Shown: piece by piece, positions 1 to 54,688 of the stretch | Numbering within the stretch: the stretch's first letter is position 1 | Layout of the letters: every line of letters starts with the position of its first letter | Source of the DNA: Patescibacteria group bacterium | GTDB lineage: Bacteria > Patescibacteriota > Minisyncoccia > Phycocordibacterales > JACOZG01 | Assembly: GCA_038065495.1 (NCBI GenBank) | Contig: JBBTQW010000001.1 | Location: 110,137 to 164,824 of the forward strand | Reading direction: 5' to 3' | Length of the DNA: 54,688 nt | The notes under the pieces: generated by a model | Told to the model about the DNA's origin: nothing | The model's database searches: none | The model's input: only the letters and a program-made list of their open reading frames with translations | Made by a program: the position numbers and the translations under genes

Positions 1-13
1 CAAGCTCTTCTTA

Positions 14-568
14 TCAATTAAACAGCGTCATTGCTTTTGCTAAGCTTTCCCCCACTATCGTCTCCACCGCTTCGCTCGCTTTTTTACCCAGATTTTTGAT
101 AATTTTGAGTTCTAGTGGTTTGAACTCGCCCAAAATGTGCTTCAGCACTTTTTCTTCGCCACTCGGCTTTTTGGTTTTCCCGCTTGGTGTCACCGGCGCA
201 ATGCCCAGTCTAAACCTGATAAATTCTGTGGTTTTGATTTGCCGAAGAATAGATTCTAAACCTCTGTGCCCGCCCGTGCCGCGATTCCAGCTGATTTTAA
301 ATTTGCCAATTGGTAAATCCAGATCATCGTGGATCACGATTAGTTTAGCCGCGTCTTTTTTGGTCTTAATCAAGCCAACTAAACTCTTGCCAGACTGATT
401 CATCATCACTTTCTCGCCTGGCACAATAAATTTTATTTTTTTTCCGTCAGCTGACGGACTAGCTAATCTTTTTTCTATCTCACTCGCCACAATCCGCCCG
501 GCATTGTGGCGCGTTTCGCGATACTCTTCTCCCGGATTTCCCAAACCTAAAATAAAATAGTTACTCAT
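14..568 (-). CDS. pth: Peptidyl-tRNA hydrolase
   Basis: 184-aa ORF. The N-terminal LGLGNPGEEYRETRHNAGR and the HDDLDLPIGK segment are typical of Pth. Confidence 0.9.
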   Translation of the reverse strand: MSNYFILGLGNPGEEYRETRHNAGRIVASEIEKRLASPSADGKKIKFIVPGEKVMMNQSGKSLVGLIKTKKDAAKLIVIHDDLDLPIGKFKISWNRGTGGHRGLESILRQIKTTEFIRFRLGIAPVTPSGKTKKPSGEEKVLKHILGEFKPLELKIIKNLGKKASEAVETIVGESLAKAMTLFN

Positions 569-570
569 GT

Positions 571-951
571 TTATTTATCCAACAACTTTAGCACCACGGC
601 GCCCACTTCGTCCTTATCTTCGCAAACTTCGTCGCAACCGGCACTTTTTAAGTCGCGATTGATACTAGAAGAAACGGCCAAGATTACGCCAGCAAAACTT
701 TTTCGCAATTCTCGCACCAATTCTAGAGTGGTGGCCTCGCCGGGTTTATCGGTGAGAGTTTTGGCGCTCGAATTTGGCACATAACCGTCCATCACGATCA
801 TTTTGACATCCGGATGCTCGGCAAACATTTTTCGGCCTTCTTCTTGATCAAAAGCGCGGACAATATTGGCCCGGCCGGCCAGGTCACGCAGCCATTTATT
901 CTGGTAGAAGTGATCATCTTCGATAATTAACACTTTCGGCAAGTCGGTCAT
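571..951 (-). CDS. Stand-alone response-regulator receiver (CheY-like) domain protein
   Basis: Track ORF 571-1185 trimmed to the ATG at 951 (MTDLPKVLIIEDD...). It has an acidic pocket (EDD) and a VMDGYVP phospho-acceptor-like segment, with no output domain. The upstream extension overlaps the lepB start and looks non-coding. Confidence 0.7.
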   Translation of the reverse strand: MTDLPKVLIIEDDHFYQNKWLRDLAGRANIVRAFDQEEGRKMFAEHPDVKMIVMDGYVPNSSAKTLTDKPGEATTLELVRELRKSFAGVILAVSSSINRDLKSAGCDEVCEDKDEVGAVVLKLLDK

Positions 952-1042
952 GTTGCTGTTTAGCTTAATTTTGCACCCTAGATTATAGCAAATCAGGCCA
1001 AATCTTGCTTGTGTCGCCAAACTGTAATAAACTAACCTCACG

Positions 1043-1603
1043 ATGTGGACCAAAATCCGCTCAACTATCTGGGAAATCGTCAAATTTGTGGCGATTACGC
1101 TAGTAATTGTGCTGCCAATCCGGACTTTTGTCGCGCAACCGTTCATTGTCAGCGGCAGTTCCATGCATCCGACCTTTGAGAGCAATCAGTACTTAGTCAT
1201 AGACGAGTTGTCTTACTACTTTCGTGAGCCAATCCGCGGCGAAGTGATCGTGTTTAAATATCCCAAAGATCCAGCCAAGCACTTCATCAAGAGAATAATC
1301 GGCCTGCCTGGCGAAACCGTAAAAATAACTAATGGCGAAGTCTTGATCACGACAGTTGGCAATAAACCAGAGCAAATTAAGCTAGCCGAGCCGTATGTGC
1401 AAGAAAATCTGGCTGTCGCAAATCTGGAAGTAAAATTGCTAAATAACGAATATTTCGTTCTGGGCGACAATCGGCCGGTGAGCTTAGATTCCCGCATTTG
1501 GGGGCCATTGCCGCGGAACTTGATCACTGGGCGAGTATTTCTCCGGCTCTTGCCACCCAGCACGCTAGCTTATCTACCCGGTCAGCCAGCGCAAGCAAAA
1601 TAA
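1043..1603 (+). CDS. lepB: Signal peptidase I
   Basis: N-terminal TM segment, SGSSMHPTF catalytic Ser box and GDNRPVSLDSR box. Confidence 0.9.
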   Translation: MWTKIRSTIWEIVKFVAITLVIVLPIRTFVAQPFIVSGSSMHPTFESNQYLVIDELSYYFREPIRGEVIVFKYPKDPAKHFIKRIIGLPGETVKITNGEVLITTVGNKPEQIKLAEPYVQENLAVANLEVKLLNNEYFVLGDNRPVSLDSRIWGPLPRNLITGRVFLRLLPPSTLAYLPGQPAQAK

Positions 1604-1621
1604 TTTTTTAAAATAAAAACT

Positions 1622-2992
1622 GTGAAAAAGAATCTAAAAAATAGCAAAGAGAAAAGCGAGAAAGAAAAAGAGCGCGACCTGGCGCGAGAACATTCCGCTC
1701 TGCCTCAAGCGCCCAAAGGCATGCGCGACCTGATCGACATGGCTTATTATCACCAGCAAGGCTTCTGCGAGAAGGCTTCCGAAATTGCGAGCTATTACGG
1801 CTTCCGGCCCATCAGCACGCCGGTGCTGGAGCACGCTAATTTGTTCATCAGATCCGTCGGCGAAAATACGGATATTGTGGAAAAAGAAATGTACACCCTG
1901 CGGACGAAAGGCGGCGATCACCTGGCCATGCGGCCAGAATTTACGGCTGGCGTGATGCGCGCCTACTTTGAGAACGGTTTGCAGAGCGAATCGCAACCAG
2001 TTTTACTCTACACTTACGGATCACTTTTCCGTCATGAGAAACCGCAACGCGGGCGCTTGCGCGAGTTGCACCAGTTTGATGTGGAAGTGATCGGCACGGC
2101 CAAGCCAGTGGCTGATGCGATGATTATCAAACTAATGCTCCTGATGCTGGAAGAAGTTGGTTTGAAAAACTTAAGACTAGAAATCAACAGTCTGGGCGAC
2201 AAAGAATGCCGGCACATCTACCGCCGCGAACTGGTGAATTATTATCGCAAACACCTCAAAGATGTGTGTAGTGATTGCCGTGAGCGCTTCAAGAATAATC
2301 CACTTAGACTGCTAGATTGTAAAAATCCCGTTTGCCAGCCAATCAAGCTCAGCGCGCCCTCACCCATCTCATCGCTCTGCCACGACTGCCAGAAACACTT
2401 CCAAGAAGTTCTAGAATATCTGGAAATGATGGGTATTAGCTATGAAATTAATAATACGCTAGTGCGCGGTTTGGATTATTACTCAAGAACCGTGTTTGAG
2501 ATTATCGAACCAGCCACGGCCATGGCTCCCGCCAGCGCCGATGGCGCTCCGGCGGCGGCACCACTCACCATCGCCGCCGGTGGCCGTTACGATTATCTCG
2601 CTCGCGCGATTGGGAATAAGAAAGATATACCCGCCGTGGGTGCGGCGATCGGTATTGAGCGCCTCGCGCTATCGCCAAATTATGTGCCACTAAATCCCAG
2701 ACTGATTAAAAAGCCGAAAATTTTCTTTATTCAACTTTCTTTCGACGCTAAACTCAAAAGCTTTGGTGTTATAGAAATATTACGAAAAGCAAAAATCCCG
2801 ATTGCGCAATCGCTCTCGAAAGATTCACTCGCCACGCAACTGGGTTTAGCCGAAAAGTTGCAAGTGCCTTATACAATAATTCTGGGCCAGAAAGAAGCGG
2901 TGGAAAATACCGTGATAGTGCGGAATATGGAAACGCGCTCGCAAGAGACCGTAAAGATGAGCGAACTTGCGGAGTATCTTAAATCGTGCTAG
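1622..2992 (+). CDS. hisS: Histidine--tRNA ligase
   Basis: GTG start. Class II aaRS layout with APKGMRD, a FRHEKPQRGR motif-2-like segment and the GGRYDYL HisRS signature, plus a C-terminal anticodon-binding domain. Confidence 0.9.
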   Translation: MKKNLKNSKEKSEKEKERDLAREHSALPQAPKGMRDLIDMAYYHQQGFCEKASEIASYYGFRPISTPVLEHANLFIRSVGENTDIVEKEMYTLRTKGGDHLAMRPEFTAGVMRAYFENGLQSESQPVLLYTYGSLFRHEKPQRGRLRELHQFDVEVIGTAKPVADAMIIKLMLLMLEEVGLKNLRLEINSLGDKECRHIYRRELVNYYRKHLKDVCSDCRERFKNNPLRLLDCKNPVCQPIKLSAPSPISSLCHDCQKHFQEVLEYLEMMGISYEINNTLVRGLDYYSRTVFEIIEPATAMAPASADGAPAAAPLTIAAGGRYDYLARAIGNKKDIPAVGAAIGIERLALSPNYVPLNPRLIKKPKIFFIQLSFDAKLKSFGVIEILRKAKIPIAQSLSKDSLATQLGLAEKLQVPYTIILGQKEAVENTVIVRNMETRSQETVKMSELAEYLKSC

Positions 2993-3014
2993 TGTAGACT
3001 ATTCTTAATTTATT

Positions 3015-3236
3015 ATGATTACCACTGTAGAAGTCCAACGAGAGGGCAACGAGTCCAATTCCAGCGTCTTGCGACGCTTTACCAAGCGCGTGCAGTCGTC
3101 TGGCGTGGTTAAGCGAGCAAAAAGTCTCCGCTACAATGCCCGGCCACAGTCGCACTTTAAGAAGAAGAAGTCCGCGCTCACTCGCCTCACCCGCAAGATT
3201 TCTTACGACAGATTAAAAAAGCTGGGCAAAATTTAA
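3015..3236 (+). CDS. rpsU: 30S ribosomal protein S21
   Basis: 73-aa highly basic ORF with an S21-like LRRFTKRVQSSGV...KKKSAL pattern. Confidence 0.8.
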   Translation: MITTVEVQREGNESNSSVLRRFTKRVQSSGVVKRAKSLRYNARPQSHFKKKKSALTRLTRKISYDRLKKLGKI

Positions 3237-3251
3237 GCTAGAAAAATTTAG

Positions 3252-3617
3252 TTGCAGAAAAACTGGGAAAAAATTAAAGAAACAGTGCTCGGCGAGGCTT
3301 ATGATTTGAGTCTCGCCTTTATTGGCGACAAAAAAGCGCTGACGTTGAATCAAACATTGCGAAGCAAAAATAAAATTGCTAACGTACTAAGTTTCCCACT
3401 GTCTAAAACCTCCGGCGAAATTCTAATTAACAAAAAACAGGCGATTCGCGACAACTTCTCGCTCGATTATCTCTTTATCCACGGATTGTTACATTTGAAA
3501 GGTCTTGACCATGGTAGTAGAATGGAGCGTGAAGAAGAAAAATTAATTAAGCTGTTTAAATTAAGCAAGAATTTAAAAAATAAAAAGAATGGCACGTCAC
3601 ATCGTCGCAGGACTTGA
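3252..3617 (+). CDS. ybeY: rRNA maturation endoribonuclease YbeY
   Basis: HGLLHLKGLDH matches the HxxxHxxGxxH zinc motif. TTG start. The 3' end overlaps ftsA by 29 nt. Confidence 0.8.
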   Translation: MQKNWEKIKETVLGEAYDLSLAFIGDKKALTLNQTLRSKNKIANVLSFPLSKTSGEILINKKQAIRDNFSLDYLFIHGLLHLKGLDHGSRMEREEEKLIKLFKLSKNLKNKKNGTSHRRRT

Positions 3618-4755
3618 TATTGGCACCGCCGCCATCCGGCTGGTGGTGAGCGAAGTGGTGCCAGAGTCGAGCGTGCCGCGCGTGCTCTGCCAGATCAAGC
3701 GCGAATCCCGCGGACTAAAACGGGGTTATATAATTAATTTTGATGAAACGTTAGAAAATCTCCGGGAGGCGATTAAAGAAGCAGAGAGACAGGCGAAAGT
3801 TAAATTAAAAGATGTTTACCTCGCCATTGGCGGCATTACGCTGGATGCCAAAGTGGCCAGCGGCCAGATTGCGGTCTCGAAGGCTGATCTGGAAATCAGC
3901 GAGAGCGATGTGAACAGAGTAATAGAAGCCAGCCGCGCTAGTCTCGGCGACTTCCAGAATCGGCAGATTATCCACACCATTCCTTTTGCGTTCAAACTCG
4001 ACGGCGAGCGCGTTCTGGGCCGGCCGGAAGGCTTGCGCGGGAGCAAGCTGGAAGTCAAAACTTTGTTCATCCACTGCTTGGGTCAACATTTGCAAGACTT
4101 AGCGCGAGTCGTTAGCATGGCTGGCTTGAATGTGGAAGATGTGGTGGCCGCGCCACTGGCCGCGAGCTTTGCCACACTCTCAACCGCACAAAAAATGGCC
4201 GGTTGTGCGCTGGTCAACATTGGCTCGCAAACCACGTCTGTCATCACCTTTGAAGAAAGTACGCCGATGTCGCTCCAAGTTTTCCCATTTGGCTCTAATG
4301 ATGTGACTAACGACATTGCGCTGGGTTTGAAGGTCTCGCTAGAAGAAGCGGAGCAGTTGAAATTGGGCGGTCGCGATCAAGCCACAAGTTTAAAGAAAAA
4401 ATTAGACGAAATTATCGAAGCCAGATTAAGTGACATTTTCGAATCAGTTGACGCACATCTCAAGAAAATTGGCCGAAATGGTTTGCTGCCCGCCGGCGCA
4501 ATTATTGTGGGCGCGGGTGGTAATCTAGAAAATATCGAACGCGTGGCTAAATCTCTACTCAAATTACCGGCACGACTTTTCGACGTCTCCCAAGCCACGC
4601 ACTTAAAAAATCAAATTCGCGATGCCTCGTGGGTGGTCGCTTACGGCTTGTGCTTATTTGGTTTTGGCTTAGTTTCCGAAGAATCGCTGGGCGAAAAAAT
4701 CGCTCACTCCACCAAATCCAGCTTTGTGAAGTGGCTCAAAGAATTCTGGCCTTAA
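3589..4755 (+). CDS. ftsA: Cell division protein FtsA
   Basis: Actin-like ATPase N-terminus GLDIGTAAIRLVV, later GSQTTSV and GAGGNLENI segments, and a C-terminal amphipathic tail. Located upstream of ftsZ. Confidence 0.85.
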   Translation: MARHIVAGLDIGTAAIRLVVSEVVPESSVPRVLCQIKRESRGLKRGYIINFDETLENLREAIKEAERQAKVKLKDVYLAIGGITLDAKVASGQIAVSKADLEISESDVNRVIEASRASLGDFQNRQIIHTIPFAFKLDGERVLGRPEGLRGSKLEVKTLFIHCLGQHLQDLARVVSMAGLNVEDVVAAPLAASFATLSTAQKMAGCALVNIGSQTTSVITFEESTPMSLQVFPFGSNDVTNDIALGLKVSLEEAEQLKLGGRDQATSLKKKLDEIIEARLSDIFESVDAHLKKIGRNGLLPAGAIIVGAGGNLENIERVAKSLLKLPARLFDVSQATHLKNQIRDASWVVAYGLCLFGFGLVSEESLGEKIAHSTKSSFVKWLKEFWP

Positions 4756-4775
4756 TTTTAGGGCTTTTTTAGTGC

Positions 4776-4804
4776 TTGACAGATTAACTTTAATCTGCTA
4801 GGCT
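4776..4804 (+). promoter_or_regulatory. Putative sigma70-type promoter (TTGACA-N17-TAGGCT)
   Basis: ttgaca at 4776-4781, a 17-nt spacer, then taggct at 4799-4804. It lies 65 nt upstream of the ATG at 4869. Confidence 0.4.
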
Positions 4805-4868
4805 AAGAATTGCGTTCGTGTTTCTGAATTTAACTTGGTCTTCGAAATAAACGTGAAAGGAGGCTGCG

Positions 4869-5486
4869 ATGTCAGCCAAAGATACTCTATCGAATCTGGC
4901 CGGTGTTATGATTATTGTCGCCTTTATCCCCTACATTTGGGCGATCTGTCGCGATCGAAATCTTCCACCAGGTACACCAGGAAAAACCGAACCCTGCAAG
5001 GCATCTTGGCTTATCTGGGGCATTCTTGACACGATCACGCTGTGCGGAATGCTGGTCAAACACACCGCTGGAGGACTGATCATTGGAGCGGTTACTGGAG
5101 TGTGGATCGTTTTCTTAGTCACACTCAAGTATGGAAAGCCGGGCTGGAGTTTCCTAGACAAACTCTGTCTCGGAATTGTCGTGATGGCTATTTCACTTTG
5201 GCTCATCCGAGGTGATCCAAATTGGGGTATCGTCATAAGTTGTGGCGGACTAATAGTGGGCGCATTCCCGACATTTAAGTCGGTTTGGGAAGATCCGAGT
5301 CGAGAAAATTTTCTTGCTTGGATGCTTTTCTGGATTGCCGCAGCTCTGGGAAGCGCAGCGATTAAAAAGTGGACGCTAGAAGACGCCACCCAGCCTCTCA
5401 CCTTTCTGCTGATTGAAAGCATTACGATATTGATTTTGCTCTTCGGTCCCAATGCTCGGATACTTAGAAAACTGACAGCCGCATAG
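4869..5486 (+). CDS. Polytopic membrane protein of unknown function
   Basis: 205-aa ORF with about 6-7 hydrophobic segments. A strong SD (aaggagg) sits 6 nt upstream of the ATG. It has its own promoter and terminator. Confidence 0.6.
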   Translation: MSAKDTLSNLAGVMIIVAFIPYIWAICRDRNLPPGTPGKTEPCKASWLIWGILDTITLCGMLVKHTAGGLIIGAVTGVWIVFLVTLKYGKPGWSFLDKLCLGIVVMAISLWLIRGDPNWGIVISCGGLIVGAFPTFKSVWEDPSRENFLAWMLFWIAAALGSAAIKKWTLEDATQPLTFLLIESITILILLFGPNARILRKLTAA

Positions 5487-5510
5487 GACACAGACAACAT
5501 CAAGACTCAC

Positions 5511-5548
5511 GCGCCACTCACCGATTCGTTCGGAGGTGGCGCTTTTTC
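5511..5548 (+). terminator. Rho-independent terminator
   Basis: gcgccac ... gtggcgc stem followed by ttttt, 25 nt after the stop of the 4869-5486 ORF. Confidence 0.5.
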
Positions 5549-5585
5549 TTGTCTGAAACCGCCCACCCGCCAGCCGGCGGGCAAG

Positions 5586-5614
5586 TTTGCATTTATTTTG
5601 CACCCTGCTAGACT
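5586..5614 (+). promoter_or_regulatory. Putative promoter for ftsZ (TTTGCA-N17-TAGACT)
   Basis: tttgca at 5586-5591 and tagact at 5609-5614. The ATG at 5625 is only 10 nt past the -10, which implies a very short leader. Confidence 0.35.
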
Positions 5615-5624
5615 AGGGTCACTT

Positions 5625-6800
5625 ATGCCCAAGATTGAGCCAGAAATCGAAGCTTTTGCCCGGATTAAAGTAATCGGCGTGGGTGGCTCGGGCACCAATG
5701 CGGTGAGCCACATGGTCCGCTCGGGGGTCAAAGGCGTGGACTTTATTGCCATCAATACTGATGCACAACACTTGCATCACTCGGTAGCTAAGAAAAAAGT
5801 GCATATTGGTAAAAATCTAACTAGAGGTTTGGGAGCAGGGATGAATCCAGAAATCGGCCGCAAAGCGGCGGAAGAGAGTATGGAAGAAGTCCAGAACGCC
5901 ATCAAGGGCGCGGACATGGTCTTCATCGCTTGTGGCGTGGGTGGCGGCACCGCTAGTGGCGCTAGTGCCTTGATCGCCAAATCAGCCAAGGATCAAGGTA
6001 TTCTCACCATTGGCGTGGTGACCAAGCCATTCTTCTTTGAGGGCAATCAGCGCATGCAGATTGCGGATAAGGCGATTGACGAGATCCGCAAAGAAGTGGA
6101 CGCGATTATTGTGATCCCCAACGACAGACTGCTTGGCATTATTGATAAAAACACCACGGCCACTAACGCCTTTGCGATGTGTGACGAAATTCTGCGCCAG
6201 GCGGTGGAAGGGATCTCTGATCTCATCACCACGCCCGGTATCATCAACGTGGACTTTGCCGACATCCGAGCGATTATGGCCAACACTGGTTCGGCGCTGA
6301 TGGGTATTGGCCGTAGCGCTGGTGAGAATCGCGCCGTGGAAGCGGCCAAAGCGGCGATTAATTCTCCCCTCCTCGATGTGGCGATTGATGGCGCCAAGGG
6401 CGTACTCTTTGCCATTGCCGGCGACGACAAGATGACCATGTTTGAGATCCAAGAAGCCGCGAAGGTGATTATTTCCTCGATTGATCCAAATGCCAAAGTA
6501 ATCTTTGGCGCTATTCATGATGAAAAGCTCGGCAAAAATGAGATCAAAGTGACAGTCATTGCCTCCGGCTTCCCTGAGAATGTGCGGAAGAAGAACTTGC
6601 TTGCCGGCAACGAAGCGCGCGTGATTGATGAGAAAAAAGAAAAGCCCGAAAGTCCAGCTGAGACACGCGAGAGAGAATTGAAAGAGTTGAAAGACAAGAA
6701 GAGCCAGAATCAAGCTAATAGTTTAAATAATAATCTCGAGAATACCGAAGATGACGACTGGTCGTCTATCCCCGCTTTTCTCCGACGGCCGAAAAAGTAG
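5625..6800 (+). CDS. ftsZ: Cell division GTPase FtsZ
   Basis: GVGGSGTNAV and the tubulin signature GGGTASGAS. The acidic/basic C-terminal tail ends DDWSSIPAFLRRPKK. Start set at the ATG at 5625 rather than the TTG at 5598. Confidence 0.95.
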   Translation: MPKIEPEIEAFARIKVIGVGGSGTNAVSHMVRSGVKGVDFIAINTDAQHLHHSVAKKKVHIGKNLTRGLGAGMNPEIGRKAAEESMEEVQNAIKGADMVFIACGVGGGTASGASALIAKSAKDQGILTIGVVTKPFFFEGNQRMQIADKAIDEIRKEVDAIIVIPNDRLLGIIDKNTTATNAFAMCDEILRQAVEGISDLITTPGIINVDFADIRAIMANTGSALMGIGRSAGENRAVEAAKAAINSPLLDVAIDGAKGVLFAIAGDDKMTMFEIQEAAKVIISSIDPNAKVIFGAIHDEKLGKNEIKVTVIASGFPENVRKKNLLAGNEARVIDEKKEKPESPAETRERELKELKDKKSQNQANSLNNNLENTEDDDWSSIPAFLRRPKK

Positions 6801-6818
6801 TACAATCTAGAGACGCAC

Positions 6819-7757
6819 ATGACTCACGACTTACTTATCGTTGGCGGTGGCCCAGCGGCGGTGGCAGCTGGTGTGTATGCCGCGCGGAAAAGGTTAAAAA
6901 CTCTAGTGGTCGCTGGTGAATTTGGCGGGCAATCCAGTGTCTCGGCAGAAATTTATAATTGGATCGGCACAACAAATATCTCCGGCGAAGAACTAGCAAA
7001 AAATTTAAAACAGCATTTGTTTAGTTACCAGAACGAAACGGATTTTGTGATTAAAGAAGGCGTGAGAGTGGAGCAGATTAGTAAAAAAGAAACTGAAAAA
7101 ACTTTTACAGCAAAGTTGGATAACAGTGAGAACGTGCAAGCGCGAGCAGTTTTGATGACGACTGGCGCTGAGCGGCGGAAACTGACTGTGCCGGGCGCCA
7201 AAGAGTTTGAGCAAAAAGGGATCACTTATTGTGCGACTTGTGACGGGCCACTCTTTGCGGATAAAGATGTGGTGGTGATTGGTGGTGGTAATGCGGCTTT
7301 CGAGACTGTTTCTCAACTCTTGGCTTATTGTAAAAGTGTAACGCTCATCCACCGTGGTGAAAGTTTTAGAGCTGACGAAATTACAGTGGAAAAAGTGAAG
7401 CAAAATAGCAAAGTAAAATTAATCACTAATGCTGAGCTAATAGAATTTAAAGGTGGAAAATTTGTGTCTAGTTTGGTTTATAAAGATAGTAAAACTGGCG
7501 AGCAAAAAGAGCTAAAAACTGACGGCGTCTTTGTGGAAATTGGCCTGGTCCCGAGCACTTGGCCCGTGCAAGATGTAGTGAAATTAAACACGAACGGCTC
7601 GATTCCGGTTGATCCACGAACCCAAGCTACCAGCACGCCCGGCATCTGGGCGGCTGGCGATTGCACCGACGCGCTGTATCATCAGAATAATATCGCCGCC
7701 GGTGACGCGATCAAAGCGCTGGAAAATATTTACCAATATTTGCATCTCAATAGTTGA
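6819..7757 (+). CDS. trxB: Thioredoxin-disulfide reductase
   Basis: FAD motif IVGGGPAAVAAG, redox-active CATCDG and NAD(P)H motif VIGGGNAA. Confidence 0.9.
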   Translation: MTHDLLIVGGGPAAVAAGVYAARKRLKTLVVAGEFGGQSSVSAEIYNWIGTTNISGEELAKNLKQHLFSYQNETDFVIKEGVRVEQISKKETEKTFTAKLDNSENVQARAVLMTTGAERRKLTVPGAKEFEQKGITYCATCDGPLFADKDVVVIGGGNAAFETVSQLLAYCKSVTLIHRGESFRADEITVEKVKQNSKVKLITNAELIEFKGGKFVSSLVYKDSKTGEQKELKTDGVFVEIGLVPSTWPVQDVVKLNTNGSIPVDPRTQATSTPGIWAAGDCTDALYHQNNIAAGDAIKALENIYQYLHLNS

Positions 7758-7770
7758 TAGTCAAAAAATA

Positions 7771-9078
7771 ATGTCAGAAACGGTAAATTTGAAGATAGAA
7801 GGCGGGAAAAAATTGTCTGGCGAGATTACCACTAATCGGTCTAAAAATGCGGCGGTCGCGCTACTCTGCGCCTCGCTGATTAATCGCGGCAAAACCACGC
7901 TCAAGAACGTGCCAAAAATCGAAGAAGTGGCGCGGATTCTGGAAGTACTGGAGAGTCTTGGTGTAAAAATTACCAAATCAGGCAACGATCTAATCATCCA
8001 ACCGCCAACTAAGTTTAAACTGGCAGAAATCAACACCGAATCGGCCAGCAAGACCAGAAATGTGCTCTTGATGATTGGCGCGCTGGTCCACCACGAATCG
8101 CGCTTCAAATTTCCGCATCCGGGCGGTTGCAAACTGGGCGAGAGGACAGTCCGACCACATTTATTTGCACTAGAAAAACTAGGCGTGAAAATCAAATCCC
8201 ACGAAACTGATTACGAAGTGAGCGCGACAAAATTACGCCCGGCCGAGATTGTGCTGTATGAAACTGGCGACACAGTGACGGAAAATGCCTTGATTGCCGC
8301 CAGCCTGATCCCCGGCCAAACAACGATCAAGCTTGCCTCAAGCAATTACATGGTGCGCGATTTGTGCTATTTTCTCGAGCTCTTGGGGGTAAAAATTGAA
8401 GGCATTGGTTCGAGTACGCTTAAAATTACTGGTTTAGCTAAAATCGAGCGCGACGTGGAATTTGAATTGAGCGAAGATCCGATTGAGTCCATGCTCTTCC
8501 TAGCCATCGCGGCCACAACTAACTCAGCATTAACGATCAAACGCTGTCCAATCGACTTTTTAGAGCTAGAATTGTTGAAACTAGAAAAAATGGGTCTAAA
8601 GTTTAAGCTAAGCCGGCGCTACAAAAGCGCGAATGGCCAGACAGACCTAGTAGACATCACGACCAAAAGCTCTAAACTCAAAGCGTTGGAAGATAAAATT
8701 CATCCACTACCCTTCCCTGGTTTAAACATTGATAATTTACCGTTCTTTGTGCCAATTGCCACACAAGCCCGCGGCACCACACTGATCCATGACTGGATTT
8801 ACGAAAATCGCGCTATTTATTATATGGAGTTGAACAAGCTAGGCGCGAAAATTATGCTCGCCGACCCGCATCGCGTCTATATCGAAGGCCCGAGCGAACT
8901 GCGCGCCACGGAAGTAGTTTGCCCGCCAGCACTCCGGCCCGCGGCGATTATCTTAATCGCCATGCTGGCGGCCAGAGGCACTTCCATCCTGCGCAATATC
9001 TATTCGATTAACCGCGGCTATGAGGATCTAGTGACTAGACTGCAGAAGCTAGGCGCCAAAATTGAGATTATGGTATAA
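7771..9078 (+). CDS. murA: UDP-N-acetylglucosamine 1-carboxyvinyltransferase
   Basis: Start trimmed to the ATG at 7771 (MSETVNLKIEGGKKLSGEI). EPSP/MurA-fold repeats and an NRGYEDL segment near the C-terminus. Confidence 0.9.
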   Translation: MSETVNLKIEGGKKLSGEITTNRSKNAAVALLCASLINRGKTTLKNVPKIEEVARILEVLESLGVKITKSGNDLIIQPPTKFKLAEINTESASKTRNVLLMIGALVHHESRFKFPHPGGCKLGERTVRPHLFALEKLGVKIKSHETDYEVSATKLRPAEIVLYETGDTVTENALIAASLIPGQTTIKLASSNYMVRDLCYFLELLGVKIEGIGSSTLKITGLAKIERDVEFELSEDPIESMLFLAIAATTNSALTIKRCPIDFLELELLKLEKMGLKFKLSRRYKSANGQTDLVDITTKSSKLKALEDKIHPLPFPGLNIDNLPFFVPIATQARGTTLIHDWIYENRAIYYMELNKLGAKIMLADPHRVYIEGPSELRATEVVCPPALRPAAIILIAMLAARGTSILRNIYSINRGYEDLVTRLQKLGAKIEIMV

Positions 9079-9117
9079 TCTTAGCTAATTAGAAGCTAAT
9101 TTTATTTAAATAAAATC

Positions 9118-10152
9118 ATGAGCGAAACAAAGAGACCAAATAGTTACCTTATTGTAGTCTTATTAATCCTGGTCATCATTTTCTTCAGTAGTATATTCTC
9201 CAAGAAAGGCCCCAGCCCTGATGGAAAGCAATTAATCGCGGCTCCTGGTCAAGGAGAAGCGCAACCCTGCGACCCACCGATGCAGATAATTGACGGCGAA
9301 TGCATTGACCCCGGCCCTGGTGGTGGCGGTGGAGATAATGTCGCGGCGCCAACTGTTACAACTTCGGCCGCTACTGGAGTAGACGAAGATAGCGCTACGC
9401 TCAATGGCAATATTAGTGATACCGGTGGCGCCGATGCCACAGCCAGAGGCTTCCACTACGGTACTACACTCAGCTACGGCTCAGACGCTGAGGAGAGTGG
9501 CACCTTCTCCACCGGCGACTTTAGCTCTACCCTCTCTGACCTAGAATGCGACACTGATTACTACTTCCAAGCTTATGCCACCAACTCTGGTGACACGGGC
9601 ACTGGTAGCGCTCAGACCTTTACTACCGACTCTTGTTCCAATCCTACCGACGATAACGAAAATAACCCGCAAGTGGAGTCCGGCAACAGTGGTAATAATC
9701 AGGACCAAACACCAGACACGTCTAATACAACTACTAGTGGTGGCTCTGGCTACGTAGACACTTCTATCTCTGCACCCGTGGCTAGTCCAGCAGCAGTGAC
9801 CGCTACTAACGAAACCTCTGCACCAAGCGCCGGCAATACAGAGACTCAGTCTGTCTTGTCTCAGTTACTTACCACCATTGCAGAGAACCAGCCTGCACCA
9901 ACCGTGCCACCACCAGACCTCTTCTTGGGCAACTACGGTTCTTATGTCTATGACCTGCAAGTGTTGCTCAACCGCTTTGGCTTCCCTCTCGCTACGGGCG
10001 GCCCCGGCTCACCAAGTCAGGAGACGCTCACCTTCGGTCCGCTCACCGAAGCAAGTCTCAAACTCTTCCAGCAAGCCCACAGTTTGCCCGTCACCGGCTA
10101 CTTTGGTCACGTCACTTGGGAAGTGATGATGAAATTGGCAGGCACGCGCTAA
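9118..10152 (+). CDS. Secreted or membrane-anchored protein with a C-terminal peptidoglycan-binding domain
   Basis: N-terminal TM segment, an FN3-like segment (ATLNGNISDTGG...YYFQAYATN), a low-complexity linker, and a C-terminal PG_binding_1-like LQVLLNRFGF...LFQQAHSLPVTGYFG. Confidence 0.6.
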   Translation: MSETKRPNSYLIVVLLILVIIFFSSIFSKKGPSPDGKQLIAAPGQGEAQPCDPPMQIIDGECIDPGPGGGGGDNVAAPTVTTSAATGVDEDSATLNGNISDTGGADATARGFHYGTTLSYGSDAEESGTFSTGDFSSTLSDLECDTDYYFQAYATNSGDTGTGSAQTFTTDSCSNPTDDNENNPQVESGNSGNNQDQTPDTSNTTTSGGSGYVDTSISAPVASPAAVTATNETSAPSAGNTETQSVLSQLLTTIAENQPAPTVPPPDLFLGNYGSYVYDLQVLLNRFGFPLATGGPGSPSQETLTFGPLTEASLKLFQQAHSLPVTGYFGHVTWEVMMKLAGTR

Positions 10153-10178
10153 GAGTTAGTAAACAAAAATAAATAAAA

Positions 10179-10212
10179 AGCCCAGGCGATGCAAGATCGC
10201 CGGGGCTTTTTT
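10179..10212 (+). terminator. Rho-independent terminator
   Basis: agcccaggcgat / atcgccggggct stem with one mismatch, followed by tttttt. Confidence 0.6.
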
Positions 10213-10242
10213 CTTTCTGTGATGTGAGGGAAGGTGAAAAAT

Positions 10243-10572
10243 TCAGGCGGCTGTGACCTTTGGTGGAGCATTGAGACAAGCGGCTGGCATGGCTTTCCCA
10301 AACAGAAAAAGAATCTGCTCAGCCGTCAGGCCATCAAGTTGGAGAAGGCCGCGGACCGAAATATTGCCAAGTCTGATTTCGAGCCCAACATCTTGACCAT
10401 TGCCTCCCGAAACCAGCAATTCGCCGCTTAGTGCTAGTGTCCCGCCTTTCTGTCCACCAATGAGAGAGTCATGATGCGCTTCCAGGGTACCACTGAGAAG
10501 TAGTACCCCACCCTCTCCTCTGCGCAACTCCATTTGAGCATTTGCCAAGACCGCCAAACTTTTGTCAGCCAT
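10243..10572 (-). CDS. Hypothetical protein (Gly/Leu-rich, repetitive)
   Basis: 109-aa ORF with an SD-like AAGGGAG upstream of the ATG. No recognisable domain. A shorter competing + strand ORF was judged less likely. Confidence 0.35.
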   Translation of the reverse strand: MADKSLAVLANAQMELRRGEGGVLLLSGTLEAHHDSLIGGQKGGTLALSGELLVSGGNGQDVGLEIRLGNISVRGLLQLDGLTAEQILFLFGKAMPAACLNAPPKVTAA

Positions 10573-10685
10573 GAGCCAACTCCCTTCTTCTTTATTTCAA
10601 TTATTTTCCCAAATTTGCGTCCCTCAACAACAAGGAACTGAGCAGGCCAGACTATACTATATTAAACTTGAGAATGCAAGTGTGT

Positions 10686-10757
10686 GACCCCACAGGGAAT
10701 CGAACCCTGGTTACCGGCTTGAAAAGCCGATGTCCTAACCGTTAGACGATGGGGCCT
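10686..10757 (-). tRNA. tRNA-Glu (UUC)
   Basis: Manual cloverleaf: GGCCCCA acceptor stem, anticodon loop UUUUCAA, T-arm GGGUUCGAUUCCC. CCA is not encoded. Confidence 0.9.
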
Positions 10758-10839
10758 TGGCTTGTTTACTTAATTTGGCTCTCAAAATATAGCATTTTTT
10801 ACAAGAATGACAAGAAATGTTAGTGTGGTAGCACACTAA

Positions 10840-10929
10840 GGAAGAGTGGCTGAGTGGTTGAAGGCACCGGTTTCGAAAACCGGCATGGGGGAAACCTCAT
10901 CGAGAGTTCGAATCTCTCCTCTTCCGCCA
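10840..10929 (+). tRNA. tRNA-Ser (CGA)
   Basis: GGAAGAG acceptor stem, anticodon loop UUCGAAA, long variable arm, T-arm GAGAGUUCGAAUCUCUC. CCA is encoded. Confidence 0.9.
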
Positions 10930-11007
10930 CAGCGGTTCGAACTAAAGTTATTTAGTAAGAACCGATGTCGAGAAGCTGGAGGATGAGAAAGCCGTAATGC
11001 ACGCAAC

Positions 11008-11023
11008 CTCTCCTCTTCCGCCA
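11008..11023 (+). repeat. 16-bp direct repeat of the tRNA-Ser 3' end (att-like scar)
   Basis: ctctcctcttccgcca at 11008-11023 is identical to 10914-10929, the 3' end of tRNA-Ser including CCA. Confidence 0.8.
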
Positions 11024-11028
11024 AACTT

Positions 11029-11640
11029 ATGAATTTCTACAACAAATACATTCTCCCTAAATATCTTAATTTAAGGATGAAGAATCGGGATTTGGAAAGA
11101 CACCGAGTTGATGTTGTAAACGAGGTAAGTGGCGTTGTGCTCGAAATCGGATTTGGCTCAGGACTTAATCTTCCATATTACACAAACACCAGCAAACTCT
11201 ACGCCCTTGATCCGTCGGAGGGACTGTACACTCTCGCTCAAGAAAGGATTAGAAATGTGTCATTCTCGATTGAACATCTTCGAGCCTCGGCCGAAAGCAT
11301 CCCGCTTCCCGACAACACTCTTGATTCCGTTGTCTCGACATGGAGCTTGTGCAGTATTCCCAATCCAGAGATTGCTCTCCGAGAAATTTTCAGAGTGTTG
11401 AAACCGGGTGGGAAATTCTCATTTGTTGAACACGGAAAATCGCCCAAATCTTTCATCTTTAAAATCCAGAATTTTCTCACCCCGATTTCCACCAGAATTG
11501 CCGGGGGCTGCCACTTAAATAGAGAAATCGAAAAACTTATTCTCGATGCCGGTTTTGAAATGCAAAAAATCGAGAATTTTACCCAAAAATTCAAACCTCT
11601 CGGTTTTATGTACAAAGGCGTCGCAATAGCGGAAAAATAG
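11029..11640 (+). CDS. Class I SAM-dependent methyltransferase
   Basis: Motif I VLEIGFGSGLN and a post-I/II LKPGGKFSFVEHG segment (Methyltransf_11-like). Confidence 0.8.
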   Translation: MNFYNKYILPKYLNLRMKNRDLERHRVDVVNEVSGVVLEIGFGSGLNLPYYTNTSKLYALDPSEGLYTLAQERIRNVSFSIEHLRASAESIPLPDNTLDSVVSTWSLCSIPNPEIALREIFRVLKPGGKFSFVEHGKSPKSFIFKIQNFLTPISTRIAGGCHLNREIEKLILDAGFEMQKIENFTQKFKPLGFMYKGVAIAEK

Positions 11641-11662
11641 AGCCAACCCACACACTCGCCAA

Positions 11663-12712
11663 TCAAGCCTTAGCCAAATCTCCTAACTTCGTCAGAACAA
11701 TCGCCATCTCGCGCATTTCATCAGTTAGTAACACAATCACCTGTTCGGGTTTGAGGAAGAAGTTTAAGCCAACGCGCAGGCGGCTAGAAACAGATTCCGA
11801 ACGTTCAGCGATAGTGCCGGTCAAAACTACTAGGTCTGCGCCACCGAGCACCGCCGCGTAACCAGCGAGATATTGCAAAATTGATCTGATAAAATACTCA
11901 ATCGCTAGCGCCGCTCGAGCGTCGCCATTTTTTTCTTTTTCCAGTAACTCCCGCACTTCCCCACTCTCACCACTTAGGCCGAGCAAGCCAGACTTCTTCT
12001 CCAAATCTTGCAAGAGAGCCTCTGGCGAGAGTTTACTTTCTTGTAATAATTTCAGAACGACCGCCGGATCCAAGTCACCACTCCGCGTGCTCATCGGCAA
12101 ACCACTAATCGGACTGTAACTCATCGAAGTGGTGACTGTTTTGCCATGACTTAACGCTGTCACGCTCGCACCACCACCGAGATGCGCCACGATTACCTTC
12201 TCTGGCAAGCCTTCAGATTTGCTGGCCAGCTGACTAACAACAGAAGCGAGCGAGAAACCGTGATAGCCGAAGCGGTAGAGATCGTGCTGACTAGCTAACT
12301 TCTGATCGATCGGCAATAAACGCGAGTATTCCGGCAGCGGTTGATGAAAAGCAGAATCAGAAAGCGCGAAGAGTTTAGCTTGAGGCAAGAGAGTTCTCAC
12401 TATTTCCAGCTCGGCTAGCACCGGCGCAAGATGGAGTGGCCAATCAGTTGTAACTAACTTTAATTTAGCAAAATATTCGGCTGTGAGTTCTTGATGAGCA
12501 GTAAAATAAGTGCCCGGCGCGACAATTCTAATCCCCACTTTATTAATTTCCGCAAATTCTGCTAAATTGCCAGCCTTCTGCCAACTCTGTAAAGCTTCCT
12601 CCAAACTCCCTGCTCCAGCCTCGAAGTGTGAGCGCGCGAGAATTTGCCCGCCTTCGGCTAGCGCGTACTTCCGCGACTGACTGCCCAGATTGATGATTAA
12701 ATTTTTTGCCAT
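11663..12712 (-). CDS. ackA: Acetate kinase family protein (short form)
   Basis: ASKHA-fold motifs FGYHGFS and AHLGGGASVTA. Overlaps the 3' end of the phosphoketolase gene by 16 nt. At 349 aa it is shorter than a typical AckA. Confidence 0.75.
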   Translation of the reverse strand: MAKNLIINLGSQSRKYALAEGGQILARSHFEAGAGSLEEALQSWQKAGNLAEFAEINKVGIRIVAPGTYFTAHQELTAEYFAKLKLVTTDWPLHLAPVLAELEIVRTLLPQAKLFALSDSAFHQPLPEYSRLLPIDQKLASQHDLYRFGYHGFSLASVVSQLASKSEGLPEKVIVAHLGGGASVTALSHGKTVTTSMSYSPISGLPMSTRSGDLDPAVVLKLLQESKLSPEALLQDLEKKSGLLGLSGESGEVRELLEKEKNGDARAALAIEYFIRSILQYLAGYAAVLGGADLVVLTGTIAERSESVSSRLRVGLNFFLKPEQVIVLLTDEMREMAIVLTKLGDLAKA

Positions 12713-15054
12713 TGCCAGTTTTCTACTTCGTCAGGATCGACGCCGTTTTTAATAATATATTCTTTATGTTCTGTAATCTTCGCTTGATATAAGCTTATCA
12801 GGCGTTCGGCTTTCAAGCTATCCAGCACGCCGACTGTGCGCATTTTCTCAAACACTTCGATCGCGAGATTATACCGGCTCGTGCCATTGCGGAGATGCAG
12901 ATCAAATGGCGTCGTCGTTGAGCCATTTTCCGTATAACCATGCACAGAAAATCTGTCTTTGATATTCTGATGATTAAACAGCACTTGCTTGAGCGTGTCC
13001 GGATAACCGTGGAAGTTGAAGATAACTGGCTTATCAGCCGTAAAGTAATCCTCAAACTGGTAAACCGGCGCGCGACAAGCTTGATCACCAAGACCAATCG
13101 CCGAGATTTCTAAAATATTTACAAATCGCACTTTGATCTCCGGCGCTTCTTGCTTGATAATCGCGATCGCGGCGAGCGCTTCTTTTGTTAAGTATTCACC
13201 CACGCCAGAGAGCACAATATCCGGATCCGGATCACTCGCAAAGTCCCAAGTTAATAAACCCTGATCTAATTCTTGCGCAATCAATTCTGGCGAGAGCCAG
13301 CGTGGTTCAAGAGTCTTACCAGCCACAATAATATTTATTTCACTCTTAGTGCTCAAACATTTTTTCAAAACTGCTAATGCCGTATTAGCGTCCGGCGGGA
13401 AGAAAACTTTCACGAAACAACCCTGCTTCTCGAGCATGTTATTGATGAAGCCCGGATTCTGATGCGAAAAGCCGTTATGCTCCTGCCGCCAACCAGATGA
13501 AGTGAGAATATAAGTGAGCGAAGGCAGAGTTCCACGCCAGAAGGTCTCACGGGCGATGCGCAAGAATTTGGCATATTGATCCGCCATGCTGGCGACCACT
13601 TGGATGAAAGCCTCATAAGAAGCGAAGACCGCCCAGCGACCAGTGAGCACATAACCCTGCGCCAAGCCTTGCAGCGCGTTCTCGCTCAACATCTCCATCA
13701 CGCGACCATCAGGTGCTAAATCACGATCCCACGGCTTGATCTCGCCGGTGAAGGCGCGACTAGTTTGTGAGAAAACCGCGTCTAACTTATTCGAATAAGT
13801 CTCGTCTGGCGACAAGAGACGAAAGTTTTTTTGATTCTGATTTAATTTAAAAACTTCCGCTAGATACAGTCCAATCCGCCGCATACTACTAGAGCCGATC
13901 GTGCCAGGGACACTCGCCTCTTCCGTAAAATTAGTAATTTCTGGTAAAACAAGTTCTGTGGTTTTGTTGCCATTAGCATGCGCACTCCGGCCCATTTTCT
14001 TCTCATCAGCCGGCAGAATATCTCGCACATCTTGCGCCAAGCCAGTCTCTGGATCAAATAATTCGTGAATCTGATACGACTTGAGCCAAGCTTCCAGCGC
14101 CGCGAGCTGTTCGGGATTAGTCCTTGCCTCACTCGCGACAACTTGATGCGACAAGCAATTACCTTCGATCTTCTGACTATTTAGCTCTTTAATTCCCGTC
14201 CAACCTTTCGGCGTTCTCAAGATAATCAGCGGCCAGCGGGGTGAGTGATTCTGATTCTCACCAGCTCTAGCCTGTTTCTGGATCTCGCGAATCTTGTGAT
14301 AAGACACCGTTAGAGTCTCTTCCATGGCGCTGTAAACCTCGTCACCCTCGCCACTCACAATCGCCGGCTCGTAGCCATAGCCCGTGAAGAGCGCTAGAAG
14401 TTCTTGATCCGACATCCGGCCAAAGATTGTCGGTCCGGAAATTTTGTAGCCATTCAAGTGGAGTATCGGCAACACAGCGCCATTCTCGCGCGCGCTGATT
14501 AATTTACTCAAGTGCCACGAGGTCGCGAGTGTGGCCGTCTCGGCTTCGCCATCGCCAATCAAGCACGCGGCGATGAGATCTGGATTATCAAGAATCGCAC
14601 CATAAGCCGTCGCCAGCGAGTAACCCAGCTCGCCACCTTCCAAGATCACGCCCGGCGTGGCTGGCGAACTATGACTCGGGAAGCCGTAAGGCCAGCTAAA
14701 CTGGCGCGCGATATAAGCCAAGCCAGCCAGATCAGATGTCGCTTTGGGATAAAACTGTTTTAGCGTATTTTCTAGAAAAAGATTAGCCTGAAGTGCTGGA
14801 AAACCGTGGCCGGGACCGAGTAGGAAAATAAAATCAGCGCCGGTTTTTTTAATTAAAGCGTTTAAGTGAGCGTAGACAAAATTAATTCCCGGGCAAGTGC
14901 CCCAGTGGCCAAGTAATCGTGGCTTAATATGCGCTGGTTCTAGCGGTTCTGTTAAGAGAAAATTATCTTGCAAGTAAATCTGCGCCGCGCTGATATAGTT
15001 CGCCACGCGCACATACTTTTTGATTATTTCAGTTGTTTCAGTAGAAGCCGTCAC
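12697..15054 (-). CDS. xfp: Xylulose-5-phosphate/fructose-6-phosphate phosphoketolase
   Basis: 785 aa with a GTG start. Contains the GHWGTCPG, EGGELGY and GDGEAETA ThDP-enzyme motifs characteristic of XFP. Confidence 0.9.
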   Translation of the reverse strand: MTASTETTEIIKKYVRVANYISAAQIYLQDNFLLTEPLEPAHIKPRLLGHWGTCPGINFVYAHLNALIKKTGADFIFLLGPGHGFPALQANLFLENTLKQFYPKATSDLAGLAYIARQFSWPYGFPSHSSPATPGVILEGGELGYSLATAYGAILDNPDLIAACLIGDGEAETATLATSWHLSKLISARENGAVLPILHLNGYKISGPTIFGRMSDQELLALFTGYGYEPAIVSGEGDEVYSAMEETLTVSYHKIREIQKQARAGENQNHSPRWPLIILRTPKGWTGIKELNSQKIEGNCLSHQVVASEARTNPEQLAALEAWLKSYQIHELFDPETGLAQDVRDILPADEKKMGRSAHANGNKTTELVLPEITNFTEEASVPGTIGSSSMRRIGLYLAEVFKLNQNQKNFRLLSPDETYSNKLDAVFSQTSRAFTGEIKPWDRDLAPDGRVMEMLSENALQGLAQGYVLTGRWAVFASYEAFIQVVASMADQYAKFLRIARETFWRGTLPSLTYILTSSGWRQEHNGFSHQNPGFINNMLEKQGCFVKVFFPPDANTALAVLKKCLSTKSEINIIVAGKTLEPRWLSPELIAQELDQGLLTWDFASDPDPDIVLSGVGEYLTKEALAAIAIIKQEAPEIKVRFVNILEISAIGLGDQACRAPVYQFEDYFTADKPVIFNFHGYPDTLKQVLFNHQNIKDRFSVHGYTENGSTTTPFDLHLRNGTSRYNLAIEVFEKMRTVGVLDSLKAERLISLYQAKITEHKEYIIKNGVDPDEVENWQWQKI

Positions 15055-15128
15055 ACTCTAATTTTAGCAGTATTCGTCCATCTTTGCATGTTGCATTGTT
15101 CTAGGAGAAGCATATAGTTAATAACAAG

Positions 15129-16226
15129 ATGTCGGTAATTAGCACACTGTATACTCGAGCCCTTAAGCCCATCTTTTTCCTTAGTGATCCAGAGACTGTG
15201 CATGATAAAATGACCCATTTTGGGTCATTTTTAGGCAGTCACAGTTTAACTAAAAAGTTGACTAAGTCTCTGCTTCATTACGCTCATCCGAGCTTAGAGC
15301 AAGGGATTTTGGGTCTCAAATTTGCCAACCCTCTTGGCCTCGCGGCCGGCTTTGATAAGAATGCTGAGCTGACCGACATCATTCCGGCTGTCGGCTTCGG
15401 CTTCGAAGAAATTGGTTCGGTGACTGGCCAAGTCTGTGCTGGTAATCCCAAACCCCGCTTGTGGCGTTTGCCCGAGTCGCAAGGCTTGGTGGTTTATTAT
15501 GGTTTGAAGAACGACGGCTGTGAGGCTGTTGCTAATAAATTGAGTCAGAAAAAGTTTGAGAATATCCTCGGCACCAGTGTGGCCATGACGAACTGTTCAG
15601 ATAATTTAGACATCAAGAACGCGGTGATAGATTATGCCAAAGCTTTCCGCGCTTTCGCTGATATCGGCGATTACACTACTATCAATATTAGTTGCCCCAA
15701 TGCCACCGGTGGCCAGCCTTTCATCATCCCGCATCGCTTAGATTACTTGCTTGATATTCTAGACACGATCGCTACCAGCAAACCAATTTTTATTAAACTC
15801 TCGCCAGACTTATCTCAAGAGCAGTTAGATAATATTCTAGAAATTGCGAGCAAGCATCGCGTGCACGGTATTATCTGTAGCAATCTCACCAAGAAACGCG
15901 ACAATCCGAAAATCTTTGATAAAAATATTCCGGCCACTGGCGGGATCAGTGGCAAGCCGGTGCAAGAATTGGCTGACAAAATGCTCGCGTATATTTATCG
16001 TCAGACTGGCAAACGTTTCGTCTTAATCGGTTGTGGTGGTGTTTCTGACGCTGGAGACGCTTATCGCAAGATTCGCCTCGGCGCCTCGCTCGTACAAATG
16101 ATTACCGGCATGATCTTCGAGGGTCCGCAAGTGATTGGTGAAATAAATCGTGGCTTGGTGGCACTACTCCAGCGCGACGGCTTCCAGAATATCAGTGAGG
16201 CGGTGGGAGTGGATAATCACGCTTAA
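15129..16226 (+). CDS. pyrD: Dihydroorotate dehydrogenase, class 2 type
   Basis: GLAAGFDKN, GFGFEEIGSVT, NISCPN and GCGGV motifs, with a long N-terminal extension typical of class 2. Confidence 0.9.
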   Translation: MSVISTLYTRALKPIFFLSDPETVHDKMTHFGSFLGSHSLTKKLTKSLLHYAHPSLEQGILGLKFANPLGLAAGFDKNAELTDIIPAVGFGFEEIGSVTGQVCAGNPKPRLWRLPESQGLVVYYGLKNDGCEAVANKLSQKKFENILGTSVAMTNCSDNLDIKNAVIDYAKAFRAFADIGDYTTINISCPNATGGQPFIIPHRLDYLLDILDTIATSKPIFIKLSPDLSQEQLDNILEIASKHRVHGIICSNLTKKRDNPKIFDKNIPATGGISGKPVQELADKMLAYIYRQTGKRFVLIGCGGVSDAGDAYRKIRLGASLVQMITGMIFEGPQVIGEINRGLVALLQRDGFQNISEAVGVDNHA

Positions 16227-16249
16227 ATCTGCTAAATTAGCTCTCACGA

Positions 16250-16322
16250 GGGCGGTTAGCTCAGTTGGTAGAGCATGTCTTTGACGTAGACAGGGTCACA
16301 GGTTCGAGTCCTGTACCGCCCA
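16250..16322 (+). tRNA. tRNA-Val (GAC)
   Basis: GGGCGGU acceptor stem, anticodon loop UUGACGU, T-arm ACAGGUUCGAGUCCUGU. CCA is not encoded. Confidence 0.9.
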
Positions 16323-16338
16323 CTTCAAGTCGAACAAA

Positions 16339-16378
16339 CCCCGTTCTGAAAGATATTCTCTTTCCAGAACGGGGTTTT
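16339..16378. terminator. Bidirectional hairpin terminator
   Basis: ccccgttctgaaag...ctttccagaacgggg long stem flanked by A and T runs. It lies between the convergent tRNA-Val and the 16378-16695 ORF. Confidence 0.6.
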
Positions 16379-16695
16379 CAGTTTTGATCAACCAAGCGAG
16401 GAATCTGCGCGTGCCGGAAATACTGCCTCAACATCCCACCAATCAGAACGCTGGGCGAATATTCCTCTGGATCAATTGCGACGAATTCAGAAGCTGGTGA
16501 TAATTCGCCACAACCCGCACCGACCACTCCTTCTTGGAGAAGTCGCGGAGTACGGATAATTTCCTTGGCCTCAACTTGCCACCGAGCTGATTGATCTTTG
16601 CTCCAGAATGGTCCAACCGCCCGAGAAAGAATTTCTGTTTCATTACCTCGACGCAAGAAAATTTTGAACAGAACGTAACTGATCGTCTGATCCAT
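16378..16695 (-). CDS. Hypothetical protein
   Basis: 105-aa ORF with an SD-like GAGGTGA 4 nt upstream of the ATG. No recognisable domain. Confidence 0.4.
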   Translation of the reverse strand: MDQTISYVLFKIFLRRGNETEILSRAVGPFWSKDQSARWQVEAKEIIRTPRLLQEGVVGAGCGELSPASEFVAIDPEEYSPSVLIGGMLRQYFRHAQIPRLVDQN

Positions 16696-16767
16696 GACAT
16701 CACCTCACTTTATTGTTCTCCTTTTTGCTAGTCTAGTAAAGAGCCACGCTCATGTTATTATAGCACC

Positions 16768-17928
16768 GTGATTATTCTAGCCATAGAGACGAGTTGCGAC
16801 GAGACGGCTATTAGTATAGTAGAAGCTAGTGGCGAATTTAGTACGCCCAAATTTAAAGTTCTAGCGCACTGTGTTTCTTCTCAAGTCAAACTGCACGCCG
16901 AGTGGGGCGGCGTTGTCCCCAATCTGGCCAAGCGCGAACATGCGCGAAATATCATCCCTCTCGTGCAAGAAGCGCTAGCGCAAGCAAGTTTGCTAGAAAA
17001 AATAGAAAAAAGTGAGCAAAAAATTAGTCTAGAATTGCAGCAAAAACTGGCGCAAATTCTCGCGCGCGAGCCAGAAGTATTACAACACATTCTCGATTTC
17101 ACGGCTCAATATCGTGCCCCCAAATTTGACGTTATTGCCTTCACCCGTGGCCCAGGTCTCGAGCCAGCCCTCTGGGTGGGCGTGAACACGGCTCAGGCTC
17201 TGTCATGCGTCTGGGAGGCCCCCAGCGTGCCTGTAGACCATATGGAGGGGCATCTCTTGTCGCCGTTATTGAATTACAGCACACCGCCCGATTTCCCGAT
17301 TTTGGCACTCTTGATTTCTGGCGGGCATACAGAATTAATTTTAAGCAAAAGCTGGCTAGAATATGAGAAATTAGGCGAGACGCGCGATGACGCGGTGGGC
17401 GAAGCTTTTGATAAAGTCGCGCGAATCCTCGGCTTGCCTTATCCCGGCGGACCCGAAATCGGCAATCTTGCATCTCAAGCTGAACAAGAAAATCTGCCAA
17501 AACTGGAACAGAAACTCCCTCGCCCGATGATTAATTCTGGTGATTTAGACTTCTCTTTCTCTGGCTTAAAAACTGCTGTTTTATATTTAGTCCAAAAAAA
17601 TCCAGAAATAAACAAAGCTGAAGTCGCGCGCGAATTCCAGCAAGCCGTGATAGATGTTTTGCTCGCCAAAACAATTTTAGCCATCAAGAAACACGCGCCG
17701 AAAAGCGTGATAATTGCGGGAGGCGTGGCGAATAATCAAGAGTTAATCAAGCAATTTCGCGCTAAGACTTCCGAAACTTTCCCAGACATCAACTTACTCG
17801 TCCCCGAAGCCAAACTAACCACCGACAATGCCACGATGATCGCCGTCGCCGGCTACTTCCACGCGCTCAAGAATGAGTTTGTGAAAGACGGCGAAGAAAT
17901 CACAGCTGATGGGAATTTACAATTATAA
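16768..17928 (+). CDS. tsaD: tRNA N6-adenosine threonylcarbamoyltransferase
   Basis: ILAIETSCDETA N-terminus, metal-binding HMEGHL, and a GGVANN segment. GTG start. Confidence 0.9.
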   Translation: MIILAIETSCDETAISIVEASGEFSTPKFKVLAHCVSSQVKLHAEWGGVVPNLAKREHARNIIPLVQEALAQASLLEKIEKSEQKISLELQQKLAQILAREPEVLQHILDFTAQYRAPKFDVIAFTRGPGLEPALWVGVNTAQALSCVWEAPSVPVDHMEGHLLSPLLNYSTPPDFPILALLISGGHTELILSKSWLEYEKLGETRDDAVGEAFDKVARILGLPYPGGPEIGNLASQAEQENLPKLEQKLPRPMINSGDLDFSFSGLKTAVLYLVQKNPEINKAEVAREFQQAVIDVLLAKTILAIKKHAPKSVIIAGGVANNQELIKQFRAKTSETFPDINLLVPEAKLTTDNATMIAVAGYFHALKNEFVKDGEEITADGNLQL

Positions 17929-17939
17929 CGCTCCCCCAA

Positions 17940-17979
17940 CCCCTCTCTTAATTTAAGAGAGGGGCGAAGGGGTGAGTTA
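17940..17979 (+). repeat. Palindromic extragenic element, copy A
   Basis: cccctctctt-aattt-aagagagggg followed by cgaaggggtgagtta. The same stems and tail recur at 44331-44368. Confidence 0.7.
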
Positions 17980-18005
17980 CAGATTATTCTCCAATTGTTT
18001 CTTAT

Positions 18006-18034
18006 TTGACAAAATAAGCCAAGTTTGCTAGATA
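18006..18034 (+). promoter_or_regulatory. Putative promoter (TTGACA-N17-TAGATA)
   Basis: ttgaca at 18006-18011 and tagata at 18029-18034, upstream of the small ORF at 18085. Confidence 0.4.
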
Positions 18035-18084
18035 TATAAGTGGCGTTTGGGATAAACTTGAACATTTTTTAAGGAGATGAGAAC

Positions 18085-18312
18085 ATGGTTTCGTTTATTT
18101 TTGGTGGATTATTCGCCGTAGGGGTTATATCCGCGTGCATAAGCAAATGTACAGATGTTGGACCCAAGACAAGCTCGGTGATGCTTCGCGTAGCACTGGT
18201 GTTTATGTTTGCCGCCTTGCTCATTCAGCTCGTTCATTTTGTTTATCTTCTTTCTCTTCAGCACCCCACCCCACCCATTGCGGTGGGGTTCTTTTTCGCC
18301 AAAAAGGCTTAA
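18085..18312 (+). CDS. Small two-TM membrane protein
   Basis: 75 aa with two hydrophobic helices and a strong SD (aaggag) 7 nt upstream of the ATG. Confidence 0.5.
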   Translation: MVSFIFGGLFAVGVISACISKCTDVGPKTSSVMLRVALVFMFAALLIQLVHFVYLLSLQHPTPPIAVGFFFAKKA

Positions 18313-18334
18313 TTTTGCTATATTTTAGGAACAA

Positions 18335-20401
18335 ATGGACGAAAAACCAGTAAATATTGCGGAGAAACTGCTGAAGCCGTATCAGCCGCAAGAAACAGAA
18401 AAGCGGATTTATGAACTGTGGGAACAGAGCGGTTTTTTCAATCCGGATAATTTGGAGGGTGAACCTTACACTATTTGTATTGCGCCGCCGAATGTGACGG
18501 GCAACCTGCACATGGGTCATGCGCTGGAGAATGTGATTTCTGATATTTTGATTAGATTCGAAAGAATGCGCGGTAAGAAAACGCTCTGGCTACCGGGCAC
18601 GGATCACGCGGGCATTGCCACGCAGAATGCGGTGGAAAAGAGTTTGAAAAAAGAAGGAATCTCTAGACATGACTTGGGCCGAGAAAAGTTTCTCGAAAAA
18701 GTTTGGGAGTGGAAAGAGAAGTACGGAAATATAATTCTCGATCAACTCAAGCAACTCGGTTGCTCGCTTGATTGGTCCAGAACTAGATTCACGATGGATG
18801 AGAAATATCAAGAAGCTGTAAAACGCGCGTTCCGGATTTATCAAGAGCAAGGTTTGATTTACCGTGGCAAACGCGTGATTAACTGGTGTATCAAAGACCA
18901 GACCGCTTTATCTGATTTGGAATTAGAATATGAGAGCGAGACGGGAAAGCTCTGGCAGATTAAATATCAGATAAAAAATACTGAAAATTTTATTACCGTC
19001 GCGACAACAAGGCCGGAAACTTTGCTCGGCGACACGGCCGTGGCGGTGAATCCAGATGACGCAAGATATAAAAACTTGATTGGCGAAACGGTAATTATTC
19101 CAATCGTGAATCGCGAAGTAAAAATTATTGCCGATCCGCAGATTGATCAAGACTTCGGCACCGGCGCAGTCAAAGTGACGCCGGCGCATGATATGTTCGA
19201 TAGCGAGCTTGGTGAGCGTCACGGTTTGGAAAAAATTCAAGTAATTAACGAAGTGGGGAAAATAATTAATACTCAAACTGAATTTGATGGCCTGAAAATT
19301 CTCGAAGCGCGCGAGAAAATCGTCGAGAAATTGCGCGAACTAAATTTATTAATATCTGAAGAGGCGCACACACATAATGTGGCGAAGTGTTACCGATGTC
19401 ATAGCACGGTTGAACCACTGCTCTCTGAACAATGGTTCTTGAAGATGAAGCCTCTCGCTGAGAAATTATTAGAAAAAATAAAAAACGGCGAAGTGCAATA
19501 TCATCCAGAGCGCTGGCAGAAAATTGCCACGGATTGGCTGGAAAACATTAGAGATTGGTGCATCTCGCGGCAGATTTGGTGGGGACATCGGATTCCCATT
19601 GAGAATTCTGATGATACTTTCGACACGTGGTTCTCCAGCGCCTTGTGGCCACTCGCCACGCTCGGTTGGCCAGATGAAAATGCTACTGATTTTAGAACTT
19701 TCTATCCCACACAGGTTATTACATCAGCGCGCGATATTATCCATCTCTGGATTTCTAGAATGCTGATCTCCGGCTTAACTTTTGCTAATCAACTGCCGTT
19801 TAAAAATATCCTGATTCATGCGACGGTTCTCAACAAAACCGGTCAGAGAATGAGCAAAAGCTTGGGCACCGGCTTGGATCCACTCGAGATGATTGCGAAA
19901 TACGGCGCGGATGCCACGCGCTTCGGCCTGATCTATCAAGAATTCGGCGGGCAGGAAATAAAGTTTGGCGAAGATAATATCCTGATGGGCAAGAAGTTCG
20001 CGAATAAAATCTGGAATATCACGCGCTATATTCTGACGAAAACTGATAATAAAATTACTGATCAGAAACCAGAAGAGAATCACGAAATTTTAGTAAAATT
20101 AGAAGAAGTGAAGAAAAAAATCACAAACAATTTAGAAAATTATCAGTTTGGCGAGGCGTCACACACTATTTATGACTTCGTCTGGCACGACTTGGCTGAT
20201 AAATATCTGGAAGAAACTAAAAATAATACTAGCCCAGAAACTCAGAAAAATTTAGCTTATTTATTAGATCAGGTGCTAAAATTATTACATCCGTTCATGC
20301 CGTTTATTACAGAAGAAATTTGGCAAATTATTCATATCAATTCTAATCTGGAGCAAAATCAAACTAACCAACTAATAATCGCATCATGGCCGAGCCATTA
20401 A
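18335..20401 (+). CDS. valS: Valine--tRNA ligase (compact form)
   Basis: PPNVTGNLHMGHA (HIGH box, ValRS type) and KMSKSLG. At 688 aa it lacks the usual C-terminal coiled-coil. Confidence 0.9.
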   Translation: MDEKPVNIAEKLLKPYQPQETEKRIYELWEQSGFFNPDNLEGEPYTICIAPPNVTGNLHMGHALENVISDILIRFERMRGKKTLWLPGTDHAGIATQNAVEKSLKKEGISRHDLGREKFLEKVWEWKEKYGNIILDQLKQLGCSLDWSRTRFTMDEKYQEAVKRAFRIYQEQGLIYRGKRVINWCIKDQTALSDLELEYESETGKLWQIKYQIKNTENFITVATTRPETLLGDTAVAVNPDDARYKNLIGETVIIPIVNREVKIIADPQIDQDFGTGAVKVTPAHDMFDSELGERHGLEKIQVINEVGKIINTQTEFDGLKILEAREKIVEKLRELNLLISEEAHTHNVAKCYRCHSTVEPLLSEQWFLKMKPLAEKLLEKIKNGEVQYHPERWQKIATDWLENIRDWCISRQIWWGHRIPIENSDDTFDTWFSSALWPLATLGWPDENATDFRTFYPTQVITSARDIIHLWISRMLISGLTFANQLPFKNILIHATVLNKTGQRMSKSLGTGLDPLEMIAKYGADATRFGLIYQEFGGQEIKFGEDNILMGKKFANKIWNITRYILTKTDNKITDQKPEENHEILVKLEEVKKKITNNLENYQFGEASHTIYDFVWHDLADKYLEETKNNTSPETQKNLAYLLDQVLKLLHPFMPFITEEIWQIIHINSNLEQNQTNQLIIASWPSH

Positions 20402-21105
20402 ACATTTTTCTAGCGCTACTCGGCGGCATCTTGCCGGCACTGGTCTGGCTCCTCTTCTGGCTACGCGAGGACGCTGATCATCCAGAGCCACGCGCTTTGG
20501 TCGCTGGCCTCTTCCTTGGTGGCGCGGCAGCTGTAGTGCCAACTTATCTAACACAAGAGTTACTACGCCTAGTATTTAATCTCAGTATCGATAATCATCT
20601 CGTGGTCACCGTGCTGGCTTGGGCCGCGAGTGAGGAGATTATTAAGTTTCTGATTGTGGCGGCGCTGGCGCTACGCACGCGCTACTTCGACGAACCGCTC
20701 GACGCCATGATCTATCTCATCACTGTGGCACTCGGCTTTGCTGCCGCCGAGAACGCGCTCTTTGTGCTTAACGTGATGCAAGATCCCAACTCGCTTGCCG
20801 TTGACTTGTGGCGCAACGGCAACTTCCGCTTTATCGGCGCGACCATCGCGCACACGGTTTCATCGGCCACGGTGGGTATTGCCATCGCGCTGGCCTTCTG
20901 CGAGCGTCGGGGCAAGCAAATCTTGGCTCTGCTCGCCGGCTTGGCGGTCGCGACTGTCTTGCATGCGCTATTTAACTATCTTATAATTAACAGCACGGGT
21001 GCAGAGGTAATGAAAATCTTTATTCTCTTCTGGGCGCTAGCGATTGTAATTATTTATTTATTCGAAAAAGTCAAAACGCTAGTCTGCCACATTTATCTCG
21101 ACTAA
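20386..21105 (+). CDS. PrsW-family intramembrane metalloprotease
   Basis: Polytopic protein with the EEIIKF (EExxK), FAAAENALF and HTVSSAT / HALFN motifs of the PrsW family. Overlaps valS by 16 nt. Confidence 0.75.
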   Translation: MAEPLNIFLALLGGILPALVWLLFWLREDADHPEPRALVAGLFLGGAAAVVPTYLTQELLRLVFNLSIDNHLVVTVLAWAASEEIIKFLIVAALALRTRYFDEPLDAMIYLITVALGFAAAENALFVLNVMQDPNSLAVDLWRNGNFRFIGATIAHTVSSATVGIAIALAFCERRGKQILALLAGLAVATVLHALFNYLIINSTGAEVMKIFILFWALAIVIIYLFEKVKTLVCHIYLD

Positions 21106-21136
21106 AAAATAAACCAAACAATATAAACAAAATAGC

Positions 21137-21592
21137 ATGGCTAAAAAAAGATCATTCTTTGAGAGACTCACCGGTAGCGTGCCGGTTGCGTATGACGATG
21201 ATTTAACACCAGCCCAACGCCACGCCGCGAGCGCTAGCGAAAATTGGCAAGAAGAAAGCGAGGAGGGCGAGCTAGCCGTAGATGTGTACCAAACACCGTC
21301 AGAAATTGTGATCCAAACAATGGTCTCGGGCGTTAAACCGGAAGATTTGCAAATTTCGATCACTCGCGAGATGGTGACGATTAAAGGCAAGCGCGAGTTT
21401 GCTCGTGAGGTGAGTCATGGTGATTATTTTCAAAAAGAACTCTACTGGGGCTCGTTCTCCCGCAGTGTTTTATTGCCGTCAGAGATCGAAGTGGAAGAAG
21501 CCGAAGCACTGGAGAAGCACGGTTTACTCACGATTCGCCTACCGAAAGTTGATAAAAACCGCGAACAAAACTTAAAAGTGAGGTCGCTGTGA
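21137..21592 (+). CDS. Hsp20/alpha-crystallin small heat-shock protein
   Basis: Alpha-crystallin domain: LAVDVYQTPSEIVIQ...VTIKGKRE...GSFSRSVLLP...GLLTIRLPK. Confidence 0.85.
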   Translation: MAKKRSFFERLTGSVPVAYDDDLTPAQRHAASASENWQEESEEGELAVDVYQTPSEIVIQTMVSGVKPEDLQISITREMVTIKGKREFAREVSHGDYFQKELYWGSFSRSVLLPSEIEVEEAEALEKHGLLTIRLPKVDKNREQNLKVRSL

Positions 21593-21594
21593 AA

Positions 21595-22428
21595 TTAAGA
21601 AAAATTTAGGCAAAAAATAAAGCACTGTCCGGCGAGGCCGGACAGTGCTGCAAAGATTCCCTGAGAAATTTCGGTCTGGTTGGCATATGCCGGGAAATCA
21701 ATCGGCTTGCCAATCCGTAACACAATCGGCCCACGATGCCACTGAGGCCAGCCGGTCACCAGCTTCTCTCGCGAGTTAGGCATTACTCTGTCGGCACCTT
21801 CAACCCAAATCGGCAGAACCAGTGGTCTCACTTTAGCTCTGGCAATGAGAGTGGCAACACCAGGTTGCACCGGACCGAGACGTTGACCAGAATCCCCGAC
21901 CGGAACACTATCAGTCAAGAAAGTCCGATTGCCCTCCGGAAAGATAATCGTAATCGCAGGCTCCGCGCCGCCAATAATCTCTCCCATCCGGCGGAACCAA
22001 CTCACCAGTCCCGCGCGACCCTCTGGCACTAAGATTGCCCGTTCTTGCATCAAGTTCCAAATGCGGCCCGAAAGCCGTGAAAAGTGCTTCATGGTCGGCG
22101 TACTCCAAGGCGCTAATCTGGGAGACAAGAGGTACAACCTAGAGAGCAAGCCAATTAGTAGCAGTGTTTCTACTGTTGAAGGATGGTTAGACACCACCAC
22201 CAGAGAGCGGCCGTTCGGCTTGGGTAATTTGCCTTGGATTTTTACATCTCCCCGCATACGCAAGATGAAATAAGCAACAGCAAACAACAAGCCAATAGTG
22301 TAGACGAGCAAATAAAGTCTAAGTTTTTCTTTCCAGCTTTTTTCCACCAAACTTTCTCCTTTCTCTTTTCTTATTTTTATTTTTCGTTTTGTGTCACTCT
22401 CAAAATAGAATGTACTAAGAAAACGCAA
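21595..22428 (-). CDS. Lysophospholipid (1-acyl-glycerol-3-phosphate type) acyltransferase
   Basis: N-terminal TM segment, VVSNHPSTVE (degenerate HxxxxD box) and a FPEGNRT box. TTG start is uncertain. Confidence 0.65.
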   Translation of the reverse strand: MRFLSTFYFESDTKRKIKIRKEKGESLVEKSWKEKLRLYLLVYTIGLLFAVAYFILRMRGDVKIQGKLPKPNGRSLVVVSNHPSTVETLLLIGLLSRLYLLSPRLAPWSTPTMKHFSRLSGRIWNLMQERAILVPEGRAGLVSWFRRMGEIIGGAEPAITIIFPEGNRTFLTDSVPVGDSGQRLGPVQPGVATLIARAKVRPLVLPIWVEGADRVMPNSREKLVTGWPQWHRGPIVLRIGKPIDFPAYANQTEISQGIFAALSGLAGQCFIFCLNFS

Positions 22429-22469
22429 ACTTTGTTATAGCATTTTATTGCTCAAAAAGCAACCCACGG

Positions 22470-22542
22470 TGCCCAGAGTCAGATTTGCACTGACGACCCT
22501 TCCCTCTTCAGGGGAATGCTCTACTAACTGAGCTATCTGGGC
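22470..22542 (-). tRNA. tRNA-Phe (GAA)
   Basis: GCCCAGA acceptor stem, D-arm GCUCAGUUAGUAGAGC, anticodon loop CUGAAGA. Confidence 0.9.
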
Positions 22543-22769
22543 AATAAGAGATTAAAGTCCGGCAGATTCTGGTAGAGGTCGAGCAATTTATCTAAATAAG
22601 GCTGGAGATAGTAGTAAGCACCCAAAGCCGAGCCAATTACCAAAGCCCAGCGGACGAAGGACCAGAACGCCTGCCAGCGTTGAGCCCGGCGCAAACTGTG
22701 CAAGATCTCGTTGTTCTCGCTCGTTAATTTATAAGTCGTGGTAAGCAACTCGCGTTCCTCCGGGTTCAT
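22533..22769 (-). CDS. Small hypothetical membrane protein
   Basis: 78-aa ORF with one hydrophobic helix. Its stop overlaps the tRNA-Phe 5' end by 10 nt. Confidence 0.4.
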   Translation of the reverse strand: MNPEERELLTTTYKLTSENNEILHSLRRAQRWQAFWSFVRWALVIGSALGAYYYLQPYLDKLLDLYQNLPDFNLLLPR

Positions 22770-22821
22770 GTAGGCTAGTCTAGCTTAAACTAATAATAAA
22801 AGCAAAGAAAAAAACAGTCAG

Positions 22822-22893
22822 TGCCCTCACCTGGAATTGAACCAAGATCTATCCCTTAGGACGGGACTGTTCTATCCGTTGAACTATGAGGGC
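22822..22893 (-). tRNA. tRNA-Arg (CCU)
   Basis: GCCCUCA acceptor stem, anticodon stem GUCCC/GGGAU, anticodon loop GUCCUAA. Confidence 0.85.
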
Positions 22894-22917
22894 AAGAGCA
22901 AGGTTGAACAAAAAATT

Positions 22918-23166
22918 TTAAACTCCCAGCGCATTGGCTAAACCTCTTTCGTCAAAGCCGATGACGTGATCCTGCGTGCCATCGTCGTTAGTAATCTCGA
23001 TCACCGGCACGCCCATCTGACCGCTCTTATCGATCATTTCCTGACGCTTCACGGCGTCACTCGCGACATTATATTCTTCGTAGCTAATCCCTTTTTCTTG
23101 GAAAAAACTTTTGGCCATTTTGCAATAATGGCAGCTCGGCGTGGTGTAGATTGCGACTTTTTTCAT
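22918..23166 (-). CDS. Glutaredoxin-like protein
   Basis: 82 aa with a VAIYTTPSCHYCKMAK CxxC active site and a GVPVI segment (Grx/NrdH fold). Confidence 0.8.
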   Translation of the reverse strand: MKKVAIYTTPSCHYCKMAKSFFQEKGISYEEYNVASDAVKRQEMIDKSGQMGVPVIEITNDDGTQDHVIGFDERGLANALGV

Positions 23167-23176
23167 GATTTGATTT

Positions 23177-23464
23177 TTATATTTTATTTAAGATCTCCAT
23201 ATTATCACCTTTGGCCAGTTTGTTCCACTTCTCATGGCCGCACTGCTCGCACTTATTTAATAAATCATAACTACCAGAAACTAGCCGATAACTCACCGGT
23301 GCCATCTTGCCGCCACACTTGGCCGCTCTGTCGCCAGGGCTGTTATCCACATGCCTACTCCACAGGCAAGCCGGGCAGTGATTAGTGTAACCATCGCCAT
23401 GCACCTGCTCGCCGCACTGCATGCAAGTAAAGTCTTCAGTTGTTTTGATAAAATTCTGGGCCAC
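23177..23464 (-). CDS. RNHCP domain protein (zinc-ribbon)
   Basis: CMQCGEQV...YTNHCPACLWSRHVD matches the RNHCP-domain signature. A second Cys pair is CEQCGHE. GTG start. Confidence 0.7.
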   Translation of the reverse strand: MAQNFIKTTEDFTCMQCGEQVHGDGYTNHCPACLWSRHVDNSPGDRAAKCGGKMAPVSYRLVSGSYDLLNKCEQCGHEKWNKLAKGDNMEILNKI

Positions 23465-23534
23465 CGTAATACATTATCACCAATCGCGTCTCTACTGTAG
23501 TGCCTGGTTTATTAGCGCTAATCATTGTTTTAAC

Positions 23535-23639
23535 ATGAATGAAGATAATTGTAACTGCGGTGTACACAGCACCTGCAAGACGGGCGATGCCAGCTGTAGT
23601 AAGTGTAGCAAGAAGTGTCCAAGCAGTGAGATGAAATAG
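23535..23639 (+). CDS. Candidate 34-aa Cys-rich peptide
   Basis: MNEDNCNCGVHSTCKTGDASCSKCSKKCPSSEMK has 6 Cys in 34 aa. A ccacca/tggtgg hairpin plus T-run follows about 35 nt downstream. No SD is present. Confidence 0.3.
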   Translation: MNEDNCNCGVHSTCKTGDASCSKCSKKCPSSEMK

Positions 23640-23748
23640 TTTCAAGCAGAAAGTTTCCAAAAACCCCACCAACTTTTTTACAAGAGCTGGTGGATTTTTG
23701 GTTTTGCTGACATTTATAGAATAGAAAAACCCGCGCTACGACGAGTTC

Positions 23749-24525
23749 TTACGGCCTATTCTTTAGTATCCGTTCCTCGACATCTTTCACACCAAGTGGA
23801 GAGATACGAATACGCCCCAGTGCTTCGTCATATTCAACAAGCCGAGATTTGTGAAAAGGTCTTAAAATTCGCGTTCTAAACATGGCAAGAGTGCTGTATT
23901 CGACCCAAACCAGTAAGTCATTCTCAGCGACCCAAGACGGCTCTAGACGCAACAAAACCAATACTTGATTCCCTTTATCCATGGCGGGATCGAGGACGCG
24001 TTTCTTGTCCTCCACATTCCAGATCAAGGGGTGTTTGCGCTCTACAAGCACATCGACCGCTTCCTGTGCTTCCTCTGTAGAAACGCCGTGGAAAATCCGG
24101 ACCAACTCGGCGAGCACCCAACTTGCCATCGCAAGAACAGAGGTGGCATCAAGAAAATTAGGGTCAACGTCCCCGCCGACATGACCGACACCGCGATTGT
24201 TGCGAATCTCGTAAAGTGGCAAGAGCATCCGTGGAATCAAGATGCGCAAACTTTGATCGCCGACGCGCGCCGAATTCGACGGGGTTCTCTCCAATGCTTG
24301 GCATGCGTCCCTCATGTTTGGCGGCTTCGATGGCCGTGTAGGGAATGTTGCATTGATACAACCATTTACGATGGTGTAAACACACTCACAAAATTTCCCC
24401 CCGTTCAATTCGGCGGGCTCCCAGCGGTGCTCAGCGTAATTCTTCGCTATTTCCTGATAGCTCTGAATAAGCGGGTCTCTGAGACCTGCCGGCAGCGAAG
24501 AGAGTATTTTTGAGGGGTCGATCAT
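23749..24525 (-). CDS. Hypothetical protein with an Abi_C-like motif and a C-terminal winged-helix-like region
   Basis: 258 aa. YEIRNNRGVGHVGG resembles the RN..(a/g)HG core of the abortive-infection C-terminal domain, judged by eye only. Its start overlaps the upstream gene's stop (ATGA). Confidence 0.55.
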   Translation of the reverse strand: MIDPSKILSSLPAGLRDPLIQSYQEIAKNYAEHRWEPAELNGGKFCECVYTIVNGCINATFPTRPSKPPNMRDACQALERTPSNSARVGDQSLRILIPRMLLPLYEIRNNRGVGHVGGDVDPNFLDATSVLAMASWVLAELVRIFHGVSTEEAQEAVDVLVERKHPLIWNVEDKKRVLDPAMDKGNQVLVLLRLEPSWVAENDLLVWVEYSTLAMFRTRILRPFHKSRLVEYDEALGRIRISPLGVKDVEERILKNRP

Positions 24526-25124
24526 TCAGCCTTTTTAGTGAGTTCTTTCACGAGTGAAGCACCATGGGACAGACCGGGAGCGGTGAGCTTCCAGCCTTTC
24601 TCCTTGGAACCACTCAGCTTGTTATCGATATCTCCCATATACACTGAATGATTCGCATCGCTGTAACACCCTTGTTCTTTGCAAAGAGCCCGTGCGTCTT
24701 TGTCTGTGAAGCTTGATTCGCCCGAAGTCAAAAGACTGCTGAGTCCTTGGAGAACGTATGCGTTGTGACTTTGGGCCTTTTTATTTTTCCCGGGGATTGC
24801 GCTGGCGATGACCTCGGCATGCCCGCTTTCAATCTGAAAGACCTGCTCAAGGTCAGTCATTTTGATACCATTTTGTTTCATCCAAGTTTTGGCTTTTGTC
24901 GGCAAATCACTAGCGCCACCACTAGATTCACTGCCCTCAAATGAATTATCGACAGGAAGCTTAACTGAAGTTTCCCCCAACAAAGTGAGAGTTGCCTGCA
25001 CAATGCGCTGTCTATCCTCAGATTCAAATGGCCTGAGCAATTCTACGACTTGACTCATAACTTTTGTTGTTTTGGGCATTTGCATAAAATTATTGGTTAT
25101 TAAGGGTGTCTGCGGCATCGACAT
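24522..25124 (-). CDS. Hypothetical protein (first gene of a two-gene operon)
   Basis: 200-aa ORF with no recognisable domain. The start is ambiguous, with in-frame Met at codons 1, 3, 14, 16 and 23. Confidence 0.55.
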   Translation of the reverse strand: MSMPQTPLITNNFMQMPKTTKVMSQVVELLRPFESEDRQRIVQATLTLLGETSVKLPVDNSFEGSESSGGASDLPTKAKTWMKQNGIKMTDLEQVFQIESGHAEVIASAIPGKNKKAQSHNAYVLQGLSSLLTSGESSFTDKDARALCKEQGCYSDANHSVYMGDIDNKLSGSKEKGWKLTAPGLSHGASLVKELTKKAE

Positions 25125-25142
25125 AATGCCCCATTGCTCTCC

Positions 25143-25171
25143 AGTATTTCAAATTTCTAAATGGAAGTCAA
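25143..25171 (-). promoter_or_regulatory. Putative promoter (TTGACT-N17-AATACT) for the two-gene operon
   Basis: On the minus strand, TTGACT lies at 25171-25166 and AATACT at 25148-25143, separated by 17 nt. Confidence 0.4.
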
Positions 25172-25238
25172 TATGGGAGCACCAATAAATTCCCCATTCC
25201 CAAACCGCCGGCCGTAAAACGCTCGCGGTTTTTTTGTA

Positions 25239-25256
25239 GTGGAGATGGCGGGAATC
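25239..25256 (-). repeat. 18-bp direct repeat of the tmRNA 3' end (att-like scar)
   Basis: gtggagatggcgggaatc at 25239-25256 is identical to 25409-25426. Confidence 0.8.
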
Positions 25257-25374
25257 TCCCTCGACTAAACTTTTGTCGTCACAAAAGTTTGTCTGGGCAC
25301 CGCCTCACGGCCTCGCGAGCTCGCTCGGCATCGTTCCGGCGTTCGATTCCCTCAATCATCGTCTAGCAGACAAA

Positions 25375-25398
25375 GTAAAACCCCGCGCAAGGCGGGGC
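25375..25398 (-). terminator. Rho-independent terminator of ssrA
   Basis: Minus strand reads GCCCCGCC-TTGC-GCGGGG followed by TTTTAC, about 12 nt after the tmRNA 3' end and nested in a longer gacaaagta/tactttgtc stem. Confidence 0.65.
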
Positions 25399-25409
25399 TA
25401 CTTTGTCTG

Positions 25410-25789
25410 TGGAGATGGCGGGAATCGAACCCGCGTGCAAATGGTGTGACTCAAACGATCTACATACTTAGCTCACTTAATTTTCGACAGCGCAACTCGG
25501 AGTGAGCGAAACGTCGTGCTGGTTAGTGTCTAAGTTTTCGGGCTAATCGCGACACGAGATTAGCGCTAGCTCGCGGTTATAACACCTCTAGCCGCCCAGC
25601 AAGCGAGTGCGGTAGAGACGCCGAATTAAGCTAAAGCGAAACTCGGAGCGAAGGTGAAGTATGGGGATACCATATCACCTTGCTTAGCCATTTTGTTGGC
25701 AAGTGTGTTTTGTTGGTTGATTAGCGAGAGTCCAACGCTCTCGGTATGCCCGAGATGAGAATCGCCAAGTGTCTAGGCCGATCATCCCC
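25410..25789 (-). ncRNA. ssrA: tmRNA (SsrA)
   Basis: The 5' GGGGAUG pairs with the 3' CAUCUCC, giving the G3:U wobble. T-arm is GCGGGUUCGAUUCCCGC. An internal reading frame ends ...PYFTFAPSFALA-TAA; the likely tag is ANKMAKQGDMVSPYFTFAPSFALA or a shorter version starting at a later Ala. Immediately downstream of smpB. Confidence 0.9.
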
Positions 25790-25793
25790 AAAT

Positions 25794-26246
25794 TTATTTA
25801 TTACCTCTTTTCAACGTTCTATCTACTTCCCTCTTAGTTTCGCGCTCTTTGATCTTCTGGCGTTTGTCGAACTTTTTCTTACCTCTAGCGAGAGCAAGAA
25901 CAAGCTTAAGCTTACCTCCTTTATTATATACCGAGAGTGGAATAATTGTCAAGCCGTTGCTATTCTCTACGCCAGATAAACTAGCCAGCTCTTTTTTAGT
26001 CAGCAATAGTCTAATAGCGCGGCCCGGCTCATAGCCTGGCGGGAGATTCCCCGCTTGATAGGGCGCAATTTCGGCACCAATGAGGTAAGCCTCGCCACCA
26101 CGCACCAGCACACGCGCGCCAAGCAACTTGGCACGACCCAGCTTGAGCGCCTTGACCTCAAAGCCGGTTAATTCCAAGCCAGCCTCCCATTGCTCTAATA
26201 ACTCATAGTCAAAGCTGGCTCGGGGGTTATGCACTAACGTTTTCAT
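25794..26246 (-). CDS. smpB: SsrA-binding protein
   Basis: NPRASFDYELLEQWEAGLELTGFEVKALK and a basic C-terminal tail. Adjacent to ssrA. Confidence 0.9.
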   Translation of the reverse strand: MKTLVHNPRASFDYELLEQWEAGLELTGFEVKALKLGRAKLLGARVLVRGGEAYLIGAEIAPYQAGNLPPGYEPGRAIRLLLTKKELASLSGVENSNGLTIIPLSVYNKGGKLKLVLALARGKKKFDKRQKIKERETKREVDRTLKRGNK

Positions 26247-26247
26247 C

Positions 26248-26275
26248 TTGCTATCCTAGCTCGTTCTAGTATAAT
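26248..26275 (+). promoter_or_regulatory. Putative promoter (TTGCTA-N16-TATAAT)
   Basis: ttgcta at 26248-26253 and tataat at 26270-26275, upstream of the 26351 ORF. Confidence 0.35.
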
Positions 26276-26350
26276 AGACAACGCTCACTAAGAGTAAATT
26301 AACTAAGGTCGAATCATTATTGGACTAAAATAACTTAAACAAAATATAAC

Positions 26351-26572
26351 ATGAAACTACAATCAAACCGCGGCTTTGGTATTGGCACACTCGTGGTGAT
26401 CATCGCGATCGTGCTCATCATTGGCGCTTACATGTACTACAGCGGTGATAAAGCACCAGAGACCACTCCGGTCACCACCACCGAGACAACTCTCACTACC
26501 ACCAGTACCGAGACTACTCCAACCATGGAGACAGGTGCGACAGAGACTACTGTTACAACCGTTACGCAGTAA
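26351..26572 (+). CDS. Small membrane-anchored Thr-rich protein
   Basis: 73 aa: an N-terminal TM segment (GIGTLVVIIAIVLIIGAY) followed by a low-complexity T/E/P tail. Confidence 0.5.
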   Translation: MKLQSNRGFGIGTLVVIIAIVLIIGAYMYYSGDKAPETTPVTTTETTLTTTSTETTPTMETGATETTVTTVTQ

Positions 26573-26614
26573 AAACGCTAAATTAATAGAAAAACCAGTT
26601 AGGCTAGCAAATGC

Positions 26615-26643
26615 TTGACTTTTTCTCCCCCATCGATTAAGCT
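26615..26643 (+). promoter_or_regulatory. Putative promoter for infC operon (TTGACT-N17-TAAGCT)
   Basis: ttgact at 26615-26620 and taagct at 26638-26643. Confidence 0.4.
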
Positions 26644-26669
26644 GATGGGGTTCTTTATTTCAAAGTAAA

Positions 26670-27182
26670 TTGGCTAGCAGCACTAGAATTAATCACCAGA
26701 TCCGCGCGGCGCAATTGCGCGTGGTGGACGAACAGGGCGCCAACTTGGGCGTCTTGTCTCTTGGTGAGGCGCTGGTAGCGGCGGAGGCTCGGGGGGTTGA
26801 TCTAATCGAGATCTCGCCGAATGCCGTGCCGCCCGTGGCTAAGCTCATGGACTTTGGCAAGTATCAGTACTTAGAAAATAAAAAACAGAAGCTCTCCCGC
26901 TCCAAGACGCAAGTGACGGAAACTAAGTCGATTCAGGTCAAAATTGGTACCGGCGACCACGACTTGGCCATTAAAGCTGGCAAAGTGACGCAGTTCTTGG
27001 AAGAAGGTCACAGGGTGAAGATAGACTTATTCTTGCCCGGGCGATCTAAATACTTAGACAAGAACTTCTTGAACGAAAGACTAGAGCGACTGTTGAAATT
27101 TGTCGCGGTTAATTACAAAATCTCTGATGCTGTTAAAAAAAGTCCCAAAGGTTTAACAACAGTAATAGAACGCGAGAAATAA
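26670..27182 (+). CDS. infC: Translation initiation factor IF-3
   Basis: INHQIRAAQLRVVDEQG... N-domain and a C-domain. Non-ATG (TTG) start, consistent with infC autoregulation. Followed by rpmI-rplT. Confidence 0.9.
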   Translation: MASSTRINHQIRAAQLRVVDEQGANLGVLSLGEALVAAEARGVDLIEISPNAVPPVAKLMDFGKYQYLENKKQKLSRSKTQVTETKSIQVKIGTGDHDLAIKAGKVTQFLEEGHRVKIDLFLPGRSKYLDKNFLNERLERLLKFVAVNYKISDAVKKSPKGLTTVIEREK

Positions 27183-27191
27183 AAATAAATT

Positions 27192-27389
27192 ATGAAAACT
27201 AACAAATCTTATACGAAACGCCTACGCGTTACCAAAAACGGCAAAATCTTGGCTCGCAAGGGCGGCAAGAACCACTTTAATGCCAAAGAAAATCGCCGGA
27301 GCCAGATGGCTGGCAAGCGCGCCGTAAACTTTGTGATCAAGAATAAGCCGCTTTCTCGCTTTATGCCGAACTTGGTCAAGCGCGGTTAA
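27192..27389 (+). CDS. rpmI: 50S ribosomal protein L35
   Basis: 65-aa basic ORF (MKTNKSYTKRLRVTKNGKI...) in infC-rpmI-rplT synteny. Confidence 0.9.
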   Translation: MKTNKSYTKRLRVTKNGKILARKGGKNHFNAKENRRSQMAGKRAVNFVIKNKPLSRFMPNLVKRG

Positions 27390-27419
27390 TTAACTAAAAT
27401 AATTTTTAAATAAAACAAC

Positions 27420-27764
27420 ATGCCACGAGTCAAAAAAGCCACCATTGCTCTCAAGCGTCGCCGCAAAGTGCTCAAACAAGCTAAAGGTTTTCGTCATGGC
27501 AGAGGTTCTAAGGAGAGATTAGCGCGCGAGTCCCTGCTCCACGCTGGTGTCCACGCCTTTGCCCATCGGCGCGATAAAAAGAACGACTTTCGTCGCCTGT
27601 GGAATATCCAGATCAATGCGGCCACTCGGCCATTAGGCCTATCTTACAGCAAACTAATCAATGCGATGAAAAAGAAGGGTGTGATTATCGACCGCAAAAT
27701 CCTCGCCACGCTAGCGCAGAAGCAGCCAACCGCTTTCTCGCAACTTGTTGAATTTGTGAAGTAG
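27420..27764 (+). CDS. rplT: 50S ribosomal protein L20
   Basis: MPRVKKATIALKRRRKVLKQAKGFRHGR... is a typical L20 N-terminus. Confidence 0.9.
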   Translation: MPRVKKATIALKRRRKVLKQAKGFRHGRGSKERLARESLLHAGVHAFAHRRDKKNDFRRLWNIQINAATRPLGLSYSKLINAMKKKGVIIDRKILATLAQKQPTAFSQLVEFVK

Positions 27765-27801
27765 ATTCTGGAAACAAAAACCAGTTAGGAAAATATAAAA
27801 A

Positions 27802-28443
27802 TTAGAGAATCACGTCTGGCGCACAAGCATTATCTGCCACGCCGGGATTTTTGTAGCTTTTATAATCTGACTCTTTGAGCTTTTCTTGCGTTAGTGTCGT
27901 CACAATCCGCGCCACTAGACTGGCTGGATCTTTATCAAAAATCACACGCTCGCTGTGCCGGTGACCTTTCTCCATAATATCGCGCAAGAGTTGACCCGTG
28001 GGCCACTCGCCGTCCAGCACGCCGGCAAGTTTCTCGTCCTCAAAAGCGATGGTAAACTCGTTGATAGTGCCCACGCGGCCGCAACCGATTAAGACTGCAT
28101 CCGACGAGCGCGTGAGCAAGAGATTACGCCCCGAGAAGCCAAAGCCCGTGTAAACAATCAAATCTAAGTAATCCAGCGGCAAGCCATAGACCTCCACATG
28201 CTCACGCTCGCTGGAGGCTGGCGACATGCCAATCGAGAGGCCACCCGCCTCCTTAGCGCCCATCGCCGCCCAGAGTGGGAAGCCGGTGGTGGCGCCCGTC
28301 ACCAGCACGGCGCCCTGCTTCACAATCTGCCGGCCCAGCTCCTTGGCCATCTCCATCGCATTTGGCCCGCAGTGGCCCGTCTCCGCCGCGCCAGAAACAC
28401 AAATCTTGAACTGCTGATGAGGATGTTTTAAGACTTGTTCCAT
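27802..28443 (-). CDS. LOG/TIGR00725-like Rossmann-fold protein
   Basis: ICVSGAA...VLVTGATTG...DAVLIGCGRVGTINEF pattern of the LOG / lysine-decarboxylase-like family. Confidence 0.65.
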   Translation of the reverse strand: MEQVLKHPHQQFKICVSGAAETGHCGPNAMEMAKELGRQIVKQGAVLVTGATTGFPLWAAMGAKEAGGLSIGMSPASSEREHVEVYGLPLDYLDLIVYTGFGFSGRNLLLTRSSDAVLIGCGRVGTINEFTIAFEDEKLAGVLDGEWPTGQLLRDIMEKGHRHSERVIFDKDPASLVARIVTTLTQEKLKESDYKSYKNPGVADNACAPDVIL

Positions 28444-28445
28444 GA

Positions 28446-29615
28446 TTAATTTTCTAGTTTTACGAACTGGCCATCACGCACCGTTTGCATTTCGAACGCT
28501 TCAGGCGAAGTAATCACAAAGCCCTTTTCGTCAAATTCGATAACTGGCATTGATACGCCATTCTCAAACTTAACGCTGTCTAAACCAATTCTAATATTTT
28601 CTCTAGATATTTCTTTATCTGATTTTACTAAATTTCCAATCACATCAGACAAAACCAAAATTGCATTGTGAGCGGTTACCGCTGAAGGTGAAAGAGGTTT
28701 TTTCTCAAACCGGCTTTCATAAGCTTCGGCAAATTTATCATAGCCATTACCCTGAGCCGGAGTGGCAAAATAGAGTCGATCTTCTAAAAGCGTTGGGCAA
28801 TCCACTAGAGCTTTTGGCGTGCCAGCTGATTCGGTAGAAAGTAGAGGTATAGCTAGTCCCAATTCTCTAGACTGTCTCAAAAAAACGCATTCCAATTCCG
28901 CGTAAGAGCCGAAAATCGCATCTGGATTTTTTGACTTTGCCTTGGCTATCAAAGTTCGATAATCTACCACGGTATAATCCGTACCCATTTCTTTTGAAAC
29001 AATTTCGATCCCAAATTCCGGTGCATTTTTCTCAAAAAGACTGGCTGTGTAGGCCCAGAAACTGAAATTCGCTGGTTCAATGATAGCGATCTTTTTCCAG
29101 CCACGTTCTTTGGCAAACTTCAATAATTCTCTAATACCCACTTCATTTTTTGGCCAAGTGGTAAAAAAGTAAGGCGAATTTATTTTGGTTTCGATGTCAG
29201 TCGAAGCATTAGGACTAATCACCGGAACTTTTTCTTGTCCAGAAACTGATGCCACAACTTCTGCTTGTCCATCCCACTGTGGTCCCACGATCGCTAAAAC
29301 ATTATTAATAGTCATCAATTTGGTCGCCACCGATACTCCTTGTTTCAGGTCCAAAGCTGGTGAGTCTTCAGAAACCAAATCAATCGCGCGTCCAGCAATA
29401 CCACCACGAGCATTTATTTCCTCAACCGCGAGCAAAGCGCCGTTTCTTTCTTCCACACCAATATCAGAACCAATACCCGTTAGGCCAGACATCTGACCAA
29501 TCTTTATTGATCCACCAGAAGTAGAAACTGGCGCTTTTTTGCTAAAACTCAAAATCCCCCAAATTGCCAGAGCAATGACCACGATCCAGATGATAATTTT
29601 CGTTGATTTATCCAT
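28446..29615 (-). CDS. ABC transporter substrate-binding protein (branched-chain amino acid / LivJ-like)
   Basis: N-terminal anchor, then IKIGQMSGLTG...GALLAVEEINARGGIAGRAIDLVSED, typical of Peripla_BP_6. Confidence 0.8.
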   Translation of the reverse strand: MDKSTKIIIWIVVIALAIWGILSFSKKAPVSTSGGSIKIGQMSGLTGIGSDIGVEERNGALLAVEEINARGGIAGRAIDLVSEDSPALDLKQGVSVATKLMTINNVLAIVGPQWDGQAEVVASVSGQEKVPVISPNASTDIETKINSPYFFTTWPKNEVGIRELLKFAKERGWKKIAIIEPANFSFWAYTASLFEKNAPEFGIEIVSKEMGTDYTVVDYRTLIAKAKSKNPDAIFGSYAELECVFLRQSRELGLAIPLLSTESAGTPKALVDCPTLLEDRLYFATPAQGNGYDKFAEAYESRFEKKPLSPSAVTAHNAILVLSDVIGNLVKSDKEISRENIRIGLDSVKFENGVSMPVIEFDEKGFVITSPEAFEMQTVRDGQFVKLEN

Positions 29616-29625
29616 ATTTTCTGTA

Positions 29626-31011
29626 TTATAACGCCAATTCCACGCGTTCGCCAGCCGTGGGCGCTATGGCATCGAGGCCGAGATAATCACGGATTTTCTG
29701 CACCAAGTAGAGCGACGACTTGGGCTCGCCCATCACCACAAACACTTTCTTGAGACTATCAGAAGTTTTGGTCACAAATTCTAATAAATCATTAGAACCT
29801 TTGTGACCCGAATAACCACTCACGGAAATGATTCTTGCTCTGATATCAATTTCTTGGCCCAAGATTTTCACGCGCTTCAAGCCATCCTCTAGCTGCCGGC
29901 CCAAGCTACCGGCCGCCTGGTAACCAGCCAGAATCAGCGCGCTGTGCGGGTCAGATAAATAGCGCTTCTCATGATGAAGTATCCGGCCACCGTTACTCAT
30001 GCCCGAGCCAGCGAGGATAATCTTCTTGCCTTCGCCCGCAATCGCACGGGATTCATCCGTCGCGAGCGTCTGGCGCAATTGAGGAAATTTAAATAAACCG
30101 TGGCTCAAGTTACTCTGCTCGAGCGCTATTTGATTAAAGTATTTCACGTATTTCTCATAGATACCCGTCACCTTAATCGCCAGCGGTGAGTCCAAGAAGA
30201 CCGGCACGGGTGGGATACGCCCTTCGTCCATCATTTTCTCAATCTCATAAATCATCTCCTGTGTTCGTTCAATCGAGAAAACCGGGATCATCAGCGTGCC
30301 ACCAATCTTCATCGTATTCTCGATAATATCTTCCAGCTTCTCGCGACTTAAATCCCGACTCTCATGATTCCGGTCTCCGTACACGCTCTCCATTACCAGA
30401 TAATCAGCGTCTTGTAAGAATTCCGTATCTGGGAGCAATAAACTGGGCGAATTTCCCAAGTCGCCCGTAAAAACTATTTTTTTATTATTAACCACAAACT
30501 CAAACATACTGGAACCAAGAATGTGGCCGGCATCGCGCATCTGCACTGGTATTTTTATCTCGCTATTTTTATCACTCCCCGCTTTCTGTAAAACAAAACT
30601 TTCGTGATAATTCTTCGTCTCCCACAAGCGCATCGCTTGCTCGACATCATTTTCCGTATAAATTGGCGGCAAATTAGAACCGCGTGATTCTTTTTCTAAA
30701 ACTCCCATGCTGTCGATTAAACTTAGCTCCGAAATTTCGCGTGTTGGTGGCGTGGAATAAATTTTACCTCTGAAGCCGTCTTTAACCAGTTTTGGTATGC
30801 GCCCGATGTGATCGAGATGTGCGTGCGTGACGAGCAAGTAATCAATGCTCGCTGGATCGTAAGCAAACTTCTGCCGGTTCTGATCATCGGCTACTTTCGA
30901 GCCTTGAAAAAAGCCACAGTCTACGAGAATTTTTAAATCATCTATTTCCAATAGAAAATTAGCGCCCGTCACCGAGCCAACCCCGCCATGGAAAGTAATC
31001 GCCGCTTTCAT
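29626..31011 (-). CDS. Beta-CASP family metallo-beta-lactamase ribonuclease
   Basis: THAHLDHIGRIP (HxHxDH), followed by beta-CASP and C-terminal RMMBL-like regions. Confidence 0.8.
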   Translation of the reverse strand: MKAAITFHGGVGSVTGANFLLEIDDLKILVDCGFFQGSKVADDQNRQKFAYDPASIDYLLVTHAHLDHIGRIPKLVKDGFRGKIYSTPPTREISELSLIDSMGVLEKESRGSNLPPIYTENDVEQAMRLWETKNYHESFVLQKAGSDKNSEIKIPVQMRDAGHILGSSMFEFVVNNKKIVFTGDLGNSPSLLLPDTEFLQDADYLVMESVYGDRNHESRDLSREKLEDIIENTMKIGGTLMIPVFSIERTQEMIYEIEKMMDEGRIPPVPVFLDSPLAIKVTGIYEKYVKYFNQIALEQSNLSHGLFKFPQLRQTLATDESRAIAGEGKKIILAGSGMSNGGRILHHEKRYLSDPHSALILAGYQAAGSLGRQLEDGLKRVKILGQEIDIRARIISVSGYSGHKGSNDLLEFVTKTSDSLKKVFVVMGEPKSSLYLVQKIRDYLGLDAIAPTAGERVELAL

Positions 31012-31225
31012 GCTAAAAATTTAAACAGTGGCTCTATTATAGCGTATTTCAGCCAACAAAAAAGCCCTATTTCTAGAGCTACTTTGTTGAGGTCGCTTGG
31101 GATATTGTCCTAGAGGTTAATCCAGGTGGGTCTGCGCAACTTAGCACCAAGGTGTCAAATATATTGCAGTCCCTGACAATATTATCTAGAAAATAATCCA
31201 AACGACCTCACCCCCTATTGTCTTC

Positions 31226-31831
31226 TTATTCCAAAATGCCGTCAAGATTGACGTCGTAGATGATTTGTTCTTGCACTAATCTGTAATTTACGAGTTCTTC
31301 TGGCTTGAACCAATGTTTGATTTCTAGTTCCGCTTCCGGAACAGTCCCCGAAGCGTGGATGAGATTCCTGACCGCGCGCGCATCACCGTCACTCATGGCG
31401 TAAGAATCGAGCACGAAGTCGCCACGAATCGTGCCAATGTCAGAAGTTAATGGCTCCGTACCGCCGGTAATTTTCCGAACAACTGGCACAGCGTTCGCAC
31501 CTTGCCAGACCATGGCCACCACCGGGCCGGATGACATGTAGCTCTTCAGTCTCGTCAGCACCGCAGCAGTGACTTCTAGCGGGTCTTCGGACGGTGGCGT
31601 GAGGCCCTTCTTCTTATAACTCGCAATCGACTTCTCACCCGTGATGCGCCGCCACTCGGGATCGAGTGTGTAATGCGCTTCTACGTGTTCCGGCGTGGGC
31701 ACGAGCATTTTGATACCAGCCAGCTTGAGCCCCACGCGCTCATAACGCTTAATAATCTCGCCAATTAAAGTGCGCTGCACACCATCCGGTTTGATCAAGA
31801 CAAGCGTGCGTTCAGTTTTTGGGTGATTCAT
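31226..31831 (-). CDS. ndk: Nucleoside-diphosphate kinase (extended form)
   Basis: ERTLVLIKPDGVQR and the NLIHASG active-site His. At 201 aa it carries insertions relative to canonical Ndk. Confidence 0.85.
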   Translation of the reverse strand: MNHPKTERTLVLIKPDGVQRTLIGEIIKRYERVGLKLAGIKMLVPTPEHVEAHYTLDPEWRRITGEKSIASYKKKGLTPPSEDPLEVTAAVLTRLKSYMSSGPVVAMVWQGANAVPVVRKITGGTEPLTSDIGTIRGDFVLDSYAMSDGDARAVRNLIHASGTVPEAELEIKHWFKPEELVNYRLVQEQIIYDVNLDGILE

Positions 31832-31918
31832 AGTGAAAGTAATCTAACACAAAAAGTCCTTGCCGCCAAATAGCTACAAGAACTTTTTGTTAAAAACTAA
31901 ATAGAGAAAACAGTTTAC

Positions 31919-32140
31919 TTACATCGAGCCACCCATCTTAGAGTCGCAACACTTGCAGTTGCCCTTGTGCGTTACCAATTCGTAGATCGCGGCGAGACCA
32001 ACGAGAACGAAGATGATATTGCTGAGCGTCATGCCGAGCATACCCACCACGTTCCAGTCGCTACCCATAAAGCCGCCCAAGCCCACGAGGCCCCAGTTGA
32101 GGCCACCGATCCAGAGCAAAATTGCAGAAAGCTTATGCAT
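31919..32140 (-). CDS. DUF378-family small membrane protein
   Basis: LLWIGGLNWGLVGLGGF motif. Start trimmed to the ATG at 32140. Cys-rich C-terminus (CKCC). Confidence 0.7.
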   Translation of the reverse strand: MHKLSAILLWIGGLNWGLVGLGGFMGSDWNVVGMLGMTLSNIIFVLVGLAAIYELVTHKGNCKCCDSKMGGSM

Positions 32141-32244
32141 AAGTTTATTTACTATTTTACTGGTTAATAATCCTAACAATTCGACTACTTTATTATATCA
32201 ACTATCAAGCCGAGCAAATAGTAAAACTGGGGATAGTGGAACAG

Positions 32245-33006
32245 TTACTGCGTCAATATTCCCGCCCCACTCTCCGTCACCACAATCGTCTGCTCGAAGT
32301 GGGCCGAGAGTGAGCCATCAGCCGTCTTGACCGTATAGCCATCGTCTAGGAACTTAACGCGCCAGCCGCCGAGATTGAGCATTGGCTCAATGGCCAGCAC
32401 CCAGCCGGGCTGGATCACCGGACCCTCGCCAGCCGGGCCAAAGTTGGCAATCATCGGCTCCTCATGCACTTTATAACCCACCCCGTGGCCTCCCAGGTCG
32501 CGCACCAGGCCATAACCATGCTCTTTCGCGACAGCTTCCACTGCCGCACCGATGTCGGAGATATGCGCGCCAGGCTTGGCGGCCAAGATTCCCTGCTCTA
32601 GGGCATGTTTTGTCGTATCTAGCAGTTCCTGCGCTTCACGCGTGATCTGCCCCACTGGCACGGTAATAGCCATGTCGGTAAAAAGTCCGTCGTGTTTTAA
32701 TCCCAAATCTAAACTAGCAATATCGCCATTCTGCAGAATCCGCTCACTCGGCATGCCGTGGACGACTTCATCATTCACAGACACACACAAGGCAAACTGA
32801 TACGGCGCCGGTGCGCCAGCTGGCTGATAATTCAAGAAAGACGGCCCATCGCCGTTTTGTTTAATCAGCTCCCGCGCGAGTTTATCCAAATCACTGGTTT
32901 TGACGCCCGGCCTCACTACCCTCGCTAATTTATTGAGAATCTCAGCTAAGCGCTTCCCGCCCTCGCGGAGCGTGGCAATCTCGGCTGAACTTTTTGACTT
33001 AATCAT
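32245..33006 (-). CDS. map: Methionine aminopeptidase, type I
   Basis: Pita-bread fold metal ligands in the DIASLDLG, GHGVG and LAIEPM contexts. adk-map synteny. Confidence 0.9.
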   Translation of the reverse strand: MIKSKSSAEIATLREGGKRLAEILNKLARVVRPGVKTSDLDKLARELIKQNGDGPSFLNYQPAGAPAPYQFALCVSVNDEVVHGMPSERILQNGDIASLDLGLKHDGLFTDMAITVPVGQITREAQELLDTTKHALEQGILAAKPGAHISDIGAAVEAVAKEHGYGLVRDLGGHGVGYKVHEEPMIANFGPAGEGPVIQPGWVLAIEPMLNLGGWRVKFLDDGYTVKTADGSLSAHFEQTIVVTESGAGILTQ

Positions 33007-33021
33007 GTCAGCAATTTAAGC

Positions 33022-33609
33022 TTAGACTTTCTCGCCAAGTTTAGCTAAAATATCTGCAAAAACTTGCTCAATACTCTGCTCGCCATCTATCTCAATTACT
33101 TTATTGATCGAACGTAAAAAATCAATCGCCGGTGCGGTGTGTTTGTGGAATTCCGCAAAACGCACGTGGATTTTCTCCGGCGTGTCGCTATCCGGCCGAT
33201 GCTCCACCTGCGCACGCTTGATCTGCCGCTTCATTGATTCTTCTTCGCCAATGTTCAAACAAACAGCCACATAGTCGCGTTGTAACCAAGCCGAAACTTC
33301 GTTAAAGTGTTGCGCTTCGGCCAGAGTTCTGGCTGTACCTTCAAAAATTATTCCCTGGCCACTGGGCGCATAGATTAATTCTTCTTGAAAAACGAGTGAG
33401 GCAAACCACGCGGGCATTAGCAAGCCTTTGTCGTATTCCTCCCTAATCCGCGCGCCCAGATCATCCTGGCGCTGGCGCAATTCGCGGAATTTATCACCGG
33501 ACGAGAAAATCTTATAACCGGTCTTCTCGGCCAAGAGCTTAGCCTGCGTGCCCTTACCCGAGCCAGTGGGGCCCATAAATAAAACAGACTTGATTTTCCC
33601 CTCTTCCAT
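33022..33609 (-). CDS. adk: Adenylate kinase (short lid)
   Basis: P-loop GPTGSGKGTQ. secY-adk-map synteny. Confidence 0.9.
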   Translation of the reverse strand: MEEGKIKSVLFMGPTGSGKGTQAKLLAEKTGYKIFSSGDKFRELRQRQDDLGARIREEYDKGLLMPAWFASLVFQEELIYAPSGQGIIFEGTARTLAEAQHFNEVSAWLQRDYVAVCLNIGEEESMKRQIKRAQVEHRPDSDTPEKIHVRFAEFHKHTAPAIDFLRSINKVIEIDGEQSIEQVFADILAKLGEKV

Positions 33610-33654
33610 GCAGTCTAGTTTAGCACAAGTTTTTAGAACAAGAAAAACCTCAAT

Positions 33655-34926
33655 TTAGTACTCCCGCATCGAGAGTTGGGCATTCACCTGCTTCATAAAT
33701 TCGAGAGCGACGGAAACAACGATCAAGAGCGCCGTGCCGCCAATGGCGAGCGAAGCGAGGCCGGTAACAGCACGCATCACCAGCGGCAAGAGCGCCACGA
33801 TAGCCAAGAAGACTGCCCCAACAAAGGTGAGGCGGTAGAGCACGCGAGCGATATATTCGGCGGTGGGCAGGCCGGGCCGGATGCCAGGAACGAAAGCGCC
33901 GTTTTTCTGCAAGTTAGTCGAGACTGATTCTGGGTCGAAAGTGATGGCAGAGTAGAAGTAGGTGAAGACGAAGATGAGCAAAAAGTAAGCAGCGCCGTAG
34001 AGCCAAGCATTATTTAAGAACGCGAGCACCCAGCCAGAAATATTCTGGAGCCAGGCAATTGAGCTCTTCGTCAAAAAGTTAGCAATCATCTGAGGGAAGA
34101 GCAAGATGGAAAGCGCAAAGATGATCGGCATCACGCCGGCTTGGTTGAGGCGCAGTGGCAGATAAGTCGACATGCCACCGTAAACTTTATTACCACGCAC
34201 GCGCTTGGCATAAGTCACCGGGATTGGCCGCTCGGCCTCGGTCACCAGCACCACGCCGGCAATCACAATGAGCGACACAACTAAGAAAGCGAGATACAAC
34301 GGCACTTGGCTAGGCTCAAAGTTGACTAGCGCCTGGCTCACATCGGTGGGCAAGCGCGCGAGGATACCGGCCAAGATGAGTAACGAGACACCATTGCCAA
34401 TGCCGTATTCGCTGATTAGTTCACCAATCCACATGAGCAAGACGGAGCCAGCGGTGATGGTCACCACAGTCACAAGCTTAGCGGCAAAGCCAAGCGGCAA
34501 GAGCACGCCTTGGCTCTGGAGCAAGGCTAAGAGTGCCAAGCCCTGCAAGACGGCCAGAGGAACAGTAATCAATCTAGAATACTGCGTAAACTTGCGGCGA
34601 CCGGCTTCCCCTTCTTCTTGATACAAACGCTTGAGCGTGGGGAACATGATGGTGAGTAATTGCATAATAATCGAACCGGTGATGAACGGACCCACGCCCA
34701 ACATGAAGATCGAGAGATTAGACAAGCCACCGCCAGAGAACACATTCAATAAGCCCAAGAACTGATTGCCGGCAAAGAAGCGCTCGAGGGCCGCGGCGTT
34801 CACCCCCGGCACTGGGATCGCTGTACCGAGACGGAAGAGCACGAGCGCACCGAGCACAAAGAGAATGCGATTGCGCAAGCCTGGATCAGCCAAGACTAGT
34901 TTAAATTTATGGGTAAAATTATTCAC
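33655..34926 (-). CDS. secY: Preprotein translocase subunit SecY
   Basis: 423 aa, 10-TM pattern, and position after rplO. Confidence 0.95.
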   Translation of the reverse strand: MNNFTHKFKLVLADPGLRNRILFVLGALVLFRLGTAIPVPGVNAAALERFFAGNQFLGLLNVFSGGGLSNLSIFMLGVGPFITGSIIMQLLTIMFPTLKRLYQEEGEAGRRKFTQYSRLITVPLAVLQGLALLALLQSQGVLLPLGFAAKLVTVVTITAGSVLLMWIGELISEYGIGNGVSLLILAGILARLPTDVSQALVNFEPSQVPLYLAFLVVSLIVIAGVVLVTEAERPIPVTYAKRVRGNKVYGGMSTYLPLRLNQAGVMPIIFALSILLFPQMIANFLTKSSIAWLQNISGWVLAFLNNAWLYGAAYFLLIFVFTYFYSAITFDPESVSTNLQKNGAFVPGIRPGLPTAEYIARVLYRLTFVGAVFLAIVALLPLVMRAVTGLASLAIGGTALLIVVSVALEFMKQVNAQLSMREY

Positions 34927-34952
34927 AGTCTGTTTTTTTTATTTTAGTTTTA

Positions 34953-35402
34953 TTAAGCGATTTTGCCGCCAGCTTTCTCAATTTTCTCCCGCGCACTCAC
35001 TGACACTTCGCAACCAAAAAAATTAAAACTTTTTTGTAATGGCCCAGTGGCGAGGATCTTCACTGCTGGCAAAGCGCCAGCGTGACGTCTGATCAACTCT
35101 TTCTCAAGCAAAGCCGCCGGATTAATCGTCGCGCCAGTCTCGAAATATTTGTTTAAAATCCCCAGATTAACCACCGCTGGATTAACGCGCGTGCCATCCA
35201 CCGCAATGGCTCGATTCTTGCCGTAACCGCGGCGCTTGGGAATCTTCTTGATGATATCGCGCAGTTCGGGGCGCAGTTTGCGACCGGCACGAGCGAGCTG
35301 ACCCTTGGTACCCCGACCAGCCGTCTTGCCGCGCTTGCCACCACGGCCAACCTGACGCGCTTGGCGCTGGGGATGTTCGCGTTTAACTTGATGAGTTTGC
35401 AT
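34953..35402 (-). CDS. rplO: 50S ribosomal protein L15
   Basis: GRGGKRGKTAGRGTKGQ motif and synteny. Confidence 0.9.
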   Translation of the reverse strand: MQTHQVKREHPQRQARQVGRGGKRGKTAGRGTKGQLARAGRKLRPELRDIIKKIPKRRGYGKNRAIAVDGTRVNPAVVNLGILNKYFETGATINPAALLEKELIRRHAGALPAVKILATGPLQKSFNFFGCEVSVSAREKIEKAGGKIA

Positions 35403-35435
35403 GTTAGTAAAATTAAAAAGTTTAGTTTAGAAAAA

Positions 35436-36008
35436 TTATTCGGCGAAATTCTCCAGCGCTTTCATTGTTGCCCGCGCGAGGTTTAATTTATTTTTACTCT
35501 TAGAGAACACTTTGGCTGTCACGTCTTTGACACCCGCAAGATTTAAGATAATCCGCGCGGCGCTACCAGCAGCAAGACCACGACCCGGCGCTGGTTTGAG
35601 GAATAATCTAGCACTAGAATATTTGACTAAGACCTCATGCGGCACAGAAGAAGTCTTGGTTAATCTTAGCGTGAGCATTTGCTTCTTGGCGTCATTGCCC
35701 GCCTTTTCCATCGCGGCCGAGATATCACCAGCCTTGCCCACGCCCAGGCCGATCTTGCCCTTGCGGTTACCCGCCGCGATAACGACGGAAAAGCTAAATC
35801 GCCGCCCGCCTCGCACCACGCGCGTTACCCGGCGCACAGCGACGGTGGCCTGATCAAACTCCGATCGTGGCTTATCACCTCGCCCACCGCGCCCGCCGCC
35901 CGGGCGGCCGCCAGCACGATGCTGGCCGCGTGGCGCAAAGCCGCCACGCTCGCGCGGTGCGGAAGTTGGAGTGGAAGCAGGAACAGTGGTTGTAACAGTT
36001 TCGGTCAT
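35436..36008 (-). CDS. rpsE: 30S ribosomal protein S5 (with Arg/Gly-rich N-terminal extension)
   Basis: S5 dsRBD and C-terminal domain (RFSFSVVIAAGNRKGKIGLGVGKA). Synteny supports the call. Confidence 0.9.
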   Translation of the reverse strand: MTETVTTTVPASTPTSAPRERGGFAPRGQHRAGGRPGGGRGGRGDKPRSEFDQATVAVRRVTRVVRGGRRFSFSVVIAAGNRKGKIGLGVGKAGDISAAMEKAGNDAKKQMLTLRLTKTSSVPHEVLVKYSSARLFLKPAPGRGLAAGSAARIILNLAGVKDVTAKVFSKSKNKLNLARATMKALENFAE

Positions 36009-36016
36009 GTTGAAAA

Positions 36017-36385
36017 TTAAAATTCTAAGCCGCCGGCTCTGGCGCCCTCGGCGAGCGACTTGACCCGACCAGCATACACATAGCCACCGCGATCAAAGGC
36101 CACTCGCTTCACCTTTGCCGCCAGGGCGAGCTTAGCCACGGTCTCGCCCACCGTCTTGGCTCGGATCACTTTGGTCTCGCCACTTTTGCCAGATTTACTT
36201 TGCTTAACCACGTCACTAGCCGAGGCCAGAGTGCGGCCCGAGCGATCGTCAATGACTTGCGCATAAATATGCTTACCAGAGCGGAAGACGGCTAATCTTG
36301 GGCGTGAAGCGCTGCCCTCAATGGTTGAGCGCACGCGAGTGTGACGACGGATCCTCTTCTGAACTTTGTAAGCTTGTTTGTTCAT
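36017..36385 (-). CDS. rplR: 50S ribosomal protein L18
   Basis: [20 protein letters not shown] motif and synteny. Confidence 0.9.
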
Positions 36386-36402
36386 AATTTATTTTATAAA
36401 AA

Positions 36403-36945
36403 TTAAGCTGCGGCCACTTTCTTACCCACTTTGCGACGGACCGTTTCGGTATTGTAACGGATCCCTTTGCCCTTGTACGGCTCCGGTGGTTTGAGCTCAC
36501 GCACTTGCGCCGCAAACTGACCCACTAATTCTTTGTCGCTGCCAGAAATTGTCATGTTGTTTTTATCGAGCGCAACTTTGATACCCGCTGGGATCTTCTT
36601 CTCCACCGGATGCGACAAACCAAGCGCAAAGTTCAATTTATCGCCGGCCATGGCTACTTTGTAACCCACGCCTTCGATCAGCAGTTGCTTCTGGAAACCT
36701 TTCGAGACACCTTCGATCATATTCTGCAAGTGCGAGGCAAAAGTCCCCCACAAAGTATTAGTTTCTAGCGTCAACTTTTTTGGTTTAAGAATCACGGTGT
36801 TATTTTCTAAAACGACTTCAAATCTCGCATCAAACTTGCGCGTGAGCGTGCCAAGTGGGCCAGTCACGGTCACAACATTCTCGCCGTCCACCGTGCAAGT
36901 GACTTTCTCCGGAAGCGTAATCAGTTGTTTACCAAGGCGTGACAT
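36403..36945 (-). CDS. rplF: 50S ribosomal protein L6
   Basis: MSRLGKQLITLPEKV... two-domain L6 pattern and synteny. Confidence 0.9.
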   Translation of the reverse strand: MSRLGKQLITLPEKVTCTVDGENVVTVTGPLGTLTRKFDARFEVVLENNTVILKPKKLTLETNTLWGTFASHLQNMIEGVSKGFQKQLLIEGVGYKVAMAGDKLNFALGLSHPVEKKIPAGIKVALDKNNMTISGSDKELVGQFAAQVRELKPPEPYKGKGIRYNTETVRRKVGKKVAAA

Positions 36946-36948
36946 GTT

Positions 36949-37341
36949 TTACCAGATTTTAAATAAAATTTCGCCACCGACTTTCGCTGTCCGGGCTTCT
37001 TTATCAGTCAAGATTCCCTTTGGTGTAGAATAAATCGCTAAACCGTGACCCTGCCGCACCGATCTGATCTCCCGATGATTGTGATACACGCGGCGTGATG
37101 GCTTGGAAACACGCTGGATATCCTCAATTTTCGTCTCGCCATTTGGGGCGGAAATTAACTCCACTTCCAGCGATTTCTTCACTTTTTTACCGCGCTGACT
37201 CACGCTCTTGATGTAGCCAACTTGGCGCAACTTTTCTGCAATGGCTAACTTCAGTTCAGACGCCGGCAAGACAACACTAGAACGCCCGGCCGAGCCAGCG
37301 TTCTTGAGGCGCACGATCATATCAGAAATGGGATCTACCAT
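36949..37341 (-). CDS. rpsH: 30S ribosomal protein S8
   Basis: [14 protein letters not shown]-terminus and synteny. Confidence 0.9.
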
Positions 37342-37520
37342 GACGATTTTCTAATCCCCGGAATTTTGCCCTCATTCGCGAGTTCTCTAAAGCAGATGCG
37401 ACATAAGTCAAAATCTCGCATGTAAGCGCGCTTGCGACCACAGCGGAAACAGCGCCGGACGATCCGGGTGCTGAACTTGGGCGGCTTCTGCGAGCGCGCA
37501 ATGACTGATGTTTTGGCCAT
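37335..37520 (-). CDS. rpsN: 30S ribosomal protein S14 (type Z, zinc-binding)
   Basis: 61 aa with the CxxC...CxxC pattern (CFRCGR...CRIC). Confidence 0.9.
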
Positions 37521-37535
37521 ATTTCGGGAACTCTA

Positions 37536-37564
37536 ATCCTAGCAGATCGTCCCTCGAGCGTCAA
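37536..37564 (-). promoter_or_regulatory. Putative internal promoter (TTGACG-N17-TAGGAT) upstream of rpsN
   Basis: On the minus strand, TTGACG lies at 37564-37559 and TAGGAT at 37541-37536. It sits just downstream of a terminator hairpin. Confidence 0.4.
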
Positions 37565-37581
37565 ATGGCGATTTTAGGCGT

Positions 37582-37616
37582 AAAAAAGCCCGCGTCGTCA
37601 GCGACAAACGCGGGAC
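37582..37616 (-). terminator. Rho-independent terminator after the inserted small ORF
   Basis: Minus strand reads CCCGCGTTTGTCGCTGACGACGCGGG followed by CTTTTTT. Confidence 0.6.
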
Positions 37617-37628
37617 TTTTGGTTGAGA

Positions 37629-37814
37629 TTAGCTAGAGAGAGCCTTGCCTAGTTCGATCACACGCCTAAGCTCGTTCTCAAGTTCTCCTAGCAACTCTGT
37701 TTCGACAACACTGATCGTGCCGGCCTTTTTCCTTTCTTGAAGGGGCAATACTCGATCTTGGAGAACTCGCGCTTCCAAGTAGAGATCGGCAAGCTCTTTG
37801 ACGTTGTCAGACAT
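37629..37814 (-). CDS. Small coiled-coil hypothetical protein inserted in the spc ribosomal operon
   Basis: 61 aa (MSDNVKELADLYLEARVLQDR...) with an SD-like GAGAGGTG 4 nt upstream of the ATG. Bracketed by two terminator hairpins. Confidence 0.5.
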   Translation of the reverse strand: MSDNVKELADLYLEARVLQDRVLPLQERKKAGTISVVETELLGELENELRRVIELGKALSS

Positions 37815-37845
37815 CACACACCTCTCACTTTCTCAAAAAAGAACT

Positions 37846-37877
37846 AAAAACACCTCCCGACGAGTGGGAGGTGTTTT
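37846..37877 (-). terminator. Rho-independent terminator downstream of rplE
   Basis: Minus strand reads CACCTCCC-ACTCGTC-GGGAGGTG followed by TTTTT. Confidence 0.6.
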
Positions 37878-37973
37878 GATAATATTTCGAAAAGTTTAGA
37901 ATACGACCAAAGCACCTACCGCTCGATAGAGGTGATGCTATAATACGAATTTTTTACTGTTTTATTCTTCATG

Positions 37974-38516
37974 TTACTTATTCCCTTTCTTAAACGGAAA
38001 GCCTAAAGTCCGGAAGAAAACCAGCGCCTGCTCACGACTAGTGGCCGTGGAGACAAGAGTAATAGCGAGGCCGAAGACGTCTTTGAGTTCCTCATCAGCG
38101 GTTTCGGGGAAAATGGTGTGCTCGCGCAAGCCCAGCGTGAGGCCGCCTCGTTCATCCACAATTTTCTCATCAAAGCCGCGGAAGTCGCGGATCCGGGGAA
38201 TCGCGATGTTGAGGAGTTTGTCAAAGAAGCCCCACATCCGCTTGCCGCGGAGTGTGACAACATAACCCACCACATCGCCTTCGCGACTCTTAAAGCTCGC
38301 GATCGATTTCTTAGCGCCGCGACTAGCGGCCTTCTGACCCGTAATCTGGCCGAGGCGATTGGCGATTAGTTCCAGGCGCTTCTTATCTTTCACTTTGCCC
38401 ACGCCAGTGCTGACCATAATTTTTTCTAATTTTGGTAGCGCCATTTTATTGCTCAAGTTCAGAGCTTTGGCCAGCTCCGGGCTATTTTTCTCCAATTTTT
38501 CTCTGGTGGTTAACAT
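37974..38516 (-). CDS. rplE: 50S ribosomal protein L5
   Basis: LPKLEKIMVSTGVG and GFPFKK motifs, plus synteny. Confidence 0.9.
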   Translation of the reverse strand: MLTTREKLEKNSPELAKALNLSNKMALPKLEKIMVSTGVGKVKDKKRLELIANRLGQITGQKAASRGAKKSIASFKSREGDVVGYVVTLRGKRMWGFFDKLLNIAIPRIRDFRGFDEKIVDERGGLTLGLREHTIFPETADEELKDVFGLAITLVSTATSREQALVFFRTLGFPFKKGNK

Positions 38517-38548
38517 GTTAGTTGTTTAAAAAATAAATACAGGATAAT

Positions 38549-38800
38549 TTAGCTGATTTTCTTGACATTAGAGACGTGGATCGGCAAGGGTCTGGTGACG
38601 ACCTGACCCTTCTGGCCTTCTTTGGTGGCGCGCTGACGACGCTTGACCAAGCCCACGCCCTCCACCACCACGCGACTCAGCTTGGGCAATGATTTGAGAA
38701 TTTTACCTTCTTTGCCTTTGTCTTTGCCGGTTAAGACTCGCACCGTGTCGCCTTTTTTGACGTTTAGAGCTTTGGTATTTTTATATTTATTCTTTTTCAT
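38549..38800 (-). CDS. rplX: 50S ribosomal protein L24
   Basis: KOW motif VKKGDTVRVLTGKDKGKEGKI. Confidence 0.9.
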   Translation of the reverse strand: MKKNKYKNTKALNVKKGDTVRVLTGKDKGKEGKILKSLPKLSRVVVEGVGLVKRRQRATKEGQKGQVVTRPLPIHVSNVKKIS

Positions 38801-38816
38801 ATTCAGTTTTTAGGCG

Positions 38817-39188
38817 CTAAACAATTTCTGGCGCTAGCGAGCCGATTTTCTGGAAGCCTTTCTCGACCAACTCGCGCGGGATGGGGCCGAAGATGCGCCC
38901 GCCGCGTGGCTCCAGCTTTTCTTTTTCCAGAATCACAACAGCGTTTTCATCAAATCTGATATAAGAACCATCAGCGCGACGAAAGGCATTTTTTTGACGA
39001 ACAACGACCGCGCGGCAAACTTCTTTCTTCTTTATCGCCTTTTTTGGTTCAGCAACCTGAATAGAAATCACGACGAGCTCGCCCAGTTGCGCCCAGCGCT
39101 TCTGCGAGCCGCCCAGGACCTTAAAGACGCGCCCGATCTTGGCGCCGGTATTATCTGCAATCTTCACAATAGAGCGTGGTTGGATCAT
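38817..39188 (-). CDS. rplN: 50S ribosomal protein L14
   Basis: MIQPRSIVKIADNTGAK N-terminus. Confidence 0.95.
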   Translation of the reverse strand: MIQPRSIVKIADNTGAKIGRVFKVLGGSQKRWAQLGELVVISIQVAEPKKAIKKKEVCRAVVVRQKNAFRRADGSYIRFDENAVVILEKEKLEPRGGRIFGPIPRELVEKGFQKIGSLAPEIV

Positions 39189-39197
39189 GTTGGCAAA

Positions 39198-39470
39198 TTA
39201 TGACGAATGGGGACGAATAATAAAAGATTTGCGTTTTGACATTGGTCGGGTTTCCACAATTGTCACCTTTTCACCTTCTTTGTGAGCGCCAGTCTCATCA
39301 TGCGCCAAATAGCGCTTGGTTTGGGTTAAGTACTTTTTATATTTTGGATGCTTCACATAGCGCTTCACCTCCACCACCACCGTTTTCTGCATCTTAGTCG
39401 AGACGATTACACCGTCCAGCGTGCGGCCAGATTTTTTCGTCATTTCAGTTTTAGTCTCTACTGCTTTCAT
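39198..39470 (-). CDS. rpsQ: 30S ribosomal protein S17
   Basis: GVIVSTKMQKTVVVEVKRYVKHPKYKK. Confidence 0.9.
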   Translation of the reverse strand: MKAVETKTEMTKKSGRTLDGVIVSTKMQKTVVVEVKRYVKHPKYKKYLTQTKRYLAHDETGAHKEGEKVTIVETRPMSKRKSFIIRPHSS

Positions 39471-39485
39471 GTTTTATTTTAAATT

Positions 39486-39674
39486 TTATTTTTTAGCTTT
39501 ATTATTCTCAAGACTAGCCGCGGTTAGTAATCTCGCAATCTCGTGCCGTGCCTTGCCTACCACTTTTACATCTTTGCTCTTGCCTTGCCCGAGGTCAGCA
39601 AAATACAGCGCACGCAGAGCGTTTTTCTTCTCTACTACTGCCTTCTGCCAAGTTGTTCTTTCTGTTTTTGCCAT
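39486..39674 (-). CDS. rpmC: 50S ribosomal protein L29
   Basis: 62-aa helical basic ORF in the L16-L29-S17 position. Confidence 0.8.
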   Translation of the reverse strand: MAKTERTTWQKAVVEKKNALRALYFADLGQGKSKDVKVVGKARHEIARLLTAASLENNKAKK

Positions 39675-39689
39675 AAAATAAAATATAAA

Positions 39690-40112
39690 TTAAACGACTC
39701 GCGCGACTAGTTTAGTCTTGATCGGCAATTTAGCGCCGGCTTTTCTCAATGCTTCCCGAGCGACCATATTTTCCACGCCATCAAGCTCAAACAAAACGCG
39801 ACCAGGCCAAACTTGGAACTCGTAACCCTGCGGCTCGCCCTTACCCTTACCCATTTTCTTCTCCGCTGGATGCATAGTGTAAGGCTTATCGGGGAAGATC
39901 CGGATCCACATTTTGCCAGTTTTCTTGATCTCGTGCATGATCGCCTTGCGCGCCGCCTCAATCTGATTGGCCCGCACCCGGCCAGCCGACATTGCCTTGA
40001 TGCCATGCGAGCCGAAAGATAGCGTTACGCCACGCGTTTCCGTCTTTGCGCGCTTTGGATTACGGCGCATGGTGTGCCACTTTCGGTGTTTGACTTTCTT
40101 AGGGAGTAACAT
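39690..40112 (-). CDS. rplP: 50S ribosomal protein L16
   Basis: MLLPKKVKHRKWH N-terminus. Confidence 0.95.
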   Translation of the reverse strand: MLLPKKVKHRKWHTMRRNPKRAKTETRGVTLSFGSHGIKAMSAGRVRANQIEAARKAIMHEIKKTGKMWIRIFPDKPYTMHPAEKKMGKGKGEPQGYEFQVWPGRVLFELDGVENMVAREALRKAGAKLPIKTKLVARVV

Positions 40113-40118
40113 GATATT

Positions 40119-40790
40119 TTATTTACCTTGCTTATCCTTAGCAAAGATCTCGCCGCGGTAGATCCAGACCTTAACACCAATCACGCCATAAGACAAATAA
40201 GCCTTCTCCCGCGCAAAGTCGATATCCGCGCGCAGAGTTTGCAATGGCAAGCGACCTTTCTTGAGCGTTTCCGTCCGGCCAATTTCCGAGCCACCGAGCC
40301 GGCCAGAGAGCGTGACGCGCACGCCCTCCACGCTCCGGTTGCCCATCGCCTTCTCAATCGCTTGCTTGGCCACGCGCTTAAAGGGCATGCGCTTCTCCAA
40401 GCCCTCCGCAATCATCTGGCCCACAATCCGGGCATGCGTCTCGGGATTTTTTACTTCTTCAATGTCCAGCTTAAAATCTTTCGGCACCGTCGCCTTAATG
40501 CTATTTAAAAACTTAACCACTTCTTGCTTGAGCTTAGTTGAACCTTCACCGGAACGACCGATAATCATGCCCGGTCTGGCAGTTTTGATAGTCAATCTTA
40601 GTGAGTTATTACCGCGCTCAATCTCTAGCGCATCTACGTATAAACCACGCAGCTTTTTCTCAAGAAATTCGCGCAAGAGAACATCAGCTTTCAAGAATTT
40701 CTGATATTGTCCGCGCGTGCCAAACCAGCGCGACTGCCAATCACGGATAATGCCGAGCCGGTGAGAATATGGATGGACTTTGTGACTCAT
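40119..40790 (-). CDS. rpsC: 30S ribosomal protein S3
   Basis: MSHKVHPYSHRLGIIRDWQSRWF and a KH domain. Confidence 0.95.
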   Translation of the reverse strand: MSHKVHPYSHRLGIIRDWQSRWFGTRGQYQKFLKADVLLREFLEKKLRGLYVDALEIERGNNSLRLTIKTARPGMIIGRSGEGSTKLKQEVVKFLNSIKATVPKDFKLDIEEVKNPETHARIVGQMIAEGLEKRMPFKRVAKQAIEKAMGNRSVEGVRVTLSGRLGGSEIGRTETLKKGRLPLQTLRADIDFAREKAYLSYGVIGVKVWIYRGEIFAKDKQGK

Positions 40791-40800
40791 GGTGAATGGC

Positions 40801-41136
40801 TTAGAGCTTAGAGCTGTTAGCTGCTAGTTTGAGAATAACATGACTCGTGCGCTTGTTGATCCGAGAAGCCGAGCCGCGAGCGCGCGGTCGCGAGCGCTTG
40901 AGCGTGGCGCCGGCATCTACGCGCACTTCGCTCACTGTCAGCTTATCGCTCTCGCTGGCGGCCTGACCGGTATTGGCCACTGCTGATTCTAAGAGTTTAG
41001 AAATCGGCCCAGCCGCGCGCTTGGGCAAGAACTTTAACTGCTCGCGCGCATTAAGCACGCTCTTGCCTTTGATCAAGCTAGCAACCAAGCGCACTTTGCG
41101 CGGCGACTGACGATAATTACTCAAAACAGCTTTCAT
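40801..41136 (-). CDS. rplV: 50S ribosomal protein L22
   Basis: YRQSPRKVRLVASLIKGKSV. Confidence 0.9.
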   Translation of the reverse strand: MKAVLSNYRQSPRKVRLVASLIKGKSVLNAREQLKFLPKRAAGPISKLLESAVANTGQAASESDKLTVSEVRVDAGATLKRSRPRARGSASRINKRTSHVILKLAANSSKL

Positions 41137-41181
41137 CTTTATTTATTATTTATTTAAAATTATTCTTGCTTATTTTTACTT

Positions 41182-41523
41182 CTACTTTTTAGCAGCGACA
41201 GTCTCTTTGGCCGCCTTAGCGGCTGTTATCTCAGAATCTTTCTGCTTCTGTTCTAATTCTTTCTGAATTTTGCCGCCATGCTTCACAAACTTGCGCGTAA
41301 ACGAGAATTCGCCCAGCTTGTGGCCAACCATTTCTTCTGTCACAAAGACTTCGAGATGATCCTTGCCATTGTGCACGCCAAACTTGAAGCCGACCATCTC
41401 CGGGGCAATCGCGCTGGCGCGCGCCCAAGTTTTGATCACGCCAGTCTCGCCTGGCTTCTTGCCGGCAATCTTCTTGAGCAATTTGGGGTCAACATAGGGA
41501 CCCTTCTGGCTTGAGCGTGACAT
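41182..41523 (-). CDS. rpsS: 30S ribosomal protein S19 (with Lys-rich C-terminal extension)
   Basis: [19 protein letters not shown]...[23 protein letters not shown]. Confidence 0.9.
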
Positions 41524-41583
41524 AATTAGAAAAAATACTGCCCAGTTCAGGGCTTGAATATACTAGCAAATGAGCTAGTTCTG

Positions 41584-42561
41584 TCAAATACGCATTCTCT
41601 GGACCAACTTCCACCCATTCCCCCATCCCAACATCCCCAAATATGACTGTTTCCGCGCCTCATTCCCATTTTCTTGCAACTTGGCCAGCATCCTTTTTCT
41701 CGTCGCTTTGCGCAAAACACGATGATCCGGAAAGTGAACCCAGCCCAAGAAATCCACGCCAGAAGCGAGTGTTTTGATCGAAACTTTGTGCGGATGGAGC
41801 TGTAACTTGAGTTTGGTTTGGAGAAAAGTTGATATTTTTGGGATAAGTTTTGTTAGATATTCTTGATCTCGTGAGAAAATCACAAAATCGTCAGCATATC
41901 GCACATAATGTTTTATTCGCAATTCATGTTTAAGAAACTGATCAAGTTCGTTGAGATAAATATTCACTAAGAGTTGCGATGTGAGATTGCCGAGCGGCAA
42001 ACCCACGCCCAGTCTGGTTGAGTGAAAACTAGCAATAATCTCGCGCAGTAAGTTGAGAATATCTGGATCAGCAATGTGTTGAGCTAAAATATTTAATAAA
42101 ATCTGGTGATCAATGCTGGCGAAAAACTTCCGGATATCGCACTTGAGAATCCAGCACTGCTTAGTGTCATTTCGCGAAACTTGATAACCAAAAGCGCGAA
42201 ATCTGTTTAATGCTTTATGCGTGCCTTTGCCAATGCGACAAGAAAATGAGTCAGCGATAAATTTAGTGTGAAAATATGGGTATAACTTCCGGTAAATCGC
42301 GTGATGTAATACACGATCGCGCACACTCGCTTTGTGGATGTCGCGCGGTTTAGGATCGTTGATTTTGAAAGCTTTGTAAGCGCCGTGGCGATAAGCGTGA
42401 TTTTTGAGTTCGTGATTTAACTGAAACAGATTATCCATCAAGCCAAACTGAAACGCTTGCACATCTGGCTTGTGCCGTTTGCCACGGATAAATTCTTGCC
42501 AAGCTTGGAGCAAGTTCGCGGTGGAAATGATGTGAAAGAAATTGTATAGTAATTGAGTCAT
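41584..42561 (-). CDS. DGR-type reverse transcriptase
   Basis: 325 aa. RT motifs include YVRYADDFVIF (YxDD) and LPLGNLTSQLLVNIYLNELD; the [IL]GxxxSQ motif is typical of DGR RTs. There is no maturase or endonuclease extension. An SD-like CAGGAGA lies upstream. Confidence 0.9.
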   Translation of the reverse strand: MTQLLYNFFHIISTANLLQAWQEFIRGKRHKPDVQAFQFGLMDNLFQLNHELKNHAYRHGAYKAFKINDPKPRDIHKASVRDRVLHHAIYRKLYPYFHTKFIADSFSCRIGKGTHKALNRFRAFGYQVSRNDTKQCWILKCDIRKFFASIDHQILLNILAQHIADPDILNLLREIIASFHSTRLGVGLPLGNLTSQLLVNIYLNELDQFLKHELRIKHYVRYADDFVIFSRDQEYLTKLIPKISTFLQTKLKLQLHPHKVSIKTLASGVDFLGWVHFPDHRVLRKATRKRMLAKLQENGNEARKQSYLGMLGWGNGWKLVQRMRI

Positions 42562-42605
42562 GAATTTTAATTCTCCTGTAGTTACCCCCCCCCCGCAACA
42601 ATTTA

Positions 42606-42974
42606 TTGCCTTTGTTAGAACGCCTCAAAACGACTTATCTTGAGTGGTATAAATATTACCAAATCATTCCCAAAACTCATCGCCATTCGCTTGGCCAACG
42701 TATCGATAACTTATTTGTGGAAGTGATCGAGGGGACAGCAATCGCCGGCTTCTTGCCCAAAACCGAGAAACAGCCGTGGGTAAAACTGGCGATCAGAAAA
42801 TTAGATACACTCAAGATCTTGCTAATGATCCTGTGGGAAACTAAATCACTGGATAACAAAAAGTATCTGGCAATTTCAGCAAAGATTGATGAAGTGGGTA
42901 AAATGCTCGGCGGTTGGAATGGCCAACTACAGAGACAAAACTCTCCCGCCGAAGCAGGAGAGAAAATGAAGTGA
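42606..42974 (+). CDS. avd: DGR accessory variability determinant (Avd-like four-helix-bundle protein)
   Basis: 122 aa, helical and basic. The C-terminal IDEVGKMLGGW resembles the Avd / 23S-rRNA-IVS protein family (EVGRILGSW in Bordetella phage bAvd, recalled from memory). TTG start. On the opposite strand to RT, TR and target. Confidence 0.75.
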   Translation: MPLLERLKTTYLEWYKYYQIIPKTHRHSLGQRIDNLFVEVIEGTAIAGFLPKTEKQPWVKLAIRKLDTLKILLMILWETKSLDNKKYLAISAKIDEVGKMLGGWNGQLQRQNSPAEAGEKMK

Positions 42975-42977
42975 GTA

Positions 42978-43095
42978 GCGACGGAAGGCAAACCAGTCGT
43001 TCTGATCGTTGAAGTTGCTCACCCAGTTGAGGTTCGCCTTGCGGTTGGAATCGTTCCACCAGACATAGCAGGCCTGCTGGTTGCCCTCGAAGGTA
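42978..43095 (-). repeat. DGR template repeat (TR)
   Basis: 118 bp. The minus-strand sense reads FEGNQQACYVWWNDSNRKANLNWVSNFNDQNDWFAFRR with 8 AAC codons. All 15 differences from the VR are at A in this copy. Confidence 0.9.
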
Positions 43096-43342
43096 ATGTG
43101 CGAAATATCGTCCTAACCACCATCTCTCGATTGTTTAGAAACAACAAACTTGAGATTGAATCTAATTCGGCATCTTAATGCCTTAATATTTCACACCAAG
43201 TAACTTCATTTTTTGAAGTGTCTACATACACCGCGCTACCCGAGACCGTGATCGCGGATATTCTGGATGTATGGATACTGGCTTCGGTAGCCGGCAACCG
43301 TAATCACCAGCTTATGCACCTAGTGCCGAGCATATTTTAACA

Positions 43343-43376
43343 AAAGAAAAACCCCGAGCATAATTGCCCGGGGTTC
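43343..43376 (-). terminator. Rho-independent terminator of the DGR target gene
   Basis: Minus strand reads AACCCCGGGCAATTATGCTCGGGGTT followed by TTTCTTTTG. Confidence 0.6.
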
Positions 43377-43442
43377 CATTGTTAACGTTTTGGAATACGT
43401 TTGCGGGTTGAGGTCGCGCTAAGATCAAAGGATCTGAAAGAT

Positions 43443-44123
43443 CTAATGACCCGAGGCCACAGAGCTCTGGCGACGGAAGGCAAACCAGTCGTTCTGATCG
43501 TCGAAGCTGCCCACCCAGCGGAGGCGCGCCCCGCGGCTGGAACCGCGCCACCAGACATAGCAGGCCTGCCGGTCGCCCTCGAAGGTACATTCCTTAGTGG
43601 CGACCACATACATTGGGTTCATCCCGAGCTCTTGGTGCAGCTTGGGACAGCGAGCGCCAATAGCGAAAACCTGGCGAGGGTGGGTGCGTTCCAGTTGATA
43701 CTGCTTCGCCCAAGCTTGAGCCTTATCCCAATTGCCATCACCTTGGGGAAAGTTGAGCAGAATGAGCTCGTCTTCCCGAGTGCCAGTCCCCTCAGTCGGA
43801 TACTGATCACCGACCTTGCGGACATTGTAATTGGCCGGAGTATCGGGACCAGCGACATTGATTGCTTCTTGCCAGTCCTGGTCTAGAGTGACCGGTACTT
43901 GGACAATGTGTAACCGTGCGCCAGGAGGAGCAACCAGTTCGCCGAGAACCATTGGCCGTTTCGCCTTGATGCCATCCAGCATCTCGGCTACTAGGCCGCT
44001 GACCAGACCATAGGTCTGGAAGTCTTTGCGAGTGATTCCCTTGTCTTTGGCCATCTTGCGGATCTGATCCAGCTGGCCGGAACTCAAAGCTTCGTACTTC
44101 GGAGGTTTCGCTGTCTTCGTCAT
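43443..44123 (-). CDS. DGR target (variable) protein with no signal peptide
   Basis: 226 aa. The VR occupies codons for ...FEGDRQACYVWWRGSSRGARLRWVGSFDDQNDWFAFRR, 8 codons before the stop. An SD-like GGGAGAT lies upstream of the ATG. Confidence 0.85.
   Translation of the reverse strand: MTKTAKPPKYEALSSGQLDQIRKMAKDKGITRKDFQTYGLVSGLVAEMLDGIKAKRPMVLGELVAPPGARLHIVQVPVTLDQDWQEAINVAGPDTPANYNVRKVGDQYPTEGTGTREDELILLNFPQGDGNWDKAQAWAKQYQLERTHPRQVFAIGARCPKLHQELGMNPMYVVATKECTFEGDRQACYVWWRGSSRGARLRWVGSFDDQNDWFAFRRQSSVASGH
43470..43587 (-). repeat. DGR variable repeat (VR)
   Basis: 118 bp, collinear with the TR at an offset of 492 bp. It has 15 substitutions (to G or C on the coding strand), all opposite TR adenines. 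Confidence 0.9.
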
Positions 44124-44300
44124 CTGACTATCTCCCTATTTGGCTCATTACTGGCTCCGGATACACTCCGGGATCAGTAAGGGGCAATTAAATGTCAAAC
44201 ATCTACCAACCCCCACTATAGCAAACTGGCAGAAATTGTCAAGTGCCTTGCCGAAAATTATAACACACTGATTTATGCTGTAATGTAACCCCCCTCAATC

Positions 44301-44368
44301 CCCCTTATTTTAAGGGGGAAGCCAGCTCGCCCCCTCTCTTAGAGTAAGAGAGGGGTTGGGGTGAGTTA
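44301..44368 (+). repeat. Palindromic extragenic elements, copy B (two hairpins)
   Basis: ccccctt-atttt-aaggggg, then cccctctctt-agagt-aagagagggg-ttggggtgagtta. The second unit matches copy A at 17940-17979. Confidence 0.7.
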
Positions 44369-44386
44369 GAAGAAATTTTACAACCC

Positions 44387-45577
44387 CTACTCCTCCAGCG
44401 CTCCTTTTGTATATTTATTAGACGGCGACCACAGGAGCCAGCTCGTCAGACCCGCATCATATGTCGCCTGCATCTGTTTTTTAATCATCTCGGCCGTGTA
44501 GGGCGCCCCGAGGTCAAAGTCTTGCAACCACGGCCGGAGTTTGGCTTTATTCTGCCCCATGGCCACGGCGCGCTTGACCGCTTCGTCCATTGCGTACTTC
44601 ACCACCTCATACGGATAAGCGGCGGGATTTTTGTAACCAAGAAATGTTGCCGGATAATGTGACGGATAAACCATCGGCGCGATGTAATCAAAGTTTGCTA
44701 AACCATTTTCTAATAACTGGCCAATATTTAAGTCATCAAGATTAGAAGTCGTCATGCCAAAGAAGTCAGCCGAAATGGGAATCTTGCTGTCAGCTAATTT
44801 CTCACGCAAATACACAAAAAACTCGTTCATACTCGCCGCTTTTGTCAATTTAGTTTTCTCAAAGAACGGATAACTAATATCTTTCATGTTTCCATCAGAC
44901 GGAAAGCGAATGTAGTCAAAGTTTAGTTCATCAAAGCCGACGCGTTCTGATTCCCGTGCAATCGCCACAATATAATCCCAAGCTTCGCGCGAGGCCGGAT
45001 CCAGCCACTTGGCGCCTTTGTGGTCGGTCCAGACAGCGCCGTTTGAGGCTTTTTTTACCGCCAATTCTGGTTGCTTGGCGGTGAGAAAGGGATCTTGGAA
45101 AACGGCAATCCGGCCAATCACATAAATATTTTTCTCGTGTAATAAATTAATTAGTTCGTGAATATCCGGAATCCGCTTCTCGCTCGAGCCAAACTTTGCT
45201 AATTCTGGATCGGTGACGGCAAAAGAAATTTTGCCCGTGTAATCTTTGATGTCTATCACCACAGAATTTAATTCTGTTTCGTCTATCAATTTTATTAAAC
45301 TGTTGCGAAAGTCTTGCGTCCCGGCCACCCAGCTCGACATATAGATCCCCTTCACCGGCTCGGGCGTAGGCAAGTGTTTAGGCTTGGGCGGGGCGGGCGG
45401 CACAAGCGGCACGGCGCTACCGGGCTGGCCACCCTGCGCAAGCAAAGCTGGATCATAATAGTGCGCGCTGGGCCAGATGGCGAGCGAGGCCCACAGGCCG
45501 AGCGAGCCGACTAGTAAAATCGCGAGAGAAAGTAACAGATGCGAACGACGAAATTTAGAGCGAGGGCGAGATGTCAT
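44387..45577 (-). CDS. Putative TIM-barrel glycoside hydrolase-like protein (DUF4015/GHL-like), membrane-anchored
   Basis: Start trimmed to the ATG at 45577. N-terminal TM segment, then GIYMSSWVAG...LNSVVIDIKDYTGKISF...FDELNFDYIRFP pattern. Confidence 0.6.
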   Translation of the reverse strand: MTSRPRSKFRRSHLLLSLAILLVGSLGLWASLAIWPSAHYYDPALLAQGGQPGSAVPLVPPAPPKPKHLPTPEPVKGIYMSSWVAGTQDFRNSLIKLIDETELNSVVIDIKDYTGKISFAVTDPELAKFGSSEKRIPDIHELINLLHEKNIYVIGRIAVFQDPFLTAKQPELAVKKASNGAVWTDHKGAKWLDPASREAWDYIVAIARESERVGFDELNFDYIRFPSDGNMKDISYPFFEKTKLTKAASMNEFFVYLREKLADSKIPISADFFGMTTSNLDDLNIGQLLENGLANFDYIAPMVYPSHYPATFLGYKNPAAYPYEVVKYAMDEAVKRAVAMGQNKAKLRPWLQDFDLGAPYTAEMIKKQMQATYDAGLTSWLLWSPSNKYTKGALEE

Positions 45578-45752
45578 GATGATCTGATTCGTTAGCACCG
45601 CCCACGCGCGCAAGTGAGAAAAGCGCGATAAAGAAGCCAGCCGCAATCAAGAGTGGCTGCTTGAGACCTTCGGGCAAAGAAATGAGCGGTAAGATCATCA
45701 CCAGCAAACCCAGCGCAAAGTTGTTCCAATTTTTGTGAGTGCGGTTATGCAT
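45555..45752 (-). CDS. Small two-TM membrane protein
   Basis: 65-aa ORF with two hydrophobic helices. Overlaps the downstream gene's start by 23 nt. Confidence 0.35.
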   Translation of the reverse strand: MHNRTHKNWNNFALGLLVMILPLISLPEGLKQPLLIAAGFFIALFSLARVGGANESDHHDISPSL

Positions 45753-45786
45753 AAAAATTAGTTTATTTTATTTTGAATTATTTAGG

Positions 45787-47091
45787 CTATTTTAACAGAA
45801 GTTCGGCCACTTGCCCAATGTCACCGGCGCCCATGGTAATGATCAAGTCACCAGCTTGAGTGGCTTGCTTAAGATACGCCACAATTTCCGTAAAATTTTT
45901 AAAGTATTTGGCTGATTCACCAGATTTATTTTTACTCACTTTAGCTAGTTTCTCGCTAGAAATTTCTGGATCTGGCGCTTCTCTAGCCGCGTAAATATCA
46001 GCCAGAATCACTTCGTCAGCGTCAGCAAAGCTCTCACTAAATTCCAGAAATAATTGCTTAGTACGGCTATACAAGTGCGGCTGGAAAATCACAAATATTT
46101 TTCCCCCTTTTTCTTCCTCACTTTTTTCCACCAATTCTCGCGCGCCAGCGAGAGTAGCGCGAATCTCGCTCGGATGATGGGCGTAATCGTCATAAACTTT
46201 CGCGCCAGTTTTCGTCTCACCTTTAAACTCAAAGCGCCGCCACGTGCCGGCAAAGTTCTCTAACGCTTCCAGCGCTGTGTGGTAAAGTAAATGCAGTTCT
46301 GCTGCCACGCCCAGCGCCGCTTGTGCGTTCTTGATATTGTGCGCGCCAGGAATTTTTAATTTAAAATCAGTTTTGATTTTTTTGTAATCAATAATTTTAC
46401 AACCGGTTTTCTCTGCCATTTTTAGCACTGGTTGCAGATTAGCGTCAGTTTTGTCACAAATCAACGCGCCATCACTTGGCAATTTGCTCGCCAATTCGGC
46501 AAAAGCGTCTTGGATATCCTCGAGATCGCGATAATAATCTAAGTGATCAGCTTCAATATTAGTGATGATTAAAATCTTTGGCGAGAGATTAAGAAAAGAG
46601 CGACGATACTCGCAGGCTTCCACAATCAGCAAGTCACTCTGGCCGGCAATAAAGTTAGCGCCAGAACTAGCGAGCAAACTGCCAACAATCACCGTGGGAT
46701 CGAGTCCGGCGGCCAGAGCCACTTCGGCCAGCATCGCGGTGGTCGTGGTCTTGCCATGCGTGCCGGAGACAGCGATCGTAAAATGAGTTTTAGAGAGTTC
46801 CCCCAACGCTTCCGGATAACTCAAAACTGGCAAATTTAATTCCCGCGCGCGTGATAATTCTGGATGTTCGGGAGAGATCGCGATAGTGTAAATTACTAAA
46901 TCAAAATCTCCAGAAATATTTTCTGCCTTTTGCTCCAGATTAATTTTTGCGCCAAGTTTTTCTAATTCAGCCGTAATCTTAGAACCAGCCCGGTCAGAAC
47001 CGGCGACCTCCCAGCCTTCGCTCAAGTACTTGCGCGCCAGCGCCGAGACGCCAATGCCACCAATGCCAATTAAGTAAGCTCGTTTTTTCAT
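45787..47091 (-). CDS. murC: UDP-N-acetylmuramate--L-alanine ligase
   Basis: IGIGGIGVSALA Rossmann N-terminus and the GTHGKTTTT P-loop of Mur ligases. Confidence 0.9.
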   Translation of the reverse strand: MKKRAYLIGIGGIGVSALARKYLSEGWEVAGSDRAGSKITAELEKLGAKINLEQKAENISGDFDLVIYTIAISPEHPELSRARELNLPVLSYPEALGELSKTHFTIAVSGTHGKTTTTAMLAEVALAAGLDPTVIVGSLLASSGANFIAGQSDLLIVEACEYRRSFLNLSPKILIITNIEADHLDYYRDLEDIQDAFAELASKLPSDGALICDKTDANLQPVLKMAEKTGCKIIDYKKIKTDFKLKIPGAHNIKNAQAALGVAAELHLLYHTALEALENFAGTWRRFEFKGETKTGAKVYDDYAHHPSEIRATLAGARELVEKSEEEKGGKIFVIFQPHLYSRTKQLFLEFSESFADADEVILADIYAAREAPDPEISSEKLAKVSKNKSGESAKYFKNFTEIVAYLKQATQAGDLIITMGAGDIGQVAELLLK

Positions 47092-47103
47092 TGCTTTTAT
47101 TTT

Positions 47104-47132
47104 TTGACAAGCATAGCATAACTTGCTAAAAA
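47104..47132 (+). promoter_or_regulatory. Putative promoter (TTGACA-N17-TAAAAA)
   Basis: ttgaca at 47104-47109 and taaaaa at 47127-47132, upstream of the 47223 ORF. Confidence 0.35.
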
Positions 47133-47222
47133 GGGCCTGGCGAGCTGGGAATGTTCCCGCTCAATTTGCACCTGAACAATTTAAACCGGCAAATTCTAGC
47201 CGGAGAGAAGGAGATTAGCGTT

Positions 47223-48113
47223 ATGGTAGCAGCGACAGCTAGAACAGAGCCTAGCAAAGTAGTGAGCTCTGAGCCAACAACCTCATGTCGTCCGTTTCAT
47301 GGAGTCATCGTTGAGGTCTTTGGGTTCCCGACTGGAGACTGGAGCATCGAGGCTGGCGGTGGTTATCAAGACCCCAATGCCTTCGTCAATGTAGCTCGCC
47401 TGGCCAGAGACAGACACCGTCTCACTGGGTTAATCGTACCAATCGTCAGAACCTTCAACGCCAGACTGGGAGGACTCTGCGATTTTTCGACTATGTTTAC
47501 TCCGATCTCGTGCCTGCGGGTCCGAACTGGTTTGGAGGCTGACGGCGTTCTCTATCTGCCGCCTGGTTGGGGCATCGCTTTCCCTTCCGCCGATTGCCCG
47601 ACCGTTGTGATCTGGGGCCAAGAAACAGGAATTGTGATGGCCGCCCACGCTGGACGAGATTCACTCTTCGATCGTGCTTTTGCTTCTGGTATTCAAAACA
47701 TCAGAGAAGAAACGTGGCCAATCAAGAGCATCATCCTAAGAATGTTAGAGTGGGTCAAGAGCTTCGGCGAACCATCAGAGAGTATCCATGTCTTTTCTTG
47801 TGTCGGCATTGGCGCAGAGAGCTACCCTCACCGCTTCGACGATCCTCGACATGGTCGAGCCAATCAGAGAGTCTGGGAATACCTGAAGCAGCGGTATGGC
47901 CACAACGGCGCCTTTGTGGGAGAAAATCTCGATCTCCACGAATTGATCCGCCTGCAAGCTCTCTGTGTGGGAGTGCCAGCAGAAAACATCACCCGAGACA
48001 GGGTAGATACTTATGCCGACACTGATTCATCTGGCCAGCCTCTCTACCACAGCGTGAGGCGCGAACCAGGAAGCAAGAAGCGAAATCTCGTCTTCGTCGC
48101 ACACCTTGGCTAA
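47223..48113 (+). CDS. YfiH/PgeF-like laccase-domain (Cu-oxidase_4) protein
   Basis: SADCPTVVIW, AAHAGRDSL and FSCVGIGAESYPHRF segments resemble the ADCxP / HAGWRG / C..C..Y motifs of the YfiH family. Start set at the ATG at 47223, preceded by the SD aaggag. Confidence 0.6.
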   Translation: MVAATARTEPSKVVSSEPTTSCRPFHGVIVEVFGFPTGDWSIEAGGGYQDPNAFVNVARLARDRHRLTGLIVPIVRTFNARLGGLCDFSTMFTPISCLRVRTGLEADGVLYLPPGWGIAFPSADCPTVVIWGQETGIVMAAHAGRDSLFDRAFASGIQNIREETWPIKSIILRMLEWVKSFGEPSESIHVFSCVGIGAESYPHRFDDPRHGRANQRVWEYLKQRYGHNGAFVGENLDLHELIRLQALCVGVPAENITRDRVDTYADTDSSGQPLYHSVRREPGSKKRNLVFVAHLG

Positions 48114-48141
48114 GAAACCAAGAAAACTGTTCGCAAACGCA

Positions 48142-48172
48142 CAGCGTACTCGCAAGGGTACGCTGTTTTTTT
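48142..48172 (+). terminator. Rho-independent terminator
   Basis: cagcgtac-tcgcaagg-gtacgctg followed by ttttttt. Confidence 0.65.
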
Positions 48173-49553
48173 ATTTCAGTTTTTTCACTAACTGATCAAA
48201 CTGCGCACCGCGGTCGTACTCGTTTTTAAACATCCCAAACGACGCAAAAGCTGGCGAAAACAAGAGCGTGTCACCCTTCTCACAAAACTCTAAACTCACT
48301 TTCACTGCTTCAGCTAAACTTTTTACTAAAACTTTCTTCTCAATTTTATTTTTTATCTTTTCTGTACCTGAACCGGGTAATAAAATTATTTGTCTACAAA
48401 ATTTATCTAGATTTTTTATCAGCTCACTCATGTCCAGAGTTTTATCCGCGCCACCCAAAATCAGCACAAGCTTGTGCGGATTTTGTCCCGAGCGTAGTCG
48501 AGGGAAGCTCAACGCTTTTAGCGCCACCAGCGTGGCATCTGGAGTTGTCGCCGTGGTGTCATTATAAATTTTAATCCCCTGCCAAGTTCTCACCAATTCT
48601 AGCCTGCCCGCTACACCAGAAAAACTTTCTACTGCTTGCTTAATAATTTTTTCAGGAATTTCTAATTCCCGTGCCACCGCTACCGCCAGCGCGAAATTCT
48701 GGCGATTATGCTCGCCGGGCAATTTGAGCTTCCAACTTTTTGGCAGTTTTGGCACCTTGCCGCCCCAGAATAATTTATCACTCGATCTCTTATTCTGATA
48801 TTTAAAAATATTCGCCTTATCAGCAAAATATTTCTTCATACTTCCACCATAATAATTCAGGTGATCAGCCATGAAATTTGTAAAAACAGCAATATTGGGA
48901 CTAATCTTGAGATCACCGAAACCTTGCAGCTGCCACGAGTCCAGTTCCAGCACTACTAAATCATCTTTTCTAATTTTCTCCAGCAAAGGCAAAGTCGTTA
49001 AGCCTTGGATGTTTCCGCCAAGATGTACTTTCTTCTCACCGAAATATTCTCGCAAAATCTCGTGAATTAATTTCGTCGTAGTCGTCTTGCCGCGCGTGCC
49101 AGTGATGCCAATAATTTTCACGCCCATTTCTTGCGCAAATTTGGCAAACAGCGCCGTACTCATCCGGACAGGAATTTTATTCTTTTTTGCTTCAGTAATA
49201 AACGGCGAAACAAGAGGCACGCCAGCGGCTTTGATAATCAAATCTCGATTCCGGAAATCTTCTAATCTGTGTCCACCCAGAACAAATTTAATATTTTTAT
49301 ACTTTCGGAGCTTTGCAAGCGACGGCCTGAGCGCAGTCGAAGGCTTCAAATCCGTCACGACTAATTCACTTGCACATTTCGCCAAGAATTGCGCATCGCC
49401 AACTCCCCGCCCGAGTAGGCCCAGGCCCATCAGGGTGATCTTTTTGCCAGAGAAAAATTGTTGATAATTGAGAATAAGAGTAAATAGAAACTTAGAAAAT
49501 CCTCCCAAACAACCCAGCAATCCACCGACCAAATTTACCAAACACATTAGCAT
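48171..49553 (-). CDS. murD: UDP-N-acetylmuramoylalanine--D-glutamate ligase
   Basis: GKKITLMGLGLLGRG N-terminus and the GTRGKTTTT P-loop. The start is uncertain: Met at 49553 or 49547 overlaps the upstream gene's end, and the 5' part of the track ORF looks non-coding. Confidence 0.8.
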   Translation of the reverse strand: MLMCLVNLVGGLLGCLGGFSKFLFTLILNYQQFFSGKKITLMGLGLLGRGVGDAQFLAKCASELVVTDLKPSTALRPSLAKLRKYKNIKFVLGGHRLEDFRNRDLIIKAAGVPLVSPFITEAKKNKIPVRMSTALFAKFAQEMGVKIIGITGTRGKTTTTKLIHEILREYFGEKKVHLGGNIQGLTTLPLLEKIRKDDLVVLELDSWQLQGFGDLKISPNIAVFTNFMADHLNYYGGSMKKYFADKANIFKYQNKRSSDKLFWGGKVPKLPKSWKLKLPGEHNRQNFALAVAVARELEIPEKIIKQAVESFSGVAGRLELVRTWQGIKIYNDTTATTPDATLVALKALSFPRLRSGQNPHKLVLILGGADKTLDMSELIKNLDKFCRQIILLPGSGTEKIKNKIEKKVLVKSLAEAVKVSLEFCEKGDTLLFSPAFASFGMFKNEYDRGAQFDQLVKKLK

Positions 49554-51351
49554 TATCGCCCGCCGGTGTCGTTGTGGCCACCGAACTGGTTGGCGCACCG
49601 AGTTCAGCATCAGCATTTGTGTCGGTAGCCAGTGTATTTACGCCCAAAACCTGACCGGTCGGCGCGATATTTTGCGCTGTTTGCCGTTGCTTGATACTTT
49701 CCAAGAGCGCCAAGAGTTGTGCGCGCTCGGCGTCGGAGAGATTGGGCTCGCCACCAGTTGGCAGGATCACGCTCTGACTACCGCCGCTGGAGCCGCCACT
49801 TGAGCTATTATTTTCGCCAGAACTTGGCGCTGGATCTTCGGCCGGCGGAGTCGTGGTTGCCGTACTGGTCGCAATCGCGCTAAAAGTTACAGCGATAGTG
49901 TGATCTGCAGTGACACTCAAGAAAGTGTAAGTGCTAGTCGCCGTGCTCGTGGCGCTGTCTATCAATAATTCACTTAGTTCAAAGCCAGGATCTGGCGTGA
50001 AGGTGAAGACTTGATCAGCGCCAGCAGCCACGCTCACGGCACCACTTGGGTCAATCACGCCGCCCGCGCTTGAGGTCGCTGTGATCGTGTGGGTCGTGGG
50101 TGGTACAGGATCGGCCACAAAGTTCGCTGTCACGTTTTTGTCGCTATCTAAAGTAACAGAAGTTGGATTAGCGGAACCAGAGAGATCGCCGCTCCAACCA
50201 GAAAAAGTGTAACCAGCATTTGGCGTCGCCATGAGCTCAACCATTGTATCGTGATCGTAACTGGCTTGATCGGGATTTTTAGTCACAGCGCCATTATCGG
50301 CTGTGATATTTAACACATGAGTAACCGGTGCGAAAGTGGCAGAAATACTATGATTGGCCGTGACGGCCGCGAAGTTGTAACTCGCGACAGCACCGACCGA
50401 AACACTATCAACCAAAACATCAGCGATTTGGAAGTTAGCGTCCGGCGTGATGGCGAAAGCTTGATCAGTATTCTCCGTCACATTTATCATGCCAAGTGGC
50501 GAGATCGAACCGCCCGTGCCAGCGCTGGCAGAAATTGTGTAAGAACCAGGAACCACGACATCAGCCGCAAAATTAGCCGTGACAGAAATGTCGCTCACCA
50601 CGTTCAGATCAGTTCTGGGATTATTAGTTAAGCCATCACTCCAATCTACAAAGTGATAACCAGCATCAGCCACAGCCGTGACCGCCGTGCCGTCTTCACC
50701 TTCATTTACCATTTGTACTACTTGCGGCAAATTGGAATCCAGAGATCCGTTAGCGCCAGCTGTGTAAGTGAGAGTGTGTTGAACCGGAGCTGGAAGATGA
50801 TAATCCACACTTAACTTCACAAAATCGTGTCTAGTTTTAACGCTCCCACCGATGGCGGTTGTTTTAAAGGCTAAAAATCGAGCCTTGAGATTATTTACTT
50901 TTGTTGCCGTATTGATCTGGGAACTAAGATCGATCTCCTGCAAAGAATCCGTGCTGTTGTTTGCTGGATTCGTTAGTGCGTAGTCAGTAAAACTTGCACC
51001 ATCCCAAATCGACAATTTTCTTCCGTCTAACGCCGAATCACGACGAAACTCATGAGTGATTTTTACACTATCAATGATAGCGTCACTGGGGATATTTGGT
51101 TGGAAGAGAAACTCTAGATACTTGTTTGCATCAAACGACGCCACGCCATTGGGCCAATTTGACGCAGTAACATAGTGGACATCATCGCTAGTATTTAATT
51201 TAGTAAAATCGCTGGCAGAAAAAGCCACTGAACTAGTCGCCGTATTATCAGTTCCCGAAACTACAAAATAATCAGCTGTTGCTCCCTCTGCTCTCATTCC
51301 TAATCCGCACAACAAGATCAGCATTGCTAACAAAAGTTTTCGGTAAGTCAT
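49492..51351 (-). CDS. Secreted cell-surface protein with InlB B-repeat-like (bacterial repeat) domains
   Basis: Signal peptide MTYRKLLLAMLILLCGLGMRAEG. Repeated ~80-aa units carry GYHFVDWSDG / GYTFSGWSGD signatures. There is a Ser/Gly/Thr-rich linker and a hydrophobic C-terminus. Confidence 0.7.
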   Translation of the reverse strand: MTYRKLLLAMLILLCGLGMRAEGATADYFVVSGTDNTATSSVAFSASDFTKLNTSDDVHYVTASNWPNGVASFDANKYLEFLFQPNIPSDAIIDSVKITHEFRRDSALDGRKLSIWDGASFTDYALTNPANNSTDSLQEIDLSSQINTATKVNNLKARFLAFKTTAIGGSVKTRHDFVKLSVDYHLPAPVQHTLTYTAGANGSLDSNLPQVVQMVNEGEDGTAVTAVADAGYHFVDWSDGLTNNPRTDLNVVSDISVTANFAADVVVPGSYTISASAGTGGSISPLGMINVTENTDQAFAITPDANFQIADVLVDSVSVGAVASYNFAAVTANHSISATFAPVTHVLNITADNGAVTKNPDQASYDHDTMVELMATPNAGYTFSGWSGDLSGSANPTSVTLDSDKNVTANFVADPVPPTTHTITATSSAGGVIDPSGAVSVAAGADQVFTFTPDPGFELSELLIDSATSTATSTYTFLSVTADHTIAVTFSAIATSTATTTPPAEDPAPSSGENNSSSGGSSGGSQSVILPTGGEPNLSDAERAQLLALLESIKQRQTAQNIAPTGQVLGVNTLATDTNADAELGAPTSSVATTTPAGDNANVFGKFGRWIAGLFGRIF

Positions 51352-51389
51352 AGAGATAACAGGAAATTTAATCTTTTAATTTACCGAGG

Positions 51390-51419
51390 ATTATCGGCTA
51401 GACGACCACCGTCTGTCAA
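51390..51419 (-). promoter_or_regulatory. Putative promoter (TTGACA-N18-GATAAT)
   Basis: On the minus strand, TTGACA lies at 51419-51414 and GATAAT at 51395-51390, upstream of the surface-protein gene. Confidence 0.35.
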
Positions 51420-51479
51420 GAAAATTTTAGCCAATTCTAAAGGACACGCTAAAGGACAAACCTAACTCTCGAGAGAAGG

Positions 51480-51499
51480 GGTGCCGAAGGTGGGACTTG
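51480..51499 (-). repeat. 20-bp direct repeat of the tRNA-Leu 3' end (att-like)
   Basis: ggtgccgaaggtgggacttg at 51480-51499 is identical to 52002-52021. Confidence 0.85.
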
Positions 51500-51525
51500 G
51501 TCAGTGAAAAATTGTTGGTAGTCGG

Positions 51526-51999
51526 TTATAGAAACTTTTCCCAAATATAATAATCTTGATTAAACCAGTGGTTCTTGAGCTCACCAACTTTAGCAAAATT
51601 CATTTTCTGAAGGAAACTGATTGATTCTAGGTTATCAGCTCGTGTATCCAGCCAGATCTTATGGTTCCCACTCTCTCTGAGCAAAGTAAATAAATAATCC
51701 ACCAGAACCTGCGCCACCCCCTGACGACGGGTGGCTGGGTCAACTCCAATCCATTCGGCATAAAAAGTTCCGGATTGATCAACTCCGGAACAGAAACCAA
51801 CGATCTTTCCTCCCTCCTCTTGGGCAATCAAAAGCAAGTGATGGGGACTCTTAATCCTCCTATGTAGAGCCTCGCCCCTATACTGTCTAATATTCTCGGC
51901 CTTGGCTCGGTCGTTGTAATAAGGCACATGAGAAATAATGCTGGCAATCAATACCGAGAGAGTGGGTGCATCCTGCTCAGTGGCTTTTCTTATTTCCAT
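51526..51999 (-). CDS. GNAT-family N-acetyltransferase
   Basis: 157 aa with the acetyl-CoA binding motif RRQGVAQVLV. The start codon lies 2 nt from the tRNA-Leu CCA end. Confidence 0.8.
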   Translation of the reverse strand: MEIRKATEQDAPTLSVLIASIISHVPYYNDRAKAENIRQYRGEALHRRIKSPHHLLLIAQEEGGKIVGFCSGVDQSGTFYAEWIGVDPATRRQGVAQVLVDYLFTLLRESGNHKIWLDTRADNLESISFLQKMNFAKVGELKNHWFNQDYYIWEKFL

Positions 52000-52000
52000 T

Positions 52001-52087
52001 TGGTGCCGAAGGTGGGACTTGAACCCACACGAGCTTGCGCCCGCACGCCTCTGAAGCGTGTGCGTCTGCCAATTTCGCCACTTCGGC
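52001..52087 (-). tRNA. tRNA-Leu (CAG)
   Basis: GCCGAAG acceptor stem, anticodon loop UUCAGAG, long variable arm, T-arm UGGGUUCAAGUCCCA. CCA is encoded. Confidence 0.9.
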
Positions 52088-52117
52088 TCTTGTCTACACT
52101 TACAAACTGATACCGCG

Positions 52118-52163
52118 CCAGCCCAAGGCTGGTAAATCTGCCAACTTGCCAGCCTTGGGCTGG
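52118..52163. repeat. 15-bp-arm inverted repeat (hairpin)
   Basis: ccagcccaaggctgg (52118-52132) and ccagccttgggctgg (52149-52163) are exact reverse complements. Each arm is itself nearly palindromic. Confidence 0.7.
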
Positions 52164-52225
52164 TTTCCCACTTCGGCTTTCACTCGCACTCTAGCAAATT
52201 TCCAGCCACAATTCTATCTGTTTCT

Positions 52226-52447
52226 TTACAACTTCTCGCGCAACTTGCGCTCCACTGCTTCTTCAATATAACTTTGCAGATCCAGCGCGCGCTTGTCGAT
52301 TTTCGTCGAGAATTCTTCTTTCAACTTTCTAGCTAGTTCTTCTAGTTCTAGTTTCTGTAATTTGCGAACATAAATCACTTGCACCACAATCAGCACCGCG
52401 CTGGCGAGTAAAAAAGCTAAACCTAAAATTATTAAATTATTCGTCAT
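52226..52447 (-). CDS. Small membrane-anchored coiled-coil protein
   Basis: 73 aa: an N-terminal TM helix followed by a charged helical tail. Confidence 0.45.
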   Translation of the reverse strand: MTNNLIILGLAFLLASAVLIVVQVIYVRKLQKLELEELARKLKEEFSTKIDKRALDLQSYIEEAVERKLREKL

Positions 52448-52564
52448 ATCATTGTTTCATTATTATGAATAGTATGAATAGGAATCTCCTTCGCCTCTCA
52501 CCTCCGGCGTTCGCTCCCTCCACGCACGCTCCGCGTGCTCATGCGCCAAGAACCAGGAAACGAG

Positions 52565-52636
52565 TGCGCATGGAAGGAATCGAACCTTCGACCTCTGTCT
52601 TATCAGGACAGCGTTCTACCACTGAACTACACGCGC
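52565..52636 (-). tRNA. tRNA-Ile (GAU)
   Basis: GCGCGUG acceptor stem, anticodon stem CUGUC/GACAG, anticodon loop CUGAUAA, T-arm GAAGGUUCGAUUCCUUC. Confidence 0.9.
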
Positions 52637-52649
52637 TCGTGAGAGCCAG

Positions 52650-52678
52650 AATATAACAGAAAAGCCTGTTTTGAGCAA
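52650..52678 (-). promoter_or_regulatory. Putative promoter for tRNA-Ile (TTGCTC-N17-TATATT)
   Basis: On the minus strand, TTGCTC lies at 52678-52673 and TATATT at 52655-52650, about 14 nt upstream of the tRNA 5' end. Confidence 0.4.
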
Positions 52679-52716
52679 AGAAAAAAGACCGTGGCAGCAA
52701 TGCGCCATCACGGTCT
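52679..52716 (-). terminator. Rho-independent terminator after the Clp_N gene
   Basis: Minus strand reads AGACCGTGATGGCGCATTGCTGCCACGGTCT followed by TTTTTTC. Confidence 0.65.
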
Positions 52717-52731
52717 TCGGAAACTGGTGAA

Positions 52732-53469
52732 CTAGGTGAACTCCGGTCGGGCCAGAGCAGCACTCAACTTCTCAGCCAACTGCCGATCGTCGATTCGACC
52801 ACTGTTCGTCGTCGAATCAATCAAACAACTGATGAGCAGCGTGGAGAAATGTTCGTTGAAGCCGATCAGACTGATCAGTTTGGCCGACCGAGCCCGGAGA
52901 GCCGACACCGCGTGGAAAATGGGAGTGACTCCAGCGAGAACATCACTATCCGGTGCCACCGGCTTAGGCTGATCCACTTCCGGCATTCGCTCCACCAGAT
53001 CGCCGACGGTGATAGCGAGAACCTCCTCTCGCACGTCTTCGAGCTTGAGCCCAAGATTACGGAGAACCTTGCCGGCAATATCTTCCGGATCCTCCAGACC
53101 ATGGCGAAGTAACCCGAGCAAGAGGTACCCCGTGCCGACCTCCCGACCACTAGATTCTTCGTCCGCAAACTCAACCGCCTTATTGGCTCGCGGAGTCAGC
53201 AGAGGCGTGGCTGTGGTTAACACATCGGGCCCAGGGTGAACAAGTCTCTCGACTTCGGAACGAACTCTCTTCAGATCAATACCAATTTCTCTCAAAATCC
53301 TCCAGCCTTCAGCGCCACCTTGTTCACCTTCTTTCAACAAAGCGAGCAAGATATGCTCGGTGTTGATATGTTCATGGTTAAACCGTTGTGCCTCTTGTTG
53401 AGCACACGCCATCACCTCCAGGGCACGGAGATTAAATCCAGCAAATACATCACGTGGCTTACTCGACAT
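52732..53469 (-). CDS. Stand-alone Clp N-terminal (double Clp_N repeat) domain protein
   Basis: Two Clp_N repeats (LEVMACAQQEAQRFNHEHINTEHILLALL and ANKAVEFADEESSGREVGTGYLLLGLL) with no AAA+ module. Start set at the ATG at 53469, preceded by the SD GGAGGA. Confidence 0.75.
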   Translation of the reverse strand: MSSKPRDVFAGFNLRALEVMACAQQEAQRFNHEHINTEHILLALLKEGEQGGAEGWRILREIGIDLKRVRSEVERLVHPGPDVLTTATPLLTPRANKAVEFADEESSGREVGTGYLLLGLLRHGLEDPEDIAGKVLRNLGLKLEDVREEVLAITVGDLVERMPEVDQPKPVAPDSDVLAGVTPIFHAVSALRARSAKLISLIGFNEHFSTLLISCLIDSTTNSGRIDDRQLAEKLSAALARPEFT

Positions 53470-53551
53470 CGTCGTATCCTCCAATTCTATTTCAGAATTC
53501 TCTATTAAATTGACAAACAGCCGGGGCCACACGCGTGACCAACCACTTAAA

Positions 53552-53580
53552 TAACTATCAGGTTAAAAATAAAATGTCAA
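53552..53580 (-). promoter_or_regulatory. Putative promoter (TTGACA-N17-TAGTTA)
   Basis: On the minus strand, TTGACA lies at 53580-53575 and TAGTTA at 53557-53552, upstream of the Clp_N gene. Confidence 0.4.
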
Positions 53581-53689
53581 GCAAGAAAAAAGGCGATGAG
53601 TTTGTTAGACTCACCGCCCTGGCGTAACTGCTGGAGCAGGCTCCGTACCGTCGGACTTTCCAGCAATCCCCCCAGTTCACTCCACCGGA

Positions 53690-53806
53690 TCAGGCCAGCC
53701 TGGTGAGAACCGGTCCCCGACCACGCCGGCGACCAGGACCACGATGCCACTCCATCTTGACTGCCTTGGTAAACTCTTGCCAAAAAGCGCGAAAGAACTG
53801 GAACAT
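53690..53806 (-). CDS. Candidate 38-aa Arg-rich small protein
   Basis: ATG at 53806 preceded by GGAGGATTGAAA. Encodes MFQFFRAFWQEFTKAVKMEWHRGPGRRRGRGPVLTRLA. It competes with a 68-aa TTG ORF in another frame. Confidence 0.25.
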   Translation of the reverse strand: MFQFFRAFWQEFTKAVKMEWHRGPGRRRGRGPVLTRLA

Positions 53807-53867
53807 TTTCAATCCTCCGTTTCTAGGTTATCCTGCCAAAACACGGCTCTATTGAGCCACTACTACA

Positions 53868-53896
53868 AGTCTATCACAGGCGTATTAAAATGTCAA
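53868..53896 (-). promoter_or_regulatory. Putative promoter (TTGACA-N17-TAGACT)
   Basis: On the minus strand, TTGACA lies at 53896-53891 and TAGACT at 53873-53868, downstream of the 16S 3' end. Confidence 0.4.
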
Positions 53897-54061
53897 GTCT
53901 AGCGAGGGTTAGTTTATTGGGCTTTGTTTTGTTCCGTTTAAGCCTGGTCTTTCCCAGCGTCACATCGCTTTTAGGACGGCGATGACTTGTGGTTAGCTTT
54001 ATGGGCCAACCGGTCCCCTTCTGCACTCGATCGAGATGCGGAAAGATCGACTACTTTTTCA

Positions 54062-54688
54062 CCTTAAATAATTCCACGAGCAGCTTCCGCTACCCGTGCC
54101 TTGTTACGACTTAAGCCCTGTCACCGAGCTTACCTTAGGATCCCGCGAACGGGACACTTGGGGTATTCCCGGCTCCCTTGCCTTGACGGGCGGTGAGTAC
54201 AAGACTTGAGAACGTATTCACCGCGGTATAGCTGACCCGCGATTACTAGCGATTCCAGCTTCATGAGGGCGAATTGCAGCCCTCAATCCGAACTGAGACC
54301 ACTTTTTGGGATTGGCTCCGGCTTACGCCTTTGCAGCCCATTGTAGTGGCCATTGTATTATGTGTGTAGCCCAGGATATCAGAGGGTCATGCTGACTTGG
54401 CGTCATCCTCGCTTCCTCTCCGCAGCGCGGAGCAGTCTCGCGTGACACTTGTAACACGCGACAAGGGTTGCGTTCGTTTCCCCACTTAAGGGAACAGCTC
54501 AAGCCACGAACTGACGACAGCCATGCAACACCTGTCCAACTGTCCTTGTGAGACGTTCTAAGTTTCCTCAGAACTTCAGTTAGATTTCAAACCCTGGTGA
54601 GGTTCTTCGTTTACCATCGAATTAAACCACATAATCCACCGCTTGTGCAAGTCCCCGTCTATTCTTTTGAGTTTTAGCCTTGCGGCCG
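54062..54688 (-). rRNA. rrs: 16S rRNA, 3' portion (partial; continues past the window end)
   Basis: The + strand carries reverse complements of universal 16S blocks: ccttgttacgactt (1492 region), gacgggcggtgagtacaag (1390-1405), ctgacgacagccatgca (about 1050-1070), and ccgtctattcttttgagtttt (about 907-926). The 3' end is estimated by alignment to the E. coli tail recalled from memory. Confidence 0.85.

Follow-up and report, generated by a model that had tools for sequence, protein, structure and literature searches.

The window analysed here is a 54,688-nt stretch of the genome of a Patescibacteria group bacterium (GCA_038065495.1, contig JBBTQW010000001.1), and all coordinates refer to it. 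Three open reading frames (ORFs) make up the locus, with the positions and lengths that an earlier note on this DNA had given: a reverse transcriptase (RT) of 325 aa on the minus strand (41584..42561), an accessory variability determinant (avd) of 122 aa with a TTG start on the plus strand (42606..42974) and a target, or variable protein, gene of 226 aa on the minus strand (43443..44123). The target gene is preceded by a predicted sigma-70-like promoter (TTGACA-16-TATAGT, with TG; 44215..44242, minus strand; 11/12 matches in a consensus scan) and followed by an intrinsic-terminator-like hairpin with a U-run (43348..43377, minus strand; a 13-pair stem, then TCTTTTGTT). Its 3' part, codons 179-218, is the variable repeat (VR; 43470..43587, minus strand), the only VR copy within the window. 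The template repeat (TR; 42978..43095, minus strand) is found outside the gene and near the RT, 374 nt downstream of the VR and with 416 nt between it and the RT start.

From these two 118-bp repeats, said to differ at 15 positions and solely at adenines of the TR minus strand, the earlier note had recognized a diversity-generating retroelement (DGR). Ungapped realignment of TR and VR, 118 nt each, gave the same numbers, with 15 mismatches of which 15/15 fall on minus-strand TR adenines (P = 1.0e-11, hypergeometric, the TR having 28 A in 118 nt). The substitutions in the window VR are 12 A>G, 3 A>C and 0 A>T. The peptide encoded by the TR, (T)FEGNQQACYVWWNDSNRKANLNWVSNFNDQNDWFAFRR, and its reading frame are also as first noted, and so is the list of codon changes: the TR holds 8 AAC codons, 7 of which are altered in the VR, plus four other codons that change.

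The RT had been assigned to DGRs on account of its LGNLTSQ and YADD motifs. It matches Pfam RVT_1 (4.6e-25), and its closest solved relative is bRT (E 7.7e-42, residues 11-309 aligned, that is near full length), the RT of the Bordetella phage BPP-1 DGR, which has the order mtd-avd-TR-brt and whose RT-Avd-RNA complex is PDB 8ub7 (Handa et al. 2024, bioRxiv 10.1101/2023.10.23.563531). In this alignment LGNLTSQ corresponds to IGSLTSQ and YADD to YMDD, and the query is nearer to bRT than to group II intron RTs, which reach about 1e-22. Using the RT as query we collected related loci; at least 575 RT relatives have 54-68% identity, and nearly all the record titles naming a lineage name Patescibacteria/CPR. 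It is exceedingly improbable that the RT belongs to a group II intron or a retron, or is a defence RT, with the repeat pair as a coincidental partial duplication. Nine NCBIfam models match the RT, not one of them a DGR RT model, and the best is group_II_RT_mat; but its score, 151 bits, is far under its 300-bit cutoff, and the RT likewise scores far under the cutoffs of the models for group II, retron and Drt RTs. The SQ-type motif of the RT, the adjoining Avd, the TR/VR mismatches on adenines alone and the lead of bRT, by 20 orders of magnitude, as best solved relative all speak against such an identity, and an Rfam search of 41000-45000 returned neither group II intron nor retron RNA (no match at E<=1 to intron ribozyme domains or msr/msd RNA beside the RT).

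Turnover of the VR, which the earlier note had suggested looking for, was seen directly by comparison with an independent assembly of the same strain, the Logan assembly of run ERR3858121. The 1.4-kb flank and the 3.6 kb containing TR, avd and RT are 100% identical in both assemblies, and the differences between them are restricted to the VR, where 14 sites differ, 14/14 of them opposite TR adenines. The ERR3858121 VR differs from the TR at 16 positions, again 16/16 at TR adenines. Since the VR changed only opposite TR adenines while flanks, TR, avd and RT stayed identical, the DGR is recently active. Very little speaks for an inactive relic, in which the TR/VR differences would be old and the gene no longer diversified by the DGR. 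Two VR alleles only have been seen, and the VR/downstream junction, sought in JGI metagenome contigs, had 0 matches there and so yielded no further alleles, but every ORF is intact, and about 5 kb are 100% identical between assemblies that differ in those 14 VR sites; ordinary divergence would not be confined to sites opposite TR adenines, which makes a relic very unlikely.

The second VR (locus L001) also bears on the last 30 nt of the repeat, which had been described as identical in both copies and as an IMH-like region. The identity within the window stands, but the protection of this segment does not, because four adenines there are mutated in the second VR, whose substitutions include TR adenines 87, 90, 93, 95 and 96. 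The part invariant in both VRs is reduced to the final 22 nt (positions 97-118), a GC-rich segment that has one adenine and reads the same in the TR. Reading the sequence by eye, we saw no Bordetella-type GC-rich hairpin after the VR; directly 3' of it there is only a 10-bp palindrome, CAGAGCTCTG. Across 52 loci the substitutions are 546 A>G, 197 A>T and 151 A>C, a general bias towards G. A special spectrum without A>T had been considered (0/15 in the window, 0/16 in the second allele) and was dropped, as A>T occurs among the 52 loci.

Avd matches Pfam PF22296 bAvd with 2e-12 and 48 bits, above the 40-bit gathering cutoff, and NCBIfam DivGenRetAVD with an E of 5e-18 and 65 bits, under that model's cutoff of 80; a PDB sequence search gave no match. 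An Avd-like protein of 122 aa between RT and TR had been proposed and passes the Pfam test, but its location on the plus strand, inverted with respect to TR and RT, had gone unnoticed. The inversion is present in 75/75 relatives with an Avd match, and over about 50 loci the avd stop adjoins the TR and the VR lies a median of 341 nt upstream. The order TR (43095-42978, minus), avd (42606-42974, plus), RT (42561-41584, minus) is that of the B3 architecture, TR-(avd)-RT with avd in reverse orientation, described for DGRs of Patescibacteria/CPR (Wu et al. 2018, PMC5758913). The Patescibacteria DGR lineage is RT clade 2 (Roux et al. 2021, PMC8144416), and the taxonomy of its relatives assigns the locus to this clade. 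With the CPR DGRs of type B3 and clade 2 it shares gene order and inverted avd, chromosomal location, and a small target with a C-terminal VR and no transmembrane or known domain, and no feature sets it apart from them. The element, a complete one, is of an ordinary kind for the ultra-small CPR/Patescibacteria bacteria, its layout being already published as B3. We put at roughly 0.9 the probability that the locus is a chromosomal, recently active DGR of the Patescibacteria-specific lineage, with clade 2 RT and architecture B3; the repeats, the RT and Avd support the DGR reading of the earlier note, and no check that was run refuted it. Thousands of DGRs have been catalogued, and CPR bacteria are rich in them. 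We know of no DGR of the CPR lineage that has been studied biochemically, and the value of this locus is to offer a clean, demonstrably active example.

The target protein has no match in Pfam or NCBIfam, a PDB sequence search with it returned only noise, and by inspection of its sequence it lacks an evident signal peptide. Its 107 homologs are about 210 aa long and hypervariable at the C-terminus only, and those with taxon names are Patescibacteria in 5/5 cases. In the AF2 model (pLDDT 92.9) the VR falls on a beta-hairpin and loop, and it includes a conserved Trp. Foldseek gave no match reaching E 0.001 in PDB and BFVD; the best matches, weak ones (E of at least 0.03, TM 0.44-0.54), are lectin-like domains, and viral predicted structures gave nothing meaningful. 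The weak likenesses comprise the C-type lectins rhodocetin and BDCA2 (TM 0.44-0.47) and the Bd2740 fibre tip domain (TM 0.52). The target is like the variable proteins of C-type lectin fold (Mtd, TvpA, archaeal, Thermus) in its C-terminal VR, in where the AF2 model puts this VR and in the conserved Trp, but differs from them in having no FGE-sulfatase or DUF1566 match in Pfam. Lectin-type Pfam families, these two included, were absent from the target and from 42 other targets of the clade, and the sole Pfam matches over these 43 proteins were AAA ATPase domains in a few long members. A C-type lectin fold of the modelled target could not be shown. The target family, of about 210 aa, has neither a known domain nor an export signal.

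The region 5' of the TR was compared among about 70 relatives of the locus. An extended -10 promoter-like element, TGnTAAAAT (43334..43343, minus strand), is conserved in their alignment, the consensus tTtg.TAtAaT being kept at the same place, and from it we infer that transcription of the DGR RNA starts near 43327. The RNA would then begin with a conserved structured 5' leader of about 230 nt (43096..43329, minus strand), identified with RNAalifold and a profile HMM. Its helices, all on the minus strand, are H1 (43309-43302/43299-43292), H2 (43272-43266/43232-43226), H3-H4 (43260-43250/43247-43237), H5 (43196-43185/43109-43098), H6 (43181-43178/43173-43170) and H7 (43156-43152/43126-43122). 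H5 ends 1-5 nt before the TR in most loci, and 2 nt before it in the window. Over 42 loci, RNAalifold shows compensatory changes in 39 of the 45 pairs of the leader; 94% of the cells are paired, against 37-55% with slid partners, and the covariation score is 0.837, against at most 0.23 in the controls, a value reached by 0/500 shuffles. The helices were also recovered by a single-sequence fold (z = -3.1). The profile HMM has one match in the window and finds 64/66 relatives with enough upstream DNA, while the leader has no match to an Rfam family and no relevant match among the published RT-1 to RT-19 motifs.

One strand of the leader, P (AAAAUGAAGU; 43203..43212, minus strand), pairs with a site 6 nt 3' of the TR, T (ACUUCAUUUU; 42963..42972, minus strand), which overlaps, on the opposite strand, the stop codon of avd. 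The P:T duplex has 10 bp in the window, where it also comes out of an independent prediction, the MFE fold of the 395-nt RNA, and compensatory variants of it occur among loci. When P and T come from the same locus they pair over 6.55 bp, as compared with 5.20±0.19 bp for cross-locus combinations, a difference matched by 0/10000 permutations. After T come a 9-bp stem with a UUCG tetraloop and then UUUUG (42941..42962, minus strand), 16 nt after the TR and antisense to the last avd codons. A hairpin of at least 8 bp within 60 nt 3' of the TR is present at 34/52 loci, against 6.4 (maximum 13) in shuffles; the stems covary across loci, and a T-run comes next. This hairpin resembles a terminator, an Avd-binding stem-loop or both, the second by analogy with the Bordetella RNA, where an Avd-binding stem-loop is located just 3' of the TR (Handa et al. 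2024). It was also considered as the terminator of avd, and this was rejected because it is within the avd coding sequence. As for the composition of P:T, the duplex is A/U-rich, and neighbouring registers pair moderately well (up to 77-84%, versus 85%).

Conservation, covariation and the analogy with the Bordetella phage DGR suggest a model of the RNA and of its use. The template would have a transcript of its own, about 390 nt long, from the extended -10 promoter (about 43327) to the hairpin and U-run (about 42937), and in three parts: the structured leader of about 230 nt, the TR of 118 nt and a short tail at the 3' end. H5, with 12 bp, would close 2 nt before the TR and be followed by a short hairpin and the conserved adenosines GAAUAA; it probably acts as the Bordetella 'cPRT Stop', ending cDNA synthesis. 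The P strand, six nt upstream of H5, would pair with the 10 nt just 3' of the TR, a proposed analogue of the Bordetella primer strand, and P:T probably acts as the primer:template duplex that starts cDNA synthesis. As this duplex is 6 nt past the end of the TR/VR homology, the first cDNA bases would mismatch the VR flank. The 9-bp UUCG hairpin beside P:T is probably where Avd binds and may double as a transcription terminator. With the H5 and P:T duplexes adjacent, the TR would be looped out between them, as in Bordetella. The bridging RNA would thus be 5' of the TR, not 3' as in Bordetella, an arrangement that would fit the inverted avd. The RT-Avd complex would copy the TR, misincorporating opposite adenines, and the cDNA would replace the VR, thereby recoding about 14 codons for the target's C-terminal surface; the target may be a small, probably cytoplasmic, binding protein.

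The BPP-1 DGR and the present one are alike in the RT motifs IGxxxSQ and YxDD and in having Avd, in the adenine-specific transfer from TR to VR and in the AAC-rich TR codons. At the level of the predicted RNA, they are alike in a stem-loop (about 9-11 bp, UNCG tetraloop) that follows closely on the TR, in a duplex at the 5' edge of the TR beside a duplex at its 3' edge, and in a short hairpin with adenosines after the stop duplex. They differ in several respects: avd is here on the opposite strand and downstream of the TR, the RNA seems to stop some 40 nt past the TR, substitutions are biased towards G, a cell rather than a phage is the host, and the target is not recognisably Mtd-like. A further difference in the RNA concerns the strand forming both duplexes, which in BPP-1 is in the 140-nt spacer downstream of the TR, whereas here it would be about 100 nt upstream, in the 230-nt leader. 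Both strands that have their Bordetella counterparts 3' of the TR, for primer and stop, are located 5' of it (P at 43212-43203, the 5' arm of H5 at 43196-43185), so that the two-duplex topology appears to be kept with a different connectivity.

The leader could instead be a cis-regulatory element, riboswitch-like, or an independent small RNA controlling TR transcription, with priming from sequences antisense to avd, in the manner of the downstream spacer of Bordetella. Part of the clade has an alternative local hairpin, ACUUC...GAAGU, which competes with P:T and would suit a switch. Moreover, the putative upstream/downstream duplexes proposed for many DGRs, with 40 nt upstream and 100 nt downstream examined, use just these short segments (Handa et al. 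2024, 10.1101/2023.10.23.563531). We consider this explanation improbable, however, given that H5 closes within 1-5 nt of the TR in most loci, that the P strand pairs directly 3' of the TR and with covariation, and that the order of P strand, stop-duplex strand, short hairpin and adenosines is the order of Bordetella Sp47-81. In most loci, furthermore, the T site is followed by the terminator-like hairpin and U-run, and little downstream RNA would be left.

A leader that takes part in cDNA priming and arrest would explain how a DGR with an inverted avd can still build a Bordetella-like ribonucleoprotein, and the comparative analysis turns it into a testable RNA model with transcript ends, primer:template duplex, stop helix and Avd-type hairpin. 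If confirmed, the model would mean that the DGR RNA scaffold tolerates rearrangement, which would be useful for engineering DGR mutagenesis tools. The leader RNA, the P:T pairing and a poly-G run discussed below are clade-wide, and we found no description of them in the papers of Wu et al. (2018) and Roux et al. (2021) or in Rfam. The broader proposition, that B3-type DGRs have both a rearranged scaffold RNA with a 5' leader and a G7-G12 run that may be phase-variable, neither of which turned up in Rfam or the DGR papers searched, seems to us evenly balanced.

The poly-G run is a G10 homopolymer on the minus strand between the divergent avd and RT starts (42585..42594), read as C10 on the avd strand, where it lies 11 nt before the avd start. 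A run of G7-G12, with a mode of 10, recurs at the same place between avd and RT in 68/75 loci; these being independent assemblies, the suspicion of an assembly artefact was rejected. The run may be a slippage-prone contingency tract switching the expression of RT and/or avd, so that the DGR would be phase-variable and hypermutation would gain a possible on/off layer. The recurrence of the tract, its range of lengths from 7 to 12 and its position between two divergent starts are in favour of this idea, and an AT-rich -10-like hexamer, recognized by eye, often follows it on the RT strand. We regard the switch as possible and, on the whole, rather doubtful, since both assemblies of the strain have G10 with no length difference and a clear -35 element was not found. 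On the avd strand, moreover, the run occupies the position expected of a ribosome-binding site, so it could instead act in the RNA, for instance by affecting translation, by serving as a Rho site or through base pairing between the two 5' UTRs.

The earlier note had read this region as a diversity-generating retroelement (DGR) in which the template repeat (TR) and the variable repeat (VR) differ only at adenines, and both the observation and the main interpretation hold. Realignment of the TR (43095→42978, minus strand) with the VR (43587→43470, minus strand; codons 179-218 of the 226-aa ORF 43443-44123) extended over 118 nt without gaps and gave 15 mismatches, all of them at an adenine of the TR. 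Since the TR contains 28 A among its 118 nt, the probability that every mismatch falls on A by chance is about 1e-11. The peptide encoded by the TR, its eight AAC codons (seven changed) and four other codon changes were also recovered as listed in that note, and no additional VR-like copy was present in the window. The changes from TR to VR are 12 A>G and 3 A>C, while A>T is absent both here and in a second VR allele of the same strain. A special spectrum lacking A>T was ruled out for the window VR, as this change was counted 197 times in 52 loci of the clade (A>G 546, A>C 151, non-A 46). The adenine substitutions of the clade are biased towards G, a preference that could come either from the enzyme or from selection on the proteins.

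The reverse transcriptase (RT; 41584-42561, minus strand, 325 aa) matches Pfam RVT_1 at 4.6e-25, and its best match among solved structures is by far the DGR RT of the Bordetella phage RT-Avd-RNA complex 8ub7 (E 7.7e-42, residues 11-309), with LGNLTSQ aligned to IGSLTSQ and YADD to YMDD. Group II intron RTs come next, at only ~1e-22, supporting the DGR-type assignment previously made from the two motifs. The NCBIfam models matching the RT include no DGR RT model and every match is far under its cutoff. The Avd-like protein proposed between RT and TR is likewise supported: avd, the accessory variability determinant gene (42606-42974, 122 aa), scores above the Pfam bAvd threshold, and against NCBIfam DivGenRetAVD it reaches E 5e-18, under the cutoff of that model. 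It is the sole component on the plus strand, RT, TR, VR and target gene all being on the minus strand.

Evidence of activity came from the Logan assembly of run ERR3858121, which encodes a protein sharing 96% identity with the target. A contig of 1439 bp is the same as window positions 43252-44690 but for 14 bases, and all 14 lie within the VR and opposite TR adenines; this second allele differs from the TR at 16 positions, again all adenines. Another contig of the run matches 39606-43223 exactly, covering TR, avd, the G-run and RT. Therefore the TR is invariant and the VR turns over, the behavior expected from a working DGR. Of the 28 TR adenines, 21 are altered in at least one of the two VRs; those at positions 2, 9, 15, 21, 30, 80 and 99 are unaltered in both. 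The last 30 nt of the repeat had been considered an IMH-like region; they are not a protected zone, because positions 87-96 are mutable and constancy across both VRs is limited to the last 22 nt.

At least 575 relatives of the RT, at 54-68% identity, exist in the genome collection, and nearly all record titles naming a lineage are Patescibacteria (CPR). All 75 of the relatives for which an Avd was matched carry avd inverted and diverging from the RT, and an adenine-specific TR/VR pair in the same layout as in the window was found in about 50 loci, with the TR on the RT strand, its end within a few nt of the avd stop codon, and the VR at a median of 341 nt upstream. This is architecture B3, TR-(avd)-RT, found in 90% of CPR DGRs (Wu et al. 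2018, PMC5758913), and by lineage the element corresponds to clade 2, restricted to Patescibacteria, of Roux et al. 2021 (PMC8144416). Layout and lineage thus place it in a known kind, the CPR-type DGRs, of which it is an ordinary member, if a nicely active one.

The target carries the VR in its C-terminal part. It has no match in Pfam, NCBIfam or PDB sequences, and a reading of the sequence revealed no hydrophobic N-terminus. Its 107 homologs (~210 aa; the five named by taxon are all Patescibacteria) are conserved along the whole length except for the C-terminal VR stretch. The AlphaFold model, a confident one (pLDDT 92.9), predicts three N-terminal helices followed by an α/β domain, with the VR on the last β-hairpin and loop of this domain. 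Foldseek found no match at E ≤0.001 and nothing among viral models; its highest-ranking matches, at TM 0.44-0.54, were to the tip domain of a Bdellovibrio fibre and to C-type lectins. No lectin-type Pfam family was matched by any of 43 targets of the clade. A C-type-lectin-like fold is possible. CPR DGR targets are usually without recognisable domains (Roux et al. 2021, PMC8144416).

What may be new, at the level of the clade, is a structured leader 5' of the TR with a rearranged Bordetella-like topology, together with a poly-G run. About 235 nt ahead of the TR are strongly conserved, starting with an extended -10-like TGnTAtAaT right behind the putative target-gene terminator. RNAalifold on 42 loci predicted 45 pairs in seven helices, 39 of them with compensatory changes; 94% of the cells pair, whereas sliding the partners by 1-3 columns lowers this to 37-55%; the covariation score of 0.837 compares with 0.23 at most, and none of 500 shuffles reaches the observed value. 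Folded by itself, the window leader recovers these helices (z = -3.1). A profile HMM built from the leader alignment has one match in the window (43329-43088) and matches 64 of the 66 relatives with enough upstream DNA; beyond the window, 68 of 70 matches are 300-900 nt upstream of an RT, on its strand. No Rfam family matches the leader.

Helix H5 (43196-43185 with 43109-43098, minus strand, 12 bp) ends 2 nt before the TR. Six nt upstream of it, the P strand (43212-43203, minus strand, AAAAUGAAGU) is complementary to the 10-nt T site (42972-42963, minus strand, ACUUCAUUUU), which begins 6 nt after the TR. Compensatory variants in relatives include AAUGAAUA/UAUUCAUU, AAAGAAAAUA/UGUUUUCUUU, CAUGAAGA/UCUUCAUG and …GC/GC…; the Watson-Crick duplex averages 6.55 bp within loci against 5.20±0.19 bp across loci (0/10000 permutations), and the pairing also appears, without comparative input, in the predicted MFE structure of the complete 395-nt RNA. 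A local hairpin, ACUUC-AAAAAAU-GAAGU (43203-43220), conserved in part of the clade only, can sequester the P strand in competition with the T site and could be a conformational switch.

The T site abuts a second hairpin (42962-42941, minus strand), 16 nt after the TR, with a 9-bp stem, a UUCG tetraloop and then UUUUG. Hairpins of at least 8 bp occur within 60 nt 3' of the TR in 34 of 52 loci, against 6.4 for dinucleotide shuffles (maximum 13) and 9 and 6 for two control windows. Across loci the CUCC…GGAG ends are kept, inner pairs covary and a T-run is nearly always next; in most loci the last codons of avd lie opposite the hairpin, in antisense. The hairpin resembles an intrinsic terminator and also fits the "Avd-binding stem-loop", typically 9 bp and tetraloop-capped, reported just downstream of the TR in 207 of 278 DGRs (Handa et al. 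2024, 10.1101/2023.10.23.563531).

In the Bordetella RNP, Sp47-56 serves as primer strand and is paired to the TR in its 3' part; two nt on, Sp59-70 pairs just 5' of the TR (the "cPRT Stop"), and a short hairpin and A-minor adenosines come next. The TR is looped out between the two duplexes, with the Avd-binding hairpin after it (Handa et al. 2024, 10.1101/2023.10.23.563531). This succession recurs in the CPR RNA (P strand, H5 strand, short hairpin H6, conserved GAAUAA), which also has a looped-out TR with a hairpin after it, but whose bridging strand is 5' of the TR rather than 3'. Because of this parallel, the P:T duplex would position the start of cDNA synthesis, H5 would stop it, and the final hairpin would bind Avd and/or end the transcript. 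No description of the rearranged arrangement was found in the DGR literature searched; Handa et al. 2024 (10.1101/2023.10.23.563531) covered 40 nt upstream and 100 nt downstream of the TR.

A G10 run (42594-42585, minus strand) is found in the gap between the starts of avd and RT, which diverge. As a run of G7-G12 (mode 10) occupies the same position in 68 of 75 related loci, it is a conserved element. It lies a median of 19 nt ahead of the RT start and, as a C-run on the avd strand, ~5-12 nt ahead of the avd start, where one would expect a ribosome-binding site. One reading is an RNA-level role in two overlapping 5' UTRs; another is a slippage-prone expression switch, against which both assemblies of the strain have G10, with no length variation. 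Assembly error is ruled out by the recurrence. A literature search on both topics found no link between DGRs and homopolymeric tracts.

The DGR lies on a bacterial chromosome. At one end it borders DUF4015 and murC, at the other rpsS, which starts a ribosomal-protein cluster. The genes for S10, L3, L4, L23 and L2 usually precede that for S19; here they are absent upstream of rpsS, replaced by DUF4015, murC and other cell-wall genes. rpsS (S19; 41182-41523) is directly downstream of the DGR, which lies within 41584-45646, and a promoter-like TTGACA-16-TAGTAT sits at the RT stop (41587-41560). Some CPR DGR cassettes contain ribosomal protein genes (Wu et al. 2018, PMC5758913). In L002 (JAHFLR010000060.1), which has the closest RT relative (68% identity), a DUF4015 gene lies upstream of the DGR as well, and the 230-aa target there has no detectable similarity to that of the window, which points to an exchange of targets at a genomic site that is itself conserved.

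Two tandem G+C-rich hairpins (44290-44355; CCCCTCTCTTACTCTAAGAGAGGGG and CCCCCTTAAAATAAGGGGG), probably terminators, separate the DUF4015 gene from the promoter of the target gene; one of them matches Rfam DUF805b weakly and below threshold (E 0.016). A tmRNA gene (25409-25789, tag ANKMAKQGDMVSPYFTFAPSFALA) and seven tRNA genes in the window belong to the housekeeping set usual in small bacterial genomes. A possible surface protein, 619 aa long and carrying divergent InlB B-repeat (Flg_new_2) domains, is encoded at 49492-51351, some 5 kb away from the DGR.

Follow-up and report, generated by a model that had tools for sequence, protein, structure and literature searches.

In the Parcubacteria, the closest described system, an anti-Shine-Dalgarno (anti-SD) motif is found in only 48% of cases (Tsurumaki et al. 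2022; RNA 28:1041, PMC9297842). According to the accessible part of that paper, the absence of the motif overlaps with the group that lacks uL1, and the authors conclude that Shine-Dalgarno (SD) helices do not form. A list of other bacteria without an anti-SD includes, in its available text, Chryseobacterium, Elizabethkingia, Riemerella, Blattabacterium, Mycoplasma and Carsonella (Lim 2012; Amin et al. 2018, PMC6107228). The genome analyzed here resembles the Parcubacteria subgroup in that helix 45 of its 16S rRNA is followed by a tail free of CCTCCT and no uL1 was found. It also resembles the listed bacteria, for which the text at hand describes a 13-nt tail lacking CCUCCU after helix 45, most genes without an SD, no variant SD that fits the variant tail, and phylogenetic clustering of the cases. 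Unlike those bacteria, it belongs to a different phylum, its loss of the anti-SD spans an entire order, and a small set of SD-led genes is detectable.

Mammalian mitochondrial mRNAs carry short leaders or none, and the ribosomes of Bacteroidia are reportedly "blind" to the SD. The mitochondrial small-subunit rRNA has no anti-SD and is part of a reduced ribosome, and an Era homologue that recognizes helix 45 together with the neighboring site has been retained in mitochondria, as stated in the accessible part of an Era review (PMC10582724). Our genome shares the small-subunit rRNA without an anti-SD and the reduced ribosome, and many of its mRNAs would likewise have little or no leader, but unlike mitochondria, it has no Era over the cut-off. 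Nearly all Bacteroidia genes are SD-independent, with A-rich leaders, A at -3 and few SD-like motifs; there the anti-SD persists, held sequestered by bS21, bS18 and bS6, and functions in rpsU autoregulation and 16S maturation, according to the available text (NAR 2026, PMC13000453). SD-independent translation, A at -3 and the small number of genes with SD-like motifs are features that our genome has in common with Bacteroidia. In contrast, the anti-SD is gone in the lineage studied here, and bS21 was not found.

The window, meaning the whole stretch of 54,688 nt that was analyzed, ends within the 3' part of a 16S rRNA gene (54062..54688, minus strand). Using cmscan with a threshold of 50 bits, RF00177 matched 54688..54062 at 561.8 bits (E 1.1e-175) over model positions 883-1533, with the 3' minor domain (helices 44 and 45) aligned. 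The 5' truncation of the match is due simply to the end of the window and of contig C1. Posterior probabilities are high across the decoding region and helices 44 and 45. Helix 45 (CACGGGUAGC-GGAA-GCUGCUCGUG; 54075..54098, minus strand) is intact with 10/10 pairs, and it is followed by a 13-nt tail, GAAUUAUUUAAGG (54062..54074, minus strand), where GAUCACCUCCUUU is expected. Model positions 1521-1533 (GAUcACCUCCUUu) align with this tail (54074..54062) without gaps and at top posterior probability, and the covariance model puts the 16S 3' end at 54062. The first-pass annotation, made from the letters of the window, had quoted a 3' sequence that is exactly what the window contains. It had also proposed that the mature 16S lacks CCUCC and had suggested a covariance-model alignment as the check; the RF00177 alignment agrees with the proposal, as it gives no CCUCC-containing tail. 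A recognizable helix 45 with a 13-nt tail lacking CCUCC(U) makes this an anti-SD-less 16S in the sense of Lim 2012 and Amin 2018. The absence of the CCUCC anti-SD core from the 16S 3' tail is therefore confirmed.

A displaced tail behind an insertion had been argued against from the start. The only occurrences of CACCTCC on the minus strand of the window are those at 5532 and 37867. The closest CCTCC downstream of the 16S end on this strand is at 47534, and so there is no displaced tail within 6.5 kb. A related concern is that the tail is an assembly artefact, a chimeric join or the result of an insertion that displaced the true, CCUCC-containing end, since the assembly breaks within both the 16S and 23S genes and ~1-kb insertions are present in the 16S genes of relatives. 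We consider this extremely improbable. The tail is 626 nt inside the contig, and contigs of two DNA studies span 53700-54096 with an identical tail. A 1490-nt contig from DNA run X1 bridges the tail junction with zero differences, and an 824-nt contig from DNA run X4 (another study) also bridges it, with 8 differences that are all at 53744-53907. The same kind of tail is shown by 64 other genomes of the order, which were independently assembled, the minus strand lacks CCTCC for 6.5 kb, and a leader-trailer helix, described below, connects the trailer with the leader of the 16S, which is on contig C3. Contigs of other organisms in the same sample diverge at 54073 into a canonical TCACCTCCTTTCT tail. 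Metatranscriptome X15 has a depth of 0 at 54024-54050 and above 0 from 54051 on, and DNA run X1 continues there; this drop, seen in one study, is only a weak hint on the mature end because the contigs mix organisms. RNA run X17 has zero cover below 54159. RNA contigs cover part of the 16S but are not specific to the source organism.

The genome is a MAG of 619 kb (618,632 bp), with an estimated completeness of 97.6%. Judged by the titles of its best SecY relatives (58-67% identity; Paceibacterota, Parcubacteria group, Nomura-, Zambryski-, Kaiser-, Giovannoni-, Adler-, Taylor- and Azambacteria), it is of the Parcubacteria/Paceibacteria type. Many of the rows for these relatives are automatically labeled "Saccharibacteria", a label that was not trusted. 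No relative came out of a related-locus scan that used an InlB-repeat protein of 619 aa. There were no matches in the genome to uL1 (PF00687; control positive in 14/14 genomes), uL30 or bS21, and none over the cut-off to Era. bS1, bL9 and YbeY are present, the last as a homologue of the 16S 3'-end maturation endonuclease family (3267..3536, plus strand; 51.7 bits, over the Pfam cut-off). The genome therefore shares both its Parcubacteria/Paceibacteria affiliation and the absence of uL1 with the anti-SD-less, uL1-lacking Parcubacteria subgroup. The lack of uL30, the small genome, the unlinked rRNA genes and the 16S insertions in relatives are features of Candidate Phyla Radiation ribosomes. 23S-tRNA-5S is located ~9.6 kb upstream of the 16S.

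There is a single rrs in the assembly, which is split by contig ends: positions 1-62 are at the end of C3, positions 883-1533 at the end of C1, and positions 63-882 are absent from the assembly. The 23S gene is also broken by a contig end. A profile search of the genome with RF00177 and RF02541 gave 0 matches and cmscan finds the pieces, which we ascribe to genes cut by contig ends and not to their absence. The small genome, the failure to find several ribosomal proteins and Era, and the different tail sequences among genera could suggest that the rrs of a reduced symbiont is decaying or pseudogenised, with a tail that is merely drifting. This explanation has almost no probability in our view. 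The gene is the sole rrs, and its helices 44 and 45 and decoding region align well, as given above. Helix 45 is unchanged except for one compensatory pair; across 25 genomes 100% of its cells are paired, and one pair is GC or CG (15/10). In 57/65 genomes the tail itself retains GGA and a U-rich linker as well as a covarying hairpin.

Loss of the anti-SD is not restricted to this genome. In the computed set of same-order genomes, CCUCC was present in 0/65, and a further count in the order found 27/27 other genomes without it. A tail pattern matched 106/201 genomes of the order, and none of these had CCTCC when inspected by eye. The tail is canonical in 3/7 genomes of the same class and in 28/31 from other Patescibacteria classes. 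Judging from this distribution, the loss is ancient and fixed across the whole order, which holds >200 families. Anti-SD loss has already been published for a Parcubacteria subgroup in the accessible part of Tsurumaki et al. (PMC9297842), and the present genome, taken alone, is a confirmation of this lineage-wide trait. Compared with that text, what is added here are the alternative initiation signals, the SD-led accessory ORFs and the covarying tail hairpin.

The first-pass annotation had also noted that SD motifs are nearly absent before the core genes of the window, as fits a tail without an anti-SD. This part stood: core and operon-internal genes have no enriched SD motif. It did not extend to ~30 accessory ORFs, which keep AAGGAG/GGAGG and show a peak of AAGGAG. 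In the window, an SD-like 4-mer is found upstream of 9/57 ORFs, none of which codes for a ribosomal protein, SecY or a Mur protein. The genome-wide count, also suggested at the outset, found SD-like 4-mers at -13..-10 in 3/192 operon-internal genes. The extended -10 motif TGnTAnnnT begins at -19..-15 in 80/582 genes, compared to 0-5 per position elsewhere, and is present at that distance in 56/329 first-class genes versus 13/192 internal genes. Genomes G002 and G004 have the same architecture, with the -10 box before the start. At 216 unambiguous starts, A is at -3 in 57% and C is at -1 in 41%. A crude first-ATG rule assigned the gene starts, and at least one "SD-led" start obtained with it proved false. 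This was the start of Pyr_redox_2, rejected after comparison with orthologues in 10 relatives, which mostly begin directly behind a -10-like box; the gene of this genome does so at codon 33. A -10 box at a fixed short distance before start codons is characteristic of the leaderless-mRNA-dominated type, which we take to be "group C" of GeneMarkS-2. The promoter spacing suggests leaderless transcription, and core genes would start either via leaderless starts behind extended -10 boxes or via A/U-rich leaders.

Another possible explanation is that the tail is a new anti-SD, in which the A/U run (AAUUAUUUAA) would base-pair with A/U-rich stretches ahead of start codons, for example UAAAUAAU. A whole-tail shuffle was dropped as the control for complementarity, since breaking the A/T run makes it unfair; A/T-only and TAA-matched permutations and a cross-genome test were used. 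Matches of >=5 nt to the tail complement in the -20..-2 zone reached 0.419 compared to a permuted mean of 0.283, a value attained by 2/200 A/T permutations and by 1/59 of those that also had two TAA. Despite this excess, the enriched k-mers all either hold TAA (upstream stop codons) or look like -10 boxes. The tails of G002 and G004 differ, yet the same k-mers are enriched in these genomes and none is complementary to their own tails. In G004, AATTG has a value of 0.033 in the zone versus a background of 0.036, and ATTGA 0.023 versus 0.040. Part of the A/U run is also the 5' arm of the hairpin, and the available text of Amin 2018 (PMC6107228) likewise reports no variant SD matching variant tails. 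Since differences in the tail are not mirrored by changes in the A/U-rich leaders, no replacement anti-SD exists, and we rejected the new anti-SD as highly improbable.

AAGGAG or GGAGG is positioned 6-8 nt before ATG in ~30 ORFs, including the two ORFs immediately downstream of the 16S gene. One example in the window encodes a Clp_N domain and has GGAGG 8 nt before its ATG (52732..53469, minus strand). A sigma-70-like promoter, TTGACA-17-TAGACT, was identified by eye for the downstream ORFs (53868..53896, minus strand). An annotation-free test of AGGAG-ATG spacing, independent of the first-ATG rule, found 61 cases at a spacing of 6-8 versus ~8 per other spacing. These open ORFs of >=80 codons in 32 of 61 cases versus ~2 per spacing, and control 5-mers were flat. 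The spacing peak was replicated in G002.

Only 4/27 SD-led ORFs have a homologue in G002, which is of the same genus, with a median identity of 33%, whereas the other gene classes have homologues there in 141/191, 186/304 and 45/59 cases, at 66-69% identity. The contrast persists in length-matched and reciprocal tests (SD-led with a homologue, 10/36). By this comparison, SD-led ORFs are almost all strain-specific accessory genes. Pfam was run on 20 of 40 SD-led ORFs; 13 had no family above threshold and 7 had one, the families being SPFH, IS110 transposase, oxidoreductase, desaturase, kinase-like, PEP-CTERM and weak SOR_N/MatE. PHROGs matched a phage family in 0/10 SD-led ORFs, and a phage origin is therefore unsupported. 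The G+C of SD-led ORFs is slightly higher (0.50 vs 0.48). Most simply, the AAGGAG elements may be leftovers that arrived with recently acquired genes, a reading of horizontal transfer based on absence from one same-genus genome and on the slightly higher G+C. The elements could instead be functional, read by a factor other than the 16S tail or acting as unstructured purine-rich enhancers or regulators. The peak at canonical spacing is sharp in three genomes of the order, and because anti-SD loss is ancient, any relics in genes passed on vertically would be expected to have decayed. Still, the ORFs are nearly all missing from the same-genus genome, which fits recent arrival, and the motif is lacking in internal operon genes. 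We regard a function for these elements as unlikely.

Although the anti-SD sequence is gone, the tail does not appear to be random. A small hairpin, UUUA-AGG-UGAA (54058..54068, minus strand), was identified by comparison; it spans the model-defined 3' end and occupies the same position as the CUCCUU-UCU-AAGGAG hairpin of canonical relatives, 29/31 of which have the equivalent. The ungapped MAFFT alignment of tails (A1) gave 75% of cells paired, an undercount because loops of unequal length fall out of register, and position-anchored counts with shuffles were used instead. The 3-bp stem (columns 43-45) is present in 57/65 genomes against a shuffled mean of 13.5, and the 4-bp stem in 35/65 against 4.4; for both, 0/2000 shuffles reached the count, in controls that ignore relatedness. 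Arm types include UUCA/UGAA (27), UUCC/GGAA (5), UCCA/UGGA (2), GUC/GAC (2) and AUC/GAU (1), and 7/65 genomes have no hairpin at that place. RNAfold of this genome's tail alone did not predict the small hairpin, which is thermodynamically marginal here. The comparative counts suggest that the hairpin is maintained by compensatory changes. Downstream, the trailer strand of a putative pre-16S leader-trailer helix (53911..53940, minus strand) pairs with C3:10288-10316, upstream of the 16S 5' end. This is a 30-nt inverted match (93%, E 4e-5), contiguous in the duplex prediction. The duplex energy was no better than that of shuffles (-66.7 vs -65.5 +/- 6.5), and the inverted match was relied upon because this statistic is useless for long sequences.

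With YbeY kept and Era not found, the hairpin probably serves 3'-end maturation, and it could be a determinant of YbeY/exonuclease processing in an Era-less cell. Alternatively, should the mature 30S still carry it, the hairpin could take the place of the SD duplex on the platform as a built-in substitute. A literature search found no obvious description of an anti-SD:trailer hairpin, and we do not claim the hairpin as unpublished. More tentatively, and less likely than not in our view, anti-SD loss may have been a remodeling in which the hairpin was kept and was itself selected, CUCCUU/AAGGAG becoming UUCA/UGAA, UUCC/GGAA, GUC/GAC and others by compensatory changes, with a steady SD-led foreign influx translated without SD pairing.

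Taken together, we favor, with a probability of roughly 85%, an ancient, order-wide loss of CCUCC with leaderless or A/U-rich initiation, SD-led relics and a tail that keeps its hairpin. Since the CCUCC core is lost, ribosomes of the lineage cannot use SD:anti-SD pairing. Extended -10 promoters that end ~6 nt before ATG would give most first genes of operons mRNAs with no leader or almost none. Downstream genes would have A/U-rich, unstructured leaders with A at -3, probably helped by bS1 and coupling. AAGGAG elements would persist only before the ~30 strain-specific ORFs per genome, and the tail would hold its 3-4 bp hairpin at the site of the anti-SD:trailer pairing in canonical relatives.

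For annotation, this means that SD-based start prediction will mis-call genes in the lineage; the first-ATG rule erred for one gene. SD-like motifs mark a flexible, probably imported gene pool and would be a cheap marker of recent acquisition. The conservation of the tail-trailer pairing, but not of the anti-SD sequence, points to a maturation role of the hairpin. The side results could interest those who study how reduced bacteria initiate translation and build their ribosomes: a whole order gets by with neither an anti-SD nor bS21, uL1 or Era, and its first genes look leaderless.

The 3' end of the 16S rRNA gene was located with the Rfam bacterial SSU rRNA model, which matched window positions 54688..54062 on the minus strand over model positions 883-1533, the last of the model (561.8 bits). 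The 5' cut of this match is the end of contig C1, where the window also ends. Helix 45 (54098..54075, minus) is intact in the alignment. Immediately after it, 13 model positions (GAUcACCUCCUUu) are aligned to GAAUUAUUUAAGG (54074..54062), ungapped and with the highest posterior probability. The first-pass annotation had read this tail from the sequence and proposed that it lacks the CCUCC core of the anti-Shine-Dalgarno (anti-SD) sequence. Its transcription was exact, and the model alignment ends at 54062 with GAAUUAUUUAAGG in place of GAUcACCUCCUUu, placing no CCUCC tail within the mature 16S. CACCTCC occurs on the minus strand of the window only at 5532 and 37867, and the first CCTCC downstream of the gene on its own strand is at 47534. 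A tail displaced behind an insertion, against which the annotation had argued, is therefore excluded for 6.5 kb. On both strands of the window, CCTCC/GGAGG is depleted (53 matches vs 77.0 +/- 7.4 in dinucleotide shuffles; 100 of 100 shuffles had at least 53). The h28 strand at 16S model positions ~917-927 (window ~54655-54665, minus) reads GAAUAGACGG, compared with a model consensus of GAAUuGaCgG; the abstract of one study describes nt 921-923 pairing alternatively with tail nt 1532-1534 in E. coli (PMC11182017).

The assembly (618,632 bp, three contigs) is broken inside its rRNA genes, but the 16S tail lies well inside C1. Positions 1-766 of the 23S are at the end of contig C2, and positions 2660-2925, a tRNA, and the 5S are at the start of contig C3. 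The 16S is divided between the end of C3 (positions 1-62) and the end of C1 (positions 883-1533, window 54062-54688), and positions 63-882 are missing from the assembly. The rRNA genes are unlinked, with 23S, tRNA, and 5S followed by the 16S ~9.6 kb later. There is thus a single rrs, unlinked from the 23S and split across the C3 and C1 ends, with no second copy for comparison. Over 30 nt, the trailer (53940..53911) is complementary in inverted orientation to C3:10288-10316, immediately before the 16S 5' end. The two strands make a leader-trailer helix, which links both contig ends to a single precursor. A promoter-like site, TTGACA-17-TATACT, was read by eye on C3 (locus L001, ~10197-10225), ~120 nt ahead of the 16S 5' end. 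Profile searches of the genome with RF00177 and RF02541 gave no matches, yet cmscan recovers the truncated rRNA pieces, so the profile search is blind to rRNA genes cut by contig ends.

Read support for the tail came from assembled (Logan) contigs of two DNA sequencing runs from different studies, which bridge 53700-54096. Run X1 shows 0 differences and may be the source sample; run X4 shows 8, all at 53744-53907, and is probably not the source. Contigs of other organisms in X1 share helix 45 and diverge at 54073 into the canonical TCACCTCCTTTCT tail, so the method detects canonical tails in the same sample.

Among the 41 nearest genomes, 26 (this one included) held the 16S 3' region, and none of the other 25 has CCUCC after helix 45. 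Two further genomes of the order, from a phylum sample, also lack it. Across the order, which has more than 200 families, 106 of 201 evenly sampled genomes contained a match to a pattern of helix 45 and 22 additional bases, and no CCTCC was seen by eye in these 106. It was also absent from all 65 fetched tails, a set made up of the 25 genomes of alignment A1 and the first 40 new ones from the order-wide pattern search. As a positive control, GGAUCACCUCCUUUCU was found in 28 of 31 Patescibacteria of other classes, the remaining three having the variant tails CCCCU, CUCCUU, and CCGCC. Within the same class, 3 of 7 genomes from other orders are canonical. Several relatives (G037, G008, G021, G012, G027, and G018) have ~1 kb insertions in the 3' third of the 16S (loci L022, L023, L025-L027, L029, and L031-L034; split matches at query positions ~208 and 295), and in G008 and G012 helix 45 follows immediately after the end of one insertion.

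Gene starts were profiled with a crude ORF call (stop-to-stop of at least 100 codons, greedy choice, first ATG), which gave 582 starts. In the 216 starts without a nearby alternative, A+U makes up 70-85% at positions -15..-2, 57% have A at -3, and 41% have C at -1. The extended -10 motif TGnTAnnnT begins at -19..-15 in 80 of the 582 genes, compared with 0-5 per position elsewhere; by class, 56/329 genes whose upstream region is long or divergent carry it, as do 13/192 operon-internal genes. With a -10 hexamer ending at -7, transcription would begin on the A of the ATG itself, and this spacing suggests leaderless starts. A pyridine-nucleotide oxidoreductase was compared with its orthologues in 10 relatives; most of these start with MK(K)V..GGGFGG immediately after a -10-like box, and the gene in this genome has the same architecture at codon 33 (TGCTAAAAT, then 7 nt, then ATG). 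The start-region profile was reproduced in G002, a relative of the same genus, and in G004, from another genus of the order.

Another possible explanation is that the A/U run of the tail serves as a replacement anti-SD that pairs with leaders. Its complement is over-represented upstream of starts, at a level reached by only 2 of 200 A/T permutations and 1 of 59 TAA-matched permutations. However, every enriched upstream k-mer contains TAA or looks like a -10 box, and G002 and G004 have the same enriched k-mers despite different tails, without enrichment of their own tail complements. On these two results, a replacement anti-SD was rejected.

The first-pass annotation had also described a near-total absence of SD motifs upstream of the core genes in the window. 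This holds for operon-internal genes, of which 3/192 carry GGAG/GAGG/AGGA beginning at -13..-10 (vs 68/329 with a long or divergent upstream region), but not as total absence, since 75 of all 582 genes carry one there (0-7 per position elsewhere). Because the start calls were crude, AGGAG spacing was also examined annotation-free. Spacings of 6, 7, and 8 nt to ATG gave 17, 22, and 22 cases, with ~8 per other spacing, and 32 of the ATGs at these spacings open ORFs of at least 80 codons (~2 per other spacing). The control 5-mers CTCCT, GGACG, and AGCAG gave no spacing peak; G002 and G004 have the same AGGAG peak.

The SD-led genes are short and accessory, with slightly higher G+C (0.50 vs 0.48). 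A Pfam search assigned 7 of 20 SD-led ORFs to a family at or near threshold (SPFH, IS110 transposase, oxidoreductase, cytidylate-kinase-like, fatty-acid desaturase, PEP-CTERM); the other 13 had none, and 0 of 10 matched phage families. G002 encodes homologues of only 4/27 SD-led ORFs (median identity 33%), compared with 141/191, 186/304, and 45/59 for other gene groups (66-69% identity). The difference remains within length classes (0/8, 2/13, and 2/6 vs 22/44, 53/99, and 79/103) and in the reciprocal test (10/36 SD-led ORFs of G002 vs 477/605 controls). This same-genus comparison is decisive. The simplest reading is that SD-like motifs come in with genes gained recently and are then not kept up; that they have a function independent of the 16S tail is possible but less likely. 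SD-like motifs also precede both ORFs of a diversity-generating retroelement (41584-44123, minus), which lies in the ribosomal protein cluster, immediately upstream of the gene for uS19. Its reverse transcriptase ORF (41584-42561, minus; RVT_1, E 4.6e-25) is accompanied by a 118-nt template repeat (42978-43095, minus) and a variable repeat (43470-43587, minus) at the 3' end of an ORF of 226 aa (43443-44123); 15 of 15 differences between the repeats fall at adenines of the template copy. A putative 35-codon gene directly after the 16S trailer (53701-53806, minus) has GGAGG 9 nt before its ATG and no Pfam family. The window also contains a tmRNA gene (25407-25789, minus; 107.7 bits) and seven tRNA genes.

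The tail sequence is not random. After GGA, a 4-nt U/A-rich linker is followed by a small hairpin, UUUA-AGG-UGAA (54068..54058, minus), which was recognized by comparison; its stem is weak and not predicted from this sequence alone. A 3-bp stem occupies the same anchored columns in 57 of the 65 order genomes and a 4-bp stem in 35, compared with means of 13.5 and 4.4 in position-preserving shuffles that ignore relatedness (0/2000 reached either count). The arms pair as UUCA/UGAA (27), UUC/GAA (14), UUCC/GGAA (5), UCCA/UGGA (2), GUC/GAC (2), AUC/GAU (1), and a few others; 7 of the 65 have no hairpin at that place. In the ungapped 25-genome alignment, two of the four pairs show both-sided changes, and the covariation score is 0.120, compared with at most 0.037 for slid versions. 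An equally placed hairpin with a loop of equal length (3 nt), CUCCUU-UCU-AAGGAG (or AGGGAG), is found in 29/31 canonical Patescibacteria, and the three variant-tail genomes covary too (CCCU/AGGG, CCAUUU/AAAUGG, CUCCUU/AGGGAG). From these patterns, we infer that the anti-SD:trailer hairpin is ancestral and that compensatory changes preserved it as the anti-SD sequence disappeared. Since its 3' arm is located past the 3' end defined by the model, the hairpin is most likely a feature of the 16S precursor. No published description of it was found in the portions of the literature searched. According to an excerpted review, Era, which reads GAUCACCUCC through its KH domain, has been lost by most CPR (PMC10582724), and nothing in this genome scored above the Era cut-off (top match 27.9 bits vs 116). 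YbeY is retained and is the obvious candidate reader of the hairpin.

The titles of the closest SecY relatives (58-67% identity) name Paceibacterota, Parcubacteria group, and Nomura-, Zambryski-, Kaiser-, Giovannoni-, and Adlerbacteria. The genome (estimated 97.6% complete) has bL9 and bS1 and no match to uL1, uL30, or bS21. According to excerpts of Tsurumaki et al. (2022, PMC9297842), detection of the CCTCCT motif was limited to 48% of Parcubacteria, lineages without it overlap the group that lacks uL1, and SD helices are thought not to form in them. The same state, with no compensating variant SD, is described for some Bacteroidetes, Mycoplasma, and Carsonella in excerpts of Amin et al. (2018, PMC6107228). 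The first-pass observation is confirmed and its interpretation supported, as a further case of a published phenomenon already known at the lineage level. The new details are the lack of a replacement anti-SD, the apparently leaderless architecture of gene starts, SD motifs that mark the flexible gene pool, and the covarying tail hairpin.
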